Source: a virus
Virus record (IMG/VR): IMGVR_UViG_3300034685_000168
Coordinates: 43,639 to 107,638 of that record
Reading direction: 5' to 3' (one strand)
DNA: 64,000 nt
In this document: one piece after another, positions 1 to 64,000 of the stretch
Numbering within the stretch: position 1 is the stretch's first letter
Layout: each line of letters starts with the position of its first letter
Notes under the pieces: generated by a model
The model's input: only the letters and a program-made list of their open reading frames with translations
Told to the model about the DNA's origin: nothing
Databases searched by the model: none
Made by a program: the position numbers and the translations under genes

Positions 1-394
1 AAAATAATTTATAATGTAACATCTTAATAACATTAAAACACCCAGATAATATATCTTTCTTAGGTAAATTAGAATTCAATATTAAATGTGATAACCATAA
101 ACAAAATAAATTATAAGGATCAGTAATTGTATTATTGGATAAATCTATTCCATCAACTTGTTTAATTGCATTATAAAAAGATTTAATATCCGTATCAAAT
201 ATTTCAAATAAATAATCTTTATCTTTATCAGTAAAACTAATAGTTTTTACTGCTAATAACATACCATTAAGAGCTTCTGGGTGATTTCTATAAACTTCCC
301 AAGCTCTTGTATATTTTTCTATAGCTATTATATGGCTTTTTGTTATTTCAAAATTAAAAGATTTTTTAAAACTATTTTTTAATGAAGTTTCCAT
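1..394 (-). CDS. Conserved phiKZ-like hypothetical/virion protein (partial, runs off the window)
   Basis: ATG at 394 with an AAGGA RBS; own translation METSLKNSFKKSFNFEITK...ITDPYNLFCLWLSHL is open to the window edge. The DP[FY]NL motif resembles the phiKZ gp32 family (from recall). Confidence 0.6.
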   Translation of the reverse strand, partial: METSLKNSFKKSFNFEITKSHIIAIEKYTRAWEVYRNHPEALNGMLLAVKTISFTDKDKDYLFEIFDTDIKSFYNAIKQVDGIDLSNNTITDPYNLFCLWLSHLILNSNLPKKDILSGCFNVIKMLHYKLF

Positions 395-408
395 AATAAT
401 CCTTATTT

Positions 409-1107
409 TTAATATATACAAAATAATGAAGTAGCAATTATTGTTTTATTTCTCGTAGAATACACTGTTCTCTTTACATAAGGAAATATTAAATCTATTC
501 TTGTATGAAAATATTCAGCTATTTCTTTAGTTACTAAATAATAATTATTACCTTCATTTATTTTTAAATTACCTGAGAAGAAATTATTTACTTTTTTAAC
601 ATTTATTAAATTATTTAATTTTATTATTTCTTTAAATTCATAATTTATTTTAACAACTTCATCTATATGTTCTTTTAAAAATAATATATATTTATTTTCA
701 TCATATAAATATACATCAGCAGTTATTTTATTAAATATATTAATATAAGTTTCTTCTATATTTTCTTCAGTATAATCTAATTCATAAATCATACCTTCTT
801 GAGTTAATAATACATCTAGACCATCTTTATAAGTTTTTTGGAATAAAAATACTATATCTTTACGCAATTCATATATATTGGTTAATACTGATAAATTATA
901 ATTTTCAGGTGTTAAGATATATAAATTATTAATATCTTCTTTTTCAGGTAAAGTTTGATTAGATGGTAATAATTTTATTGTATTTTTACCATTATTAATT
1001 GTAATAGCTTTATCTGTACAATTAATTATATTACGTATATCTTTTTTAATTACATTATTCTTTACAATATGTTGTATATATCCACAATTTTTAATTAAAC
1101 ATCTCAT
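409..1107 (-). CDS. Hypothetical protein
   Basis: ORF track gives 409..1137; the better start is ATG 1107 (MRCLIK) behind AAAGGA. Confidence 0.6.
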   Translation of the reverse strand: MRCLIKNCGYIQHIVKNNVIKKDIRNIINCTDKAITINNGKNTIKLLPSNQTLPEKEDINNLYILTPENYNLSVLTNIYELRKDIVFLFQKTYKDGLDVLLTQEGMIYELDYTEENIEETYINIFNKITADVYLYDENKYILFLKEHIDEVVKINYEFKEIIKLNNLINVKKVNNFFSGNLKINEGNNYYLVTKEIAEYFHTRIDLIFPYVKRTVYSTRNKTIIATSLFCIY

Positions 1108-1159
1108 AAATATATAATCCTTTAAAAATACTAACATTACAGTTATATAATTATAGATA

Positions 1160-1195
1160 ATAGATAGGTATAGGAATATTCCTATACCTATCTAT
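1160..1195. terminator. Perfect 36-bp palindrome (hairpin terminator)
   Basis: atagataggtataggaat/attcctatacctatctat, just downstream of the terminase stop. Confidence 0.75.
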
Positions 1196-1204
1196 AATAT
1201 GTTT

Positions 1205-3322
1205 TTATTTATTAAGTAATCTTCTTAATGTATTAGATAAATTTAATCTTTTATCTTTTTTATTTTCTATGGTTTCAGTATCTAAACTAGATTGAGATTG
1301 GATAGCTTGTTTGATTTCATGATTAATAGAACTTTCGACTAACAACAATTCTCTTTTATAAATCTCTTTTAAACTATTAGAAGAAGTAATTTCTATTAAT
1401 TCTTTTAATCCATCTCTACGTTTACGTAATTCCATTTGATTTTCTATTTCAGTTTTACTATAAGTATTATTAGGGTCTATATGTTTAATCATAAACTTAT
1501 TTGCATCTATGTTATATATATAAGTATTTTTAGCATATTTAATAAACCATTGACCTATCATCCATGCCATTAATAAGTCATCGTGTTTACCATCTGGGTG
1601 ATCTATTCTACCATTTTTATTTTTAATACTTTGTATTTCAAGTATTAATCTTTCATCATATAATTTAGTTTTACATTCAGGTATTACGTCTTTATAAATA
1701 GAAGAATATAAAATATGTCTTGAAGCAGTAGTTGTTCTAAATCCAAAACACTTTTTATCAGGACCAACTATACTTCCAACATGATAGAAATCTCTTTTTT
1801 CCGGATGTATTGCGGTATCTACTTTTGTATTAAATATTCTTAAATACGGATTTATATTTGCATTTTCACAAAATGCTAAAACGTTATCTAATATAGATGC
1901 ACCTACATGATTACGTTCAGGTATATAAAGTAATTTATCATAATTAACTATAAAATCAAATGCTAATTCACTTATATGGAATAAATTACTTATATTACAT
2001 TTACAACTTGCAACTAATGATAAATCTTCTGGATCTAATACAACAAATGTTGTAAAGTCTTCCCCAATATCTTCAGAACTATCATTAGCTAATATTAAAC
2101 TTTTATTTTTTCTAAATTCATTAGATTCTATTTCACTTTTCTCTCTAAACCAATAAATTAATATATTATTAAAATTTTGTACATAACAAGCATCTTTTTT
2201 ATAATTACTTAATTCAGATAATAAAATTGGATTTAATATACTTGATGACCCTGAACCAACTGACCATTTCCCTAAGAAATCTCGTTCTACTTCTTCTCTT
2301 GTTAAGTTACCATTACGAATACGTTCTTCTAACCATGCTTTATCTTTACCTAATTGTAAATATGATTTAGTTATATAAACCATATTATTTTTAGAATTCT
2401 TAGTTACCAATGCAATTAATTCGTCATGATCTTTACAATCATAGATACCTTCATACCAAGGCATACATTTTTTAACAATAGAATATGCAAAATCTCCAGA
2501 AGCAGTTGTTAAATCACCAGCGGTTGTAAATATCATATTAGCTGTAGGCATATCATTTTTTTTAGCTTGTTCTGATGCAGCTGACATGGCACTTATAGCT
2601 GCTTTATACATAACTTCATTATTATTAATATATGGAAATTCATCCCATGCTAATAGTGGAACAGACATACCTCTAACTTTTCTATCAGCAGCTCGTCTAT
2701 CACTTTGACCAACGAATGTTAAAACTTTATTAAATAATTTATGATAATATAAACCTTCTTTATTATCTGTGTCTTTTATACTAGTATTAATTAACCATTG
2801 TGGTAAATCATCTCTCATAGATTTTAATCTACTAATGTTTTCTTGTCTAAGATCATTGGTACTCATTATTAATCCAATAGTATATCTAAATCCTAATAAA
2901 TACATCATTAAAATAACAATGGATAATAATGTAATAGTTTTACCTATCTGTCGTGCTATGACTAAAAATAAATTTATATCATTAAAAAATAACCACAATA
3001 CTGCTAAGTTAGCTTGATTAAATTCAAACATTACTGAATCACCAGATGATTGTGGTACTCTTAATATTTCTCTAAAAAAATATATAGGATTTATTTTTAT
3101 TTCAACTGCTATTTTTAACATAGTAGAATAAGATAAATTAGGATCTAAAGGATCTATATATCTAAGATCTTCTTGACATAAAGTTAAAAACCAATAATAA
3201 TTTTCTATACCTTTTTCTTTTAGTTTTTTAGCTTCTTTTATAGCTGATAAATTTTTAGTTTCCCAATGGATACCAATATTATTATTTTGTATCCCGTTTA
3301 TGTATAATAAATTTTTTTCCAT
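1205..3322 (-). CDS. terL: Terminase large subunit (phiKZ gp25-like)
   Basis: Walker A ARQIGKT, Walker B LLAWDE, coupling motif FTTAG, nuclease acidic residues LANDSS and RIDHPDGKHDDLLMAW; 705 aa. Confidence 0.93.
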   Translation of the reverse strand: MEKNLLYINGIQNNNIGIHWETKNLSAIKEAKKLKEKGIENYYWFLTLCQEDLRYIDPLDPNLSYSTMLKIAVEIKINPIYFFREILRVPQSSGDSVMFEFNQANLAVLWLFFNDINLFLVIARQIGKTITLLSIVILMMYLLGFRYTIGLIMSTNDLRQENISRLKSMRDDLPQWLINTSIKDTDNKEGLYYHKLFNKVLTFVGQSDRRAADRKVRGMSVPLLAWDEFPYINNNEVMYKAAISAMSAASEQAKKNDMPTANMIFTTAGDLTTASGDFAYSIVKKCMPWYEGIYDCKDHDELIALVTKNSKNNMVYITKSYLQLGKDKAWLEERIRNGNLTREEVERDFLGKWSVGSGSSSILNPILLSELSNYKKDACYVQNFNNILIYWFREKSEIESNEFRKNKSLILANDSSEDIGEDFTTFVVLDPEDLSLVASCKCNISNLFHISELAFDFIVNYDKLLYIPERNHVGASILDNVLAFCENANINPYLRIFNTKVDTAIHPEKRDFYHVGSIVGPDKKCFGFRTTTASRHILYSSIYKDVIPECKTKLYDERLILEIQSIKNKNGRIDHPDGKHDDLLMAWMIGQWFIKYAKNTYIYNIDANKFMIKHIDPNNTYSKTEIENQMELRKRRDGLKELIEITSSNSLKEIYKRELLLVESSINHEIKQAIQSQSSLDTETIENKKDKRLNLSNTLRRLLNK

Positions 3323-3338
3323 ATCAAATCCTTACAAA

Positions 3339-3369
3339 AGTTATAGGTTGGAAATACCAACCTATAACT
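3339..3369. terminator. Hairpin terminator
   Basis: agttataggttgg-aaata-ccaacctataact, 13-bp stem. Confidence 0.75.
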
Positions 3370-3376
3370 ACATATT

Positions 3377-3997
3377 TTATTTATTAGCTATTAATTTATT
3401 AATTCTATTTTGTAAATCATTACCATAAAATAATTTAAAATAATCATGTTGTTGATTAATAATTTCCATATCTTCATTATTTAAAAAACCTCTTTTATAA
3501 AGAGTATTATATAAATCATTAATTATATATTGTTCTATATTAAGTAAATTAATTGTTTTATTATATGATCCATAAGAAAAAACATTAACTGGTTTTGCTT
3601 CTATAGATGAAATAGGATTCAAAATAATTTCATCCGCTATTTTAATAAAAAATAAAGAATAAGTATTAGTTCTTCTAATATCAACTTTAATTTTACATGG
3701 AAGATTTTCTAATAAATTAACTAGACCATTAATACAAAATATCTCTGAATTAATTATATCTAAATGAAAATAAATAGTATCTTCATTGGTTAATTGTAAT
3801 GCAATGTTAATAAGTTCATATACAAACTTATTATGGTAATGAAAATCTACTAAATATACATCTACTATTTTATTACCATTTTCATCTAATCTAATATTAG
3901 ATAAACTAGCTTCTTTTTTATTTTCATCATTAGCTGGTTGAGGTGGTTCGATTTTGTCATTTTTCATATTCATAAGATAAATATCAAGATCTTCCAT
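3377..3997 (-). CDS. ClpP-fold paralogue, probably catalytically inactive
   Basis: Colinear with the adjacent ClpP-like protein (LTNEDTIYFHL vs LTENDEVFFLI), but lacks the ASMGS Ser and MFH His motifs. Its start overlaps the upstream stop (TAATG). Confidence 0.5.
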   Translation of the reverse strand: MEDLDIYLMNMKNDKIEPPQPANDENKKEASLSNIRLDENGNKIVDVYLVDFHYHNKFVYELINIALQLTNEDTIYFHLDIINSEIFCINGLVNLLENLPCKIKVDIRRTNTYSLFFIKIADEIILNPISSIEAKPVNVFSYGSYNKTINLLNIEQYIINDLYNTLYKRGFLNNEDMEIINQQHDYFKLFYGNDLQNRINKLIANK

Positions 3998-4770
3998 TAT
4001 TCATCTCCTTCATTTTCAGTATTTCCACCCATTCTTCTAGAAAACTCTTCATAAGTTATAAATATATCTTTTTTATTTTTAACAATATCTACAACTTCTT
4101 CTGGAGTTAAGATACCATCTTGTTGAGCTTTATTCATAAAAACTTCTGTCATATAATCTTGTAAACTAGATTCTGATTCAATATTTACAGTCGTATTACC
4201 TGCAACCCCACCAGAACTCATATGAAACATTATAACAGTACCAGGGAGTATTATTCTATTATGACCAAATAACCATATTCCAGAACCCATAGATGCAATT
4301 ATACCAAATCCAACTGTGGTTATTTCTGCTTTACACCTAGTTATTGCTGAAATCAAACTACTACCACCATTAACATAACCACCGGTACTATTAATAAGGA
4401 AAAATACTTCATCATTTTCTGTTAATCTATCTAATACCATTTCAATACATCTATAAAAATAAAATAATTCTATACCACCAACAATTACTATAAATACTGT
4501 TAAATTACCCGATTCATTAGGTAATATTTTAACAGTAAAAGAAGGAAATTGAACATCATCTGGCCAAGCATCTATTGTATTTTTATCTAAAAAATCTTTT
4601 AATGGTATTTCTTGATCTAATAATTTATTGTTAATAAAATTATTTTGAATTATTTCATTGAAATCAATATTAGATTTATTATTTATATTACCAAAAGATG
4701 GAGAAAAATTATTATTAATTGGATTAATACTATTAATATCTGTTTTATTTTTATTTATAACAAATGACAT
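3997..4770 (-). CDS. clpP: ClpP-like serine protease (S14/S49-type fold)
   Basis: INSTGGYV, IASMGS (catalytic Ser), VIMFH (catalytic His). Likely start is ATG 4770 behind AAAGGAG (track starts at 4803). Confidence 0.85.
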   Translation of the reverse strand: MSFVINKNKTDINSINPINNNFSPSFGNINNKSNIDFNEIIQNNFINNKLLDQEIPLKDFLDKNTIDAWPDDVQFPSFTVKILPNESGNLTVFIVIVGGIELFYFYRCIEMVLDRLTENDEVFFLINSTGGYVNGGSSLISAITRCKAEITTVGFGIIASMGSGIWLFGHNRIILPGTVIMFHMSSGGVAGNTTVNIESESSLQDYMTEVFMNKAQQDGILTPEEVVDIVKNKKDIFITYEEFSRRMGGNTENEGDE

Positions 4771-4771
4771 T

Positions 4772-5650
4772 TTAATTATTTTCTCCTTTATATAGAATAT
4801 CAAACAATGATAATCTTTTGCCTTTGGAAGATACTATTTGTTTTTTTCTTTTATCTATAAAAGATATTGCATCACTATAACTAAAAGACTCATCTAATAA
4901 TATTTTTTTAATATCATCTATTATATTAGAATGCATTCTAATATTTCTATTATTATCATAAATCATTTCAGCTAATGTGAGTGTTATATCATATTCTTCT
5001 TTTAAAGGATCAACTTCAGGAAACATATTGTTCATAATAGTTGTAGCATCATTTTCTATCATTTGAAATCTTTTAGATGCTACTTCAAATCCAGGTATAT
5101 CACAATGGTCTATTGTTTTTGCCGCTCTCACAGGAAGATATCCTGTTTTAGGATCTTGTTTTCCAACAAATGTTCTGATACTAAAAGCCGTGTTCATATA
5201 AGGATCTTCTAATGATTGTCTTAAATAATCACCATATGGACCAAATGGTTTAAAATTTAAATATAAAGTTTTTTTATTATTAATTTCTTTTCCTGGATTT
5301 ATTTCTCTAATATAATGTGATACTAATGTTGAGTCTATAAAGAAACATCTTTCTACCCATTCATTCATTGGTCTATTGTTTCTTTTTGGATGTCTATATT
5401 CTCCATAACAACCACCTTCTAATATAGATTTAGCCAACATTCCAACACTTGGGTCTAATAAATGTTGAGATAAAGTGATTGGGTCATATAACCCTTCTCC
5501 TTGTCCTCTAAATTTAGTATCAAGTTGGATAAATGGAACATTATAGTATCCTTCTTGAGAAGGTTTAGCTTGTTTTAAAACATACCCATTAAGTTCTTTT
5601 GCTACTTTAATTGACTTGTAAAATAATTTATTTAATCTTGTATCACTCAT
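4772..5650 (-). CDS. Prohead maturation protease (phiKZ gp175-like, peptidase S80)
   Basis: GEYRHP, VSHYI, KPFGPYG, NTAFSIR, D...PGF motifs. Confidence 0.85.
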   Translation of the reverse strand: MSDTRLNKLFYKSIKVAKELNGYVLKQAKPSQEGYYNVPFIQLDTKFRGQGEGLYDPITLSQHLLDPSVGMLAKSILEGGCYGEYRHPKRNNRPMNEWVERCFFIDSTLVSHYIREINPGKEINNKKTLYLNFKPFGPYGDYLRQSLEDPYMNTAFSIRTFVGKQDPKTGYLPVRAAKTIDHCDIPGFEVASKRFQMIENDATTIMNNMFPEVDPLKEEYDITLTLAEMIYDNNRNIRMHSNIIDDIKKILLDESFSYSDAISFIDKRKKQIVSSKGKRLSLFDILYKGENN

Positions 5651-5675
5651 AATTATTTTATCCTTTTTTATTTAT

Positions 5676-6353
5676 TTAATCTCGTAATAAACTTTCTAGC
5701 TCAGAAGTATTACTTGTTGGATTAGCTAATGAAGCATCTTCACCTAAACTTGCATAGTTACCACCTATTCTACTAAGTGATGTCATAGCGGCATGGTAAG
5801 GTCTTCCAACAGGTACAAATACTGGTTCTGATTTTTGTTCAGTGTCCTTATATAATAACATTGGATTATCTTTATCTCTGTAACAATACATTAACATCAT
5901 TTCAAAAGATAACCTATCGGAGTTAAAATTAATATTAAGTAATTCTTCTGTATTTTCGAATAATTTAATAGCATTATTAAATGATAACCACTTAGGAACA
6001 TTCCCTACTTTAATAAATTCATTAAATAAATTACCAACATTAGATGACTTAGGGATATATTCTTCGGATACTAAAAATACATCATTTTTTTTATATATTA
6101 AATATACCATATTATTACCATCTATATTTTTAGTTATTATATCTGATGGTATTGTTTCTATAGTAGCTTGGAAATTATAACCAACTTTAATAGAATCATT
6201 AATAGTCATTGTAAAAATACCTATACATTTTACAACTTCTTCTAATTCTAACCAACCTATATTTTCAAATCTTTCGGGTATTTCTATTTCTAGTTTATCA
6301 CCTATAAATAAAACACTACCATCTTTTTGTCTTTTAAAATAATCTTTATACAT
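5676..6353 (-). CDS. Conserved phiKZ-like protein next to the head protease (gp174-like)
   Basis: Synteny, and C-terminal SRIGGNY...ASLANP...ELESLLR pattern. Confidence 0.55.
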   Translation of the reverse strand: MYKDYFKRQKDGSVLFIGDKLEIEIPERFENIGWLELEEVVKCIGIFTMTINDSIKVGYNFQATIETIPSDIITKNIDGNNMVYLIYKKNDVFLVSEEYIPKSSNVGNLFNEFIKVGNVPKWLSFNNAIKLFENTEELLNINFNSDRLSFEMMLMYCYRDKDNPMLLYKDTEQKSEPVFVPVGRPYHAAMTSLSRIGGNYASLGEDASLANPTSNTSELESLLRD

Positions 6354-7635
6354 AATTTAATCCTTTTATTTTTATTAGATTAAAAGAACCTTCATTAAGA
6401 TTTATACCTATTTCTTCTGGTTCATTACAATAACTAGTATATAATCTTTCATTATTGACTCTATCTACGAGGTATTGATCTTTATGTGGTTTTATAAAAT
6501 AAAAATAATCTTTTAATTGTCCTTTATGTCTAACATAATTTACCATATCTAAATTACTATTGCGTTGTAACAATGATTGATTAGTAAAAATTTTAGATTG
6601 GAATAAATTCTTTAATCCTATTCTTGGAATATTATTAATTTCTACAAATACTTTACTATCTACCAAAATAACAAAAGAGTCAAAACTATATTCTTCATTC
6701 CAAAATTTAGTAATCATATCTTTTACTGAATAAGGAATAACGGCATTTAATTTAGCTGGTCTAAATTTATTTTTTCCATAATCAGATATCATCATAGCTT
6801 CTATAGGAATATCATTTAAATTTAACTCAATATTGCTTGTATTATAATGATATTTATTAGGTAATATTAATCTACCATTAATTACTAATAAAGGAGTTTT
6901 ATTAACTAATTCATTTTCATTGAACTTTATTTTTAATTTACCATTAAATCCATTATCTAAATCAATAGAACTATAATCTATATTTAATTCATTAAATTGT
7001 TTAATAGTAAAATTATTAAAATTACTAAAGTCTAATAAAAAAGTTCCACCATTATCTTCTTGTAACTCTTTAGTTGCATTTAAAATATAATATTCATTAT
7101 TAATAATTTTAAAAGGTAAAAACTTTCCATTAATATTAAAAATACAATTGTTTAAATTAATAATATCTGAATAAAATAATTCAGGTATTTTAACTCTTAA
7201 ATCTTTAGGTTTTTTGATTAAATATTCTCGTTTAACTAAGTGTGGTTTTTTATAATTAGCTTCTTGTATAATAATATCTTTTATATATTCTATTGGTATT
7301 ATTTTTAATAAACTATTATAGTTATCTTTATTAACTTCTATATATTTATTAATTCTATTACCATCTTTAAAATAAATTATTTCTCCTCTAGGAATGTTAG
7401 ATTTATAATTATTTAGATCAGTAATTGTTATCTTAGATAAAAAGTCTTCCCATGTAAAAGCTCTTATTTTTTTAGCATTAATTAATTTATTATAATTTAT
7501 ATTAATATTATTTATTGTTAATATAATAGTTTTATTATTAGATAAAGAATTAAGTATTTCTTGATAAGTAAAAAAACTATATTCATAAGTTTTTATTATA
7601 TGGTTTTCTAAAAAAGTAATATATGTTAGTTCCAT
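6346..7635 (-). CDS. Putative virion structural (baseplate/tail) protein
   Basis: 429 aa with repeated xINGRL/INGKF beta motifs typical of phiKZ-like structural proteins. Confidence 0.5.
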   Translation of the reverse strand: MELTYITFLENHIIKTYEYSFFTYQEILNSLSNNKTIILTINNININYNKLINAKKIRAFTWEDFLSKITITDLNNYKSNIPRGEIIYFKDGNRINKYIEVNKDNYNSLLKIIPIEYIKDIIIQEANYKKPHLVKREYLIKKPKDLRVKIPELFYSDIINLNNCIFNINGKFLPFKIINNEYYILNATKELQEDNGGTFLLDFSNFNNFTIKQFNELNIDYSSIDLDNGFNGKLKIKFNENELVNKTPLLVINGRLILPNKYHYNTSNIELNLNDIPIEAMMISDYGKNKFRPAKLNAVIPYSVKDMITKFWNEEYSFDSFVILVDSKVFVEINNIPRIGLKNLFQSKIFTNQSLLQRNSNLDMVNYVRHKGQLKDYFYFIKPHKDQYLVDRVNNERLYTSYCNEPEEIGINLNEGSFNLIKIKGLNYV

Positions 7636-7681
7636 AATTAAGTAATCTCCATATTAATTAAATTTAATTATATATAATGTC

Positions 7682-7711
7682 TATAGGTAGGAAGATATCT
7701 TCCTACCTATA
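7682..7711. terminator. Perfect 30-bp palindrome (hairpin terminator)
   Basis: tataggtaggaagat/atcttcctacctata. Confidence 0.75.
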
Positions 7712-7716
7712 ACATA

Positions 7717-9300
7717 TTATTTAATTTCTACAGGTACTCCATAAATAGGATAATAAACATCATTAATCTTTTCTAAAAATTCCATTATTACTATTTTATT
7801 TTTATATTCACCTGGAATATTTTCAGTAATAAAAATATCAGTATTATAATCTATTATAGCTTTTGGTATACTCAATATAGCTTGGCCAGTTACAGCATCT
7901 AATATATTAAAATGAGTTGGTTCTATGGCTGTTGATTCCCCATTATCTGGATTATAAGGTGGATTAGCATTATAATAAAATGAATCTAAAAATATAGTAG
8001 AATTATGAAATTCTGTTTCTGGAATATTATACAATTGTGTTGTTTGATTATATATTAATCTAGGTCTTGGAGTATTTTGTCCTATTCCACCATAACTATC
8101 TATAACAAATGGTGTATTATTAGAGAATGTTGTAAGATTAATAAATCCTGTTTGATTAGTAAATACTAAAGCATTATCTGTAATGTTAAATTCAAATGGT
8201 TGTATAGAATTTATTAATGTTAAATTAATATTTTTAATCCAATTTATTTTATTAGTAACATCTCTTATTGCTTTGGTTCTATCTTTCATATATGCTCTAA
8301 GTATTAAAGACCATTTGCTTGTATTATGATCCCATTGTGGAATAATAGATACTTTACCAACAGTACTAATTTCTATAGGACTTACAACTACCCATTTTTC
8401 TGCAGTAATATGATTACTATTAAGATCTAATAAATTAGTATTTAATTCTGATGTATCGGGTGGAAAATATTTAGCTATTATTTTAAATCTTGTTTGAAAA
8501 TATGGTGGTATTAATTCATCTATACCATAAACAAAACAATCTAAATTATTTACATCCACAGCTAATTCTGCACCATCTGCATAAATTAATGTTGGATAAA
8601 TACCTATTTCATAAGGATCTTGATTTTCATATAAAATTATTTCTTCTCCAACATCTTGAGAAGATCTAATAATAAAATCTACTATAGGATTTTCTACTAC
8701 AGGAAGTTGATTAATTACAGTAGATGAAGTACTAACTACCATAATACGCATAACATATTCATCAGAGTTATTATAAATTTCTATTTTAAATACATCATTA
8801 TCTTGTATATCATAATTAGTATAACATGGACTGCAAGTATATATATTATCTACATTAGATTCTACTAAAGGAATTTTATAAGTAATAGATTGATCACTAG
8901 GATCTATATGATATCCAACATCAACCCAATTTTCATTTATATACTTTTTTAATTTATAATAATAAGAGTTTAATCCAAATATAGGAATTTTATTATCTAC
9001 TATTAATTTAGTTGGTATTACTTCTTTATTGTAATATAAAAAGAAAATATCATTTCCATAATCAATTAAATATTCAGATTCCACAGTTTCAAAAAAAGCA
9101 GTAGCATAAGTAACTTTATATCTTTCATCTATAGATTTAACACGTCTATAATATCCATTTTGATCAAAAACAAAAGCTCCTATTTCAGGAACTATCTTAC
9201 CCACAGCTAAAGAATTAGTTGTATGTATATCCGGATCATAAATATTTACAATATTATGTATTTCAGGTTTTTCTCTATGATTTAATCTTAACTGAACCAT
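7717..9300 (-). CDS. Virion structural protein (phiKZ gp26-like)
   Basis: 527 aa, C-terminal FYYNANPPY...PTHF; synteny with the sheath cluster. Confidence 0.6.
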   Translation of the reverse strand: MVQLRLNHREKPEIHNIVNIYDPDIHTTNSLAVGKIVPEIGAFVFDQNGYYRRVKSIDERYKVTYATAFFETVESEYLIDYGNDIFFLYYNKEVIPTKLIVDNKIPIFGLNSYYYKLKKYINENWVDVGYHIDPSDQSITYKIPLVESNVDNIYTCSPCYTNYDIQDNDVFKIEIYNNSDEYVMRIMVVSTSSTVINQLPVVENPIVDFIIRSSQDVGEEIILYENQDPYEIGIYPTLIYADGAELAVDVNNLDCFVYGIDELIPPYFQTRFKIIAKYFPPDTSELNTNLLDLNSNHITAEKWVVVSPIEISTVGKVSIIPQWDHNTSKWSLILRAYMKDRTKAIRDVTNKINWIKNINLTLINSIQPFEFNITDNALVFTNQTGFINLTTFSNNTPFVIDSYGGIGQNTPRPRLIYNQTTQLYNIPETEFHNSTIFLDSFYYNANPPYNPDNGESTAIEPTHFNILDAVTGQAILSIPKAIIDYNTDIFITENIPGEYKNKIVIMEFLEKINDVYYPIYGVPVEIK

Positions 9301-9305
9301 AAGTT

Positions 9306-11915
9306 TTATTCCTTATCTTCTACTTTATCTATAGGTAGAATTTCTTTTATTTGTTGTATTTGTTTATAAATTTTAGCAGTTACATTAACTGGTGTATGAA
9401 CAACTTCCATATCAATAAAATCTAGATTTACTGATTTATTAAATATAATATCTCTGTTTTTGATATGTTCATAAAAATAAAAATGTATTTTAGTAGTTTC
9501 ATTAGAAAATGTTTTTGGTATTTCTATTTCACCATTTATTAAATCCTCTATTAAATTTTGTGTATAGATAGAATACAAATGATATTCTTCAGGTATAAGA
9601 AGTATTTCTTTTTGAGTAAGTCCTATATGTCCATTAAGAAATCTCATAACATCAAGCATTATTTGTATATGTTCTAATAATTGAAATTGTGGTATTTGAT
9701 CTAATATATATTTATTAAATCTTGTGAATAAACTATATAAAGTTCCTGGTTTAGATTTATCTGATTCATTATTACTTATGTAATTAGTATATACATTAAA
9801 ATTATTAATTGATTTTCCTCTTATATATAAATCAGACAATCCTTTAAAAAATGATTCAGCAAAAGGTAATATATCTTTATTTTCATATATGAGAAAATCT
9901 TTATGTTTAAATAAACTTTTACCAGATAAAGTGTATACTTCTATATCGTTTTTTGTTATATCATCATAATTAATATATTCTATTGTATATATACATAATT
10001 GATTAAAACACAATTTACCATTTAAATATAATGGTTCAATTTTATAATCAATTCCTTCTGTTAAATAATACCCATTAAAAAATACTATATTTTCATTAAT
10101 ATTTATAACTGGTATATTTTCATTAAATATTAAATTTATAACTAATGCTTGGTTATTAATTAATTTATTTTCTAAATTATATTTATTATAAGTTATGTTC
10201 CCATTATCTATTTCATATTTGGGATATATAACAAATTCATTATCTACTTCTGTGTTTTTAAATGTTAATCTTTTATTTTCTTCATCTATATTTTCAACAA
10301 ATAAAATATCAGATATATTATTTATTTTATCCCAATAAAAATTATAAATTTTATGATCCATTCCATTAGATTTAAATATAGGGAAATTAATTCTTTTATA
10401 TATAACAAAATCAGTATAATTTATATCTATTGACATATCATCTATAATAGGTTTTTTATATAATCCATTATTGGGAATATGTTCTAATAATTTTATTTCA
10501 TGTATTAAATTATCTCCGTTATAATCTTCATTAAAATTTATACTAACCATACCAGTTTCTGTATTATCTTCATATGTAAAATTATCATTATTTATTTTAA
10601 CACCATCTTTAAATATAAGAGGAATTGTTTTAATATCTTGCCATAACAAATCTTTACGTAACCATATTTCAGTAAAAGTTGTATTTATTTTTAAATTATA
10701 TTTATTTATAGCAATTAACGATAGTGTTTTAAACAACCCTAATATATTAACATAAGTATTAAAATTATGATCTTTTGAAGAAAAATCATATAAAGTTTTT
10801 AAATAATTTGTATTCTCTAAAAAAGAAGCTTTCCAGAAATTAGGTTTATTAATTCCTATATCATTAAAAAAACTATCCTCACACAAGATTTCTATTATAT
10901 TAGAATCAGATAAAGAATATAATTTATTTATATAGTATTTATCTTGTTCCATGTAATTATCGTTATCTTCAGGAAAACGAATATGAATCTCTATGTATAC
11001 ATCAGTTGTATTTAATATAGATTTACCAAATGTAATTAAATATTCAGGTATACTAAAATCATTATGAGTAACTTGTTTAGGTGGTTTGTTATATATAGCA
11101 TCATTAACTATTATACCTTTATGATTATCTTTTCTTCTTACATAAATCATTAATGAGTTAAGAGTTATTATTTTATTATCTTTATTTAATTCTTTTGGTA
11201 TATGTATTAAAAATCTATTTTCTAATAAATCATCTTCATAATATCTACCTTGATTAATATCTGTTATATCTATTTTACATTTATTTTTTATATCTTCATC
11301 TATAAGAATTTCTATAAAGTCACCATTTTTTATTTCTGATGTAGTCATACTATCAACTAAATAACCATTATGAAAACATATATTATTTTTTATTTTGTTA
11401 ATAATATTATTTTTATTAGAAGAACTTGTAATAAAATAGTTTTCTACAAATAAATTAGTATTTTTAACTATATCTTTCCATGTTTTTAAATATATATCTA
11501 AGCTTTTTATATTAAGTTTTTTATAAGCTTTTTTATTTATTATTATGACAAAATATTCATCAAGTAAATTAAAATTTAAATAAAAATTATCTTTTGGAAT
11601 CGATTTGCCTTCTCTACTTATTAATTCACAATATCGTCTTTTATCATTAATAAGTTCATTACCAGAATACCATTTATCTTCATAATTAAAAGATAAATCG
11701 AATAATAAATTTTTATCAAAATAAAATACATAATAAGGACCGTTATCTGGTAATTTATGGTTTTTACCAAATAGATAAAAATAATTAGTTTGTGATCTTG
11801 TATGTAAATATGATAATTTTATATTATTCCTATAATCTTGATGTTCTTCATTCCATATATTCTGTGTAACATATGATTGTAAATACCTAAGAACTCGTTG
11901 GTTATTGAAATCCAT
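9306..11915 (-). CDS. Virion structural protein (phiKZ gp27-like)
   Basis: 869 aa; N-terminal NIW...QD, QVTHNDFSIP, FFNGYYLTEGIDY; synteny. Confidence 0.65.
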   Translation of the reverse strand: MDFNNQRVLRYLQSYVTQNIWNEEHQDYRNNIKLSYLHTRSQTNYFYLFGKNHKLPDNGPYYVFYFDKNLLFDLSFNYEDKWYSGNELINDKRRYCELISREGKSIPKDNFYLNFNLLDEYFVIIINKKAYKKLNIKSLDIYLKTWKDIVKNTNLFVENYFITSSSNKNNIINKIKNNICFHNGYLVDSMTTSEIKNGDFIEILIDEDIKNKCKIDITDINQGRYYEDDLLENRFLIHIPKELNKDNKIITLNSLMIYVRRKDNHKGIIVNDAIYNKPPKQVTHNDFSIPEYLITFGKSILNTTDVYIEIHIRFPEDNDNYMEQDKYYINKLYSLSDSNIIEILCEDSFFNDIGINKPNFWKASFLENTNYLKTLYDFSSKDHNFNTYVNILGLFKTLSLIAINKYNLKINTTFTEIWLRKDLLWQDIKTIPLIFKDGVKINNDNFTYEDNTETGMVSINFNEDYNGDNLIHEIKLLEHIPNNGLYKKPIIDDMSIDINYTDFVIYKRINFPIFKSNGMDHKIYNFYWDKINNISDILFVENIDEENKRLTFKNTEVDNEFVIYPKYEIDNGNITYNKYNLENKLINNQALVINLIFNENIPVININENIVFFNGYYLTEGIDYKIEPLYLNGKLCFNQLCIYTIEYINYDDITKNDIEVYTLSGKSLFKHKDFLIYENKDILPFAESFFKGLSDLYIRGKSINNFNVYTNYISNNESDKSKPGTLYSLFTRFNKYILDQIPQFQLLEHIQIMLDVMRFLNGHIGLTQKEILLIPEEYHLYSIYTQNLIEDLINGEIEIPKTFSNETTKIHFYFYEHIKNRDIIFNKSVNLDFIDMEVVHTPVNVTAKIYKQIQQIKEILPIDKVEDKE

Positions 11916-11919
11916 ATTT

Positions 11920-12930
11920 TTATATTCCTTCTAAAGTAGAAAGAAACAATCTTGATTTTAATAATGAAGATATTAATTCTTCTACATCTGACATTAATTT
12001 AAAAGTATTAAGTGGCTTTCTATGCCAATCTTTATTACCACCAACTATCTTTAATAAATGACTAACCCAATATGGTGGATATTCTATGGCTATCATTAAT
12101 TCTGTACTGTTATTGTGGGATATACTAAAACTTCTCATTAGATAATATTCATTAAATCTATCTTTTAGTATAGGAATTAATTTAATTAATCTTTTACAAA
12201 ACTCGACAATGGTCATTGGTTCTGTAATTTTATAATCTAATAGAAATTCATTTAATATATTTTCCATTTCTATTTTAGATAAATTAATTTTTAATTGTGT
12301 TAAAACGAAAGGAGAAAAAAAATCATCTTGATCAAATTTATACAATCTAGTAAAGTAAAACCAAGCAAATAACATCCGAACCATTTCAATATCTCTAACA
12401 TTATTAAGTAAACGTATAGTTGATGTAATAATCATATTATAGGATTGAACTATTGTTTTTAAAATACTTTTTTCTAACCACATAGGAATATTTTTATTAT
12501 TTAAAAAAGTTTCATATGATAGAAAAAGTGTATATTTCATAATTAGTTCATGAAAAGCATCGAGATTATTTATCTCAACATCATCGTCACTAAATTTTTT
12601 CTTTTTAATAAAAGGTGTAATATTAACAATAACTTTATTATTATGTATTATAGGAATATCAGAGATATTAAAAACATCAGGAATACTATCAGAGTTTATA
12701 TTAGATAAATCAATTAATTCAAATAAACCAGTTAAATCATTTTGTACTACATAATTAGTTATGACTTTAGCTGGATTTTCAACTAGTGTTTTTTTCTTAA
12801 AGAAAATATTTTTATTTCTTGTGTTTAAAACACATTCATTATGCTTTTTTAAGAATATAATTGCTTTATTAGTTTGTTCTTTAACGTTATGGATTTTAGT
12901 AAATGATGTATTTTCAAATTTATTTTTCAT
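11920..12930 (-). CDS. Conserved phiKZ gp28-like protein
   Basis: 336 aa, AIEYPPYW motif; divergent from the tail sheath gene. Confidence 0.55.
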   Translation of the reverse strand: MKNKFENTSFTKIHNVKEQTNKAIIFLKKHNECVLNTRNKNIFFKKKTLVENPAKVITNYVVQNDLTGLFELIDLSNINSDSIPDVFNISDIPIIHNNKVIVNITPFIKKKKFSDDDVEINNLDAFHELIMKYTLFLSYETFLNNKNIPMWLEKSILKTIVQSYNMIITSTIRLLNNVRDIEMVRMLFAWFYFTRLYKFDQDDFFSPFVLTQLKINLSKIEMENILNEFLLDYKITEPMTIVEFCKRLIKLIPILKDRFNEYYLMRSFSISHNNSTELMIAIEYPPYWVSHLLKIVGGNKDWHRKPLNTFKLMSDVEELISSLLKSRLFLSTLEGI

Positions 12931-13021
12931 TTGTAAGCTCCTATGCTTAATTAAAATATGTTTAAATATATTATTTATTAATTTACTTATAAAATTATAA
13001 AAATATATAAGGAGAATAATA

Positions 13022-14716
13022 ATGCCTACTTATTACCACCCAGGTTATCTTATCAATACCATTGATACTGGATTATATGTACCTGTTGAAGAAATCGTAA
13101 GATCTCTTCATAGACCATGTGTTTTTATGTTTACTCAATCTGGACCTTATAACAAACCAGTTTGGGTTAATAACATCACCGAAGCTAAACGTATATTTGG
13201 TGAAGAAACTTTCAATAAGTTTAATTCTGAATATTTTAGTAAAGAATCTAGATTAGCTGAAACCTTTTTCCCTCATCATGGTTGTTATATAGTACGACTA
13301 TTACCAACAGATGATTTTCAGGTTAGTGGAGAACAACCAGAAAGTGCTAGAGTAATTCTTGCACTAGATATAACTGAATCAAAATTAACTAATTACCAAC
13401 GTAATTTAGATGGATCATTTGTTCTAGATGGTGCTGGTAATAAAGTCGTTGATCCTGATACACCTTCTGTAGAAGGATTCAAATTCTTTTTTCATTATAA
13501 ATATGTGTCTGATGCAGATTGGACTACCAAAACTACACAAGAACTATTAACTAAATCTACACCTACTCCTGGTACTACATCATATAACATTATGTTAATT
13601 AATGATATTTACCCAGGTAAAGATGGTAATAGATTTGGATTTAATTTCTATAGAGATATTGAAGCTTATGACTCTAATTTCATAGATGAAATAAAAGCTA
13701 TGATGTACACATTTAAACCTAAGAAAAAGGTTTATAATAATGTACAAGTTACTCCTATGTTAGATAAATATAATAGTGTTTTTAATAATTTCAGTTTAAA
13801 AGAAAATACTATTGATCCCAATACTAATATAGAACTAAGTATTGATAAAGTACTTGATAATAAATATGATAATTTTAATTATGAGTTTGTAGTTAATACT
13901 GAATTAATAAAAGAAATAGGTAATCTATATTTAGCTAAAAGACAAGTTATAGATGGAACAGAAACACCTGGGTATATCGATGGTGGAATACTTGTAGATG
14001 AGCCGTTTATGATAGATTTTATTAATTTCAAAGATTTTAATGGTAATCCACTTATTGGTACTGAAAAAGAAGCTATAGAAGATCAACCTGGACTTAACCC
14101 CATTACTAAAGATACTATCATTTATCTTGATGGTGGTAAAGATGGTAATAAAACAGATACTACTAAAGAATTTCTTATTAGTGAATTCTGCAAAGCTACA
14201 TTATTCCCTGATATACTAAATAAAGCTAAATACCCTATTACTCATATTTATGATATGGGTTATACAATAGATACTAAAAAGAAAATGCTTGATTTTATGG
14301 CAGTGCGTGATGACGTAAGTGTTACAACAGTAACTCAGGTATTTAGTATTGTTGCCAAAATGGCAATGCCAGTTATTGTTGATGTTGATAGTGCTGCTAA
14401 TATTACTGATGTTAAATTAGGAATCGCCGCACCCGAATTTATTAATGGCGATGGAACTGTTACAAGTATTTACTTAGAATTAGAAAATACAGATACATCT
14501 ACATTATTATACGATGGTCCAATAGAGTTTAGTACATTAATACCAACTAAAGAACTAGAACAAGCATCTGGTGATTATTGGATTCCTATGATAGATCTTA
14601 CATTAAACCCTGGTATTGGTACTGGAAATTTCCGTGCTAGAATTAAATTTACTGATAACAACGGTGTTGAATCTGATTTCTCTCTATGGAAATCTTTTAG
14701 TGTTGTTGGTGTTTAG
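13022..14716 (+). CDS. Tail sheath protein, N-terminal part, with a C-terminal Ig/FN3-like extension
   Basis: AKRIFGEETF, CYIVRL, YLDGGKDG, IYDMGYTIDTKKKM sheath motifs; final ~120 aa end ...FRARIKFTDNNGVESDFSLWKSFSV; AGGAG RBS. Confidence 0.85.
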   Translation: MPTYYHPGYLINTIDTGLYVPVEEIVRSLHRPCVFMFTQSGPYNKPVWVNNITEAKRIFGEETFNKFNSEYFSKESRLAETFFPHHGCYIVRLLPTDDFQVSGEQPESARVILALDITESKLTNYQRNLDGSFVLDGAGNKVVDPDTPSVEGFKFFFHYKYVSDADWTTKTTQELLTKSTPTPGTTSYNIMLINDIYPGKDGNRFGFNFYRDIEAYDSNFIDEIKAMMYTFKPKKKVYNNVQVTPMLDKYNSVFNNFSLKENTIDPNTNIELSIDKVLDNKYDNFNYEFVVNTELIKEIGNLYLAKRQVIDGTETPGYIDGGILVDEPFMIDFINFKDFNGNPLIGTEKEAIEDQPGLNPITKDTIIYLDGGKDGNKTDTTKEFLISEFCKATLFPDILNKAKYPITHIYDMGYTIDTKKKMLDFMAVRDDVSVTTVTQVFSIVAKMAMPVIVDVDSAANITDVKLGIAAPEFINGDGTVTSIYLELENTDTSTLLYDGPIEFSTLIPTKELEQASGDYWIPMIDLTLNPGIGTGNFRARIKFTDNNGVESDFSLWKSFSVVGV

Positions 14717-14746
14717 TAAAAATAACAATTAAGGAGATAGTTTAAA

Positions 14747-15457
14747 ATGACTGTTAAAATAAATAACGCATATGAAGATGAGTCTGTTGCAATATCTCTA
14801 GCTGCTTATGGCAGACTCATTCCTGAATCAGTAGAAAAAGGAACTGAATCTTGTAGATTTAGTATTTTTGTTCAATGTGGAAAAACCCATGATAATATTA
14901 TGATGCCAGCTGGACTTCGGATAGCACAAATGCGTGCAGAAAAGATGGGAACCCAATCTCTTAGAGGAGATTTTGGTGGAAGACCTGATAGTGAATGTCA
15001 TCTGTTTAAAGAACTTAGTTATATTCCAGCAGGTGATGAAAGCAAAGCAAGATTGTGGGCCGCAGGTGCTAATTATCTTAGTTCTTGTAATGAAAAAGAT
15101 GTTTATTATGAAGGACTTAAATCAGGGTATGCACACCAAAGTTCTGCATTAAGTGATTTATATTTTTGTGATACATTATGTTATGTTAAACAAGCGGTTG
15201 GAGTATCATACTCTATGTTTGCTGGTGTTAGATGGCCTTTTAATATACTTAAAGATAAAATAACTAAAGACCTTACTACTAGATTAAATACTCTATTCAA
15301 TGGTAAATATGTATTTTCTGTTGATGTTTATCAGACTGTAGAAGAACAGAAAAAAGGTTATGAAACACACGTAGCTATTAATATAGAATCTCCTAATCAA
15401 AATCTTAGGTGGAATGTTGATATAAACTGCTCAAGAGAAGGTTATGTTGCAGAATAA
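14747..15457 (+). CDS. Tail sheath protein, C-terminal part
   Basis: PES..GT..CR..I..Q.G, LWAAGANY and 'KSGY...SSAL' sheath C-domain motifs; own AAGGAG RBS. Confidence 0.8.
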   Translation: MTVKINNAYEDESVAISLAAYGRLIPESVEKGTESCRFSIFVQCGKTHDNIMMPAGLRIAQMRAEKMGTQSLRGDFGGRPDSECHLFKELSYIPAGDESKARLWAAGANYLSSCNEKDVYYEGLKSGYAHQSSALSDLYFCDTLCYVKQAVGVSYSMFAGVRWPFNILKDKITKDLTTRLNTLFNGKYVFSVDVYQTVEEQKKGYETHVAINIESPNQNLRWNVDINCSREGYVAE

Positions 15458-15485
15458 TCTTTAACAATAAAAGGATAAAATAATT

Positions 15486-16313
15486 ATGAGTGATGCTATT
15501 TTAAACGAAGTAGAAAGTATCTACTACGGACGAAATAAAAAAATATCCAATATAAACAATGGTGGTTTGGCTGGTATTGCAGCCCAAGTTAAAAATCTAG
15601 ATGCAGCAGCTTCTTTGATTTTACCCCCAGCGGTACCAATTGTTATACATGTACCAACTATGTATGATCCTTGGCCAGACCTTCAACAATTCATTACAGA
15701 TCTTGTAGAAACTCATGCGACTTCTATTACTGGAGTTGATGTTGGATATACAACAGAAACTGATGATAGACCTGGTGGAGCAGATGGACAAACTATAGCC
15801 ACACCAACACAGACCAAACGAAAAGCTGTTAGTCCGAGTATGACATTTCCTGAACTTAATGGGTCACCTATTTGGACAATATTAACTCAATGGCAACATG
15901 ATATACAACACCCTGATACTAATATCTTCTGTGCTAGAATGACTAATCCCCCACCATTTATTCCATCGAGTTATTCTATGTCATTATTAATGATACAATT
16001 TGGTGTATCTCACAGACCAGATGATATTCTTATAGCTAATTATATCACTAATATATTTCCAACTGATGTTGGAGATTATGGTTTAGAGATGAATATTGGT
16101 GCAAGTAAAAGAATGGAAAGAACTGTTCAATTTACTGGTTATGGTATACAAAATAATATGGTTACAGAATTGGCTTATGAAATAGCTTCTAAACTACAAA
16201 TCCATAAAGGAGATTTTAACAGATTATCTCCTGAATATAATAAAGTTATGGATTCTATATCTAAATCAGGTATAGTCAGACAGTTAGATAGTATTCCTAA
16301 AATACAAGAGTAA
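15486..16313 (+). CDS. Tail tube protein (phiKZ gp30-like)
   Basis: Follows the sheath; 275 aa; LVETHATSITG, PSMTFPELNG, NIFPT, VQFTG. Confidence 0.8.
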   Translation: MSDAILNEVESIYYGRNKKISNINNGGLAGIAAQVKNLDAAASLILPPAVPIVIHVPTMYDPWPDLQQFITDLVETHATSITGVDVGYTTETDDRPGGADGQTIATPTQTKRKAVSPSMTFPELNGSPIWTILTQWQHDIQHPDTNIFCARMTNPPPFIPSSYSMSLLMIQFGVSHRPDDILIANYITNIFPTDVGDYGLEMNIGASKRMERTVQFTGYGIQNNMVTELAYEIASKLQIHKGDFNRLSPEYNKVMDSISKSGIVRQLDSIPKIQE

Positions 16314-16329
16314 TATAAGTTAAATGTTA

Positions 16330-16363
16330 TTATCTATGGTCCTGTAAAAAGGACCATAGATAA
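16330..16363. terminator. Bidirectional hairpin terminator
   Basis: ttatctatggtcct-gtaaaa-aggaccatagataa between convergent genes. Confidence 0.8.
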
Positions 16364-16376
16364 AACACTTTTTATA

Positions 16377-19043
16377 TTACCATCTACTTCCACCAGAATC
16401 ACTAGATGTATCAGCTGTTGCATCATCTAGTTTCTTTTTCCAATCACTTATACCTTGAGTTATATTACGTAACCGTTTATATAGATCTATAGACTCATCT
16501 TGATCAAATGCATCTATATCAGATTCCATAATATTAGCCATTCCATTAGTAGCTACAAAATTCTTAATTAATCGTCGTATAGCAGTTGCTTTCATAGCAG
16601 GTAAACTATTACGTAATTTATCATCTTCTATCGGTAATAGTTCTTGACTAATAACTTTATCCATATATTTTTCACATAGATCAATAAATGAATCTAATTC
16701 ATCTATTCTATTTTTATCTATTACTAAATTGGGTTTAGGTAAAAATGCAGTTACATTTTCAATAATTTCATAAAGAATATCAACAAGTTCTTTTTTCTCA
16801 CCTGTTATTATTCCATCTTCTATATTAATAACTCCACCAACAAATAAATTATTAGATTTTTTATCATCAGGTTCTTCAGTTTTATACTTATCTTTTACAC
16901 TATCTGGATCATCCTTTTTTTTACTAAAAAACTGCTTAGTGATGTATGCATCACCCTTTAAGATTTCGAGGATTCTACGCTGAATTACTTCCGAGTATAT
17001 AAGCTCATTTTGAGCTAATTTAGAACATAACGAAATTATCTTATTTTGTATTATTTTTACAATATTAGCTAAAAAGAGATTATTAGACAATATAGATGTT
17101 GCTAGTTCATTTTCTCCAACAGCATTCAATGAACTATAAGGGACATTTAAATAAGCCAATACTTGTTTATCTAATTCTTCTATTAAATTATCTACATCCC
17201 CTCTACTTCTTGTAGAACTTGATTCCATTCTAGTTTCAGATAAACCTTCTAATCCTTGAATATTTTTAGGTATTATTTTAATGTGTCTATCTATTATATC
17301 TTTACCTATATCAGAATAATGAATATTAGGTTTAAAATTACGTTTATCATTAACAACTCTTCTAATATCTTCCATTATTTCTTCTATATTAGTTGTTCCT
17401 TCAGGAATATCAACTTCTATAGTTCTACTATCCATAGCATTTTCCATAGTCTCTAATACTTTAGAAACTAATAATGTATTTTTCATTGCTATTAAAAGTT
17501 TAGCACCATCTTCTAACTTAGATTTACCAGTACCATCTTCTCTATAATCAAAAGCAAAATAAGTTATTAAATTTTCAGGAACAAATATTAATCTAACTTT
17601 TCTTTCGTGTAAAAAATTTTGAAATATAGTAGAAGCTATATTATTATAAATATTGATATTAATATTGTTTAAGCCCATATCAGATAGTTTAGTTTCTATC
17701 ATATATTTCAATGCGATATTAAATATAGTAGAAGCATATTTTTGTTTTTGTTTATTATTTAATTTATTTAACTCTGTCATATTAGGAGAAAATACTTCTT
17801 TTAAAATATGGGTTGTATTACTAAAATCTGAAGTATTATTTGCACCATTTGTAATATCATTAAATAGTGGATTTATATTTTCATCTGTTACAACAAAATA
17901 CCCTGCTTTTTCATTAGAACCAGGGATAGTTATAGGAATAACATTTTTAGATTTCAATATAATAAGAAATGGATGATCTCCTTTAACAAGATTTGTATTG
18001 TTATCAACTTTATAAATAGAATTATCTACTCCTATAAATTGATCATTAAATGTTTTATTAATTCTATCCATTGCTTTCTTGACATTTTTCTTAGACTTTT
18101 CTAATACTCTAAAATTATCTGATATAATTACATTGTTATCTTCACTCATTTTGTTCAATATAGGTTTTGCTATTTTTTTTATATTTTCTATATTAAACAT
18201 TTTTTTATTTTCTTTTAATTCTTTATTCGTAAATTCATTAGTAAATTCATTAGTAATTGATTGATTTAAAACTTTTAAAAACTTAGAATCGTTTTTATCT
18301 TCTTGTATTATATTTTTAAAATTATTTAATATCAAACTATTAGAATTATTATTAACTGAAAATATATTTTTTTTAAGTAGAGAATCTATATCTTCATTAT
18401 CTAAATTACTATTATATATATCGTCTCTAATAAATACTTCTTTATTATTTTGATTCTTAACCACTAATTTAATATCTTCAGTTAATTGATACAATATTCT
18501 ATTATTAGAATTCGGTATTGTTAATATAGGTACTGCACCAGAACTCATAATTGCTTCATAAATCCAATCTGGAAGTAATGTATTTAGTTTTCTATATTTA
18601 CACATATGTTCTGTTAATAAATCAGATAATGCTTTATTAGTATCATCTGTTATATTGGGATGATTGATTATAAATCGTAACGAATCAGTTTGTAAATCAT
18701 CTGGTGATAATATAGTAGAAACTAATAATTTACCAGCTTGTTGTAAATTAGGTGATAATTCTAATAAAGATTTAGTATCTTCTATTTTATCAGAATTATC
18801 TTTTGTTAATGTTTCTAAATAAGATTTAATATCATTTAAACGAACATCTTGTTTAATATCTTTATCAGGAGATAACATATATCTAACATGTTCTTTTTTA
18901 TACATATCAGAAAAATAATTATCTTTTTTAAATTTATTTTTCTTATCTTGTTCATGATATGGTGCTTCTGCTTGAGAAAATAAAGAAGTAAATGCTCGTT
19001 TTATTTCTATTAAAATCTTATTTTTATTTTTTTCTTCTTCCAT
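16377..19043 (-). CDS. Portal protein (phiKZ gp129-like)
   Basis: 888 aa; LVSTILSPDD, VIPITIPG..GYFVV.DE, YFAFDYREDGTGKS motifs. Confidence 0.8.
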   Translation of the reverse strand: MEEEKNKNKILIEIKRAFTSLFSQAEAPYHEQDKKNKFKKDNYFSDMYKKEHVRYMLSPDKDIKQDVRLNDIKSYLETLTKDNSDKIEDTKSLLELSPNLQQAGKLLVSTILSPDDLQTDSLRFIINHPNITDDTNKALSDLLTEHMCKYRKLNTLLPDWIYEAIMSSGAVPILTIPNSNNRILYQLTEDIKLVVKNQNNKEVFIRDDIYNSNLDNEDIDSLLKKNIFSVNNNSNSLILNNFKNIIQEDKNDSKFLKVLNQSITNEFTNEFTNKELKENKKMFNIENIKKIAKPILNKMSEDNNVIISDNFRVLEKSKKNVKKAMDRINKTFNDQFIGVDNSIYKVDNNTNLVKGDHPFLIILKSKNVIPITIPGSNEKAGYFVVTDENINPLFNDITNGANNTSDFSNTTHILKEVFSPNMTELNKLNNKQKQKYASTIFNIALKYMIETKLSDMGLNNININIYNNIASTIFQNFLHERKVRLIFVPENLITYFAFDYREDGTGKSKLEDGAKLLIAMKNTLLVSKVLETMENAMDSRTIEVDIPEGTTNIEEIMEDIRRVVNDKRNFKPNIHYSDIGKDIIDRHIKIIPKNIQGLEGLSETRMESSSTRSRGDVDNLIEELDKQVLAYLNVPYSSLNAVGENELATSILSNNLFLANIVKIIQNKIISLCSKLAQNELIYSEVIQRRILEILKGDAYITKQFFSKKKDDPDSVKDKYKTEEPDDKKSNNLFVGGVINIEDGIITGEKKELVDILYEIIENVTAFLPKPNLVIDKNRIDELDSFIDLCEKYMDKVISQELLPIEDDKLRNSLPAMKATAIRRLIKNFVATNGMANIMESDIDAFDQDESIDLYKRLRNITQGISDWKKKLDDATADTSSDSGGSRW

Positions 19044-19077
19044 ATTTAAAACTCCTTAAAGTAAGGTAAAAATAATT

Positions 19078-21213
19078 ATGTTACAAAATAATATTTATAA
19101 ATTAGAAATATTGAATTTTTTAAAATCTATTACTATAAAAAATTCAGCTAAAGCTAATTTGATTAAAGAACAAACTATAATAGATTATGGATTAGATGAA
19201 TTATCAGAATATGATAATCCTTATTACAAAAATCTATTCGGTGAATATAGTATTTATGATGAAATGATGTATATAAAATCTTTAGATACATATGAAATAA
19301 TTGAATATACAAAAGAAAATTTAAATAACCACCCCAAAACTAAAATGAGTTATGTTATAGGTAGTGATTTCTATAAAAAATTATGTGATAAATATCCTTT
19401 ACAAAAAGATCTTATTAAAAATATTAGATATCCTGTTAATTCTAAAAAAGAAGCAATAGAATCAAGTAATTTTTCATTACTTGTTTATGATGGGTCTTTA
19501 TTACAAGAAAATGAAAAAGATTATATTATTATTAATATAAAAAAATATCTACAATATCTTAAAGAAAGATGGTACGTAAAAGAATTTGAATATGATAAAT
19601 ACTATATTGTAGTATTTGAATATTTAATTTATGGTATATTATTTAATTATATTGAATCATTGAGATTAGATAATTTACAAACTCCTTATGTTCATATTTT
19701 TCATGTAAAAGAATATTTGAAAAGTAAAGGATTAGGTGAATATCTTCCTTATTTAAATTATAATCAGTTAATGTTTTTATATAAAAATATAGATTATATT
19801 TATAACAATGAAGGAAAAAAAGAAATATTAGAACTAATAACAGATCAGTTATTATCACAAGTTGGAGCTGGTATTACTTATAAAGAAATTTATTTAAATA
19901 CTAAAAATAGTGAAAATACTTTAACATTAATACCCGAAGTAATTACTAAAAAATTAAATGATAAGTCTGACTCTATTAATATAAATAATATAGAGTCTTT
20001 AGAAAATTTTATTTATCTTTTAAATGAAAATGAAAATGTAGAACCAGATATTTCTACTAATAATATTAATAATTTATCTAAACAATTACAATTACAAAAA
20101 TATACCAAAATACCAACGAAGTATTTACAACTTAATAATAATTTTAAAATAAGAAATTTCGATGAATTTGTATTGAACCATATAAATAGTATGTTTGTTT
20201 ATGGTTTAGTAGAAAAAAATTTAAATTATAATTTATCACTTTCTACTTCATATACAGATATTTTAATATTAGATACGATTGATGCATATCTGTTATATAA
20301 TTATTGTTACTTAAAAAGTAATAATATAGAACCTACTATGATACCAACAACATTCAGTATGTATTCTGTTATAGAAACTCCTATAATAGAATATTCTAAT
20401 ATAAATAAATATTTTACATTTAAAAATAGAAGTTTTAATATAGAAGATTTTGTAGATATAAAATGGGTATTAGATAAATTTAAAATAACTAATGATAATA
20501 ATTATAATTCATATGATGAATTTTTGAATTTAATGATGAGTCATTTAGAAGCATTTTATTATTTATATAATTTAGCAAATGCTGGTAGTGAAATATTGAT
20601 TACAGATGCAGTTAATCATCTATTAAAACAACTATATTTTAAAGGAACTAAAACTAAACAATTATTAGGAGATACAATATATCAAAATTGGTTCGATAAT
20701 AGATCAGATATTAAATCTCTTATAACAAATGTAAATAATATTTCTACAGATCAAAGAAACGTATGGAAGGAATTATCCGAATCTATTGCTGAAGCTACTA
20801 TTTATATCCCTGATATGTTTACTAAATATACATCATTACAATCTAATAATAAAAATACTTTACCTTATTTAAAAAATTTATTAAAAAAATTATCTAGTTA
20901 CAATATTTGTTTTTTAGATACTGATGTAGGTGATAATAGTTTATTTTATGATATTACTAATTTAAAATATTATCATAGTTCTAATATATACACTAATCAA
21001 ACCAATGGGTTATCTTACATTAATAATATTAAATATAATAAAGGATTTACTGTAGGTACAACTGATATTATTAAAAATTATAGTTCAATTAAACACTTAC
21101 CAATAGAAGACAATGTCCATCAAGATTATGGCGATATATCTGATATACAAAAAGTATTGTTAGATAAAATGCATAATTTAAATATAGGATTATCATTTTC
21201 AATAGATATTTAA
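19078..21213 (+). CDS. Virion structural protein (phiKZ gp128-like)
   Basis: NPYYKNLFGEY, IKSLDT, HIFHVKEYLKSKG, LSSYNI; divergent from the portal as in phiKZ. Confidence 0.65.
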   Translation: MLQNNIYKLEILNFLKSITIKNSAKANLIKEQTIIDYGLDELSEYDNPYYKNLFGEYSIYDEMMYIKSLDTYEIIEYTKENLNNHPKTKMSYVIGSDFYKKLCDKYPLQKDLIKNIRYPVNSKKEAIESSNFSLLVYDGSLLQENEKDYIIINIKKYLQYLKERWYVKEFEYDKYYIVVFEYLIYGILFNYIESLRLDNLQTPYVHIFHVKEYLKSKGLGEYLPYLNYNQLMFLYKNIDYIYNNEGKKEILELITDQLLSQVGAGITYKEIYLNTKNSENTLTLIPEVITKKLNDKSDSININNIESLENFIYLLNENENVEPDISTNNINNLSKQLQLQKYTKIPTKYLQLNNNFKIRNFDEFVLNHINSMFVYGLVEKNLNYNLSLSTSYTDILILDTIDAYLLYNYCYLKSNNIEPTMIPTTFSMYSVIETPIIEYSNINKYFTFKNRSFNIEDFVDIKWVLDKFKITNDNNYNSYDEFLNLMMSHLEAFYYLYNLANAGSEILITDAVNHLLKQLYFKGTKTKQLLGDTIYQNWFDNRSDIKSLITNVNNISTDQRNVWKELSESIAEATIYIPDMFTKYTSLQSNNKNTLPYLKNLLKKLSSYNICFLDTDVGDNSLFYDITNLKYYHSSNIYTNQTNGLSYINNIKYNKGFTVGTTDIIKNYSSIKHLPIEDNVHQDYGDISDIQKVLLDKMHNLNIGLSFSIDI

Positions 21214-21231
21214 AAAAGGAAAATTAAAACA

Positions 21232-22053
21232 ATGAAAAATAGAAGTATTACTACTAATATGTTGGCCGGTGCACGAACTTCATTAGAGATGCAATTAGGT
21301 CTACCTACTACTTTTCAACCCAATATAACATTAAACTATTTACGTAATGTTGCAGCAGATATTCAACCAACAGGTTATTCTATTAACTATTATTATGGAA
21401 TAGGGACAAAAGGTGAATATAGTATTAATGATGGTAATACAACAGAATTATATATTCCAACACCTTATGAATTAAATGCTTATAATCAAATACCCTTTAG
21501 AATTGTTCCTGTAGAAGAAGATTTATCCGATGTAGAAAGAAGTCAATATAGGATAAGGGAACTACGTAATATTAATGGTCAGTATTATTTTATTTATTGG
21601 TTAAAAGTATTAACTATTAATATCGATTCATTAGAAACTAATAAAATAACAGCTAGTGGTACTATAGAACCATTTGATTTAGATTCTACTATGTTACAAC
21701 CTATCCCTAGAACATTATCTTCATCACAAGGGGCTATGATAACCGAAACATATAATGCTACTTGTACAGCAACATTAGATATTAAAGCTACAGAAATATT
21801 CGAAGTTATTAACACTCTTTACAATAATGAAATAGATAGTAAAATATCTGAGATATGTATATTTAATGGTCAAGATAGAATTATTCAAGGACCTGATGGT
21901 AATAATATTAATAACATGATCAATTACACTGATGCTATTAATTGTAAAATAGTTGAAAAAACATGTATGAAATCATATCCATTTATCGATATAGAAGATA
22001 GATTTACAAGAACTATTACTATAGGTAATGGTAAAGCTATGATTAAAATGTAA
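21232..22053 (+). CDS. Virion structural protein (phiKZ gp127-like)
   Basis: YYGIG, IPFRIVPVEEDL, YWLK, ISEI...G.D motifs; synteny. Confidence 0.6.
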   Translation: MKNRSITTNMLAGARTSLEMQLGLPTTFQPNITLNYLRNVAADIQPTGYSINYYYGIGTKGEYSINDGNTTELYIPTPYELNAYNQIPFRIVPVEEDLSDVERSQYRIRELRNINGQYYFIYWLKVLTINIDSLETNKITASGTIEPFDLDSTMLQPIPRTLSSSQGAMITETYNATCTATLDIKATEIFEVINTLYNNEIDSKISEICIFNGQDRIIQGPDGNNINNMINYTDAINCKIVEKTCMKSYPFIDIEDRFTRTITIGNGKAMIKM

Positions 22054-22066
22054 AAAAAATAACTAT

Positions 22067-22098
22067 GATAAGGATACCTATTTAAAGGTATCCTTATC
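22067..22098. terminator. Bidirectional hairpin terminator
   Basis: gataaggatacct-atttaa-aggtatccttatc between convergent genes. Confidence 0.8.
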
Positions 22099-22111
22099 TG
22101 TTATATTATTT

Positions 22112-23902
22112 TTATTGTTCTATAAACTCTACATCTTTCTTTTCATTAAGAAAAACATTAAACACTTTATCGTATTTTTCATTACACATAAAAAACAAAT
22201 TATTATTAATAGTTTCAAAATAATAATTTAATATAAGACCAATAATAAGTTTATCAATATGTATTGAACCATATGAATAAAATTTATAATCCATATTATT
22301 AATATCAATTTTAAATCGTTTTAGTTTTGTATATCTCGATCTTCCTGTTAGTTCAGAACATGTGATATTTGATAAAACAGCTATATTATTAACTATTACA
22401 CCCTCATAATTTTTAATATACTCATTTATATCATACAGACAATTGTCTGCTATCGCATCTTTGAACTTTTCTTTTTCTTCAGGTGAATCTGCATTTTTAT
22501 CTTCATTCAAATTATATAGAAATTCAACCAAAGTTGAATCAACTGAATTGTTATAACTGATAAATTTATATTTATCAATTCCAGTTATTTCCTTGTTAAT
22601 TTTACTTGAAGACATTAAATTTTCAGCTATTGCTTTAAGATTATTATAAACAGAAACATCAAGATATTTCTCTAACTCTTCTATAAGAGTATTAACATCA
22701 TCGTTTTTGTTAATAATAATTTCACCAAGACTTGGTATGTGATAATCAAGATATTTTTGTATATCTTTTTTGATCAAGTTAGAATAAACAACATTTGTAT
22801 CTTCATCTACAACTACTGTTTTATAATCTATTTTGCAAAAATAACCCAGATCTTCTCCGAATTTTTCAGATATAAAACTTTCTATAATAAACTTAATATC
22901 TTGAATCATGTTTTTTAGTTCATCAACGGTTATTACCGTTTTGATCTTTACTTCAAATTCAAGTATGTGAGGAAAAAATATTCCTTCTTCTGAACACAGA
23001 ATAATATCAATTTTATCACTACCACCGTGATCTATAATTATATTCTCTGTGTTGATTATTGGTCGTTCTATAAAATTTCTTGCTTTGATAAATTTATTAA
23101 AATTAACTTTATTACTTATTACATTATTAAAATTGTTCTCCAATGGAGAAGTTAATTCTGCAACCAACCCATAATCGATAGAACTGGTTTTTTTAACTTC
23201 TTCAATTTGTTCTTCTTCTATTACTTCTTCCATAGCTTCTTCAATAATGCTTTTTTCCATCATTTCAACATTCTCCTCTTCTTTTAAAAATACATCTGTA
23301 TTAAATTCATTGTCACTTACCAAAAAATCTTTTCTATTAATATTCTTTCCATATTCTGGTTTCAGTTTATCGTATGTTATTGGTGCTTCATTGTATTGTG
23401 GGATATTGTTGTATGGATTTTTATAGACAATAGGTCTACCATAATTATCATATCCCATAATTTGTATACCTGACGATTTATTATTTAATGGTGGTTTTTT
23501 CAACGGACCAAATAATGTCATTTTATAATTTTCATTATTATTTTCATATTGTTGATTATTATTTAATCCAAATATAACATCCGGAGTCCCTGGTTCTATA
23601 TCATAATCACCTGGGTTACAATTATTAGATATTAATTTAATTAAATTATTATAATAATATTCAATAATTGCATTCATTGCAGATGTTTGTGCTCTCACAT
23701 CAAAATTACCACTATAATAATCATCCCAAGCCATCATATCTTGAACCATAGATTCAATATTTTCAATAAGAAATTGAAAATGAAAATCTGGGATATTATT
23801 ATTTATAGCAAAGTTATTTATTGCTGCTACAAATCCTTGTTTTCTTGCCTCATAATTTTGTCTCTGTAAAATACCAGATCCAAAATGTAATTTTCTTTTC
23901 AT
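22112..23902 (-). CDS. Hypothetical protein (596 aa)
   Basis: Long ORF with GAGG RBS, downstream of an RNAP subunit; no recognisable motif. Confidence 0.7.
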   Translation of the reverse strand: MKRKLHFGSGILQRQNYEARKQGFVAAINNFAINNNIPDFHFQFLIENIESMVQDMMAWDDYYSGNFDVRAQTSAMNAIIEYYYNNLIKLISNNCNPGDYDIEPGTPDVIFGLNNNQQYENNNENYKMTLFGPLKKPPLNNKSSGIQIMGYDNYGRPIVYKNPYNNIPQYNEAPITYDKLKPEYGKNINRKDFLVSDNEFNTDVFLKEEENVEMMEKSIIEEAMEEVIEEEQIEEVKKTSSIDYGLVAELTSPLENNFNNVISNKVNFNKFIKARNFIERPIINTENIIIDHGGSDKIDIILCSEEGIFFPHILEFEVKIKTVITVDELKNMIQDIKFIIESFISEKFGEDLGYFCKIDYKTVVVDEDTNVVYSNLIKKDIQKYLDYHIPSLGEIIINKNDDVNTLIEELEKYLDVSVYNNLKAIAENLMSSSKINKEITGIDKYKFISYNNSVDSTLVEFLYNLNEDKNADSPEEKEKFKDAIADNCLYDINEYIKNYEGVIVNNIAVLSNITCSELTGRSRYTKLKRFKIDINNMDYKFYSYGSIHIDKLIIGLILNYYFETINNNLFFMCNEKYDKVFNVFLNEKKDVEFIEQ

Positions 23903-23932
23903 AAATACGCCTCTTTTTTCTTTTAAATTTTT

Positions 23933-25474
23933 TTATGAATCATAACCTAGTTTTTCATCTATTTTACTCCAATCTGGTTGGATTATACCACCTAATTCAT
24001 CAACTTCTATATAAGGATTTATAAGCCCAGATGTACCTGGGTTATCAGCAGGAAAACATATTAATGTTTCTACAACTGCATGAGAAGGGTGATACCGTAT
24101 TAATTCTGGACTTATTATATTAGACTTTTTTGCACTTGATTGTTTTTCTATATTTTCTAAAGATCTAAATGATTTTATACCAATACTATAGAACCAATTA
24201 TTATTATAAAACTGAGGGCCACTTGATAACATTCTATTGTTTTTAAGATTCATAAGAATGCTATCGGGAATTATAGTTCTCATTAATTCAGATTCTATAT
24301 CTTTATATGTTAAAGGTTTATTTTGTTTATTAACTAACTTATATAAATTATCAAATAAACTAGTTACAAAATATGTCATCAATTCTTGTATTGATGCAAT
24401 CCTTTTTAGATATAAATTAGATGGGTTAAAATGTGTAATAAACTCGTCTATTATGTATGTTACAAGATCAAATAGTTCTTGTATTGTTGTTATTTCATAA
24501 CCAATTCTCCTTAATTGTCGTGTTACTTTTGGATCAATAAATCTATCTAAATAGAATAAATGATCTGTTGTATTTTTTATTAATAATGAATCATTAAAAC
24601 CTTTAGTGAAAAAATGTTTTCCCAAACAAGTTTTAAAAAACACATTATTTTCAGTTTCTATTAAATTCTCTATTTCAAATCTTTTCTTTCCATTTTTAAT
24701 TGATTGAAATAAAGATAATAATGCTCTTCTTTTATAAAGATTATTTTTAAAAGTTTTTATTACTTTCACATAAACATTATTTTTTAATCTGAAGTAATAA
24801 AAATCATTATCATTATCAACTGGGTCAGTTACTAATTCTATTTCTCCAGGTTCATATTGATAAAAATAAAACGTATTATAAAATCCTTTATAAATTAATT
24901 GATAAAGGAATAAGGGTGGTGGAACAATATTTCTTTTACCATGAGCTCTACATGTAATTATTCTATCACTAACTGAATAATTACCAGTATGATCCTTAAT
25001 TGTTATTGTTTTAGATCTACCAAATATTATTGGGAATCTTAATACTTTAAGGATCATACTATTATTCACTATATTAAATACATCTTCTACAATACCAAAT
25101 ATCTGATATGTGTCTGTACCATTGATAACCATTTTTTGTTTATCTATCATATATGGTACATTAAGGTATACACTAATAATATCGGTTCCATTATATAAAA
25201 AATCAAATCTAACCATTTTAACTTCATGGTTAGCTACTTGGACTTTAAATTTAGGGTTCTTAAATTCTCTTTCTACTTGTTCTTCAGGTGTTAATTCGTA
25301 GTGTCCTTTATATTCAAGAAAACCACCTAGTGTTTTAATCACCTCTTCAAAAAAGAATTCTATCTCATTAATAATATCTTTCATAGAAAAATTACGATAA
25401 TCTAATAATAATTTATTATTAAATTTAGGAATATTATCGTTAACTTTTCTGAATATTGTATTCCACTTTGACAT
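23933..25474 (-). CDS. Non-virion RNA polymerase beta subunit, N-terminal part (phiKZ gp123-like)
   Basis: YLNVPYM, NLYLKRI, HPSHA..E..C.P..NPG.SG.INPY (beta region D-like); 513 aa. Confidence 0.75.
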   Translation of the reverse strand: MSKWNTIFRKVNDNIPKFNNKLLLDYRNFSMKDIINEIEFFFEEVIKTLGGFLEYKGHYELTPEEQVEREFKNPKFKVQVANHEVKMVRFDFLYNGTDIISVYLNVPYMIDKQKMVINGTDTYQIFGIVEDVFNIVNNSMILKVLRFPIIFGRSKTITIKDHTGNYSVSDRIITCRAHGKRNIVPPPLFLYQLIYKGFYNTFYFYQYEPGEIELVTDPVDNDNDFYYFRLKNNVYVKVIKTFKNNLYKRRALLSLFQSIKNGKKRFEIENLIETENNVFFKTCLGKHFFTKGFNDSLLIKNTTDHLFYLDRFIDPKVTRQLRRIGYEITTIQELFDLVTYIIDEFITHFNPSNLYLKRIASIQELMTYFVTSLFDNLYKLVNKQNKPLTYKDIESELMRTIIPDSILMNLKNNRMLSSGPQFYNNNWFYSIGIKSFRSLENIEKQSSAKKSNIISPELIRYHPSHAVVETLICFPADNPGTSGLINPYIEVDELGGIIQPDWSKIDEKLGYDS

Positions 25475-25531
25475 TTTAATCTCCTCATTAAATTAAAATT
25501 ATATAACCCTATACAATATATTTATATAGTA

Positions 25532-27004
25532 TTATTTTTTAAGTTTAATCAATGCCAAAGCTATTGATAATACGGGTAATACAACAGATACTATTGCTTT
25601 TGTAATTCCCATTAATGCCATTACCTTTTTGGATTTAACTTCTTCTTGTTTTAACTTAGCTTCTTCTTTCTTCCTAAGTTCTTCTTCTTTTTCTCTTATC
25701 CTTTCTTGTTTCATATTTTCTATTTCTTGTTTTAATTTCTCTGTTTCTAATTTATTTTCATAATATCTTTTTCTTTCAAATTCCTCATAGGCAGATTCTC
25801 CAGATTCTATTATTGATAATTTCTCTTTTAGAGATTTTATTATTTTTTCATTATCTTCTACTCGTTTTGATAATTGATTTGTCTCCTTTTTATAATAATT
25901 ACATTCTTCTGTTATTTTCTCAAAGTTTACTACTTTAGATTTTCTTTCTTCAAACTGTTTATTAAAATCACTAAGTATTTGATTATAATTAATACTCAAT
26001 GTTATTTCTTCATATTCATTATAATATTCGTGCTTTATAAGATTTTTTATTTTATGTTGTCCATAAGGATTCTTAAGAAAAACATCTAAATCTTTTGGAT
26101 CAGCATCAAATATTATTTTAGGTTTATCAGATAATGGATTATTATAAATAATCTTTAAAGACTTATTTTCTTTTCCATTAAAAGTTTTATCTATTGGAAT
26201 ATTTAAGAAATTACTATCAGTATAACAATAAGCAAATGCTTCTGCCAATTTACCACCTGCTTGGAGTTTTAGGAAAATTTGTCCTTGTTCATTTAAATAA
26301 TCTTTAAATTTAGGATTATCATTTTCCATTAATTCTTCTACTTCAATATATTTATCGAGATAATGAAAATTCTCGATATTATCTTCTGTACTATTACAGA
26401 ATAAAGTTAACTTAGGCTCACAAACACCATTAAGAACATGATATAATTTATCCTTATTATTAAATTTAGATAATGGAATTCTTTTTATCATTGTTCTAAG
26501 ATTTTGTTGTGGTGGGTAGAAGATAAATGATGCGTCTTTGGTTTCTTCATCTCTTGCCAATATAGGTGGAACAAATTCTTTATATCTATTGTTTCCTGCT
26601 TTAAATTTTATATCAACACAGACATATCGTATTAGATACACATATCCACGCAAATAAAAATCATATCTGTCACCAAACGATTTATTATTAGAACATCTTA
26701 TTTTTTCACCATTAATAGAACAAACTATTATATCTGTCGGTGAATCATTATAAACATATACACCATCGATATAATACAAATTGGATAATTCTATTTTCTC
26801 CCATTTTTTACATTCACTTGCTTCATAATACTCCCATCCATTTTCTTGAAGATATTTTGTTGAGAATGTTCCAAAGAATGAGCTATATTCTTTTATATTA
26901 CTCATATCTGTTGGAAATTTACTTGCATAAATATCTGGTGGAAGTGTTCGATAATCATTTACTGGTAAGCTTGTTACATTAGCTCCTATTTTTTTGTTAT
27001 TCAT
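25532..27004 (-). CDS. Hypothetical coiled-coil protein with a C-terminal membrane anchor
   Basis: K/E-rich heptads, then AIVSVVLPVLSIALALI. Confidence 0.7.
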   Translation of the reverse strand: MNNKKIGANVTSLPVNDYRTLPPDIYASKFPTDMSNIKEYSSFFGTFSTKYLQENGWEYYEASECKKWEKIELSNLYYIDGVYVYNDSPTDIIVCSINGEKIRCSNNKSFGDRYDFYLRGYVYLIRYVCVDIKFKAGNNRYKEFVPPILARDEETKDASFIFYPPQQNLRTMIKRIPLSKFNNKDKLYHVLNGVCEPKLTLFCNSTEDNIENFHYLDKYIEVEELMENDNPKFKDYLNEQGQIFLKLQAGGKLAEAFAYCYTDSNFLNIPIDKTFNGKENKSLKIIYNNPLSDKPKIIFDADPKDLDVFLKNPYGQHKIKNLIKHEYYNEYEEITLSINYNQILSDFNKQFEERKSKVVNFEKITEECNYYKKETNQLSKRVEDNEKIIKSLKEKLSIIESGESAYEEFERKRYYENKLETEKLKQEIENMKQERIREKEEELRKKEEAKLKQEEVKSKKVMALMGITKAIVSVVLPVLSIALALIKLKK

Positions 27005-27050
27005 ATATATTAAATCCCTTTAAATTATTTAAAGTTATAGCTCATTTCTG

Positions 27051-27072
27051 TAATAGTAATATATAAATAAAA
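27051..27072 (-). promoter_or_regulatory. phiKZ-type early promoter (TATATTAC)
   Basis: Minus strand TTTTATTTATATATTACTATTA, identical to 34813-34834, 47 nt upstream of the start. Confidence 0.7.
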
Positions 27073-27091
27073 TGTAATTGATTTTTATAAC

Positions 27092-27128
27092 TATAGATAA
27101 GAGACCATTATCTGGTCTCTTATCTATA
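27092..27128. terminator. Hairpin terminator
   Basis: tatagataagagacca-ttatc-tggtctcttatctata. Confidence 0.8.
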
Positions 27129-27130
27129 TA

Positions 27131-28156
27131 TTATTTTTCCCAAGGATCTTTTGCCCAATCTGGTTTAACAAATTTATCTGTTGTTGTATTTTGTGTTGTA
27201 CTAATATTATCATTTATATTATTAATAATTAATAAATCATCTTTATCTTCTATAAAAACTGATTGTGAATGTATGTCTAATTCTTTAAATATTTCAGAAG
27301 AAGAATCTACTATATCAGTATCAGTAAATCTTTCATCTTCATATTTATAAATAGTAGAAGGAGTTTCTCCTTTTAGAGATAATAATGTATTTATATTTTC
27401 TTTATGTTGTTCCGTTGTTGTTCCAGTAACAGGTGAAGCTATTGCTTTTTTAGTTAATTCTTTATCTTTATTAGGTGGTATAACAACTCCAGATTTAACT
27501 ATATTAGTATATGTTTCTATATTACCATTTTCTACTAATTTATCTATAGACTTATTTAATTTCTTTTTATTCTCTAATGTGTAATGTTTACAATTAGTCA
27601 TAGCTTGTAAAAGATCAGATAATAATGGGTTATTTAATATCTCATCAAATAATTCATCAAAAGATAATTTATCTAATAGTTCATTAAACTTATCTATTAA
27701 TTGACTAACTAAATCATTAACACCTTCACAAACTGATGATATTAAATTAGCTAATTGTTTTTCTCTTTCTTTTACACTTTTATAAGCATCCATCCCTGTT
27801 TTTACATATTTATTATTAGTAGTAATAGATTCAACACCATATGAAGAACCTGCATCTAATGTATTCATGAATCTATTAGACATATTATCTATGCTCGCTG
27901 AAGCAGAAGCTATATGTCTATTAACAGTGCTTTGAGCTACTTTTAATTTTGTTTCTGTATAATCGGATGCTAATTTTATTTTAGCAGCAGTAACATCAAC
28001 TGGAGATTTTATCTCTGTTTTAGACCGTTGTTCTAATAGAAATTTTTCATCTATTTCAACTTGTCTCATTAAGTTAATATCACCTACTTCTTCAAAATCT
28101 CCTATTTCTCTTGTCACTCTTTTTTTATCCGATGATGTGAATAATGAACCAGCCAT
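27131..28156 (-). CDS. Hypothetical protein (possibly virion-associated)
   Basis: 341-aa ORF with AAGGA RBS. Confidence 0.65.
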   Translation of the reverse strand: MAGSLFTSSDKKRVTREIGDFEEVGDINLMRQVEIDEKFLLEQRSKTEIKSPVDVTAAKIKLASDYTETKLKVAQSTVNRHIASASASIDNMSNRFMNTLDAGSSYGVESITTNNKYVKTGMDAYKSVKEREKQLANLISSVCEGVNDLVSQLIDKFNELLDKLSFDELFDEILNNPLLSDLLQAMTNCKHYTLENKKKLNKSIDKLVENGNIETYTNIVKSGVVIPPNKDKELTKKAIASPVTGTTTEQHKENINTLLSLKGETPSTIYKYEDERFTDTDIVDSSSEIFKELDIHSQSVFIEDKDDLLIINNINDNISTTQNTTTDKFVKPDWAKDPWEK

Positions 28157-28169
28157 ATTTTATTTATCC

Positions 28170-28844
28170 TTATTCATTATCTAATAAATTATTATCAAAA
28201 TGTCTAGCATATAATAAATTACTAGTTGTAACAACACTTTTGGTTTTAGTTCCAGGTAAAGATGTTTCTATAGAACATTCACCTTTTTCTAATGCTTCCA
28301 TTTTAAGTCTAGAATAAGCTTGTATATTACCACCCCTAATAGTTGCTAATTCACTAATGGTTTTATCTAATCCTTTATTTTTTAATGAGTATAATTCATT
28401 GATAGATATTTTAGCTGCTTTATCATCACTAATAACTTGTCCAGATAATTGATCCGTGTGTTTATCACTATGTGAAAAATGTTGTTTATCATCTAAATAC
28501 TGTATTGTTCTTCTAACATTATTTTTTAATATTAAGTATTTTTCATTAGTTTTATAATATTCCCCAATAACTTCATCGTATACTAATAATTGAGACATCA
28601 ATACAACACCAATTCTCTCAGCTTCTTTTTTTAAATCTATTAAATTAGCATTATTGTCCATATTAGGAAATTGTAAATAAATATTATCTTTATCATCTTT
28701 TAAATCATTCATAAATTTATCAAATTCTTCATCTGTCATTTTATCAAATCTTTTTTTTAATAACTCTGTATTTTTATTAGATTTATCACACCTAGATACA
28801 GAATCTAATAAATAGTCCATTACTTGTTTTCTTTTTATATTCAT
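28170..28844 (-). CDS. Virion RNA polymerase beta subunit, C-terminal part (phiKZ gp149-like)
   Basis: DQLSGQV...KAAKIS..E and ELATIRGG correspond to the beta C-terminal TQQP/GEME/ELLT.K motifs. Confidence 0.75.
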   Translation of the reverse strand: MNIKRKQVMDYLLDSVSRCDKSNKNTELLKKRFDKMTDEEFDKFMNDLKDDKDNIYLQFPNMDNNANLIDLKKEAERIGVVLMSQLLVYDEVIGEYYKTNEKYLILKNNVRRTIQYLDDKQHFSHSDKHTDQLSGQVISDDKAAKISINELYSLKNKGLDKTISELATIRGGNIQAYSRLKMEALEKGECSIETSLPGTKTKSVVTTSNLLYARHFDNNLLDNE

Positions 28845-28899
28845 AATTAAATTTTAATCCTCTTTTAGAAATTAAAAAAATATAAGTTTCATATATATA

Positions 28900-28936
28900 A
28901 TATTACTTATGGGGATTTATTCCCCATAAGTAATAT
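28900..28936. terminator. Hairpin terminator
   Basis: atattacttatgggga-tttat-tccccataagtaatat. Confidence 0.8.
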
Positions 28937-28941
28937 ATACA

Positions 28942-31173
28942 TTATTTGTAAATTAAAATATTTTTATTTTTCTTAAATGTTCTTAAATTTAAATAAATAT
29001 GTTTTTCATTACCTAATACCTTTTTAACATCTTTGATAAAAATAATATTTTTAGCTATCCTATTTAAAAATATATCAGGTATTTTAGCTAATAAAGGATT
29101 ATTAATTTTACCAATACATACAATGTCTGTTTTACCTGTTGGTAATGTTTTTATTTCTTTAATATCACCATCGGAAAAATTACTGATTCTAAGAATATTC
29201 TTATCTTTAGAATTCATATGTGCTATAAAATAATTTTTACCTGGGATATTAATTACATTTTCTATTTCAGTTAAATTACCTGAAGCATTAATGCTTTTTC
29301 TATAAGGTAGCTCAACTGTTGGACATTCTTTTATTTTTCCAAATTTATCTATTAATAAAACATTATCAGAAACATGAAAAGTTTTTTTACCTTCTACTAA
29401 ATATAATCCTTTGGTATAAAAGATTTTACCATCATCAAGAATAACAGTATATTTTAATTTATTAGATGATGCTAATAAATACCCATTATCTTCCTTGGGT
29501 AATTCATACTTTTCTTCTGTCTCTATTCCAGTAGATTTAATATTATATTTATATGCATAAGAAGGATAATAAAATACATCTATATCTTTAGCTGTTTTAA
29601 ATGAATTTAATTTTTTATTTAATTCATCTATATCATGAAGTTGTATAAATCCATTGTGTGTTTTATTAATAATATTAACTCCTATATTAAAATCTGGAGT
29701 TTTTGTTCTTCTCTCCTCTACTAGTTTTCCATATTTATTTTTCAACCATTCTGCATCGGAATAAATTTTTTCATATATATTAGATATTGAATAATTTATC
29801 TCCTTTATTTTATTTATAACTATATCTTTTTCAACAACTAAGTTTTTACTTTTAGATTTAGTTAGTTCTATTATTTTCATTTCAGCTATAACACCAGCTT
29901 GAAATAGTGTTATATTAAATTTTTGTGATAATCTCTTTTTAGCTATATTATCATCTTCTGATGTTCTTATTATATTAATTACATCATCTATATGATCTTG
30001 TATTTTTAAAAGAGCTTCTAATCTTCTTAATTTATTATATTGTCTTTTAGCTTCATATCCATATTGAGAAGAAATACTATAATATCTTTCTTCCATCCAA
30101 TATTCTAATATTTCCAATGGTGTAAAAGCTTTGAATCTATTTTTATAAAATAAATTATATTTAAAAGATTCATTTTGACTAAAACTTGTTATCTTCTTAA
30201 TTTTAGAAAGATATTCAAATATATCTTTGTTCTGTTTAAATGAAAATTCAAAGTCTGCATATAATACATTCTTTATACCACCAGATACATCTTTAAATTC
30301 CAAGATATTCTGGAACCAAGATTTTTTATCTATCATCATATCTGTCATTTTTTTAGATATTGTATTAAGTGCAATAGAGTTGGGTAAAGATCTAATATTA
30401 ATAATATTAGATGATAATGACATAGTTCCATCTACAAGCATTCTATAATCAAAATCTAATTTCCTAATACTATCTTCTATTTGTCTTTTATTCCTTAATA
30501 ACCCATATGTTGGAAAGTCAGGAATTAAATATTTAACAACTCTATCTATTTCTTTTCTTATATCTTTCTTTTCATGAATAATATTTATAGTTTCTAAAAC
30601 AAGGTTAACTATATCATTTAAATTATACTGTGGTGCTTTACTATAAAATCCAGATCCAATAACTGTTGTTCCTAATAATAAAGTTGTTGGTATTTTAGGA
30701 ATAAAATATTCTGGTTCTAAAAAGTCTTCACCATCTACCTCAACCATATTTATAGTTCTTTCCATATTAGGGAAGAAAAATAAATCTTTAGAGAATTCAG
30801 ATATCTTTCCTTCTAGATATCTTGGTTTACCTGCTTTATCTCCAGCATAACAACCAATACCACCTTGATGATCTAGTAGTGGAATAGGAAAAACCCAAGG
30901 TTGCATCATACGTGACATTGTTTTTCCTATACTAGCATCTCCAGAAGGATGATATTCATTCACAGCACTAACTTGTGCATGAACCTTTTTCATGGGCTTA
31001 TCTTTTATCCCATATAATATTCTTCTTGTGACTTTATTTAGTCCATCCACAAGATGATTAGATTTCTGTATGCATAGTTCTTTAGAGAACTCTTCCATAT
31101 ATGCTGTAATCAAGGTTCCAGCATCAGTTTCATCTCCAAGTCCTAAAAAACCATATTTTTGATCTTCTTCCAT
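28942..31173 (-). CDS. gyrA: Type IIA topoisomerase subunit A (GyrA/ParC-like)
   Basis: DGLNKVTRRILY, YHPSGDAS, KPRY (active Tyr), LEPEYF, PDFPTYG, tower and coiled-coil regions. Confidence 0.9.
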   Translation of the reverse strand: MEEDQKYGFLGLGDETDAGTLITAYMEEFSKELCIQKSNHLVDGLNKVTRRILYGIKDKPMKKVHAQVSAVNEYHPSGDASIGKTMSRMMQPWVFPIPLLDHQGGIGCYAGDKAGKPRYLEGKISEFSKDLFFFPNMERTINMVEVDGEDFLEPEYFIPKIPTTLLLGTTVIGSGFYSKAPQYNLNDIVNLVLETINIIHEKKDIRKEIDRVVKYLIPDFPTYGLLRNKRQIEDSIRKLDFDYRMLVDGTMSLSSNIINIRSLPNSIALNTISKKMTDMMIDKKSWFQNILEFKDVSGGIKNVLYADFEFSFKQNKDIFEYLSKIKKITSFSQNESFKYNLFYKNRFKAFTPLEILEYWMEERYYSISSQYGYEAKRQYNKLRRLEALLKIQDHIDDVINIIRTSEDDNIAKKRLSQKFNITLFQAGVIAEMKIIELTKSKSKNLVVEKDIVINKIKEINYSISNIYEKIYSDAEWLKNKYGKLVEERRTKTPDFNIGVNIINKTHNGFIQLHDIDELNKKLNSFKTAKDIDVFYYPSYAYKYNIKSTGIETEEKYELPKEDNGYLLASSNKLKYTVILDDGKIFYTKGLYLVEGKKTFHVSDNVLLIDKFGKIKECPTVELPYRKSINASGNLTEIENVINIPGKNYFIAHMNSKDKNILRISNFSDGDIKEIKTLPTGKTDIVCIGKINNPLLAKIPDIFLNRIAKNIIFIKDVKKVLGNEKHIYLNLRTFKKNKNILIYK

Positions 31174-31266
31174 TAAGCCCCCAAAACTATCTATTTCAGT
31201 GATATAAAATGGTCAAAATTCATTAAAAAAAAGGGTAGGTGTATCATTACCTTACCCCTGTATTTT

Positions 31267-31632
31267 TTAAGGAATTGGTATTTTTTGTTTTTCTATATTT
31301 TGGTCATCAAAAACTACCTCTATATCAGCTATTATAGATAACAAGTTTATATTTAAAATATCACAAAATTCTTGAAGTTTTCTAAATGTTACTTTATCTG
31401 ATTTTTGAAGCATTCTTGTAAAGTTATATGCTCTTGCAGATCTTTGTTTATTGTCTTGCATATTAACTTCTTTTATTAGAAATTCATGACATTTGTTTAT
31501 GAAATATTTTTTACCAATATTATTATTGATACATATTTTAACTAATAATCTTTTTAATATGTCATCAATATACTCTAAATCTTTTTCAACAAACAATGGC
31601 TCGCCTTCGGCCATTCTCCATTTATTATCCAT
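31267..31632 (-). CDS. Small hypothetical protein, possibly DNA-binding
   Basis: VTFRKLQEFCDILNI resembles the C-terminus of XRE-type HTH domains. Confidence 0.5.
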   Translation of the reverse strand: MDNKWRMAEGEPLFVEKDLEYIDDILKRLLVKICINNNIGKKYFINKCHEFLIKEVNMQDNKQRSARAYNFTRMLQKSDKVTFRKLQEFCDILNINLLSIIADIEVVFDDQNIEKQKIPIP

Positions 31633-31646
31633 TATATTTATCCCTT

Positions 31647-32333
31647 TTAATTATCAATAATAATTTGTAAATTATTTAAATATTGATTAATAGGTTCTCT
31701 ATTTTCATAACTATCTTTATATATTGAAAAAATAATATATTGAAGATATATTGATAGTGTTGATAAGTAATCATCTACATCCTCAGTTATATTTTTATTT
31801 GGAGTATTTATATCCATTGTTAAATTTTTAAATCCAGTCAAAATATGAGTATATAATTTAATAGTTCTGATTTTTAAATTCATATTTTCTTGAAATAAAA
31901 TATCATAATCTCTATTAAATTTATAAATTGCTAATTTTAATTGATTTCTCCTTTTAAAAGTTAAATTATTAGATGTATGTTTTAATAATACAAAAGCTGC
32001 TAGACTAGTTATTTGTGCATTAAGTATATTATATAAATGTTCATTATATTCTGGAAGAGTAGATTTTCCAATTGACTTAGATAATTTCACTAAATGAAGT
32101 TTAGTAATAAAATCATGTTTATTATTTTTCTTCTTCTTTTTTACAAACAATTTATCTATTATTGTTTCTTTATCAAAACAATAATATTTGAATGCTTTCA
32201 TTTTATCAAAATGTGTTGATAATACAACATATGTTACTGTATTAATTTTATGTAATAAATTTTCTTGTTCTTTTTCATCATTAGATGAAAAATATTTTGT
32301 TATAAATTCAGTATACTTATAAAATTCGTCCAT
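31647..32333 (-). CDS. Hypothetical protein
   Basis: 228-aa ORF between the topoisomerase subunit genes. Confidence 0.65.
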   Translation of the reverse strand: MDEFYKYTEFITKYFSSNDEKEQENLLHKINTVTYVVLSTHFDKMKAFKYYCFDKETIIDKLFVKKKKKNNKHDFITKLHLVKLSKSIGKSTLPEYNEHLYNILNAQITSLAAFVLLKHTSNNLTFKRRNQLKLAIYKFNRDYDILFQENMNLKIRTIKLYTHILTGFKNLTMDINTPNKNITEDVDDYLSTLSIYLQYIIFSIYKDSYENREPINQYLNNLQIIIDN

Positions 32334-32338
32334 TATAT

Positions 32339-34768
32339 TTATTCTCCTTCAATAAATTGTTTTCTATATGTTGGGTCAACTCCCATCATTCGATATATTT
32401 TTTCTGTTTCTCCTAATTCCGTTATTGTAATAAATGATCTTGTTCTTGGATTAACACATATTTCGTATAAGTCTTCTGGATTTAAAACACCTATTCCTTT
32501 ATATCTACTTATAGAAACCATAGAAGCAAGTGTATCAAGAATATTATTTAAATAACATATAGTAACAGGAGTTTGGTTATACTCTTCTGAATTTTTAGAA
32601 GTTATTTTAAATACATATTTATCATAATTTATTTTAGCTAAGATAGGATATATCTTTGTTTTTAATTTTTCATATAAACCATGAAGAGGAATAGTAAATT
32701 CACCACCATCTTCAAAATCTATAGATAATGTATTCCTTAATTCATCATACAACACTGGTTTATTAATTAACTTAGATATTCCTTCTACATTAACATTATC
32801 AGGTTCAAATAGTTTATAATACAATGCAAATATTTCTAAAAAAGTTGGATCAACATTGGTATTTTTTGCATATGTAATTATTTGAGTATTTATGTTTTTA
32901 ACCATATATATTACATCTCTATATGCTCCATTTTCTAATTTTTTATCTACATAATTCATACCATCTTTTATAGATACAAAAATATCTAAAGAAGGTTTGT
33001 AAACTTTTTCTATTAACTCATCATTTTTAGCTTTATAATCTTTTAAGAATAAAGTTTTATTTTTATACTTCATACAGTATAAAGGTGGGTTAGCAACCAC
33101 TACTCTTCCTTGAGCTAAAATCAATGGGTTAATTGTGTAAAATATAGAACACAATAGAGATGCAATATGTAATCCATCTATATCGGCATCTGTAAGTATT
33201 ATTATTTTACTAAAGTTCATATTATTAAGATCAGTATCTGTTTCTGATACACCTAATATTTGTTTTATATCTTTAAAAACAGCATCTTTATTAGCTTTCT
33301 TTTTTTCTTTAACAGCATTGACTGTCTTACCTGTTAGAAAATAGATAGCTTGAAAATCAGCATCTCTTGCTGCTTTCAAAGTATTACCGGCTGTTTCACC
33401 TTCTGTAAAGAATATTTCTGTAACTCTATTATCTTTACTTCTACAAGGTTTATAATTATCTGGTTTTTCTAAACTAGAATATACATTAGACAATCCTTTA
33501 GTTTTAATTTGTCTTTTATTATAAATCTTATATCTTTCTTCTATATCAGGAAGTAGCAATTCAAATAATTCTTTTATTTCTTCTTCTCTTTGATATAGTA
33601 ATTTAGATAAAATATTTCCATATATCTGCCTGAAGATAATGTCAACATAACCTTCTTTAGCAGCACCTATATATTTAGCTCCTTTTATAGCAGCAATAAT
33701 AGATGGTAAAATAGGAAGTTTATAATATGAATCAAAAAAGGCTTTTATTTCTACATCGCCTTCATCAAAATAATTGGACATAATACTTTTTAATGTATTA
33801 TAAAATACCACAATGTGATCTGAATGTTGTAGTTTCATAAATACACCATTAACTGCAGATATTACAATAGTATTAGAAGGTACATGAAATGAATTGGGAA
33901 CAACAAAATTTATTTCAAATCCAAATTTAGTTTTATCGTTATAATTATAATTAATATTCTCCATAGAAAATACTATATTTTTATCAGTTATTCCATAATA
34001 CTTTTGAATATATTTTTTCATAGTCTTAGGTTGTTCTGTTTTAAAGACTAATTTTAAATTTTGCATATCAAAAATATTATTTAAAGTATTTTTTATATCT
34101 CCTTTTAGTTTAATTAAAGGAATTTTATTTTGTTTGTGTTTATAATAATGAATATTTACATTATGTTCTGATACATAACTTATAAATTCTATATATTCAT
34201 CTAATAATCTTTCACCTTCTCCACCAATAAAATCTTTTGCATCTATAAAGATCTTATCATCAGATTGAATCATTATTGTTGTTCCGTAATTACCATGATC
34301 TTCTTTGGTAACTACAGACTCTAATATTTCTCCTTCTTTAATAAGAAGTTTAGCAGTTCCTTCTGGTCTTTTAGATATAGCACAAACTACTGAACTAGCA
34401 GCACACGAAGCAACAACACCTATACCATATGCACCAGCAGTATTTTTTGTATAAGCACCAGAATTTTGTTTACCAGAAGCATATAATTTAGTTAATAATA
34501 CTTCTAAACTATTAAGAGGAATACCTCTACCTTTATCCACTATAGTTACTTGATAACCACCGTTATAACTTCTTAAATAAACTTCTATAGGTTCTGTTGT
34601 GCCTATAGCAGCATGTTCATCAACACTATTATCTACATTTTCTCGTATTACAAGAACTTGACCTTTAGGTCCCATTTCACCTATAACTGAAGAAGGCGAC
34701 ATTCTAATACCATACATATCATTTTTAGGTATTGTAATATCATTATCTGTATAAGAACTAACAACCAT
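32339..34768 (-). CDS. gyrB: Type IIA topoisomerase subunit B (GyrB/ParE-like)
   Basis: GHKL motifs ENVDNSVDE, DKGRGIP, GTTI; TOPRIM motifs EGETAG, TDADIDGLHI; PPLY; RYKGIG. Confidence 0.92.
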   Translation of the reverse strand: MVVSSYTDNDITIPKNDMYGIRMSPSSVIGEMGPKGQVLVIRENVDNSVDEHAAIGTTEPIEVYLRSYNGGYQVTIVDKGRGIPLNSLEVLLTKLYASGKQNSGAYTKNTAGAYGIGVVASCAASSVVCAISKRPEGTAKLLIKEGEILESVVTKEDHGNYGTTIMIQSDDKIFIDAKDFIGGEGERLLDEYIEFISYVSEHNVNIHYYKHKQNKIPLIKLKGDIKNTLNNIFDMQNLKLVFKTEQPKTMKKYIQKYYGITDKNIVFSMENINYNYNDKTKFGFEINFVVPNSFHVPSNTIVISAVNGVFMKLQHSDHIVVFYNTLKSIMSNYFDEGDVEIKAFFDSYYKLPILPSIIAAIKGAKYIGAAKEGYVDIIFRQIYGNILSKLLYQREEEIKELFELLLPDIEERYKIYNKRQIKTKGLSNVYSSLEKPDNYKPCRSKDNRVTEIFFTEGETAGNTLKAARDADFQAIYFLTGKTVNAVKEKKKANKDAVFKDIKQILGVSETDTDLNNMNFSKIIILTDADIDGLHIASLLCSIFYTINPLILAQGRVVVANPPLYCMKYKNKTLFLKDYKAKNDELIEKVYKPSLDIFVSIKDGMNYVDKKLENGAYRDVIYMVKNINTQIITYAKNTNVDPTFLEIFALYYKLFEPDNVNVEGISKLINKPVLYDELRNTLSIDFEDGGEFTIPLHGLYEKLKTKIYPILAKINYDKYVFKITSKNSEEYNQTPVTICYLNNILDTLASMVSISRYKGIGVLNPEDLYEICVNPRTRSFITITELGETEKIYRMMGVDPTYRKQFIEGE

Positions 34769-34812
34769 AATATTTTCTCCTCTTTCTATTTGTAATTTTT
34801 ATATTATTTCTT

Positions 34813-34834
34813 TAATAGTAATATATAAATAAAA
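34813..34834 (-). promoter_or_regulatory. phiKZ-type early promoter (TATATTAC)
   Basis: 22-bp exact copy of 27051-27072, 45 nt upstream of the gyrB start. Confidence 0.7.
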
Positions 34835-34883
34835 AAATAGTGAACATATTTTAATATAGTATGTTTAATTAATAATAAAAAAT

Positions 34884-34919
34884 ATATTACTACTCCAGAA
34901 TCAACTGGAGTAGTAATAT
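34884..34919. terminator. Hairpin terminator
   Basis: atattactactccag-aatcaa-ctggagtagtaatat. Confidence 0.8.
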
Positions 34920-34923
34920 GTAA

Positions 34924-35391
34924 TTAATCTATTTCATCTAAATTTATATCTATATATTCAGGATTTTCTATAAGTTCTGTTTCTTTAATTGTTATGTTAT
35001 TTTTATTAACTATATCTTCTAATTTATCATCACTAAATGTTTTATTTTTAATCATATTAAAATTAACTTTAGGAAGTATAGATGTAATATCAGAACTAAT
35101 ATCTTCTATAATTTCATTAGCCTTATTCTTTAATTCTAGTTTTGCTTTATCAACATAAGCCTTATCATAAGAATTTATAGTATCATTTAATGTTTTTATA
35201 ACAGACATTTGAGCTAATACCACTTCAGAACCTTTTGGATTATTAATAATATCTTTTAAATTAATATCTTCTAATGGTTCTAATAATTTATTTATAATTT
35301 TATTTCTTATAACATTAGTTTTTTCAATAGATGTTTCTACATCTTTCATAAATTTAGGTTGAACTACTTTTATTTCTTCTTGTTCTTCCAT
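34924..35391 (-). CDS. Hypothetical protein
   Basis: 155-aa ORF. Confidence 0.65.
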   Translation of the reverse strand: MEEQEEIKVVQPKFMKDVETSIEKTNVIRNKIINKLLEPLEDINLKDIINNPKGSEVVLAQMSVIKTLNDTINSYDKAYVDKAKLELKNKANEIIEDISSDITSILPKVNFNMIKNKTFSDDKLEDIVNKNNITIKETELIENPEYIDINLDEID

Positions 35392-35410
35392 AATAAAAAG
35401 CCTTTTTTAT

Positions 35411-36076
35411 TTAACCTATCTTCTCACTAAAATATAATACAAGTGCATCATTGTTAGAAGACATTCTAAGTTGATCTATATTGATATTAAATTTTTCAGA
35501 CTTATCTTTTCTTTTATTATGATCAGCAAGTTTAATAAATGCTGTTAGAATATCAGCTGTTTTTACTTGACTTGCACTATTAAAACCTGGTATTTTAACA
35601 GAAGACACTCCTTGGAAAATACAATTATCAGAAGTAATACCTGATCTATGTTTTTCTATAAATGAAAGAACTTCATCAAATACTTTAAAACTTTTAACTC
35701 TAAATAGAACAGAAGTAATGGAAATTAAATTACGCACATGTTGTTCAAGATCTTTAGTCATTGGTCTTGAAACACCTTTGATTTTTTCTGCTGTTTTTTC
35801 ATAATCTTTTAGAATAATTTTGATATTTTTTAAAAATAGTTCATCTACAGTAGGTTTTTTAACTTCTTCTTCTATAGGAACAACTTTTTCTTTTACTTCT
35901 TCTTCTGGTTCTGGTACAACTTCTTCTTTTACTTCTTCTTCTTCTGGTTCTTTTTCATCTTCTGAAGTCAGGTTATCTTCTTCAGATAGTTCTTCTACAT
36001 TTACATTTTCTGATTCCATTTCATTTTCTCCTGTTACTGGATTAATAGTTTTAATTCTATTTTTTTTCTTAGCCAT
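35411..36076 (-). CDS. Hypothetical protein with an acidic low-complexity N-terminus
   Basis: Three EEEVK[EK] repeats; AAGGAG RBS. Confidence 0.7.
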   Translation of the reverse strand: MAKKKNRIKTINPVTGENEMESENVNVEELSEEDNLTSEDEKEPEEEEVKEEVVPEPEEEVKEKVVPIEEEVKKPTVDELFLKNIKIILKDYEKTAEKIKGVSRPMTKDLEQHVRNLISITSVLFRVKSFKVFDEVLSFIEKHRSGITSDNCIFQGVSSVKIPGFNSASQVKTADILTAFIKLADHNKRKDKSEKFNINIDQLRMSSNNDALVLYFSEKIG

Positions 36077-36121
36077 TTTATTTCTTCTCCTTATATATTT
36101 ATATAATCTTTTATATAATAT

Positions 36122-37354
36122 TTAGAAACTAATAAAATAATCTTCAAATTTAAACTTTTTTATATTAACTTTAGATCCATGCATAGATTTCATTTTAAAG
36201 TTCATAGTGTCATTACCAATTGATGCAATATTATCGACAACCGTTTTTTGTTCTAATAATTCATAATCCATATGTGTACAATGATAACATAAACCATTTT
36301 TTACTTTACAGTGAAAAGGATCTCGTAGTATTACTTTTTTATTTAAATATTGATTTATATTATCAATAGTTAAAACTACAGTTTTATCTCCTTCGATAAT
36401 ATATCGTCCTAAATAAGTTTCTGTATCTTTTATTATTTCTTCTCTACCTTCCGTAGTACCACAATCTATTTCTGATATTTCTAATGAACTAAATACTCTA
36501 TAAAGTAATTTAGCCAAATACCCACCTTCTCTAGTTCCAATACCTCTATCAGAAGAACCTTTTACAATAGTATTACATATAGCAGCAAAGTCTTTTTTTT
36601 TCCAACCTGATAATAATGAAGATTCAATAAAATCGAATGTTCCTTCATCTTTATTAAATCTCTCTACAACACCTTGCATTAAAAATAATGTTTTTCTATG
36701 TACATCAAAAGCTTTACTTCCTATAGCATCATAAAAAATAATACCTATATCATCTTTTAAAGTATCTCTATCTAGTGCAATAAGTTCATCTTCTATATTA
36801 ATAATAATTTTAAATTTTTCATTCTCATCTAAATTAGGATCTAATAATTCTTCTTTATGAAGATTTAATAATTCCTGAGCTCGTTTTAGCACTATATCAG
36901 AAACAACTATAGAATCACTACTAAAAGATGCCGTATGTAATTCATTAAAATGTGCTATAAACCTTAAATTATCTAAGAATATACCATAGTCTTCAACTGT
37001 TAAAGATTTATCATATAATCTTAATTTTATTTGTTGATGAATTTTACTAATAGTTGATTTAGTGAATCCTTCGTTTATATATTGAAAACTTTCTGTAAAA
37101 TTATCAATATGTTTAAATGGATCAACTAATAAAATATAATTACCAATATATTGTCCTATATTAGTTAATATTGGAGTATTTTTATTATAGTTTTCAATCA
37201 TACCTTTTTCTAAATAAAATTCCGATCTTAATGGTATTTTAAACTTAGTATCATTTTCATCTAAAGGTGGTGTGAATGTATCTATTAAAAATTTTCTATA
37301 TAATAAATTTTCTCTATTATCAACTAGATAATTTATTTGTTTTTCATTTAACAT
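36122..37354 (-). CDS. Virion RNA polymerase beta' subunit, C-terminal part (phiKZ gp80-like)
   Basis: Bridge helix GSSDRGIGTREGGY, DCGT, zinc site LRDPFHC..LCYHC, trigger-loop MKSMH. Confidence 0.85.
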   Translation of the reverse strand: MLNEKQINYLVDNRENLLYRKFLIDTFTPPLDENDTKFKIPLRSEFYLEKGMIENYNKNTPILTNIGQYIGNYILLVDPFKHIDNFTESFQYINEGFTKSTISKIHQQIKLRLYDKSLTVEDYGIFLDNLRFIAHFNELHTASFSSDSIVVSDIVLKRAQELLNLHKEELLDPNLDENEKFKIIINIEDELIALDRDTLKDDIGIIFYDAIGSKAFDVHRKTLFLMQGVVERFNKDEGTFDFIESSLLSGWKKKDFAAICNTIVKGSSDRGIGTREGGYLAKLLYRVFSSLEISEIDCGTTEGREEIIKDTETYLGRYIIEGDKTVVLTIDNINQYLNKKVILRDPFHCKVKNGLCYHCTHMDYELLEQKTVVDNIASIGNDTMNFKMKSMHGSKVNIKKFKFEDYFISF

Positions 37355-37361
37355 TAGTTAA

Positions 37362-37910
37362 TTATCCTTCTAATATAATTTTACTAGGTGGACCATTTTC
37401 TCTTATTTTATTTATTATAAACTCCAGGTATCCTTTAAATATTTCTTTATTACTTATATCATAAAAATATTTAGTTAGTAGTAAATTATAATTTTCATTT
37501 AATGGATATGATTTATTAAAAGCTAAAATAATATTGATTATTAATGATGAATTATCTTCTTCATAATCGAAAACTTCATTATGAATTAGTTCTTCTATAT
37601 CATAAGATAAATCTGTATTTTGTTCAAATATATTTATTAGATCTTGTTTTCTAAATACTTTTCTTAATATTTCTATTAATTTTAATTTAGAAAAACTACT
37701 AAATAATTCATCTTTTTCAATATTAATAATAATACCAGCTTGTATAAGTTCTTCATATATTGAATAATAAGTATTTAATAATACATCTTTAATAGTGACA
37801 TATTCTTCTTCATTATTCTCATCCCTATTCTCCAAATACTCTCTTGCATAAGCTGATATTTCTGCTAATTCTCTAATTTTTAATTCATAATCTATTTCAT
37901 CTACAAACAT
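37362..37910 (-). CDS. Hypothetical protein
   Basis: 182-aa acidic ORF. Confidence 0.65.
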   Translation of the reverse strand: MFVDEIDYELKIRELAEISAYAREYLENRDENNEEEYVTIKDVLLNTYYSIYEELIQAGIIINIEKDELFSSFSKLKLIEILRKVFRKQDLINIFEQNTDLSYDIEELIHNEVFDYEEDNSSLIINIILAFNKSYPLNENYNLLLTKYFYDISNKEIFKGYLEFIINKIRENGPPSKIILEG

Positions 37911-37913
37911 AAT

Positions 37914-38855
37914 TTATTTCTCTTTTCTAGTTATTTGAACTAAAACGTTATGAGTTTCATTAATAATAACTTTACCAGTTGTTAATAAAGTAAACAACCA
38001 TTTGTTTATGAACTGTGTATAAATTAATAAATTATCTAATTGTTTTTTATAAATATCATAATCTAAATTTTTACCTTTAATAATTTTTTCAACTTGTTTT
38101 TCTATAATATCTAATTCATTATATTTATTATCAAATTTACTAATTATATTTACCATCTGATCAGATAATTGTTTTTTAACAAAATTAAAAAAATTATCAT
38201 AATCATAATTTAAATTAACTAATGAATCGTTTTTATATTTATCTTTAATATTAAATTCTATCTTTAAGTCTTGGGTAACTATACCTTCTATTTCTTCTAT
38301 TATATCAATAAATGATTTTAAACTTTTAGTATTTTTATCAATTTTATTTTCTATAATAGATGTTACTTCATTTTTATCCAATAACTTAAGATTAAAAGAT
38401 TTAATAAAATTATCAGTAATTTTAGATAAGTAATTAAAATCTAAAGTATTAATACTTTTATTATTAATATTATTTATTACTATTTCTCTATCTAATTTAA
38501 TAGCTTCTTCTCTAGCTGCTTTTATTTTTTTACTATCTGTAATTATAGAGTTATAAAGTTTTTTAAATAAATTAGAAAAAAAAGAAATAATATCTTTTAT
38601 TTTTTTCCAAAGATAGTCTAAAGCATCAGAAATTACACCATTAAGAAATATCTTTATATCTTCTTTATTTTTACATATATTAAGTTCTTGTTCTATATCA
38701 GTATCATAAAAATAAAATAAATAATCTCTAGCTTCTGTATAAGTTAATTTATCTATAGTTTTATTTAAAAATAAATTTAACATATGAATATCTTTTTGTA
38801 CTAGAGTACAATCCATAATTATATTATCTACATAATTCATATTGTATATTTCCAT
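37914..38855 (-). CDS. Internal head (inner-body-like) protein paralogue
   Basis: Amphipathic helix ISDALDYLWKKIKDIISFFSNLFKKL and an SL..L.Y motif shared with 42697, 61838 and 62957. Confidence 0.55.
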   Translation of the reverse strand: MEIYNMNYVDNIIMDCTLVQKDIHMLNLFLNKTIDKLTYTEARDYLFYFYDTDIEQELNICKNKEDIKIFLNGVISDALDYLWKKIKDIISFFSNLFKKLYNSIITDSKKIKAAREEAIKLDREIVINNINNKSINTLDFNYLSKITDNFIKSFNLKLLDKNEVTSIIENKIDKNTKSLKSFIDIIEEIEGIVTQDLKIEFNIKDKYKNDSLVNLNYDYDNFFNFVKKQLSDQMVNIISKFDNKYNELDIIEKQVEKIIKGKNLDYDIYKKQLDNLLIYTQFINKWLFTLLTTGKVIINETHNVLVQITRKEK

Positions 38856-38876
38856 AATTAATTCTTATCCTTTTTT

Positions 38877-39317
38877 TTAATTTAAAAAAAATATTATATT
38901 GTGTAAAAAATTAAATAATTGTTCCCATTCAAATTCATCTTCTTTTATAAAAATTAAATTAAATAACAATACAATAATAATTGCTATATATTTAATTGTT
39001 TTTTTCAAACTATATTTAAATTTATATTTTTTTATAATTTTATCTATATCAGGAAATGTATAAACCATAACCTCTTCTTGATTATTTTGTGTATAACGTT
39101 TTACTATTAATTTATTTTCTTCTCTTTCTATTATTTCAATAAAATTATCTGATATTATTTTTATCTTAAATTTGTCATGTTTATTCGAATCTATGTAATC
39201 ATCTATTATATCAAAAATTAAAGAAAGAGTTATACTATTATGTTGGTGTATTTTTTCTTTATTTAATTTTTTATTAACTTCGTTTAAAATATATAATTTA
39301 TTTCTTTTATCACCCAT
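38877..39317 (-). CDS. Small membrane protein
   Basis: Hydrophobic segment YIAIIIVLLFNLIFI near the C-terminus. Confidence 0.55.
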   Translation of the reverse strand: MGDKRNKLYILNEVNKKLNKEKIHQHNSITLSLIFDIIDDYIDSNKHDKFKIKIISDNFIEIIEREENKLIVKRYTQNNQEEVMVYTFPDIDKIIKKYKFKYSLKKTIKYIAIIIVLLFNLIFIKEDEFEWEQLFNFLHNIIFFLN

Positions 39318-39383
39318 TACATAATTTCCTAAATATTATTATGGTTAATATATAAAATATTAAAAAAAATAAATAGTTGTTAA

Positions 39384-39416
39384 ATATACTAGGTGAATTA
39401 AATTCACCTAGTATAT
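39384..39416. terminator. Hairpin terminator
   Basis: atatactaggtgaat-taa-attcacctagtatat. Confidence 0.8.
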
Positions 39417-39420
39417 ATAT

Positions 39421-39768
39421 TTAATAATCTATATTAGATATAATTGTTTTTATATCTATTATGTATTGAATAACAAATGGTTTCTCTATTGTTATAGATT
39501 TTCCCACAACACTATTATTAAAATAAGATTTATCTAAATAATTTATTCTAACAATGTAAAAAGTTTCATTTCTTGATAAAATTGTTATATCAGTTATTTT
39601 ACTTTCTTCTATTTTACATAGTTTTTCTACTGCTTCTTTTACCATTTCAAATTCATCATGAACTTTACATAATCTTGACCAAAATTTTTGATATTTTTTA
39701 TTTTCAAGATCATTCATTAATTTTATGTATTTCAATACAAATTTATTTTTAATTCTAGAATGTATCAT
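39421..39768 (-). CDS. Hypothetical protein
   Basis: 115 aa; AAGGAG RBS. Confidence 0.65.
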   Translation of the reverse strand: MIHSRIKNKFVLKYIKLMNDLENKKYQKFWSRLCKVHDEFEMVKEAVEKLCKIEESKITDITILSRNETFYIVRINYLDKSYFNNSVVGKSITIEKPFVIQYIIDIKTIISNIDY

Positions 39769-39964
39769 TTTTTTCTCCTTTTTATATCTAAGTTAAAAAG
39801 CCCTAAAAAAGTATAACGTATTAATAACTTTTATAGCTCTATTTTGGCTTAAAAAGACGTCCGTGTATAATGATACACGGTTTGTATTGAACCTGTTTTA
39901 TTTAACAAATTCCATTAATGGAATATATAACTAAAATTTTAATGAAAAAAAATAAGAGGAGTAT

Positions 39965-39998
39965 AGATAAGAGTGTGGATAAAACCACACTCTTATCT
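39965..39998. terminator. Hairpin terminator
   Basis: agataagagtgtgg-ataaaa-ccacactcttatct. Confidence 0.8.
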
Positions 39999-40031
39999 TA
40001 AAACTTAATTGTAATCATGATTAAAATTAAA

Positions 40032-40334
40032 TTATTCCATAATAGATTTATTATATTCGTTAAATAAACCTAATAATTCATCCATCTTTTTAAAAAGTAG
40101 ATTCCGGAGTCTACTTTCTTTGATGAATTTGCAAACACTAACATAATGATGCATTACTATTCTCTTGTCAGACCAATCTATATTACTACCATCATTGATT
40201 AAATTAAATGATTCATTAACTACTTTTTTCAAATCAAATAATTCACATTTAATTTGGTTATGCAATATAAAATTAGTTTCTTCTTCCGCTTCCTTTTCAA
40301 TTTTATTTATTAAATCATTTATTTCTGTTTGCAT
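40032..40334 (-). CDS. Hypothetical protein
   Basis: Likely start ATG 40334 (MQTEIND) behind AAGGA. Confidence 0.65.
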   Translation of the reverse strand: MQTEINDLINKIEKEAEEETNFILHNQIKCELFDLKKVVNESFNLINDGSNIDWSDKRIVMHHYVSVCKFIKESRLRNLLFKKMDELLGLFNEYNKSIME

Positions 40335-40346
40335 TATCAATATTCC

Positions 40347-40382
40347 TTAAACTTTTTTTATTTGAAGTGACAAGATTATCAT
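40347..40382 (-). CDS. Candidate minigene MIILSLQIKKV
   Basis: GAGGAG 4-5 nt upstream of ATG; its stop overlaps the RBS of the next gene. Confidence 0.35.
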   Translation of the reverse strand: MIILSLQIKKV

Positions 40383-40401
40383 TTAACTCCTCTTAATTAA
40401 T

Positions 40402-40419
40402 TTAAATAAATACAAACAT
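40402..40419 (-). CDS. Candidate minigene MFVFI
   Basis: Extended SD AAAGGTAGGTGA 5 nt upstream of ATG. Confidence 0.35.
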   Translation of the reverse strand: MFVFI

Positions 40420-40450
40420 ATTAATCACCTACCTTTCTTTTGTAATATCA

Positions 40451-40472
40451 TAAAAGAAATATATAAATGATT
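40451..40472 (-). promoter_or_regulatory. Early-promoter variant
   Basis: Minus strand ATTTATATATTTCTTTTA; similar variants at 39916-39936 and ~39341-39359. Confidence 0.45.
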
Positions 40473-40499
40473 TTTAATTGAAATATTAATATATACAAC

Positions 40500-40690
40500 A
40501 CTCCGTATAAGAAAGCTATGCGGGGAAGCGGTCAGCTTCCACCCGCATAACCGCTTATACATCTGTGGCCCATTTTCTTGGTGTCCTCTCGGATCTTTAA
40601 TAGCATTACGCTTATTCTCTACATTAGTAGTTTATGTATACCAGGACGGGTACGTTATTACATCTAGTCTAACTTTAGTTGTAACCTTTA
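40500..40690 (-). ncRNA. Candidate structured non-coding RNA of unknown class
   Basis: GC-rich non-coding island; ~23-bp hairpin at 40505-40560 extended by G-U pairs on the minus strand; small hairpins including tcc-GAGA-gga; possible pseudoknot. Confidence 0.55.
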
Positions 40691-40705
40691 ACAAAATTTA
40701 AAATA

Positions 40706-41464
40706 TTATTTATTTTCAAAAATATTTGATAGCTCATCGAGTTTTACTTTTTTATCAGAACTTTGTTCTTTAAGTTGTTCAGTTTTTTCTTTAAGTTCTT
40801 TAATTTTATTTTCTGTCTTTTTAAGCTCTTCTTTTTTTTCAACAAGTAGTTGTTGATGAGATAATTCTTTCTGAGAAGCAGCAAGTTTTTTCTGTAGATC
40901 TAGAAGCTCAATCGTATATTCATTTTGATTTTTTTCGAACATAAGATCTGAAGCATCCAGAGCTGCTGCTTTTTTAGGAAAATGAACACGAATAAAATCT
41001 TCGACTTTCTGTTTAGTTTCTTCATCATCCCTAAGGTGATTTATATCCTGAAGAATGTCCAAATCATGTTTATTTTTCTTTGTTACTTTGTCGTAAATTA
41101 CAAACCAATCAAAAAATTCATTTATAACATAATCCCAAAATTTACCATTGAAGAATCTTCTGGAGTTGAAATTTTCAAGTCTAGAAGCTAGAATATCTCC
41201 AGGATTCATTTCAACTTCCCACACGTTATAAAAAATTTTACTAGTTCTATGTTGTTTCTTCTTTTTATCAAAGTATTTAATTTCTACAGGTTCTTTCGTA
41301 TGAGAAATTACAGTCACAACACCAGGGATATGGCTTCCATCGAATTTGAAGAAGTTCTCAAACTCTTGAGACCAGATAGTGTTAAATCTAGCTCGTCCAC
41401 CAGTAGAAGGTTTGTCAGTAATTTTAATTCTTCTTGGTTCTTCGTTCACAGTTTCATTTTGCAT
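40706..41464 (-). CDS. Orphan protein with a C-terminal coiled coil
   Basis: Likely start ATG 41464 (MQNETV) behind GAAGGA; the track's 41482 start is a TTG. Confidence 0.75.
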   Translation of the reverse strand: MQNETVNEEPRRIKITDKPSTGGRARFNTIWSQEFENFFKFDGSHIPGVVTVISHTKEPVEIKYFDKKKKQHRTSKIFYNVWEVEMNPGDILASRLENFNSRRFFNGKFWDYVINEFFDWFVIYDKVTKKNKHDLDILQDINHLRDDEETKQKVEDFIRVHFPKKAAALDASDLMFEKNQNEYTIELLDLQKKLAASQKELSHQQLLVEKKEELKKTENKIKELKEKTEQLKEQSSDKKVKLDELSNIFENK

Positions 41465-41640
41465 AAGTTTTATTTCCTTCAACGTGTTTAAAAGTTTTAT
41501 ATTTAGAAAATTATAAACTTCTGTTTTTTTTTACGATGAAAGTTATGTTTGATTGTTTTGTAGCAAGTGTGAATCGATGAAGTTGAATTATTTCTTATAT
41601 CATGATAACCTTTTTTGTTTTCGCTAAAACCAAGCATTTT

Positions 41641-41800
41641 TTAAAAGCTTCTTGATTTCTCTAAACTTTTTTCTTAACTTCTTGATTTACAATAAAATTC
41701 TTATTAACTTCTTGTTTTCTAAGGCTTTTCTATTCTTCTTCTTGATTTACAACACTTTTCTCTCTAATCTCTTGATTTACAACTAAAAATTCTCTAACCT
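41641..41800. repeat. Five degenerate 30-bp tandem units with core CTTCTTGATTTAC (iteron-like)
   Basis: cttgattt/cttgtttt recurs at 41651, 41681, 41711, 41741 and 41771, an exact 30-bp period. Confidence 0.85.
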
Positions 41801-41849
41801 AGACTTTTAGGGTTAAAAGAAAAAAGTAACATAAAAAAGAAAAGACTAA

Positions 41850-42160
41850 ATGTATATATAATACTTCGTATTATATATATCTAATTATATAAAGGTAATC
41901 AAAAATTTATTATATATAATAATATTAATAATATATATTATTTATATAATTATATAAATAACAAGTATATAATACTACGTATTATATATTATTAATTATA
42001 TAATATTTAAACAATACATATTATTATATTATAATATATATAATAAATTAAGATAAGGTATAAAAGAAAAAAAGAAAAGAAAAAAAGAAAAAAAGAAAAT
42101 TTTGAGAAAAAGAGATTTTTGTAAGATTGCTTTTTTTTCCTTTTTCGTTTTTTTTTAGAA
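41850..42160. other. Near-pure AT palindromic region with A-tract and T-tract (candidate origin unwinding element or divergent promoters)
   Basis: Inverted repeats at 41853-41879, 41938-41961 and 41966-41988; A-tract 42062-42099; T-tract 42131-42156. Confidence 0.5.
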
Positions 42161-42249
42161 AATTAAGATTAAATTTTTTAGATAACTGTAAATAAAATTT
42201 TAGATTAGATCATAAAAAAATACATACAGTTATCATGTTATAAAAAACT

Positions 42250-42585
42250 TTAAGAAGAAATTGAATTGAATTTTGAGTTGTTTATTTCTTCTGAATTTAG
42301 ACTTAGTGAGTAGTTATATTCGTTTCTTGCAAAAATAGTTTGAATTATTTTATATTTTCTTGTTAACAAGAGTTTATCTTCAACATAAACTTCATACGAA
42401 GTACTTTGATTTTTATTAATCTTGAAATTAACTAGAATTTTTTTATTAATATCATCAATGAATTTTATTTTACCTGTAATTTTGAAATTTTGTATTAATT
42501 CTATAACTCTATCAAGATCTTCATCGAAGAATTTTAGAATAGCTGAAGCTATGATATCTTGTTCTGATAAATTTATACAATTCAT
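42250..42585 (-). CDS. Hypothetical protein
   Basis: 111 aa; AGGAG RBS. Confidence 0.65.
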   Translation of the reverse strand: MNCINLSEQDIIASAILKFFDEDLDRVIELIQNFKITGKIKFIDDINKKILVNFKINKNQSTSYEVYVEDKLLLTRKYKIIQTIFARNEYNYSLSLNSEEINNSKFNSISS

Positions 42586-42696
42586 GATTTTATATTCTCC
42601 TAGTAAATAAATTATAATTTAATTTTGGGTTATAAAATTATAAGTTTATTATTTTATAAAAACTAAAAATAACTCAAACTTAGGAAATTAAACAAA

Positions 42697-44022
42697 ATGA
42701 ATTTACAAAATTTGCTAAAAGAATATAAACAACTTGAAGTTAAGGATTTTGAAAATCCAGAAAAAATGGAAATTGAATTTTATAAGCTTTGTTCAGAATT
42801 TGATAATTTAGTTTATACTCATGATATAATAAACAATACTTTGAAAATTAAGAATTTTGATACAAGTGTTTTAGATTTTGTTGAAAATATCGGAGCTAAA
42901 GCAATCTTTGGAGAAGATGAATTTAAAAAAGTTTATTATTTTATACAAACACAAAATAACCTTGATTCTGAAGAATACAAAATAATTTACAATGGATTTT
43001 TTGAAAAAGGCTTAGAAGCAATAAAGAAAGCTATTTATTTTCTTCTGGATGTTATAAAAAAAATATTAGGATTTATTTTATCTGCTCTTGCTATATATCC
43101 TGCAATGCTTTATTTTTTACTTGTAGGAACAAAAGATAAATTTAAAAAAGCTATAGTGAAGAATGAAAAAGCTAAAAAAGAATATGTTAAGAAACAACAA
43201 GTTAAAGAAAATATATCAGATTATCAACAAGAAGAAAAAATAAAAGATGATTTTTTTAGTTTTCTTCAGGATAAAATATCCAATAAAAAACTTAATTTTT
43301 TAGTTTTAGAAGTTAATGATTTAGGAGAAAAAAATCTTAGTGATATTATTTACAATCACTTAACTCCTATGAAACAAATTTTATCTTCTCAGAAGAATAT
43401 GTTAGAGGAGTTTATTAACTATCCAGAAAAACATGATTATCAAAAAATCTTTAAAGAAATAAACGAAAGATTTTATTCTGAATTTAGTCCTGAATATTAT
43501 AAAGCTCTTTGTATAGAATTCGAAGAAGGAACTTTTAATGCCATAGGAAATACAGAAAAATTAAGAGATAAATATTATAAACAAAAATCTTGTTCTATGC
43601 TAGAGTTTTTTAATTACGATAGTGATGTTACAGGTGTTCTTAAGACTATAACTAAAGAAATATTTATTACACCTAATAAACTAGAAGAAAAAATTATTGA
43701 ATTAGATAGAAGATATTATGAGAATTTAGGTATTACCAGAATGAGAGGAATTTTAGAAAAAGATTCTAAAGAAATCAAGAGATTATATGACGAATTAGAA
43801 AAACTAGCTAAAAATAAAAATGTTTTAGAAAACTTAGATGCTGGTAATTTTCTTATTAATATTCTTGAAAATAAAAAACAATTTGATAGATTAATTTTTA
43901 CTATTACAACTCAATTAAAAGCATTTGATGAATTTAGTAAAAGATATCTTGAAGTATTTATTGAAAATATTATTTTCGTTCTAGATGAATTATCTGATTA
44001 TTATATGAAAAAAGCAAGTTAA
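42697..44022 (+). CDS. Internal head (inner-body-like) protein paralogue
   Basis: GFFEKGLEAIKKAIYFLLDVIKKIL helix and SMLEFFNY motif; family resemblance to 37914, 61838 and 62957. Confidence 0.55.
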   Translation: MNLQNLLKEYKQLEVKDFENPEKMEIEFYKLCSEFDNLVYTHDIINNTLKIKNFDTSVLDFVENIGAKAIFGEDEFKKVYYFIQTQNNLDSEEYKIIYNGFFEKGLEAIKKAIYFLLDVIKKILGFILSALAIYPAMLYFLLVGTKDKFKKAIVKNEKAKKEYVKKQQVKENISDYQQEEKIKDDFFSFLQDKISNKKLNFLVLEVNDLGEKNLSDIIYNHLTPMKQILSSQKNMLEEFINYPEKHDYQKIFKEINERFYSEFSPEYYKALCIEFEEGTFNAIGNTEKLRDKYYKQKSCSMLEFFNYDSDVTGVLKTITKEIFITPNKLEEKIIELDRRYYENLGITRMRGILEKDSKEIKRLYDELEKLAKNKNVLENLDAGNFLINILENKKQFDRLIFTITTQLKAFDEFSKRYLEVFIENIIFVLDELSDYYMKKAS

Positions 44023-44059
44023 ATTATATTTTTTTATACAAACTACTTATTATATAAAA

Positions 44060-44274
44060 GTAATTATTGTTAGTATTAATATATGGGATATAGAAGAAAA
44101 CCTCTTTTAAGTAAAAACATTTATATTATTCTGTATATTAATATTCTTTTAACATTATTATAAATTTGCCTCGGTTTATAGTAATGTCATAAGAAATCCT
44201 CTTTCTTTTTTTGGTTGATATAACCTGTTTTGCTCTTAGTGTATATCCCTAGTTAAACTAGGGATATACACTAA
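44060..44274 (+). ncRNA. Candidate small RNA with CCUC loops, ending in a hairpin
   Basis: Long stems with plus-strand G-U pairs; three loops containing CCUC; terminal hairpin at 44236-44274. Confidence 0.45.
44236..44274. terminator. Hairpin terminator
   Basis: ttagtgtatatccctagt-taa-actagggatatacactaa. Confidence 0.8.
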
Positions 44275-44353
44275 AGTAATCTATTATAAAAAATTATACA
44301 AAATTGTTATTATATATAAAAATTTATAATAATTAACAAAAAGGTATTAAAAT

Positions 44354-44788
44354 ATGATATATAATTTAACAGCATATACCGATGGATCTTATTTTAGGAA
44401 CAATGGTGGTAATGCGTCTATAGTCCTTCATGGTTCTAATTTTTTATTAATATTAGAAAGAGAAACTAGTTCATACGTTACTAATAATCGTATGGAATTA
44501 AAAGCAGTAATAAATATATTAAAACATCTTAATAGTCAATGTAATATAACTATTTATTGTGATAGTAAATATGTTGTGGATAGTATAGACCAAGGATGGG
44601 TTAATAATTGGGTTAATAATAATTGGCGTAATAGTGGTGGAGATGTAAAGAATAGAGATTTATGGGAAGAATACTTAATGTATTCTCAATATCATAATGT
44701 TAAAATGATATGGGTTAGAGGACATGATGGGAATATAGATAATGAGTTTGTAGATGAGATGGCTAATTATGCAAGAAAATATTTATAA
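44354..44788 (+). CDS. rnhA: Ribonuclease HI
   Basis: YTDGS, TNNRMELKAVI, CDSKYV, VKNRDLW, WVRGHDG..NE.VD. Confidence 0.97.
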   Translation: MIYNLTAYTDGSYFRNNGGNASIVLHGSNFLLILERETSSYVTNNRMELKAVINILKHLNSQCNITIYCDSKYVVDSIDQGWVNNWVNNNWRNSGGDVKNRDLWEEYLMYSQYHNVKMIWVRGHDGNIDNEFVDEMANYARKYL

Positions 44789-44792
44789 AAAG

Positions 44793-44955
44793 ACAGTTAT
44801 TATATAAGACTCTTCTTTTCTGTCATAACTGTTATTATAGGAAATGTATTATAAGTAAAATATTTATGATATGTTTCCTATATAAAAAACCAATCGATCC
44901 TTTCTTTTCTTCTGGTTAATGTATAATACTCTACCATTATGGTAGAGTATTATAC
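44793..44955 (+). ncRNA. Candidate structured RNA or 3' UTR with CU-rich loops
   Basis: 22-bp stem at 44836-44882 with plus-strand G-U pairs; aacca/tggtt closes a CU-rich loop; layout parallels 44047-44274. Confidence 0.4.
44921..44955. terminator. Bidirectional hairpin terminator
   Basis: gtataatactctacca-tta-tggtagagtattatac. Confidence 0.8.
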
Positions 44956-44958
44956 TAA

Positions 44959-47133
44959 CTAGTTAATATATTGATCCATTAATAGAGTTACTTTTTTCTT
45001 ATTTTTATTTTTATCCATAGTTGCTTCTATTTTCAATGATTCTAGAATCATATAGATAGTTGACATATTCTCATAAATAATTTGCCTTCTATCCACTAAT
45101 GGTTTAATAATATCTGGAATAATATCATATTGTAAACTTAATGCTAACTTAGAAGGGAATATTTTATATTTAGCTTTTCTGGTTTTAGGTTGTTTATTAG
45201 GATGAACTTGATTCCATAGATCATCTATATACTTTTCTAATTTCTTAAAGAATTTATTATGATTTTCTGCTAACCAATTAAGATATCCTTCGTCTATATC
45301 ATTAAGTGGTATAACTTTAGTTTTAGTTGGTATATTGAGTTCTCCAAATTTATCAGCGAATAATGAATTCCATAAATCTGAATATAACCAATTAGAACTT
45401 AAATGATTTTTATAATCTTCTTCATTCTTAATAGAAACTGATTTAATGTAATCTGTTGTACCTTCATCTATAGATTTATTAATATCTAATTCTCTTTCTA
45501 AAGCTATATTAATAAATTCTCTAGCACTAATTGTTCCTTCTGCAACATCAGTCATTATTTTCTTTAAGAAATAATCTATAAAATCAGATGTTTTATCTGG
45601 AAACACAGATGATCTTAATTGTATCCCTTTAATATCATATTTATTTTTTAATAATACCATTCCTTCTACCATTGTTATTAATGAAGCATAATGTTTTTTA
45701 ACATTAAATCCTATATATAGAGGCATAAGAAACTCATTCTTCATTACCATCCTATGAGATTCTTTTTCACTACTCCCATGTGCGATACTATATTTATAAA
45801 GAGTTTTAAACATAGTTTTAGCAACTAAGAAAATAACTAATGAAGATATTTCATATAAACCTTGTGTAATTTTAACTTCTTCTCCAGTATAAAGTGTAAC
45901 CCAATTATGACATGAATAAATACAACTATCAGTATCGGAACCAGGAACTGTATTACGTCTCATTAAATGTTTAGTATTTATATTATCTATTTGTGTTTTA
46001 GTATCTATTAGAATATTGTAAATAGACATTAGTTCATTGAGTTTATTTTCTACATGGTTATAAATGTGAATTATTTCTTTATATAATTCTGTATTAACAG
46101 TTGAAAGTTCTATAATAGAATAAACTCTATCTTTATTAGTTTTAGGATCTTTTAAAATTAATTTATCACCTATATTGATACTAACTAATATTAATATATC
46201 TTCATCGAATGAGTTATGAAATTCAGTAAAATTGTGTGGTATAGATGAAGTATCTATATTTTTAAAGTCAAATAGATCTTTTAAAAAAGGTAAAAAGAAG
46301 TGTGTATTTTTCCAGAATAAATAATAAAGATTATTAACATAATAAATATATATAAGTTCTTCTTTACTCATATTATTTATTATAGATGTTGATTTAGTTA
46401 GTTTATCGAAAAAAGAATAATTACGAACTTGTTTAGTAAAGTGTTCTATTACATCTTCTTTAGTTGGTAATTTAAAATTGTATTTATTAATTATTTCTAA
46501 TACTTCATTATGTTTATCAAATTGTTTTAAATGAGTTATAATGTAATTTACAACATCATTATCACAAGTTAAATGAAAATTACCACCTATAGTATTTTCT
46601 ATACAAGTAGTTGCATTTTTAATAAGTGATCTTGCTAAAGAAGTAATAGCATTATAATTACCTTTATCATATTGTGCATTATAAGGACTATTATATGATC
46701 CAGGTAATGTATTAACTCGTATTTTTTTATTACCTTGTGCAAAGTTTTTTAAATTAGCTAAATCTTCTTTGCCTTGTGCTCTAAGTTTAAATCCTTCTTT
46801 TTTAATTTGACTTCTTTCTTTTAATCTAACTATAATGTAATCTGATAGTAATGATTTTTCTTCTTCTTCTGGAATATATACACTACCACTAGGAGTAATA
46901 ATATTTTTTTTATTAGCATTTATCCAATTCATTAGAGATTGATTTTTAACTACTACTTCACCTTTTTCAGTAATAATATTACCTATAGTTAAATCTTTAA
47001 AATTGTCTTGTATATATCCTTTTAGTATTTCTCTTACTTGTTCTTCTTTTCCAATATATTTACCAGTACGAAGTAGAGCATCATATTGATTCTCAAAATA
47101 ACATACTAATAAATCTAAACGTTCTCTGCTCAT
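44959..47133 (-). CDS. Divergent family-B DNA polymerase (phiKZ gp50-like)
   Basis: KIRVNTLPGS (motif B), SDTDS (motif C), MKNEF, KKHY, IKGIQLRSS. Likely start ATG 47133 (track: 47187). Confidence 0.85.
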   Translation of the reverse strand: MSRERLDLLVCYFENQYDALLRTGKYIGKEEQVREILKGYIQDNFKDLTIGNIITEKGEVVVKNQSLMNWINANKKNIITPSGSVYIPEEEEKSLLSDYIIVRLKERSQIKKEGFKLRAQGKEDLANLKNFAQGNKKIRVNTLPGSYNSPYNAQYDKGNYNAITSLARSLIKNATTCIENTIGGNFHLTCDNDVVNYIITHLKQFDKHNEVLEIINKYNFKLPTKEDVIEHFTKQVRNYSFFDKLTKSTSIINNMSKEELIYIYYVNNLYYLFWKNTHFFLPFLKDLFDFKNIDTSSIPHNFTEFHNSFDEDILILVSINIGDKLILKDPKTNKDRVYSIIELSTVNTELYKEIIHIYNHVENKLNELMSIYNILIDTKTQIDNINTKHLMRRNTVPGSDTDSCIYSCHNWVTLYTGEEVKITQGLYEISSLVIFLVAKTMFKTLYKYSIAHGSSEKESHRMVMKNEFLMPLYIGFNVKKHYASLITMVEGMVLLKNKYDIKGIQLRSSVFPDKTSDFIDYFLKKIMTDVAEGTISAREFINIALERELDINKSIDEGTTDYIKSVSIKNEEDYKNHLSSNWLYSDLWNSLFADKFGELNIPTKTKVIPLNDIDEGYLNWLAENHNKFFKKLEKYIDDLWNQVHPNKQPKTRKAKYKIFPSKLALSLQYDIIPDIIKPLVDRRQIIYENMSTIYMILESLKIEATMDKNKNKKKVTLLMDQYIN

Positions 47134-47238
47134 TTTATAAACCCTTTCATTATTGTTCTTTCTTTTTTTATGGTTATTAATAATCATATATAATTAAAAG
47201 AACATATAAAAAATTAACATTAAGGAGATAAAAAGAAA

Positions 47239-47739
47239 ATGAGTGGAATTATAACTAGGTTACAGAAACATAATATCGAATCGTTTAAAGATGATTTTGA
47301 TAAACTTACTGATAATGACAAAACAGTTATTAATACGGTATCACAAGTTTCTATTCTTTCACAGACTATTAAGAATAAACTTAAAGATAATGATATTGAA
47401 ACTACAGAAAGATTTATAAAAGATATTGTTAAACGTAACAAAGAAGTTGGTAATCTAAATTTTGGTGTTGATAAGAAAATAGATGAATATATTGAAGATA
47501 TTAAAGTTAAAGAATCTTCTAATAAAAAGAATATAGAAGAAGATTTACTAGATATGATTTTTAATACTGATATATTTGATGTATTGAGTTGCTTGGACAA
47601 TGAAGTTGATAAAAATAAAATTATGAAAATAAAAGAATTACAGAATGAAATTACAAGTATCAAAAATGAATTTATTAATAAATATGGTGATCAACTTAAA
47701 TATGCTATGAAAAATAATAGTAAAGTAATTATGGTATAA
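47239..47739 (+). CDS. Hypothetical protein
   Basis: 166 aa; AAGGAG RBS. Confidence 0.7.
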   Translation: MSGIITRLQKHNIESFKDDFDKLTDNDKTVINTVSQVSILSQTIKNKLKDNDIETTERFIKDIVKRNKEVGNLNFGVDKKIDEYIEDIKVKESSNKKNIEEDLLDMIFNTDIFDVLSCLDNEVDKNKIMKIKELQNEITSIKNEFINKYGDQLKYAMKNNSKVIMV

Positions 47740-47771
47740 ATATTTTTTTAAGGTAAGAGGATATTTTTTAA

Positions 47772-47990
47772 ATGAAAAAAAATAAAATGGCCAAAAAGCG
47801 ATTAAGAGAAAAACAAATTAAAAAACAACAAAATATTAAAAAAAACAACACTAGTAAAAGAGAATCAAATATTAATAAACTTTTATCACAAATAAATAGT
47901 CTAAAACAAGTAATGAGTTCTGTTAAAGACACTAAAGATAATATATCTAATTTAATGGAATCACCTGAAGAAATTATTAGTACAGAATAA
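47772..47990 (+). CDS. Small basic hypothetical protein
   Basis: 72 aa; GAGGA RBS; K/R-rich N-terminus. Confidence 0.55.
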   Translation: MKKNKMAKKRLREKQIKKQQNIKKNNTSKRESNINKLLSQINSLKQVMSSVKDTKDNISNLMESPEEIISTE

Positions 47991-48050
47991 AAAAGTTTAT
48001 TATAGTATTTTTTCTTTTGCTTTTTAATAAAAAAAGGAATTTATTCAATT

Positions 48051-48881
48051 ATGAAATTCGATGAACAACAAGAAAAAGAAGCAAGAGATTTAATAAAGAA
48101 ATACTTTAGTTTATTTAAAAGACAAAATAAATATATCTACAAAATAGATGATATGTGGATATATACTTCTATGATAGAATCTGATATTTTAAAGTATTAT
48201 ACTTGTATCGAACATTCACCTATACATATCGTTAATTTTAAAGATGATAAATTCGAAGAAGTATTTTTTAAATTATTCCCTGATTTAATAAACAAAGATT
48301 TCTCTATTGAATTAAAAGTATTAAATACTATAATAAACAAAGCATCTTCCTTAAATAACTTAAAATTAAAAGACGATGGTGGGTTACTTTATATAACTAA
48401 CGTACCTCATATAAAATCTAAACAAGGAACTAAATTAAAAGATCCTAAAGATGATGTTCCTGAAAACCAGATAAACTATGAAAATATATTAATTGGAAAT
48501 TATATTAATAAATTAATAAAAGAATCTATTAAAAATATTATAGATGAATTGAAACAACACACTGTATTTTTAAAACCATTAGAAATAGAAGAGTTTGTAA
48601 ATAATGAAACATTCTTTGTAAGATTTAAAGAGAATGATTTAAATGAATATGTTGGAAAAGATAAAAAATCAACTAATATTAATATCCCAATATGGGATGG
48701 TGAATCTTCTGTTTCTGTATGTGAATTTGTTAAAAAAATGAAATATGAAAAAGACCCAGAGATATTATTAAATATCTATATCATAAACGATCACATTAAA
48801 CATTCTTTTTTATATAAGGCAGAAGATATAGATGTATTATCTTTACATAGAAGAATATGGTTTCCTTTTATTTTAAAATAA
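48051..48881 (+). CDS. Hypothetical protein
   Basis: 276 aa; AAGGA RBS. Confidence 0.7.
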   Translation: MKFDEQQEKEARDLIKKYFSLFKRQNKYIYKIDDMWIYTSMIESDILKYYTCIEHSPIHIVNFKDDKFEEVFFKLFPDLINKDFSIELKVLNTIINKASSLNNLKLKDDGGLLYITNVPHIKSKQGTKLKDPKDDVPENQINYENILIGNYINKLIKESIKNIIDELKQHTVFLKPLEIEEFVNNETFFVRFKENDLNEYVGKDKKSTNINIPIWDGESSVSVCEFVKKMKYEKDPEILLNIYIINDHIKHSFLYKAEDIDVLSLHRRIWFPFILK

Positions 48882-48894
48882 AGAGAGAATTATT

Positions 48895-50379
48895 ATGACA
48901 GAAGAATATATACCTGATAAGGATATGGAAGAATCAATTCCTGATCAAGAAGAAGTTACTCCAGTTGAAGAAGAAGTAATAGAAAAAAATAAAATTGATG
49001 AAGAAGATAAAAAAGATCTTAGTTTTTTATATCCCGAAAAAGTATTAACTAAGTTATCTAATACTGTAGCAGATTTTACTAATGTGTTGAGTGTCGTTAT
49101 TCATAAGCAAGATAATATAATTAATGAATTAAATGATTTATTAGAAGTAAAGAAAATTACAGCAGAAGAAGTAAAAAAAGCTGGCGGTGATGATAATAAT
49201 TTTATTAAGAATATATTTAAATCCAATATTCTTTATACAGACAGACAATCAATGCTTAATAAAGAATGGAATAACGTAGAAAAAGATAATTTTAATATTA
49301 CTGATAAAGAATCAGAAGTTGCATCTAAACTTATTAAGAAATTTAATAGTAAAGGGCAAAAATTAGAGGGTAAATTAGCTAAATTAGCTCTTATAGCTAA
49401 AACAACTGGTTATATTCATAATCCGTTATTTCATTCGGGATTCTGGGTAAAACAAATTCCTATTCCTTTACCTGAACTATATGATTGTTATGTGTCTATA
49501 GATACTGAATTAAATGATTTTGGTAGGATATATACAGTTCATTCCCTTAGTATGGGGGATATATTAGTTCAAGAAGCTACATTACGAATTATACATAAAC
49601 ATATTGTAGATTCTAACCTAGAAGGTTGGGAAGATTTTGATACATTTATTAGTTGTTTAGTTGAATTTGATTTTGATTTACTTTTATTAAATACAGTTAG
49701 ATTAATGTTTAGAGATGGTATAGATTTAACTCTATCATGTCTTAATCCTGAATGTATAGCAACTGATAATTTTAATATAAATTTTGCTGATTTACGTTTA
49801 GATAATTTAGATAAATTAGATGATAAAGCAATAGAAATAATGATGTCTGATAATGTTACACCAGAACAACTGGTTGAATATAGAGCTAAATATTTACCTA
49901 ATAAAAAAATAAAATTATCTGATAGTATTGGTATGACATTTAAACCTGCTGTCATTAGTGATAGATTTTCTGTAGGTGTAGAAATAGTTAAACTTATTCA
50001 GAATAAATTAAAACAAAATAAAAAATATAATATTAATGATTTAGTATCCATTAATTTCATTAAGATAATAAAACCATGGGTTAAAAATGTTCTTCTATAT
50101 GACGAAGAAACAGAAGAACTAGAAGGTGTAATAAGTGATTTTGATGATATAGTTGATACATTTAGTACATTCATGACAGACAATGATAGTAATATAACAG
50201 AAGAACTTATTAAATATAAGTCGGAAATAAGAATGTCATTCGTTGGTCACAAACCATTTAAATGTAAAAAATGTAATCATGAAACAAAAGAAGATTATTT
50301 ACAGATAGGAGATATTCAATCTATTTTTTTTATCGTAGTCTACCAACTATTGACTACAGCAGCTTCGAAAACGATTTAG
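48895..50379 (+). CDS. Conserved phiKZ gp52-like protein; putative tail/baseplate assembly chaperone with zinc ribbons
   Basis: PLFHSGFWV, CLNPEC and CKKC, near-terminal FF; lies near the DNA polymerase as in phiKZ. Confidence 0.6.
   Translation: MTEEYIPDKDMEESIPDQEEVTPVEEEVIEKNKIDEEDKKDLSFLYPEKVLTKLSNTVADFTNVLSVVIHKQDNIINELNDLLEVKKITAEEVKKAGGDDNNFIKNIFKSNILYTDRQSMLNKEWNNVEKDNFNITDKESEVASKLIKKFNSKGQKLEGKLAKLALIAKTTGYIHNPLFHSGFWVKQIPIPLPELYDCYVSIDTELNDFGRIYTVHSLSMGDILVQEATLRIIHKHIVDSNLEGWEDFDTFISCLVEFDFDLLLLNTVRLMFRDGIDLTLSCLNPECIATDNFNINFADLRLDNLDKLDDKAIEIMMSDNVTPEQLVEYRAKYLPNKKIKLSDSIGMTFKPAVISDRFSVGVEIVKLIQNKLKQNKKYNINDLVSINFIKIIKPWVKNVLLYDEETEELEGVISDFDDIVDTFSTFMTDNDSNITEELIKYKSEIRMSFVGHKPFKCKKCNHETKEDYLQIGDIQSIFFIVVYQLLTTAASKTI
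50307..50357 (+). promoter_or_regulatory. Candidate programmed -1 ribosomal frameshift signal
   Basis: Internal SD AGGAG 50307-50311; slippery T TTT TTT 50325-50331; downstream stem gtagtc/gactac 50335-50357. Confidence 0.6.
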
Positions 50380-50798
50380 CATTAAGTATCAATACTTATA
50401 ACAAGTTGGTAGACAGTATTAAAAATTCTGAAGGATATGAGAAATATAGATCTTTTAGAATTATATCGAAGCAAACTATAGATGAATTAAATTTTGCTAA
50501 TAGATTTTGTTTATTAGAAAGAAATAAAAATAAAAAAGTAGAAGGTTTTTTTGGTCCCAATAAAGATTTAAAAGAAGATATAATAGAATTTTTATATAAT
50601 TCACATGTTACAGAAAAACTAGGGTTATCTTTTGATAAGATATTTTATAATGAAGATTTAAATTCTTATTTAAAGATTAAACGTAAAGAAGATGAATATT
50701 GTGAAAAATTAAGAAAAGCTAAAAATTCTAATGATAATGAAGAATCAGAAATTAATATGAAAAAAATAATGAAGGAGTTTAAAAAATATGACAGATAA
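50331..50798 (+). CDS. gp53-like ORF, probably made as the -1 frameshift extension of the upstream gene
   Basis: Frame is open from 50283; the track's TTG start at 50406 has no SD; contains KLGLSFDK. Confidence 0.6.
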   Translation, partial: YRSLPTIDYSSFENDLALSINTYNKLVDSIKNSEGYEKYRSFRIISKQTIDELNFANRFCLLERNKNKKVEGFFGPNKDLKEDIIEFLYNSHVTEKLGLSFDKIFYNEDLNSYLKIKRKEDEYCEKLRKAKNSNDNEESEINMKKIMKEFKKYDR

Positions 50799-52536
50799 AT
50801 TAGAGACTGCGGAGAAAATAAGATATGTAACTAATCTAAGATCTGATAAGTCTAACATTATTAGTAATGAAGAAATTAGATCTAAAATCCTTGAAGTTTT
50901 TGATATTATAGAAAATGAACTTTATAAGCATTGTGGTCCTAAAAGTAATTATGCAATGATTATAGACCCTGCTAGATATGCAGATCCTGTATTTACTAAA
51001 GATGGTATTAATATTGTAAGAAGTATGGAATTTATTAATGAGATTTCGAATACTGCGAAAAGAATAATTGCTTATATTGGAAAAAAAATAGATAAGTCTT
51101 CGTTTGATGGTACAACTACATCTATGATTATATTTATATCGGCTATTAAACATATAATCGATGGTGGTGAATTGTTTGATATGCCAACAAGTGTTATAAA
51201 CAAATGTTATAATAATTTTGTAAAAGAGTTTAATACTAAATATGAAGATTGTATTTATACAGTAGATAAATTAATGGATCTTACAGGAAAAACTAAAGAT
51301 GAAATTATTTATCAAATTGCATACTCACAAGCTTATACATCTTCTCATGGTGATACAGAACTAGCACAAGTAGTTGCTGAATGTTTTGTTAAAAACCAAT
51401 ATGATAATTTTAAATCTATTATAATAGAACGATCTGAAATAGAATCTGAAAGTAGATTTATTATTAATGAATATACAAAACAATTTGAGACAGATGATGT
51501 TTATCCTATTTCATTTAAGATGAATAATGAAAATCTTAATACATCTTTTAAAAAAGAAAAAGTAGATCTTCTTCTATTCCAGGATGAACTTAATGATGGT
51601 GATAAAAATAGCCAATACATTATGTCAGAAATACTAAGAGTAATACAAGATAAAGAAAGTAATGATCTTGTTATTTTAACTAATGGTATGACTAATTTTG
51701 GTAAACAAGAAATTATACAAGTTCTTAATGAATATAATGCGTTTGATAGAGTTGCTGTTTTTATTAAATCCTGGAATCATACATTGGAAGAAGTTAATGA
51801 TCTTCTTATTCTACGCAATATTATTGTACAAAATGACAGTACTCCAATGTATGAAGTGATTAAAACAGAAAATGCTGAAATAGAATGTAAGAATAGTAAA
51901 TTAGCTATTGGTAATCTTTTTGAAAGAAATGAAGATGGAACTCATCCATTTTATCATGATAAAACTAAAAAAGAATTTCATAAGCTTCTTACTATAATTG
52001 ATAATATGATCAAAGATCTTGAAGAAGATACTGCACCTAATACTATACAAAAAATAAATAGAATTAGAAAAGTATATAGTAGAATAGTTTATCCTATAAC
52101 TACAAGTATTAAGATTTGTGGCAAAGGATATGATAATATTAGTATGATTGATGTTATCACTGATGTTGTTGGTGCAACCAAAGTTTCGTTACAGAATGGT
52201 TTTGTTCCTGCTTCTGGTGTTGCATTTTATACAACACTTGATAAATTAGATCCTTATTTGAATAAGAATAGTATTTTTATAAAAGCATTTAAACAAGTAT
52301 TACGAAAAATATCTGACCATATTGGAACACTGGGATTTGATATTGAAGTATTCTATGATGTTATAACTAAAGTAGGATATCATATTACAGACTTTGATGT
52401 TCCATGGATAATTCAACCTAGTACAATAGATAAAGTTATTATTGAAAGATTTGGAGAAAGTGCTCTGAAGATTATTAAAACTGATAAAATTGTTGCTATA
52501 GGTGGAATTAACTTAAAAGAAGAAGTTACTGAATAA
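50788..52536 (+). CDS. groEL: Phage chaperonin (GroEL-like)
   Basis: CGPK, TKDGINIV, DGTTTS, GFVPASG; 582 aa. Confidence 0.88.
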   Translation: MTDKLETAEKIRYVTNLRSDKSNIISNEEIRSKILEVFDIIENELYKHCGPKSNYAMIIDPARYADPVFTKDGINIVRSMEFINEISNTAKRIIAYIGKKIDKSSFDGTTTSMIIFISAIKHIIDGGELFDMPTSVINKCYNNFVKEFNTKYEDCIYTVDKLMDLTGKTKDEIIYQIAYSQAYTSSHGDTELAQVVAECFVKNQYDNFKSIIIERSEIESESRFIINEYTKQFETDDVYPISFKMNNENLNTSFKKEKVDLLLFQDELNDGDKNSQYIMSEILRVIQDKESNDLVILTNGMTNFGKQEIIQVLNEYNAFDRVAVFIKSWNHTLEEVNDLLILRNIIVQNDSTPMYEVIKTENAEIECKNSKLAIGNLFERNEDGTHPFYHDKTKKEFHKLLTIIDNMIKDLEEDTAPNTIQKINRIRKVYSRIVYPITTSIKICGKGYDNISMIDVITDVVGATKVSLQNGFVPASGVAFYTTLDKLDPYLNKNSIFIKAFKQVLRKISDHIGTLGFDIEVFYDVITKVGYHITDFDVPWIIQPSTIDKVIIERFGESALKIIKTDKIVAIGGINLKEEVTE

Positions 52537-52559
52537 TAAGTTAAAAGGGATTATTAATT

Positions 52560-52964
52560 ATGATAATCGATGGTAAAGAAATACAATTAAAACAACGAAT
52601 AAGATTCCAGACACATAACTCTTATGACTATAATACATATACAGGTGTTGTTATAGCCATGGGTGGATATGAAATGGGTATTTTAGCTGAAAATGATATT
52701 GATAATTATCATAGAGAAGTTTTAAAAACACAGTCAACATTAGATGCTGATCCTAAAAATTATGAATATTTTTTATTGAAACTACCCGATGGTAAATATT
52801 TTGCTTGTGCAAGAGAATGGGTAGTTCCAGCAACATTTAGTATCCTTGATTTAAGTAGTGATACTTTCTTTGTTGTTAGAGGATTAAATGATGATAATGA
52901 AATAAATCAATTCATTAATAAATTGATCTCAGAAGGCTACAACGTATCACTATATACCCCTTGA
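52560..52964 (+). CDS. Conserved small hypothetical protein
   Basis: 134 aa; no GroES signature. Confidence 0.65.
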   Translation: MIIDGKEIQLKQRIRFQTHNSYDYNTYTGVVIAMGGYEMGILAENDIDNYHREVLKTQSTLDADPKNYEYFLLKLPDGKYFACAREWVVPATFSILDLSSDTFFVVRGLNDDNEINQFINKLISEGYNVSLYTP

Positions 52965-52967
52965 TAA

Positions 52968-53003
52968 ATTACACGATATGGGAGCAATCCCATATCGTGT
53001 AAT
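52968..53003. terminator. Bidirectional hairpin terminator (GCAA loop)
   Basis: attacacgatatggga-gcaa-tcccatatcgtgtaat. Confidence 0.85.
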
Positions 53004-53014
53004 CAACAGTTTTT

Positions 53015-54550
53015 TTACTTTAAAAATCTTCCTTTAAAAAAATCTAAAATAATGTTAATTAAAATATTAATATTAATTTTATTAATTATAGAAGGAGAAA
53101 GATATTCTATTTCACTTTTAGATAATTTATCTAAATATCCTTTATTAAGTTTTTCATATAGATATCTACCAAATGATTTATGATATTCAATATCAAATAT
53201 TAAATCCATAAAAATATCTTTACTATCTATACCAAACTTTAATTTATCAATACATGTATTTATTTTATTATCAAGTTCATCAGTGTTAAGTATTACAGGT
53301 TCATCTCTATTAGGATCATTTATAACACTTAATCTATATTCTTTAAGTATTTTTAACATAGCTAATTTTAAATATTTATTTTTATAATAAAGTATTTCGG
53401 AATATACTTTATTTAGATATTCATCAAATTCATTATCTAATTTATCAATGTCATTAATTATATGTTTTACATAAATTCCAGATTCAGGTAATTGAAGATT
53501 ATTTAAAGTATAATTTAAATATTCATATTTAATAATATGTTCTTTTTCATAACCCATAGCATAGAATTCAGATAATGTATCATCATTTAAACATCCATTA
53601 GGGAGAACCAATATGTTATTAAATACTTGAGTTCTCATAACTATTAGATAATAAGCACAGATATAAAGAAGTTCATTTACAATATTAACATTAGATTTAA
53701 CAATATCTTGTAATTCTTCACTAAACATATCAAGATGATCTAAAATAGTTTTATTAACAGACATAAATAACCTAATATAATTAGCCACTTGAACTACAGA
53801 TTCACCTTTTTTAATAGTTCTCTTAACAGCTACAGATATTTTATTATTAAGAGCTTTACACTTCTTTTCAGAAGTAAGAATATCAAAAACATATTCAATA
53901 TCTTCTGGAAGAATATCTATGTATTGATTAAACTCATCTATAAATGCAGTTTTAACATCTTTACTTACAGTTATTTCTCTTTCACCTTTAATTGTGTTTC
54001 TAATATCGATAAGTCTTTGTACATAAGAAAGAGAGAATGAATCCAAATCTTTACCAAGTAATTCATTACATTTGGTAAGAATATTACTGGATGTATCAAC
54101 TAATGAAATTTCTTCCCAATTAATAACATTATAATCTTTAGATAAAATATTACTATCATTAAATGATTCATAATGTTTATTCATAAATTCATCATTATTA
54201 ATTAATTTATTAAACTCAATATTAAATTTATTATCTAATTCATCTGCTTTAGATTTGACTTCATTAATATCTGAATAAGCAATATTAATTCTATTAGCTA
54301 ATAATTCAGCAACATGATCTAATTCATCAAATACTTTGGACATTAATCCTGTTTTAGAATCTTGAAACTTATTAATAACATTTTCAATATGATCTTCTAC
54401 TGGATCACTTTCATTATATCTTATAGCAGATACTTGTAATCTATTAGCTATATTTTCTAGGTTAGTATTTTTGAATTCAATAGTTGGGAATTTTTTATAT
54501 AACTTATAATAAATTTTTAGATGATTTTTAAGTTTATCGAAATTAATCAT
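53015..54550 (-). CDS. Putative virion structural protein
   Basis: 511-aa helical protein in the gp84-gp88-like structural cluster. Confidence 0.5.
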   Translation of the reverse strand: MINFDKLKNHLKIYYKLYKKFPTIEFKNTNLENIANRLQVSAIRYNESDPVEDHIENVINKFQDSKTGLMSKVFDELDHVAELLANRINIAYSDINEVKSKADELDNKFNIEFNKLINNDEFMNKHYESFNDSNILSKDYNVINWEEISLVDTSSNILTKCNELLGKDLDSFSLSYVQRLIDIRNTIKGEREITVSKDVKTAFIDEFNQYIDILPEDIEYVFDILTSEKKCKALNNKISVAVKRTIKKGESVVQVANYIRLFMSVNKTILDHLDMFSEELQDIVKSNVNIVNELLYICAYYLIVMRTQVFNNILVLPNGCLNDDTLSEFYAMGYEKEHIIKYEYLNYTLNNLQLPESGIYVKHIINDIDKLDNEFDEYLNKVYSEILYYKNKYLKLAMLKILKEYRLSVINDPNRDEPVILNTDELDNKINTCIDKLKFGIDSKDIFMDLIFDIEYHKSFGRYLYEKLNKGYLDKLSKSEIEYLSPSIINKININILINIILDFFKGRFLK

Positions 54551-54708
54551 TATTCTTTTTCTCCATCTTTTTCAAGTTGTTCTAGATTACCAACAACTGT
54601 TCCATAAATATCCATATCTTCACTATCAATATTTAAATTTTTAATTTTAGATATAGTTGTTATAATCAAATAACATATAACAAATATCATAGCTATAGTT
54701 CTATTCAT
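54550..54708 (-). CDS. Unannotated 52-aa membrane protein
   Basis: MNRTIAMIFVICYLIITTISKIKNLNIDSEDMDIYGTVVGNLEQLEKDGEKE; GGGAG RBS; stop overlaps the next start (TAATG). Confidence 0.7.
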   Translation of the reverse strand: MNRTIAMIFVICYLIITTISKIKNLNIDSEDMDIYGTVVGNLEQLEKDGEKE

Positions 54709-54713
54709 TTTAA

Positions 54714-57608
54714 TTATTCTCCCATATTTATTGGTGAAAATGTTAATCTTAAATCAGGTTTTAACGAAAGTGTTTGGTCACTATTATAAATTAATTTTTG
54801 TTTAAGTATAGGTTGTGTGTCTTTATCTACACATTTTAATGTTTGTAATTCTGGATCTCCACTTATTCCTAAAGTATCTATAGAAATTATTTGATCATCT
54901 AATTCTTTTCTAATTTGTTTCTGTATATCTGAAATAGATATAAAACCATTTTGTATATTAGAATTTATAATATTTAAAATTACTTGTTTAATACTTTCTT
55001 TTATTTGAGTATCTTTATTGATATTTTTATCAACATAGACTATAAATGATAAATATATATTTAAATCATGTTCAATATTGATACCATTTTTAGTAGAGAA
55101 AATTGCTTTACCTATAGTTCTTTTAGGTTTGAAATAAACGTATGTCTGTGTTAATAGTTGATTTTGTACTTTATCGACTTCATCAATAAATAATTTAAAT
55201 TGATTAGATATATCAATACCTATTTGATTTAAATCAATATTAGATGGTTCTAATATCTTATTATCTAAATGTATTAAATCTATATTATATTCAATATTTC
55301 TATTAGATTTTATTATTTTATTACCATATTCATCAAGTATATAATCTCCAGCTCTATGGTTATATAATGTGCTACCATAAGTGTCTGTTACTATATCTCC
55401 TGCAGAGTGTAATTTATTAAGGACTATATTACCATCAACTATAGTGTAAACTAAAGATCCAGTTTCATCTGTTTCGTAAACATCTGTTGAGTAAGTTTTA
55501 GGTTCATCATTAAAATAAGTTTGATATTCAGTATCTGAGAAAGTAACATCTACATTAGAAAATATACTTTCGTTCAAATAATTACCTAATGTAATATCGA
55601 TTTCTTGATCTATCATTTTAATATATTCTTCTGTATCAATAACATCTAGATCATTAAGATATTTAGCTTTAGTAAACATCTCAACACTTATAGTGGTTTC
55701 TAAATTTATAAATATATTATCTATAGGTAACCCTCTATCATCTATTGTATTAGTTATATTAATACTATGGTTATCATTTATATTGTAATTAGTATAAAGT
55801 TCTACATCATAATAATGTATATCACCATCAATATAATACGGTGTTTTGTTAGCATCTATATATACTCTATTTATTCTAGAATCATCCCACATCCAGAATC
55901 TAATTATTAAATCTTCATTAGGTACTTCTAATAGATCAGATGATTTAATAACACCAACTCTAATAATAAATTTATGTTTTTCTTTTAATTTATGGATAAT
56001 AATTCCAGATCTGATAATCATCTGAGAACTAATTTCTATATTCTCTTTAATAAATTTAATATTATTTATTTTAGGATTTAACATATCATAAATAAACGAT
56101 AATGGGTATTGATCTCTAATAATTAATCTTACATGATAAGGAGAGAAAGTATATTGGTCATTATTAAATAGATTGACTCTATTAGAGTCTGACATGGAAT
56201 ATATAGAATTTATTTCTGTATCAGTTAATGGAATAGCTACGTTATCTTTATTTAATTTATAAATAGTAGAAGGAAGTATTGTAATAGATTGATCGCTGTT
56301 ATGTTTTATAGTAGAAATATTATCTATATTGTTAATATCAATTTTAGTAGATATTAACCCTGTAGATATGGGTTCGTATATCTTAGAAGAAGTATTATTT
56401 ATCGTATCAGATGGATTGTAAATAATAGAATTAGCTAAATAAATTCTTTTAGTTAAACTATCATTAATTAATTTTACTGATATATTTTTATTATTAAATA
56501 AGTTTTTAATTTGATCTTCTCTAACAGCAACCGATTTAATAAATTTTTTATTAATTATATTATCACGTAATTCTTCAAATTCATATCCATTAGTACCACC
56601 TATTATATCAGATTCTCCAGGATATAAATTTATTATAGGTATTTTATTTAGTATATTTACAAACTCATATTCTTCAGATTCTATTTCTGTTAATTCAAAA
56701 TTTATATTACCAGAAGAAATATTATTTAGAGTTATATTTAATTCACCTTTTGTTGTAAATATATCTAATTTTAATCTAGATCCTATACTTTCATTAGAAA
56801 AATATATTTGAGGTATTTCTATATTAACTTTATTATTTTCAATTTCAACAGAAAACTTAATAGTAGGAGAAAGAGGGTCATAATTAATACTAGACAAAGT
56901 TTGATTTAATTCAGACCATTTATTGTTTTTAAAATGATAAGCCCTAATAGCATAAAATTTATCTGTATATTCAATTGATTGTTTAAAACCTTTTCCTTCT
57001 ATTAATTCTTCTATAATTTGAGTTCTTTTAAATTGATAAATAGGGATTTGAATATTTAGCAGATTTAATCCACTTTCTTGTATTATATGAAAATTAACAG
57101 TATTATCAACTAAATTAAATAATGGATTAGTTTCATTAGTATTATGAGATACTATTATCGTTTCTGTAAATTTATTAATTCTTATTTCTATTGGATAATA
57201 AATACCGAAGTACAATCCACCTATTGTAAATACTGTGTTTTTAGGTATTATAATCTTTTTATAGTTTTCATTAAAATCCTTAGCATTTTTTATTAAATAA
57301 TCTCTATCTAGAATTAAATTAATTTTAGTATCAGCTGGAGAAGAAAATAATCCAACATAATCCCATGTATTCATGTGGTTATATAATTCATTACTAGTCT
57401 GGGCTCGTAGTGGATAAATACTATGAATTAATTTATCATTTTTATTAGATAATTCACTAACTAAAGTACTAATAGTTTCTAACATAAATGTTGGAACATT
57501 ATTACCATCTGCTATAGGATTACCATTTAATATTCTTGATTCCAAATCTTCTAGACAATATGATTGAATAGAAAGTTTATTACTTAAAAGATTTATTATA
57601 TTTGACAC
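54714..57608 (-). CDS. Baseplate wedge-like structural protein (phiKZ gp87-like)
   Basis: 964 aa; YPLRAQT..ELYNHM, YYPIEIRI, TTKGEL, GGTNG..FEELR, FSPYH; GTG start. Confidence 0.7.
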   Translation of the reverse strand: MSNIINLLSNKLSIQSYCLEDLESRILNGNPIADGNNVPTFMLETISTLVSELSNKNDKLIHSIYPLRAQTSNELYNHMNTWDYVGLFSSPADTKINLILDRDYLIKNAKDFNENYKKIIIPKNTVFTIGGLYFGIYYPIEIRINKFTETIIVSHNTNETNPLFNLVDNTVNFHIIQESGLNLLNIQIPIYQFKRTQIIEELIEGKGFKQSIEYTDKFYAIRAYHFKNNKWSELNQTLSSINYDPLSPTIKFSVEIENNKVNIEIPQIYFSNESIGSRLKLDIFTTKGELNITLNNISSGNINFELTEIESEEYEFVNILNKIPIINLYPGESDIIGGTNGYEFEELRDNIINKKFIKSVAVREDQIKNLFNNKNISVKLINDSLTKRIYLANSIIYNPSDTINNTSSKIYEPISTGLISTKIDINNIDNISTIKHNSDQSITILPSTIYKLNKDNVAIPLTDTEINSIYSMSDSNRVNLFNNDQYTFSPYHVRLIIRDQYPLSFIYDMLNPKINNIKFIKENIEISSQMIIRSGIIIHKLKEKHKFIIRVGVIKSSDLLEVPNEDLIIRFWMWDDSRINRVYIDANKTPYYIDGDIHYYDVELYTNYNINDNHSINITNTIDDRGLPIDNIFINLETTISVEMFTKAKYLNDLDVIDTEEYIKMIDQEIDITLGNYLNESIFSNVDVTFSDTEYQTYFNDEPKTYSTDVYETDETGSLVYTIVDGNIVLNKLHSAGDIVTDTYGSTLYNHRAGDYILDEYGNKIIKSNRNIEYNIDLIHLDNKILEPSNIDLNQIGIDISNQFKLFIDEVDKVQNQLLTQTYVYFKPKRTIGKAIFSTKNGINIEHDLNIYLSFIVYVDKNINKDTQIKESIKQVILNIINSNIQNGFISISDIQKQIRKELDDQIISIDTLGISGDPELQTLKCVDKDTQPILKQKLIYNSDQTLSLKPDLRLTFSPINMGE

Positions 57609-57610
57609 AA

Positions 57611-58639
57611 CTATCTTCCCCCTGTTCCCGAATATTTTCTAGTTTTAAATAACAGTTCATATCCATCACCTATATCATTAGATCTAAGTCCTATATAGGG
57701 AATACCGGCATAATTATCTTCCGCCCCATACCCTAAATTTTCATAATTTAATATATCAGGACAATAACGTTTAACTAATCGATTGAAGTCTATTAAATCA
57801 TTAACATTATTATATTCAATATAATTAGATGTAAATGAAATACTAAATTCTTTAGCAGCTTCTGAATATGTTTCATTTTCATTCATATTAAATTTAGCAC
57901 CATATGGAACTCCTTGTAATATATTACCAGCCGCTCTAGACCAACTTGTTATATGTCTATTGGATGGATCTAACATAAATCTATATATACTAATAGTATA
58001 TGGTAACCGTTCTAAATCTATATCTTCAGGATATCTTATTAAATCATTTTTTCTCATTAAAGATATCCATCTAAACCAAAAATAAAACATATTTAATAAA
58101 ATAGAAAATGGTAATTCCCTAACTTGTAAACTTATATCATATGTTTTATTAAATTCATCATGTCCTGTTGCAAATGCTAAGTTTTCACCTTGAAAACCAC
58201 CAGTTGTTGTAGACATACCCATGACAAAATCAGGCCATCCAGTAACACTCTTAATAGAATTACATAATGGGACATTAAAGGGATTTTCATAATTTATAAA
58301 AGGACATTGAATAGCTAATTCAATATTATCTCTCATAAATTTGGTATCCAAAATACATCTAATAGCAAACTGAATAGAAAATGGATTTGTTGTATCTAAC
58401 ATACCTAATACAGGGTCCATTCTTATATTAGGTGAAGATAGATTTAATTTAGGTCTAGTAATAAATACTAATCCAGTATTTTCAATATTAGAAGGAATAC
58501 TTTTATTACCATATCTATCATGATTTAAAAATACTTCTTGTATTGTGTTGAGATAACCACCAGAACCAGAACTTCTATTTAATATATCAGCATATTTTTC
58601 ACGTTCTTGTGTGGATATATCCATTTTAAAGTTAGACAT
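57611..58639 (-). CDS. Virion structural protein (phiKZ gp88-like, tube-like/baseplate hub)
   Basis: GLVFITRPKLNLS, GWPD, IYRFMLDP motifs. Confidence 0.65.
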   Translation of the reverse strand: MSNFKMDISTQEREKYADILNRSSGSGGYLNTIQEVFLNHDRYGNKSIPSNIENTGLVFITRPKLNLSSPNIRMDPVLGMLDTTNPFSIQFAIRCILDTKFMRDNIELAIQCPFINYENPFNVPLCNSIKSVTGWPDFVMGMSTTTGGFQGENLAFATGHDEFNKTYDISLQVRELPFSILLNMFYFWFRWISLMRKNDLIRYPEDIDLERLPYTISIYRFMLDPSNRHITSWSRAAGNILQGVPYGAKFNMNENETYSEAAKEFSISFTSNYIEYNNVNDLIDFNRLVKRYCPDILNYENLGYGAEDNYAGIPYIGLRSNDIGDGYELLFKTRKYSGTGGR

Positions 58640-58752
58640 AATTAGATTTCCTTGTCATTATTATATTGGTTAACTTATTATTTTATAATTGAGAATAAAA
58701 GTATTTTCATATATACAATGTTTAAATTAATTTTTTGAGGAGTATAAATACA

Positions 58753-59901
58753 ATGGTTGAGTCATATTATGATGAATATCAAAAATGGACAGGTGGTATC
58801 AGTAATATAATGAATATAGTAAAAGCGGCATCAAACAATATGTCGATTATTGATTATATTAAACCCTCTATTATTACTGGTACAATTTTACAAGATAGAA
58901 CTATAGAAGATAATGATATACTTTTTAATATAACCAATATGTATAATACGTATTATTGTGCTTGGTTATTTACAGCATTAAGACTAAATAATGTTATTGC
59001 TAATGGTGTAACAGTAAGAGATTTATTAGGAGTTGTTAGAACCAATAGTTTATTATTAGATGAATATGAAGATATAGATGATATAATTAATAATGAATTT
59101 TTAATGAATACTAAAATTAAAGATATAGATAATATTTATTTTCATGATGATAAAGAATCAGGAATGGGAATAGGATCTGATACTGGTGATAAAGTTAATA
59201 TTATTTCACACACACAAAGAAAGATTACATTAGAAATAAATGGAAATAAAATAACTATCCCTATGAATATTATGTTATTTCAGAGATTACTTGCACCATC
59301 GGTATTTGAACTATATTTAAATGCTAAAAGTAGACCAACATTAATGCAGAGATGGACTCAATTAAAAGTTGGACAAATAACTTGGATGGAATTTATATTC
59401 GATTTAGATTTGGTTAGGAAACATAAAAAAGCATTAAAAGAAGATGATACCAATTTTATTTATGAAACAATTTTAAAAGATGATAACAAATTAGCCAAAA
59501 CAGTTTTACCATTGATATTGGGTTCTTATGATACATTTACTGATAAAAATAATAAAGAATTTGATAGAGTGGCAGATGTTGGTAAATATTCAAGTGTAAA
59601 TAATATAACTAACATGGCTATTATGGATTCAAAAAGTTTTAAAAAAATATGTAAAACATTACATTGTAATTTTAAAAATAAATCCGATAGACAAAAGTTT
59701 CTATTAACAGGTAGATTATTAATGTTATCTGTTGTTGATGAAATGCATGAAGTAGTTGATGTATTTTATTGTGGGTTAGATGATTACTCTTCTTATAGTT
59801 TTTCTGCACTTAATAAACAATTTAGTAAAGCTGAAGGTAATAAATTTTCTCTCAAAGATGTTATGGCAGCTTTTGCTTCAGGTGCAGGACCAAGATTTTA
59901 A
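58753..59901 (+). CDS. Virion head protein (phiKZ gp89-like)
   Basis: RW.Q.K.GQI..FIF..DL motif; likely start ATG 58753 behind GAGGAG; synteny. Confidence 0.6.
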   Translation: MVESYYDEYQKWTGGISNIMNIVKAASNNMSIIDYIKPSIITGTILQDRTIEDNDILFNITNMYNTYYCAWLFTALRLNNVIANGVTVRDLLGVVRTNSLLLDEYEDIDDIINNEFLMNTKIKDIDNIYFHDDKESGMGIGSDTGDKVNIISHTQRKITLEINGNKITIPMNIMLFQRLLAPSVFELYLNAKSRPTLMQRWTQLKVGQITWMEFIFDLDLVRKHKKALKEDDTNFIYETILKDDNKLAKTVLPLILGSYDTFTDKNNKEFDRVADVGKYSSVNNITNMAIMDSKSFKKICKTLHCNFKNKSDRQKFLLTGRLLMLSVVDEMHEVVDVFYCGLDDYSSYSFSALNKQFSKAEGNKFSLKDVMAAFASGAGPRF

Positions 59902-59928
59902 AATATACATTAAAAGGATAAAATAATT

Positions 59929-60948
59929 ATGATTTCTTTCTCCGAGATAAAAAACTATGTCTCTAAATTTATTAGTTCTTCTACAGGATCTAGTATTATT
60001 AGTAAAAAAGATATTATTAAAATGTTAGATGCTAATAGAAGGGTTCATTCATACAACTATGATAGTTTAAGTTCTATTCCTGAAGAATATAGAAAAAATA
60101 TTAGTACAGTGTTATTTAATACTAAAAATAATAATAATCAATATATTAAGTTATATTTTGAATATATTAAAAATATTCCTTCTAAATATAGAAGAACAGA
60201 AGAACTTAAATTTTTCCAAACATTTATTGATATGCATAGAATATTTATTAAGTGTTATGACGATATTCTTAATAATATTGATAAATTAATAGAAGAAAAA
60301 GAAATAAATAAATATAATGCTAAAATTACATTTTTTCTAATTATGGGAATTATAGAACAGTCTAAAACATTTATAAATTTTTCTGAATATATGTTTTCAG
60401 GATTATTAATTCCTATTACTGATTCATTCAGAGCTAGAATGAATGTTATAACAGGGACTAATTTAAAAGATCCCAAACCATATAGAATAAATTTTCTTAA
60501 TCAAAATATTAAAACAGTTACTAAACTTATAGAAGAAATTTATCCATTAGAAAATGTAGCTAATCCTATAGAGAAACTTGTAGAAAAAATAAAGAAGAAT
60601 AATCAGAACTTTAATATTATTAGTTCAGATGATAAAGATCAATCTATCTTACTTCAAGGTGAATTAATAGGATCATTATCTCTTTCTCTTGTAGGAGAAG
60701 GTATAAAAAATTTTGCTATATTTGGTTGGTTTGGTAAGACATGGGTTAACTTGGTTCATTATTATATTCAGATCGTTAAAAAAAGAAAAGAATATATGGA
60801 ATCTCAAGTTGCATATTTAATGGAACTCCAATCAGAAGAACAAGAAAATAGTGAAGAATTTAATAGGTTAGCTGAAATCATTAATAATTATAATGATAGA
60901 ATAGCTAAGGATGAAAAAACTATTAATGAATATTATGAATCTGAATAA
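59929..60948 (+). CDS. Virion head protein (phiKZ gp90-like)
   Basis: 339 aa with a C-terminal coiled coil; synteny. Confidence 0.55.
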   Translation: MISFSEIKNYVSKFISSSTGSSIISKKDIIKMLDANRRVHSYNYDSLSSIPEEYRKNISTVLFNTKNNNNQYIKLYFEYIKNIPSKYRRTEELKFFQTFIDMHRIFIKCYDDILNNIDKLIEEKEINKYNAKITFFLIMGIIEQSKTFINFSEYMFSGLLIPITDSFRARMNVITGTNLKDPKPYRINFLNQNIKTVTKLIEEIYPLENVANPIEKLVEKIKKNNQNFNIISSDDKDQSILLQGELIGSLSLSLVGEGIKNFAIFGWFGKTWVNLVHYYIQIVKKRKEYMESQVAYLMELQSEEQENSEEFNRLAEIINNYNDRIAKDEKTINEYYESE

Positions 60949-60969
60949 TCAAAAGGGATATTATTATTT

Positions 60970-61809
60970 ATGAAACTAAATACAAGAATAAGTTCTAATA
61001 GACCTAGAATGGGTTATTCTAAAACAGATGGTATGGATTATATCCATTGGTCTAAATTAAACTATACACATATAGTTGAATTCTTAAAAGAGATTAAATT
61101 ACCAGTTAATGAAGATACTGCTAAATTTATTTATTTTAATAACAATGAATTGAATGTTGATTTAGATAATAATTTCTGTATGAGATACAATAAAGATTCT
61201 TTTAATAAACACATAATAGAATGTATCATACAAAATTGTAGAATTATAATAGATACAATGGAGAATCTTTATATAACTAATGATAAAAACATTAAACCTA
61301 AAGTAACTAAATCTGCGTATGATATTTTAGATAAATTTTCAAAAACACAATATCCTAATAATACATTAATTAAAACAATCAATAGACAATTGATTTTTGA
61401 TAAATTAAATGAGAATATACATGATATACATATATCAAGTGGTATAATTTCTTGTTTAATTAATCATTGTAATAATAAAGTATATCAGTTAAATAGTCTA
61501 TTGAGTAATAATTTGGATATAAATAAATGTATGGTGGATATAACTGAATTTCTTTCATACGTAGAAATAATAGCTAATTTACTTCCTTTTTGTGGACATA
61601 TTAATGGTTTAGTAAGTAGACATACAGCAGGTCGTAATATATTACAAGAAAATGAAATAAATGTTTTATCTAAGTTAGATAAAGAAATCATTTTATATGC
61701 AATCACGACCAATAGTAAAATACCTGATTGTATAATATCTAAACATAAATATATGGCACCAAATAATCTAACCATTAAATATATTACATTAATGGGTGTT
61801 TCTCTTTAA
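60970..61809 (+). CDS. Hypothetical protein
   Basis: 279-aa ORF in the head operon. Confidence 0.65.
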   Translation: MKLNTRISSNRPRMGYSKTDGMDYIHWSKLNYTHIVEFLKEIKLPVNEDTAKFIYFNNNELNVDLDNNFCMRYNKDSFNKHIIECIIQNCRIIIDTMENLYITNDKNIKPKVTKSAYDILDKFSKTQYPNNTLIKTINRQLIFDKLNENIHDIHISSGIISCLINHCNNKVYQLNSLLSNNLDINKCMVDITEFLSYVEIIANLLPFCGHINGLVSRHTAGRNILQENEINVLSKLDKEIILYAITTNSKIPDCIISKHKYMAPNNLTIKYITLMGVSL

Positions 61810-61837
61810 AAAGAATTTAATAAAGGAAGATTAAATT

Positions 61838-62869
61838 ATGTTATCAGCAATATCAAAAATAAAAAGATTAAAAAATGATAATTTAGATAATTATTTAAAT
61901 AAAGAACAAGAATTATCATTAAAATTAGAAAAAGATATTAATAGTTTTTTAAGAAAACAAATTAAATTAGAAAATGATTTGAAAGAATTTAATGAATTAT
62001 ATGTATTCAGAAATGTTATTAATAAAAATATAAATAATAATAATCTTAGATATTTTGAAGAAAAAGGAATGGGAGTAATTTTACTTAATTATAAATATTC
62101 CTTTAAAGATTTTTATAATAATAAAGTTGATAAAGGTACTTTTATAAAAGTACTTAATAATGCTATAAGTGATTATATTAAAGATGGCGTCAAAGTGTTA
62201 TCTAAAGAAGTAAAAGATGTAGAAAAAAAGCTTAGTAATATTTTAGACACATTTAGTAGATTTATTGAGAATAAACTTAAAATAGTAGAAAAGATAAAAG
62301 AAAAAGATCTAACTGAGGTAGAGTGGGATAAAATAGTTGATACAAAAGAAGCTATAGCTTCTTCTGATGAAGTATCTAAATTTTATAAATCATTTACTAA
62401 TTTAGATTTTAATAAACTTACTAAAATTCTAAAAGAAGCTGTAGATGAAAATTCATTTAAATATGAAAATCTTGATAATTTTATAAAAATACTTTATAGT
62501 ATTGGATATTCTATAGATGAAGAAAATGATAAGCTTATTAAAAATACTGAAAAATATACCAATAAGACATTAGGGGAATTGGGTTATAATGATACTGCTA
62601 TTAAAAAATTAATACCTTTAACTGAAGAAGTATTAAAATTTTGTGAAAAACTTAATAATGATATATTAGGTAAAAAAATTGTAGAAGTGTTGGAAAAAGA
62701 AATAGAAGATTTATCTTCTAAAGAAGACATTAAAGCTATAGAATTTAAAAATAAAGAAAAAGCTTTAATAGAAGCATCGTCTAAAATGATGAAAGTTTTA
62801 ACTATTTTAATCAGTGAAATAAAAGATTATTTAACTATGACAACAACAGTGATCGGTAAAATAAAATAA
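61838..62869 (+). CDS. Internal head (inner-body-like) protein paralogue
   Basis: KTLGELGY motif and family resemblance to 62957 and 37914. Confidence 0.6.
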   Translation: MLSAISKIKRLKNDNLDNYLNKEQELSLKLEKDINSFLRKQIKLENDLKEFNELYVFRNVINKNINNNNLRYFEEKGMGVILLNYKYSFKDFYNNKVDKGTFIKVLNNAISDYIKDGVKVLSKEVKDVEKKLSNILDTFSRFIENKLKIVEKIKEKDLTEVEWDKIVDTKEAIASSDEVSKFYKSFTNLDFNKLTKILKEAVDENSFKYENLDNFIKILYSIGYSIDEENDKLIKNTEKYTNKTLGELGYNDTAIKKLIPLTEEVLKFCEKLNNDILGKKIVEVLEKEIEDLSSKEDIKAIEFKNKEKALIEASSKMMKVLTILISEIKDYLTMTTTVIGKIK

Positions 62870-62956
62870 ATTAATTACTATTATATAAGCCAATATCTTT
62901 TAATCATTTTTTTTTTATTATTTATCGATAAATAACAAATAGGAGTATTAATTACA

Positions 62957-64000
62957 ATGATAATGAACAATCTATTTAAAAAACTTAATGAAGAAAGTTC
63001 TCTTCCAATTAACATGTCTCTTGAAAAAGTAGAAAATCAGTTCTATGAAGCTTGGGATGGGATTATGAATTCTTGGAGAGAAATTGAATCTGATTCAGTT
63101 GAACTAGAAAAACTTGAATCGGATATTAGTGATCTTCAAGCATTTCTACATGCTATTAAAGGTGAGAAAATGGATACCGCTTCCATTAAATTCGCTAAAG
63201 CATGTAATTTCGATGTACTATTTAATGAATCAACTGTTTCTCTTCAGAGTTATATTGATGCACCAGAATCTGAAGAAACAAGAGAACAGATCCAGAATAC
63301 TATTGAAACTGGTATCGAAGCACTTCTTTATGGGACAGATTCTACTGTTAATCTTCATGCAGAAGGCGAAGCTGATAAAAAAGGTATTCTTGCTAAAGCA
63401 TGGGAAATGGTTAAGAAAATGTTTGCGGCTATTACAGAATGGCTTGGAAAAGTATTTTCTCAGAAGAAGAGATTCGAAGCTGCTGCTGATAAATACCTTG
63501 AAATATTTAAAGAAGGTAAAGTTGATTGGGCTGCTTTTGAAAAAGAAGAAGCAAATACATACCCAGCAGCAATGGTAATACCTAAATTGGATGCACAAGG
63601 TGATGCACTAATTAATTCTGTTGCAGATAAAATTAAATCTGTAGATGTTAGTCGTATTGGTGAAAATGTATTTGAAGCAGAAAAAGTTCTTGGAAATATT
63701 TCTAAAGAAATGGCTGCTCTAGGTTATGACGTTGATTATGGATCTCTAAAAGTTAGTAAGTCAGAAAAAGATAAAACTGAAAAGAAAACTTTTAAAGAAC
63801 ATGGATATTCAAGCTCTAATGTTCCTCAAATTGTTGCAAAAGTAAAAACCAATGTTGCACAACTTGGTAAGATTGAAGTAGCAGTTAAAAAAATGAATGT
63901 TACTTGTGAAGCTTTTATTAAAAATATTAAAATTGATAAAGCTGAAGGTTTTCAGAAAACTGTAAGTACAGCTCAGAAAATTGCTTCTTTTGGAAGTGCT
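62957..64000 (+). CDS. Internal head protein paralogue (partial; missing from the ORF track)
   Basis: Own translation MIMNNLFKKLNEESSLPINMSLEKVE...KKGILAKAWEMVKKMFAAITEWLGKVF...KTFKEHGY..., open to the window end; AGGAG RBS. Confidence 0.75.
   Translation, partial: MIMNNLFKKLNEESSLPINMSLEKVENQFYEAWDGIMNSWREIESDSVELEKLESDISDLQAFLHAIKGEKMDTASIKFAKACNFDVLFNESTVSLQSYIDAPESEETREQIQNTIETGIEALLYGTDSTVNLHAEGEADKKGILAKAWEMVKKMFAAITEWLGKVFSQKKRFEAAADKYLEIFKEGKVDWAAFEKEEANTYPAAMVIPKLDAQGDALINSVADKIKSVDVSRIGENVFEAEKVLGNISKEMAALGYDVDYGSLKVSKSEKDKTEKKTFKEHGYSSSNVPQIVAKVKTNVAQLGKIEVAVKKMNVTCEAFIKNIKIDKAEGFQKTVSTAQKIASFGSA

Follow-up and report, generated by a model that had tools for sequence, protein, structure and literature searches.

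A GC-rich intergenic island ending in a terminator-type hairpin in a very AT-rich virus genome

The GC-rich, non-coding island at about 40500-40660 of the window studied here (a 64,000-nucleotide stretch, bases 43639-107638 of a 107,638-bp IMG/VR record) is a real RNA-level oddity without a full explanation, and it is not a demonstrated new ribozyme or switch. The reading that we favour, and that we hold to be about evenly balanced between right and wrong, is that the island would be the structured 3' tail of the transcript of the adjacent 252-aa gene, possibly freed as a small RNA, and would end in an intrinsic terminator. An earlier note on this DNA had described it as a structured RNA of unrecognised class with several hairpins and a pseudoknot, lying next to an orphan gene and perhaps partnering its protein. 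Below we lay out what the composition, the folding, the genomic setting and the searches for relatives say of these proposals, and then weigh the explanations against each other.

Results

The record has a CheckV completeness estimate of 45% and a GC content of 23.9%, and it encodes a divergent family-B DNA polymerase (PF20286), a split RNA polymerase (RNAP) beta subunit, a GyrB-like protein and an RNase H. Since the polymerase and the RNAP subunit share only 23-29% identity with phiKZ-like jumbo phages, we read the source as a phiKZ-like jumbo phage that is deep-branching and very AT-rich. All genes from 16377 to 42585 lie on the minus strand, the neighbours of the island included. The 252-aa gene (40706-41464; an open reading frame with its translation, protein P0001) reads towards the island, and a 100-aa gene (40032-40334), with AAGGA ahead of its ATG and an in-frame UAA five codons before that ATG, lies downstream. 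The GC content at third codon positions (GC3) is 0.206 for the 252-aa gene and 0.198 for the 100-aa gene, ranking 5th and 6th among 91 ORFs with a median of 0.113; a GC3 of about 0.20 across 40032-41464 hints that this locus was acquired later than the core genes. Upstream of the 252-aa gene there is a tandem array of a 30-bp unit, CTTCTTGATTTACAACACTTTTCTATTCTA (41648-41783; 4.5 copies, 70% matches), followed at 41870-42200 by AT-only repeats and a poly-purine tract (42062-42099), and it is there that gene orientation flips.

Segment by segment, GC amounts to 0.515 at 40500-40565 and 0.389 at 40566-40660, and drops to 0.22 at 40661-40705 and to 0.18 at 40341-40499, the intergenic mean being 0.216. 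When all 95-nt intergenic windows of the whole 107.6-kb record are compared, only the island and a tRNA cluster (Asn, Gln and Leu at record bases 1295-1734, found by ARAGORN and Rfam) exceed about 0.39; the remaining GC-rich spots of the record are inside ORFs. The island is thus, as had been claimed, far richer in GC than its surroundings. It was drawn too long, however: the earlier note extended it to 40690, but 40661-40690 is AT-rich (0.22) and the hairpin at 40657-40686 folds no better than chance (z +0.28 on the minus strand), so that the real island spans about 160 nt. No ORF with a start codon covers it in any frame, and the stop-free frames that cross it on both strands have a GC content of 0.32-0.44 at all three codon positions, compared with a GC3 of about 0.1 in the genes, and no Pfam match. 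A coding explanation was dropped, since the frames lack a start codon, codon periodicity and any Pfam match. We refer below to 40505-40560 as the hairpin and to the GC-elevated (0.39), non-coding remainder at 40566-40660, a composition outlier among the intergenic sequences that holds the small hairpins and the proposed pseudoknot, as the body.

The one element of the island with a strong folding signal is the imperfect 23-bp hairpin at 40505-40560, which on the minus strand consists of 7 + 11 + 5 bp interrupted by a 1x2 internal loop and a 2-nt bulge and capped by the loop UGACC. It had been picked out from the sequence before and it is real: it folds with -31.2 kcal/mol (z -4.9) on the minus strand and with -27.0 kcal/mol (z -5.2) on the plus strand, and 0 of 200 shuffles were equally stable. 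The advantage of about 4 kcal/mol on the minus strand comes from the pairs G40552-U40514 and U40550-G40516, which form solely on that strand and are A-C oppositions on the other. Directly 3' of the 16-bp upper stem lies the U-rich tail UUCUUAUAC (40505-40513, minus strand), which doubles as the 3' arm of the AU-rich basal stem; the transcript would continue from the upper stem as UUCUUAU, an interrupted tract with U at five of its seven positions. A scan for consensus terminators made no call here, because the stem is bulged.

The position of the hairpin is that of the end of a transcription unit, 21 nt before a copy of the recurrent early-promoter motif on the minus strand described below. 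The terminators that this phage usually employs are perfect palindromes of 8-19 bp that start at a median of about 11 nt past the stop codon, 37 of 50 within 27 nt, whereas the hairpin of the island starts 145 nt past the stop codon of the 252-aa gene; from this difference we infer that an extra RNA segment has been placed ahead of the terminator. Long, perfect palindromes that fold as hairpins of 12-19 bp with -20 to -33 kcal/mol abound in the intergenic DNA of the phage (for example at 44213-44282, 39948-40017 and 28868-28937) and are probably bidirectional terminators. The hairpin at 40505-40560 is unlike these in being imperfect and GC-rich along its whole length. Taken together, it is a probable intrinsic terminator and stabiliser of the 3' end.

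The folding of the body is another matter. Against dinucleotide shuffles, 40563-40660 scores z -0.97 on the minus and -0.43 on the plus strand, and 40563-40700 scores -0.02 and -0.92, respectively. The z of about -2.5 for the whole element (-2.75 for the plus-strand fold) is carried by the 40505-40560 hairpin alone, as separate folding of the pieces makes clear. All of the inverted repeats that had been noted are present where they were placed, including GTATAAG/CTTATAC, TATGCGGG/CCCGCATA and AAGCGGT/ACCGCTT, and their presence does not make a structure: with z between -0.02 and -0.97, the small hairpins (ctac/gtag, agc/gct and tcc-GAGA-gga) belong to a segment that folds no better than its shuffles. 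A pseudoknot between the loop of a stem and aggac fares no better: when the body is dinucleotide-shuffled 1000 times, 410 of the shuffles (41%) contain a hairpin of at least 5 bp with a loop that can pair with 5 nt elsewhere. The ornate secondary structure with its pseudoknot is without support, and the case shows that structures spotted by eye, hairpins and pseudoknots alike, should be checked against shuffled sequences.

A few pairings deserve mention in their own right. The GNRA loop, GAGA, exists on the minus strand only. The alternative 7-bp pairing AAGCGGU/ACCGCUU, which had been proposed to compete with the long hairpin, is present and is topologically exclusive with the terminator, but the alternative state is 13.5-16.6 kcal/mol less stable, so at least 13.5 kcal/mol above the minimum free energy (MFE), and by chance alone 200 nt should hold about one perfect 7-bp complement. 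A domain of four hairpins could be closed by UAUACAU/AUGUAUA, another long-range pairing of 7 bp. In its plus-strand form, the body's long-range helix includes two G-U pairs, which are mismatches on the minus strand.

The setting for transcription is given by a recurrent motif, TTTCAATTAA-N5-TCATTTATATATTTC, whose core TATATATT[AT]C has 16 exact occurrences across the record (13 on the minus strand), often with TTTCAATTAA-N5-TCATT ahead. Minus-strand copies in the window lie at 40456-40483, 34818-34827, 28930-28939 and 27056-27065, and further copies precede the window in the record. Almost always they sit on the gene strand, usually with a hairpin and a T run right before them and small genes after them, and they look like the early-promoter class of this phage, similar in kind to the AT-rich early-promoter element of phiKZ (PMC8244752). 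The copy next to the island covers 40459-40483 as a full motif, 21 nt past the hairpin, with 40456 as the end of its TATATATTTC core. It is predicted to open the next transcription unit, and the 100-aa gene appears to be served by it and not by the island. Between this motif and the 100-aa gene, at 40341-40455, there are two very short ORFs with strong Shine-Dalgarno (SD)-like sequences (AAAGGTAGGTGA-ATG... and GAGGAG-ATG...). No copy of the early-promoter motif lies upstream of the island on either strand, even with one mismatch allowed; a promoter of the middle or late class may lie immediately ahead of it.

The class of the island is unrecognised in the sense that the earlier note intended. 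At the gathering threshold, Rfam 15 matches nothing in the window or elsewhere in the record besides the three tRNAs; in E-value mode (E 10) over 40300-40900 the best match is an L20 leader at E 2.2, with 15.9 bits against the 58.7 needed and covering the hairpin only. No ribozyme or riboswitch family of Rfam matches at E 10, ARAGORN reports neither tRNA nor tmRNA in the window, and RF00005 has no match at E 10. A group I intron was rejected on three grounds: there is no RF00028 match at E 10, the downstream ATG has an in-frame UAA five codons ahead of it, and the gene that starts there comes with a promoter motif and an SD of its own. The last ground also bears on a riboswitch or attenuator leader; the island is situated 3' to the 252-aa gene, 170 nt short of the next one. 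A large RNA of the GOLLD or ROOL type (>400 nt, multi-domain) was ruled out for an island of about 160 nt with no Rfam match, and readings as a CRISPR repeat or a tRNA fragment were dropped on inspection by eye only, which brought up no supporting feature.

Relatives were sought with equal lack of success. There is no second copy in the record; blastn against GenBank phages returned only chance AT-rich matches; neither exact 18- to 27-mers in IMG/VR nor 21- and 27-mers in GTDB genomes were found, nor was a two-anchor pattern of the island in JGI metagenomes. A DNA search of two related virus records (G001 and G002) gave none, and a covariance model built from the single sequence (R1) recovered, over G001, G002 and the whole record, only the island itself and the reverse strand of the hairpin. 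Complementarity to other regions of the phage is confined to short AT-rich or codon-level chance matches, with CTAATGTAGAGAATA-like sites inside genes. The island has no terminal repeats or target duplications of note. Across the collections searched (IMG/VR, JGI metagenomes, GTDB, GenBank phages and the closest syntenic relative), the island is by these sequence comparisons a singleton.

The closest relative that could be retrieved is G002 (IMGVR_UViG_3300028045_000001), with 239,960 bp, terminal repeats, 39% GC and 38% polymerase identity; G001 is more distant, and judged by the polymerase the nearest relative is P0007, from a 221-kb NCBI metagenome contig. At this locus G002 is syntenic in its polymerase, RNase H, a variable region, a 182-aa gene, RNAP beta and GyrB, and the contents of the block from RNase H to RNAP beta are wholly different in the two phages, which makes this block a variable region. 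Two places in G002 drew our attention. Between its polymerase and RNase H genes, at 55779-56010 (L015:15779-16010), there is an ORF-free element of about 230 nt with a GC content of up to 0.60, an 18-bp terminal helix (TGCAGGGCCTGTCCAAC...GTTGGACACCAGGCCCTGCA), a fold z of -3.6 and no Rfam match; it is a structured RNA or else a small element bounded by terminal inverted repeats. At the place syntenic to the island, 57395-57715 (L015:17395-17715), there are two GC-rich non-coding units, each ending in a hairpin and a T run, with a TATATATTAC promoter-like motif between them. These units may be early-expressed small RNAs, and they have no detectable similarity to the island of the window.

The 252-aa protein had been called an orphan, which is right in so far as it has no Pfam or PHROG match and as a word-indexed database returned only variants 98-100% identical to it (P0001 and its 98% variants, P0003-P0005, are encoded on about 15 contigs), but a distant family exists in metagenomes. 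Exhaustive HMMER searches brought up P0017 (a cluster of 147 members on contigs of up to 29.7 kb), P0018, and P0020 together with P0035, at 23-31% identity; about 16 columns are invariant overall, among them W82, E85, F99, R103, W110, E116, I158-R159, K164 and L169-D170, and tblastn of the family P0017/P0018/P0020/P0035 onto the record gives E values of 1e-9 to 1e-15. With an alignment of nine sequences, AlphaFold (AF2) reached a pLDDT of 77.6 and a pTM of 0.60, compared with a pLDDT of 55.6 for the single-sequence model, and predicts a six-stranded beta domain (residues 11-97), three helices and a 75-residue coiled-coil helix. Foldseek found no significant match to this model, the best being ribosomal protein bL21 (E 0.07-0.1, TM 0.34 by target, rmsd 11); VIA-align gave coiled-coil matches only and the ESM Atlas no usable match. 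Searches of viral, metagenome and genome collections for syntenic copies, with P0001, alignments A1 and A3, and P0017, returned nothing usable, and tblastn of the family against GenBank phages was empty. On the predicted structure, an RNA-binding assignment for this protein would not be justified.

Discussion

Let us consider first the reading that the island is a transcript tail. The layout, from the 252-aa gene through about 145 nt of extra GC-rich RNA to the terminator hairpin and on to the next early promoter, suggests that the minus-strand transcript of the 252-aa gene would run on into the island and carry a 3' untranslated tail of about 200 nt. Its last 56 nt would fold as the long GC-rich imperfect hairpin, followed by UUCUUAU, which would halt transcription, guard the 3' end and insulate the 252-aa unit from the early promoter 21 nt beyond. 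The GC-rich body of 100 nt might remain loosely structured and free for pairing or protein binding, perhaps as a small RNA derived from the 3' UTR or co-transcribed. We favour this scenario because of the position of the island, the strand asymmetry of the hairpin, its U tail and the lack of a promoter motif of its own; minus-strand transcription, termination at the hairpin and any trans-acting role are what we infer from these features.

The earlier note had considered that the island might be only a terminator. The hairpin is indeed exactly where a terminator should be, but the GC of the 100 nt ahead of it is left over; it is the one fact that a bare terminator leaves unexplained, and it keeps us from regarding the idea of the note as refuted. 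At 39% over 95 nt, compared with about 20% in free non-coding DNA, the GC content of the body points to constraint or to recent import. As it exceeds that of all other non-coding DNA of the phage, tRNAs aside, constraint at the level of RNA is implied, for which a small RNA of the kind just described would be the most ordinary cause. Against the transcript-tail reading it must be said that this constraint is deduced from composition alone and that a recent foreign insertion would give an equal composition; the interrupted U tract, the body without a thermodynamic structure signal and the plus-strand G-U pairs in the long-range helix count against it as well.

An import of that sort, in which GC-richer foreign DNA was acquired recently and has not yet drifted, and in which only the hairpin is in use, as a terminator, is an explanation that we regard as unlikely. 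The source could have been an intergenic or terminator sequence of the donor arriving together with the 252-aa gene, or a dead fragment of a mobile element or gene. The raised GC3 of the 252-aa and the next gene, the variability of the RNase H to RNAP-beta region, which is entirely different in G002, and the singleton status of the element all agree with such an origin. The GC gradient does not: at 0.39-0.52 the island is well above the preceding gene (0.30), the opposite of neutral decay, since unconstrained non-coding DNA should shed GC faster than coding DNA. In addition, no donor was found with 18- to 27-mers in GTDB genomes, IMG/VR and JGI metagenomes, and the sequence has neither terminal repeats nor target duplications worth noting, nor a protein-family match in any frame.

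That the island is a stand-alone structured RNA of a new class, be it a cis-acting switch or attenuator governing read-through of the hairpin, a ribozyme or an RNA partner of the 252-aa protein, we consider rather unlikely. A high GC content kept up in an AT-biased genome would fit this idea; so would the AAGCGGU/ACCGCUU pairing that excludes the terminator, the UAUACAU/AUGUAUA pairing that could close a multi-hairpin domain, and the promoter- and terminator-flanked GC-rich non-coding units that G002 has at the syntenic place. Other data speak against it: the body folds no better than shuffles and its pseudoknot does not exceed chance, a perfect 7-bp complement should turn up about once per 200 nt in any case, and the antiterminator state lies 13.5 kcal/mol above the MFE. 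A riboswitch would be misplaced at a site 3' of one gene with the next gene under its own promoter, none of the ribozyme and riboswitch families of Rfam matches at E 10, and the covariance model is empty in G001 and G002. As neither a relative nor a significant fold apart from the hairpin was found, we see no warrant for claiming a new RNA class, and we would call the ribozyme, switch or protein-binding RNA of the earlier note improbable. A narrower variant, in which a lineage-specific regulatory RNA uses a protein- or ligand-responsive 40566-40660 to set termination at the hairpin against read-through into the early-gene block, with P0001 as perhaps its partner, is quite improbable in our estimate; if P0001 did partner such an RNA, its distant relatives would carry analogous RNAs.

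One might also suppose a DNA-level element tied to the repeats at 41648-42200, for example the hairpin acting on single-stranded DNA as an origin priming or assembly signal. The 30-bp array (4.5 copies, 41648-41783) and the AT-rich repeats about 1 kb off, where orientation flips, would suit this, as would the near equal stability of the hairpin on both strands. We nevertheless judge it very improbable: the array is at most a putative origin, a whole gene separates it from the hairpin, the G-U asymmetry and the U tail suit an RNA on one strand, and the GC-rich body is left unexplained. Finally, a plus-strand small RNA antisense to local genes, beginning 5' with the big hairpin and continuing into a multi-branch body that GCCC..CUUGGU / ACCAGG.GGGU would close, could call upon the plus-strand fold (z -2.75), the two G-U pairs of the long-range helix that are impossible on the minus strand and a 76-codon stop-free frame spanning the island, but it is highly improbable given the lack of a promoter motif on the plus strand and of a convincing terminator past 40686, a body z of only -0.4 to -0.9, and an open frame without start codon, periodicity or family match.

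Returning to the transcript tail that we favour, what it would mean depends on the body. If there is only a terminator and a tail, the island is ordinary, and its value is that of an annotated transcription-unit boundary in a divergent phiKZ-like phage of 24% GC. If the body is constrained, a regulated terminator or the RNA partner of a new protein family would open jumbo-phage gene regulation to test, and to our knowledge very little has been learned so far about small RNAs in jumbo phages that form a nucleus. The case also shows that an island of raised GC in an AT-rich phage is a reliable sign of a feature at the RNA level.

How does the island compare with known systems? With GOLLD and ROOL it has in common that these too are GC-richer, ORF-free islands in jumbo-phage genomes whose function is not known; it differs from them in its length of about 160-190 nt, its single copy, and the lack of an Rfam match, of relatives and of a significant multi-helix fold. 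The R sites of T7 early mRNA, which are cut by RNase III, are irregular intergenic hairpins, about two helical turns long and bearing an internal loop, that lie between phage genes, and the island hairpin resembles them in every one of these respects: it is irregular and intergenic, spans about two helical turns and has an internal loop. It differs in that a U tract and a promoter come after it, and in that we know it from its sequence alone; we know of no U tract and promoter after the T7 R sites.

The small RNAs of giant phages offer another parallel. In 201phi2-1 and phiKZ, ONT-cappable-seq has uncovered small RNAs (<250 nt) in intergenic regions and UTRs that end at terminators, and a conserved small RNA of phiKZ-like phages has been described upstream of a tail gene (PMC11512511). 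The island shares no sequence or positional homology with the phiKZ and 201phi2-1 RNAs, being a singleton that so far exists only as a predicted feature of a genome sequence. It is like them, and like the small RNAs derived from bacterial 3' UTRs, in being short, non-coding, located in an intergenic region or UTR, and terminator-ended. Compared with the other terminators of its own phage, the island hairpin is longer and imperfect, with a bulge and an internal loop, its U tract is interrupted, and 100 nt of GC-rich sequence stand ahead of it. There is also a likeness to intrinsic terminators with an extended basal stem of A tract and U tract, in which, as here, a GC-rich stem-loop precedes a U-rich run (an interrupted one in the island) and an A-rich arm upstream pairs with the U tract; and like intrinsic terminators in general, the island hairpin would end its transcription unit just ahead of the next promoter.

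What the first reader, a model, noticed from the sequence alone, without database searches (positions are those of the whole stretch)
40500..42160. Possible three-part module: repeat array + orphan protein + structured RNA at the strand-switch point
Seen: in minus-strand order, AT palindromes, five 30-bp units, an orphan 252-aa protein (aromatic/basic N-domain, coiled-coil C-terminus) and a structured RNA. The block sits where gene orientation flips, about 2 kb from RNase H and close to the DNA polymerase. Inference: either a replication-initiation cassette (iteron-binding initiator with an RNA primer or regulator processed by RNase H), a centromere-like segregation cassette, or an RNA-protein system using the repeats as short RNAs. 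This is the best candidate for an undescribed system here, but linkage is the only evidence.
Basis: inference. Interest (0 to 1): 0.7.

Follow-up and report, generated by a model that had tools for sequence, protein, structure and literature searches.

The report
Origin-like repeat region in jumbo phage
The longest gene-free stretch of an uncultivated, very AT-rich phiKZ-like giant phage has five evenly spaced repeats next to the genome's most easily melted DNA, which looks like a replication origin, but the neighbouring protein gene and the supposed structured RNA do not form one linked system with it.

Summary
The sequence features are real. The three-part module is not supported.

**Setting.** The window is the last 64 kb of a 107.6-kb, about 23% GC, phiKZ-like jumbo-phage contig.

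**Gene-free gap, 41483-42249.**
- It is the longest gene-free gap of the contig.
- It holds five units at an exact 30-bp pitch, with a 15-nt core found nowhere else in the genome.
- It holds the contig's most AT-rich DNA (4.7% GC), with twin hairpins.
- It holds a purine/pyrimidine inverted repeat.
- GC skew corrected for gene orientation flips sign here, with origin-like polarity.
- The one relative recovered has its own unique AT-rich tandem-repeat island in the same interval, between the DNA polymerase/RNase H genes and the RNA polymerase beta-like gene.
- Best reading: a candidate replication origin, about 0.4.

**The 252-aa protein.** It is not an orphan. About 22 unannotated clusters are related to it. 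In other phages these sit in tight early or DNA-metabolism operons, without repeats or a downstream RNA. The relative with the AT island lacks the protein.

**The "structured RNA".** Only a 56-nt hairpin is significantly structured. It sits where terminator hairpins precede other copies of a recurrent early-type promoter. The other 130 nt fold no better than shuffled sequence.

This scan has noted similar AT-rich repeat gaps in other phiKZ-like phages. Function is untested.

The parts
40458..40486 (-). Copy of the recurrent early-type promoter (TTTCAAT box, 9-10 nt, TTTATATATT), firing away from the hairpin towards ORF 40032-40340
   Evidence: TTATATATT has 17 of its 43 occurrences in the 8% of the contig that is intergenic (p 2e-8). 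The copies upstream of genes are co-oriented with them and lie 38-162 nt from the start codon. This stretch is the only part of 40341-40705 that has paralogues in the genome.
40505..40560 (-). 56-nt GC-rich hairpin, read as a terminator-like 3' end of the P0001 transcription unit
   Evidence: MFE -31.2 kcal/mol, z -4.9, 0 of 200 shuffles fold as well. It occupies the same position as the hairpins (for example GGGGAC-TTCG-GTCCCC) that directly precede other copies of the promoter. The strict terminator scan found none here.
40567..40690 (-). GC-enriched (37%) non-coding spacer, likely the 3' UTR of P0001; no significant structure
   Evidence: z -0.6 on the minus strand and -0.7 on the plus strand. 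GC by segment. No Rfam, Pfam, phage-record or own-genome match.
40706..41464 (-). P0001, 252 aa: beta-rich N-domain (about residues 11-96), helical middle, coiled coil 180-236; member of a small unannotated phage protein family
   Evidence: GC3 is 20.8% against a genome mean of 12.6%.
41648..41797 (.). Five iteron-like units at an exact 30-bp pitch, with a conserved 15-nt core and a variable 15 nt
41809..41850 (+). Purine-rich block containing AAAGTAACATAAA (41823-41835). This 13-mer is also unique in, and present in, the AT island of the relative G001.
   Evidence: Shuffle p is about 0.04, so chance is not excluded.
41853..42050 (.). AT island (7% GC) made of two 111-bp units, each with a TATATAATAC-N3-GTATTATATA hairpin; candidate DNA-unwinding element
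   Evidence: 41901-42050 has 4.7% GC, the lowest 150-bp window of the 107-kb contig; the next lowest is 10%. Repeat families D3-D5. Hairpin folds.
42061..42157 (.). Inverted repeat of a purine (A/G) arm and a pyrimidine (T/C) arm
   Evidence: Arms of 41 nt, 73% complementary. The fold is not better than shuffles, z -1.3.
42250..42585 (-). 111-aa ORF of unknown function with a good Shine-Dalgarno sequence. It separates the repeat region from the true strand switch at 42586-42696.
44354..44788 (+). Single-domain RNase HI (144 aa); context gene
   Evidence: PF00075, E 1e-34
44959..47187 (-). Divergent family-B DNA polymerase of phiKZ-like phages; context gene
   Evidence: PF20286, E 6e-93. tblastn hits in 295 phiKZ-like phage records.

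Best explanation
The block is three separate things lying next to each other, not one system.

**(1) The 767-bp gene-free region 41483-42249.** It is a single-copy DNA element with the layout of an iteron-type replication origin. Five phased binding-site-like repeats lie beside an extremely AT-rich, hairpin-bearing tract where the duplex would open. A purine/pyrimidine inverted repeat follows. The proposed mechanism is inferred and not shown. A sequence-specific protein would occupy the 15-nt cores. Melting would start in the adjacent AT island. Priming could be helped by a purine-rich transcript that RNase H would process, because phiKZ-like phages have no recognisable primase (PMC13648698).

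**(2) P0001.** It is the first gene leftward of that region. It belongs to a small phage family of unknown function that elsewhere stands without repeats. It may have been acquired, given its high GC3.

**(3) The GC-rich element.** It is the 3' end of the P0001 transcription unit. Its 56-nt hairpin most likely acts as a terminator or insulator in front of the next early-type promoter.

**My odds for each step:**
- The parts are not a conserved module: about 0.75.
- The hairpin is a terminator: about 0.65.
- The gap is an origin: about 0.4.
For: **The gap itself**
- It is the longest intergenic region of the contig.
- Its core is unique and the pitch is exactly 30 bp.
- It holds the AT-richest 150 bp of the contig, 4.7% GC against 10% for the next lowest.

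**Strand asymmetry**
- After gene orientation is regressed out, GC skew still flips sign, with the best split at 40.4-42.4 kb.
- The split removes 19% of the residual variance. 0 of 500 permutations reach this for all positions and 2 of 500 for third codon positions.
- The plus strand is G-richer to the right of the split, which is the polarity expected at an origin.
- Genes diverge from this point (Fisher p 9e-5).

**The relative G001** (DNA polymerase 30% identical, genome 48% GC)
- Its lowest-GC window (17%, next lowest 29%) holds a 22-bp tandem repeat.
- That window lies in the same interval, between the DNA polymerase/RNase H genes and the RNA polymerase beta-like gene.
- Its AT repeats are also unique in that genome.

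**Independence of the parts**
- P0001 homologues lack arrays.
- G001 lacks P0001.

**The hairpin**
- It is the only significantly structured part of the GC-rich element.
- It sits at the terminator position before a promoter copy.
Against: - There is no experimental or read-depth evidence for initiation here.
- The contig is only about 45% complete, so another skew switch or AT island may exist elsewhere in the genome.
- Neighbouring genes are not independent, so the permutation test overstates significance.
- G001 shows no skew switch at its island.
- In SPN3US the AT island lies 11 kb on the other side of the polymerase. AgentSmith has nothing comparable near its polymerase.
- No recognisable initiator was found beside the repeats.
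- The hairpin is not followed by a clean U-run, and the strict terminator scan found nothing.
- A pitch of 30 bp is not a whole number of helical turns.
Confidence: 0.4

Rival explanations
1. Transcription-control patchwork with no role in replication. The gap would hold terminators for the 111-aa gene, the non-early promoter and long leader of P0001, and a repeated operator or enhancer array for a phage regulator. The AT tract would be fast-evolving filler or a store of promoter-like sequence.
For: - AT-stemmed hairpins are the usual terminator form in this phage.
- The palindrome arms resemble the early -10-like element TTTATATATT (site 41982).
- P0001 lacks an early-type promoter, so some other control must act upstream of it.
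- Earlier notes of this scan on Goslar-like phages read similar gaps as terminator, AT repeat tract and early promoter. Those notes are unchecked.
Against: - The 15-nt core and the AT repeats are single-locus. They are not dispersed like the promoter motif.
- Sigma-70-like sites occur no more often than in shuffles.
- This reading does not explain the orientation-corrected skew switch.
- It does not explain why this is the AT minimum of two unrelated-composition genomes.
Confidence: 0.3
2. P0001 would be the iteron-binding initiator or centromere-binding protein for the five units, and the downstream structured RNA would be a primer or regulator acting with it.
For: - The gene lies 184 bp from the array, as rep genes do in iteron replicons.
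- A coiled-coil tail would allow dimers.
- RNase H and the DNA polymerase lie within 3-5 kb.
- Two family members give weak hits to KfrA_N, a plasmid DNA-binding and coiled-coil protein, at E 0.004. This is below threshold and probably comes from coiled-coil composition.
Against: - Family members elsewhere sit in tight operons, beside RecT/Gam-like genes or beside ribonucleotide reductase, thymidylate kinase and SbcC, with no arrays.
- G001 keeps an AT/repeat island but has no homologue of the protein.
- Most of the RNA part has no significant structure, and its hairpin sits at a terminator position.
- No complementarity beyond chance links the RNA to the repeats.
Confidence: 0.12
3. Recently acquired island with neutral repeat expansion. 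P0001, its GC-rich tail and ORF 40032-40340 would have come from a GC-richer phage. The 30-bp units and 111-bp units would have arisen by slippage or duplication in an unconstrained gap.
For: - P0001 has GC3 of 20.8% and ORF 40032-40340 has 20.4%, against a genome mean of 12.6%. Only 4 of 92 genes exceed P0001.
- All relatives of P0001 come from GC-richer contigs.
- The 130-nt tail is GC-rich but unstructured.
Against: - Within each unit, a conserved 15-nt core alternates with a diverged 15 nt. That is the pattern of selection on a site, not of recent duplication.
- An analogous island exists in G001 at the same interval.
Confidence: 0.1
4. DNA site for segregation, anchoring or packaging: a centromere-like or pac-like array bound by a phage protein.
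For: - Phased direct repeats are typical of parC, tubC and pac sites.
- A 30-bp repeat pitch is also that of the EBV oriP family of repeats (from my own knowledge).
Against: - No ParA, ParM or TubZ-type NTPase and no terminase gene was found among the neighbours scanned.
- The large terminase is 38 kb away.
- phiKZ-like phages package by headful, and no centromere is known for them (from my own knowledge).
Confidence: 0.08

Closest known systems
Iteron-type origins of phages and plasmids (lambda ori with O protein; P1 oriR with RepA; R6K and RK2 oriV)
   Same: Several direct repeats with a conserved core at a fixed pitch, an AT-rich unwinding tract immediately beside them, inverted repeats, and a gene directly adjacent.
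   Different: The pitch is 30 bp rather than about 20-23 bp. The adjacent protein shows no Rep, O or winged-helix similarity. No host-factor boxes can be named because the host is unknown. Function is untested.
Transcription-primed phage origins (T4 oriF/oriG; T7 primary origin) and T4 oriE with its iterons
   Same: Promoter-like AT-rich elements beside an unwinding region, with an RNase H gene close by. phiKZ-like phages lack a recognisable primase, and R-loop priming has been proposed for them (PMC13648698).
   Different: No canonical copy of this phage's early promoter lies in the gap. The purine-rich transcript is hypothetical.
AT islands and repeat tracts in the largest gene-free gaps of other phiKZ-like jumbo phages
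   Same: A single extreme AT minimum with repeats, in a long gene-free gap within about 3-12 kb of the DNA polymerase.
   Different: There are no alternating-GC clamps here, and no conserved 250-280-nt RNA block could be shown. The position relative to the polymerase differs from SPN3US.
Intrinsic terminator / early-promoter junctions of this same phage
   Same: A GC-rich hairpin directly upstream of the T-run/CAAT box and TTTATATATT element.
   Different: The hairpin is much longer (56 nt against about 16-40 nt). It is separated from the box by a non-U stretch and preceded by 130 nt of GC-enriched sequence.

Membership tests
Iteron-type replication origin | Three or more direct repeats with a conserved core at a regular pitch | tested here: met
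   Five units with spacing 30, 30, 30, 30. 47 of 60 core positions match, 0 of 300 shuffles reach this.
Iteron-type replication origin | AT-rich DNA-unwinding element adjacent to the repeats | tested here: met
   41901-42050 has 4.7% GC, the minimum of the 107-kb contig, and starts 55 bp from the array.
Iteron-type replication origin | Cognate initiator protein of a recognised fold encoded nearby | tested here: inconclusive
   P0001 and eight neighbours have no Pfam or PHROG initiator match. The P0001 model gives only coiled-coil matches and the N-domain was barely tested.
Iteron-type replication origin | Replication starts there (strand-asymmetry switch, marker frequency) | tested here: inconclusive
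   The orientation-corrected GC skew switches here with origin polarity. However, the contig is partial, the relative shows no switch, and read data were not obtainable.
Known RNA families (Rfam 15) and tRNA/tmRNA | Match at the family gathering score | tested here: not met
   0 matches at gathering score. The best weak match in 40300-42300 has E 0.32. ARAGORN finds nothing.
Structured non-coding RNA (generic) | Folding energy beyond shuffles over the whole element, and covariation in relatives | tested here: inconclusive
   Only the hairpin 40505-40560 is significant (z -4.9). The rest gives z -0.6. No homologues were found, so covariation could not be tested.
Intrinsic terminator | GC-rich hairpin followed by a U-run | tested here: inconclusive
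   The hairpin is strong and positioned like other terminators before the promoter. The strict scan finds no hairpin plus T-run here.
CRISPR array | Repeats of 23-47 nt with unique spacers of similar size | tested here: not met
   The conserved core is only 15 nt in a 30-nt unit. The CRISPR-DR17 match has E 1.8 and 19.9 bits against a 42-bit gathering score.
Plasmid/phage partition cassette (parC/ParR/ParM, tubC/TubR/TubZ) | Partition NTPase and adaptor genes beside the repeat site | tested here: not met
   None of the ten genes scanned between 37362 and 47187 matches such families.
phiKZ-like jumbo phages | Divergent family-B DNA polymerase and multisubunit RNA polymerase genes shared with the group | tested here: met
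   PF20286 at E 6e-93. A PHROG 'RNA polymerase beta subunit' match at E 5e-69. tblastn hits in about 290 phiKZ-like phage records. Chimallin was not tested.

The most novel reading that the evidence does not exclude
This would be the replication origin of a phiKZ-like jumbo phage, a group in which no origin has been mapped and no primase is recognisable. In this reading, a protein bound to the five 30-bp units opens the adjacent AT island. Promoter-like hairpin arms launch a short purine-rich transcript across 42061-42115. That RNA:DNA hybrid, trimmed by the nearby RNase H, primes the DNA polymerase. P0001 would define a new family of iteron-binding initiators.
Probability: 0.12. Interest if true: 0.8.

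Novelty: new member of a known kind. Interest (0 to 1): 0.4.

Why it matters
How phiKZ-like, nucleus-forming jumbo phages start DNA replication is an open question. They lack a recognisable primase and sliding clamp, their GC skew is reported to be atypical, and no origin has been mapped (PMC13648698, PMC12625630).

A single-copy locus that combines phased repeats, the genome's AT minimum and an orientation-corrected skew switch gives a concrete site to test. So does an analogue at the same syntenic position in a distant relative.

The work also defines three further things:
- a small, completely unannotated phage protein family;
- the early-type promoter motif of this phage;
- the terminator/promoter junctions of this phage.

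The negative result matters too. Adjacency was the only link between the three parts, and it does not hold up in relatives.

Tried and rejected
**Searches that found nothing**
- Rfam at gathering score on the whole contig and at E up to 10 on the locus, and ARAGORN. The only hits are three tRNAs, 42 kb away outside the window.
- megablast and blastn of the locus and tblastn of P0001, P0005 and P0021 against 50,697 phage records: no match.
- An exact-pattern scan of IMG/VR for the hairpin: none.
- IMG/VR scans for P0001 relatives, with the single sequence and with the profile: none.

**The P0001 fold**
- A single-sequence AF2 model of P0001 was poor (pLDDT 56).
- The alignment-based model was searched with Foldseek against PDB and BFVD and with VIA-align. 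Only generic coiled-coil rows appeared (Z about 6). The N-domain reached only Z 2 to beta-2-microglobulin-type sandwiches.
- The ESM Atlas gave nothing usable.
- A PDB profile search found only coiled coils.

**Other negative tests**
- The 441-aa neighbour has no relatives and no PDB match.
- Sigma-70 and terminator consensus scans give no more sites than shuffles.
- I tested whether the GC-rich tail is a remnant of a gene that follows P0001 homologues elsewhere. tblastx and blastn were negative.
- A 66-codon open frame on the plus strand has no start codon and no Pfam match.

**Leads not promoted to evidence**
- Raw cumulative GC skew was rejected as evidence because it follows gene orientation. 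It was replaced by the orientation-corrected test.
- The shared 13-mer with G001 is only marginal (p about 0.04).

Full report
**What the window is.** The window is the last 64 kb of a 107,638-bp IMG/VR virus record that CheckV rates about 45% complete. It is about 23% GC.
- The DNA polymerase at 44959-47187 is the divergent family-B type (PF20286). Its relatives by tblastn are about 295 phiKZ-like jumbo-phage records at 23-25% identity.
- A multisubunit RNA polymerase beta-like gene, topoisomerase II, tail sheath, terminase and conserved phiKZ-type virion proteins are present.
- I conclude that this is an uncultivated phiKZ-like jumbo phage of a very AT-rich host. I did not test for chimallin.

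**Checking the observation.** Every listed feature exists.
- TRF and the repeat finder give five units at an exact 30-bp pitch at 41648-41797. A 15-nt core (CTTCTTGATTTACAA on the plus strand) is conserved and the other 15 nt vary. 47 of 60 core positions match, against a maximum of 39 in 300 shuffles.
- The core occurs nowhere else in the 107-kb contig at one mismatch or fewer.
- The AT palindromes are two hairpins, 41853-41879 and 41966-41988, inside two 111-bp units.
- ORF 40706-41464 (minus strand) encodes the 252-aa protein P0001.

Three points need correction.
- The true strand switch is at 42586-42696. A 111-aa minus-strand gene lies between it and the repeat region.
- The protein is not an orphan.
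- Most of the "structured RNA" is not demonstrably structured.

**The gene-free region.** With a simple gene call, 41483-42249 (767 bp) is the longest intergenic region of the whole contig.
- Its 150-bp window 41901-42050 has 4.7% GC, the lowest of the contig. The next lowest is 10%.
- In minus-strand order the region holds a purine/pyrimidine inverted repeat (42061-42157), the AT island with the twin hairpins, a purine-rich block, the five units, and then 183 bp of P0001 leader.

**GC skew.** Raw cumulative GC skew has its minimum here, but skew in this phage follows gene orientation. I therefore regressed gene-wise skew on orientation.
- A residual positional term remains, and its best split lies at 40.4-42.4 kb. 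It removes 19% of the residual variance.
- 0 of 500 permutations reach this for all positions, and 2 of 500 for third codon positions.
- The plus strand is G-richer to the right, which is origin polarity.
- Genes also diverge from this point (58 of 74 point leftward on the left, 13 of 18 rightward on the right; p 9e-5).
- Caveats: the contig is partial, and neighbouring genes are not independent.

**Relatives of the phage.**
- Only one related contig could be recovered: G001 (100 kb, 48% GC, polymerase 30% identical).
  - The order DNA polymerase, RNase H on the opposite strand, gap, RNA polymerase beta-like gene is shared with the window.
  - The lowest-GC window of G001 (17%, next lowest 29%) lies exactly in that gap and carries a 22-bp tandem repeat.
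  - The AT repeats are unique to that locus, so they are not copies of a dispersed promoter.
  - A 13-mer, AAAGTAACATAAA, is unique in each genome and lies beside the AT tract in both. Shuffles give such a match in 4% of trials, so it is only a lead.
  - G001 shows no skew switch at its island.
- In SPN3US the same synteny exists but that gap is not AT-rich. Its AT island, clamped by alternating-GC palindromes, lies 11 kb on the other side of the polymerase.
- AgentSmith has nothing comparable near its polymerase.
- Earlier notes of this scan describe similar "longest gap = AT-rich repeat tract" loci in other phiKZ-like phages. Those notes are unchecked leads.

**The protein.**
- An exhaustive phmmer search and then a profile search found about 22 clusters of 177-212 aa, at 22-29% identity over nearly the full length. 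None carries a Pfam domain or a name.
- None occurs in 50,697 deposited phage genomes or in IMG/VR.
- With the family alignment, AF2 gives a confident model (pLDDT 80) with six beta strands (residues 11-96), four helices and a 57-residue coiled coil.
- Structure searches return only generic coiled-coil matches.
- Six loci with homologues were obtained.
  - In a proteobacterial MAG and in a JGI contig, the gene overlaps its neighbours in an operon just upstream of RecT-like and Mu Gam-like genes.
  - In a 36.9-kb contig it lies near ribonucleotide reductase, thymidylate kinase and SbcC.
  - None has a tandem or iteron-like repeat or room for a downstream RNA.
- G001, which has the AT island, has no homologue at E up to 1.
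- P0001 has an unusually high GC3 for this genome: 20.8% against a mean of 12.6%, and only 4 of 92 genes are higher. This fits acquisition from a GC-richer phage or high expression.

**The "structured RNA".** The patch 40500-40690 is GC-rich for this genome: 51% in the hairpin and 37% in the rest. It has no Rfam, phage-record or own-genome relative.
- Folded in parts, only the hairpin 40505-40560 beats shuffles (-31.2 kcal/mol, z -4.9). The remaining 131 nt give z -0.6 on the minus strand and -0.7 on the plus strand.
- Immediately beyond the hairpin lies a copy of a motif that I found by k-mer enrichment: a T-run/CAAT box, 9-10 nt, TTTATATATT, often followed by ATGATATA.
  - It stands 38-162 nt upstream of, and co-oriented with, at least a dozen genes.
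  - 17 of the 43 occurrences of its core are in the 8% of the contig that is intergenic (p 2e-8).
  - It fits the description of early, virion-RNA-polymerase promoters of jumbo phages: an AT-rich motif of about 10 nt near position -10 (PMC7598289).
- Other copies are directly preceded by hairpins such as GGGGAC-TTCG-GTCCCC.
- The 56-nt hairpin therefore sits at a terminator position. The simplest reading is that it is the 3' end of the P0001 transcription unit. The strict terminator scan does not call it, so this is an inference.

**Verdict.** The three parts are neighbours, not a demonstrated system.
- The repeat/AT region on its own is a credible, testable candidate for a replication origin, at about 0.4. 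The group it belongs to has no known origin and lacks a recognisable primase, and R-loop priming has been proposed for it (PMC13648698). Its GC skew has been called atypical (PMC12625630).
- The main rival, at about 0.3, is a transcription-control patchwork without a replication role.
- The remaining odds go to neutral repeats in a recently acquired island and to a segregation or packaging site.
- Nothing here is experimentally shown.

Noticed in passing
whole contig; in the window for example 40458-40486(-), 39922-39950(-), 34820-34848(-), 27058-27086(-): A recurrent promoter-like motif: T-run/CAAT box, 9-10 nt, TTTATATATT, often followed 6 nt later by ATGATATA. At least 12 copies lie 38-162 nt upstream of co-oriented genes. 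It is probably the early (virion RNA polymerase) promoter of this phage.
   Followed up: partly
outside the window, contig positions about 5300, 36500 and 36950 (window -38319, -7118, -6676): Terminator/promoter cassettes. A GGGGAC-TTCG-GTCCCC hairpin is followed by a T-run that merges into the upstream box of the promoter.
   Followed up: partly
window 44922-44955: A near-perfect 34-bp palindrome between the convergent RNase H and DNA polymerase genes. It is likely a bidirectional terminator.
   Followed up: no
window 44354-44788 and 23933-25474: RNase H here is a 144-aa single-domain protein, not the multi-domain RNase H-clamp (Rhc) described for chimalliviruses (PMC13648698). A 513-aa protein matches a PHROG annotated 'polymerase'. 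It might be an RNA polymerase piece or a second DNA polymerase piece.
   Followed up: no
window 40706-41464 and 40032-40340: Both genes have GC3 of about 20-21% against a genome mean of 12.6%, which is a possible sign of recent acquisition.
   Followed up: partly
L002, L005, L006: In three of the longer contigs that carry P0001 homologues, the gene lies only 0.5-0.7 kb from a contig end. This could be a genome end or an assembly break.
   Followed up: no
window 41823-41835 and L008 16824-16836: The 13-mer AAAGTAACATAAA is unique in each phage contig and lies beside the AT island in both. Shuffle p is about 0.04.
   Followed up: partly
window 40501-40698 (+): A 66-codon frame without stops runs antisense through the GC-rich patch. 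It has no start codon and no Pfam match. It could be chance in GC-richer sequence or a gene remnant.
   Followed up: partly
L008 16950-16995 and six other places in G001: A GC-rich hairpin (GTTCACTCATCCCC ... GGGGATGAGTGAAC) beside G001's AT island shares its arm sequence with about seven dispersed sites. It may be a repeated terminator-like element.
   Followed up: no
contig 1295-1734 (outside the window): A cluster of three tRNA genes (Asn-GTT, Gln-TTG, Leu-TAA) lies in the second-longest gene-free gap.
   Followed up: no
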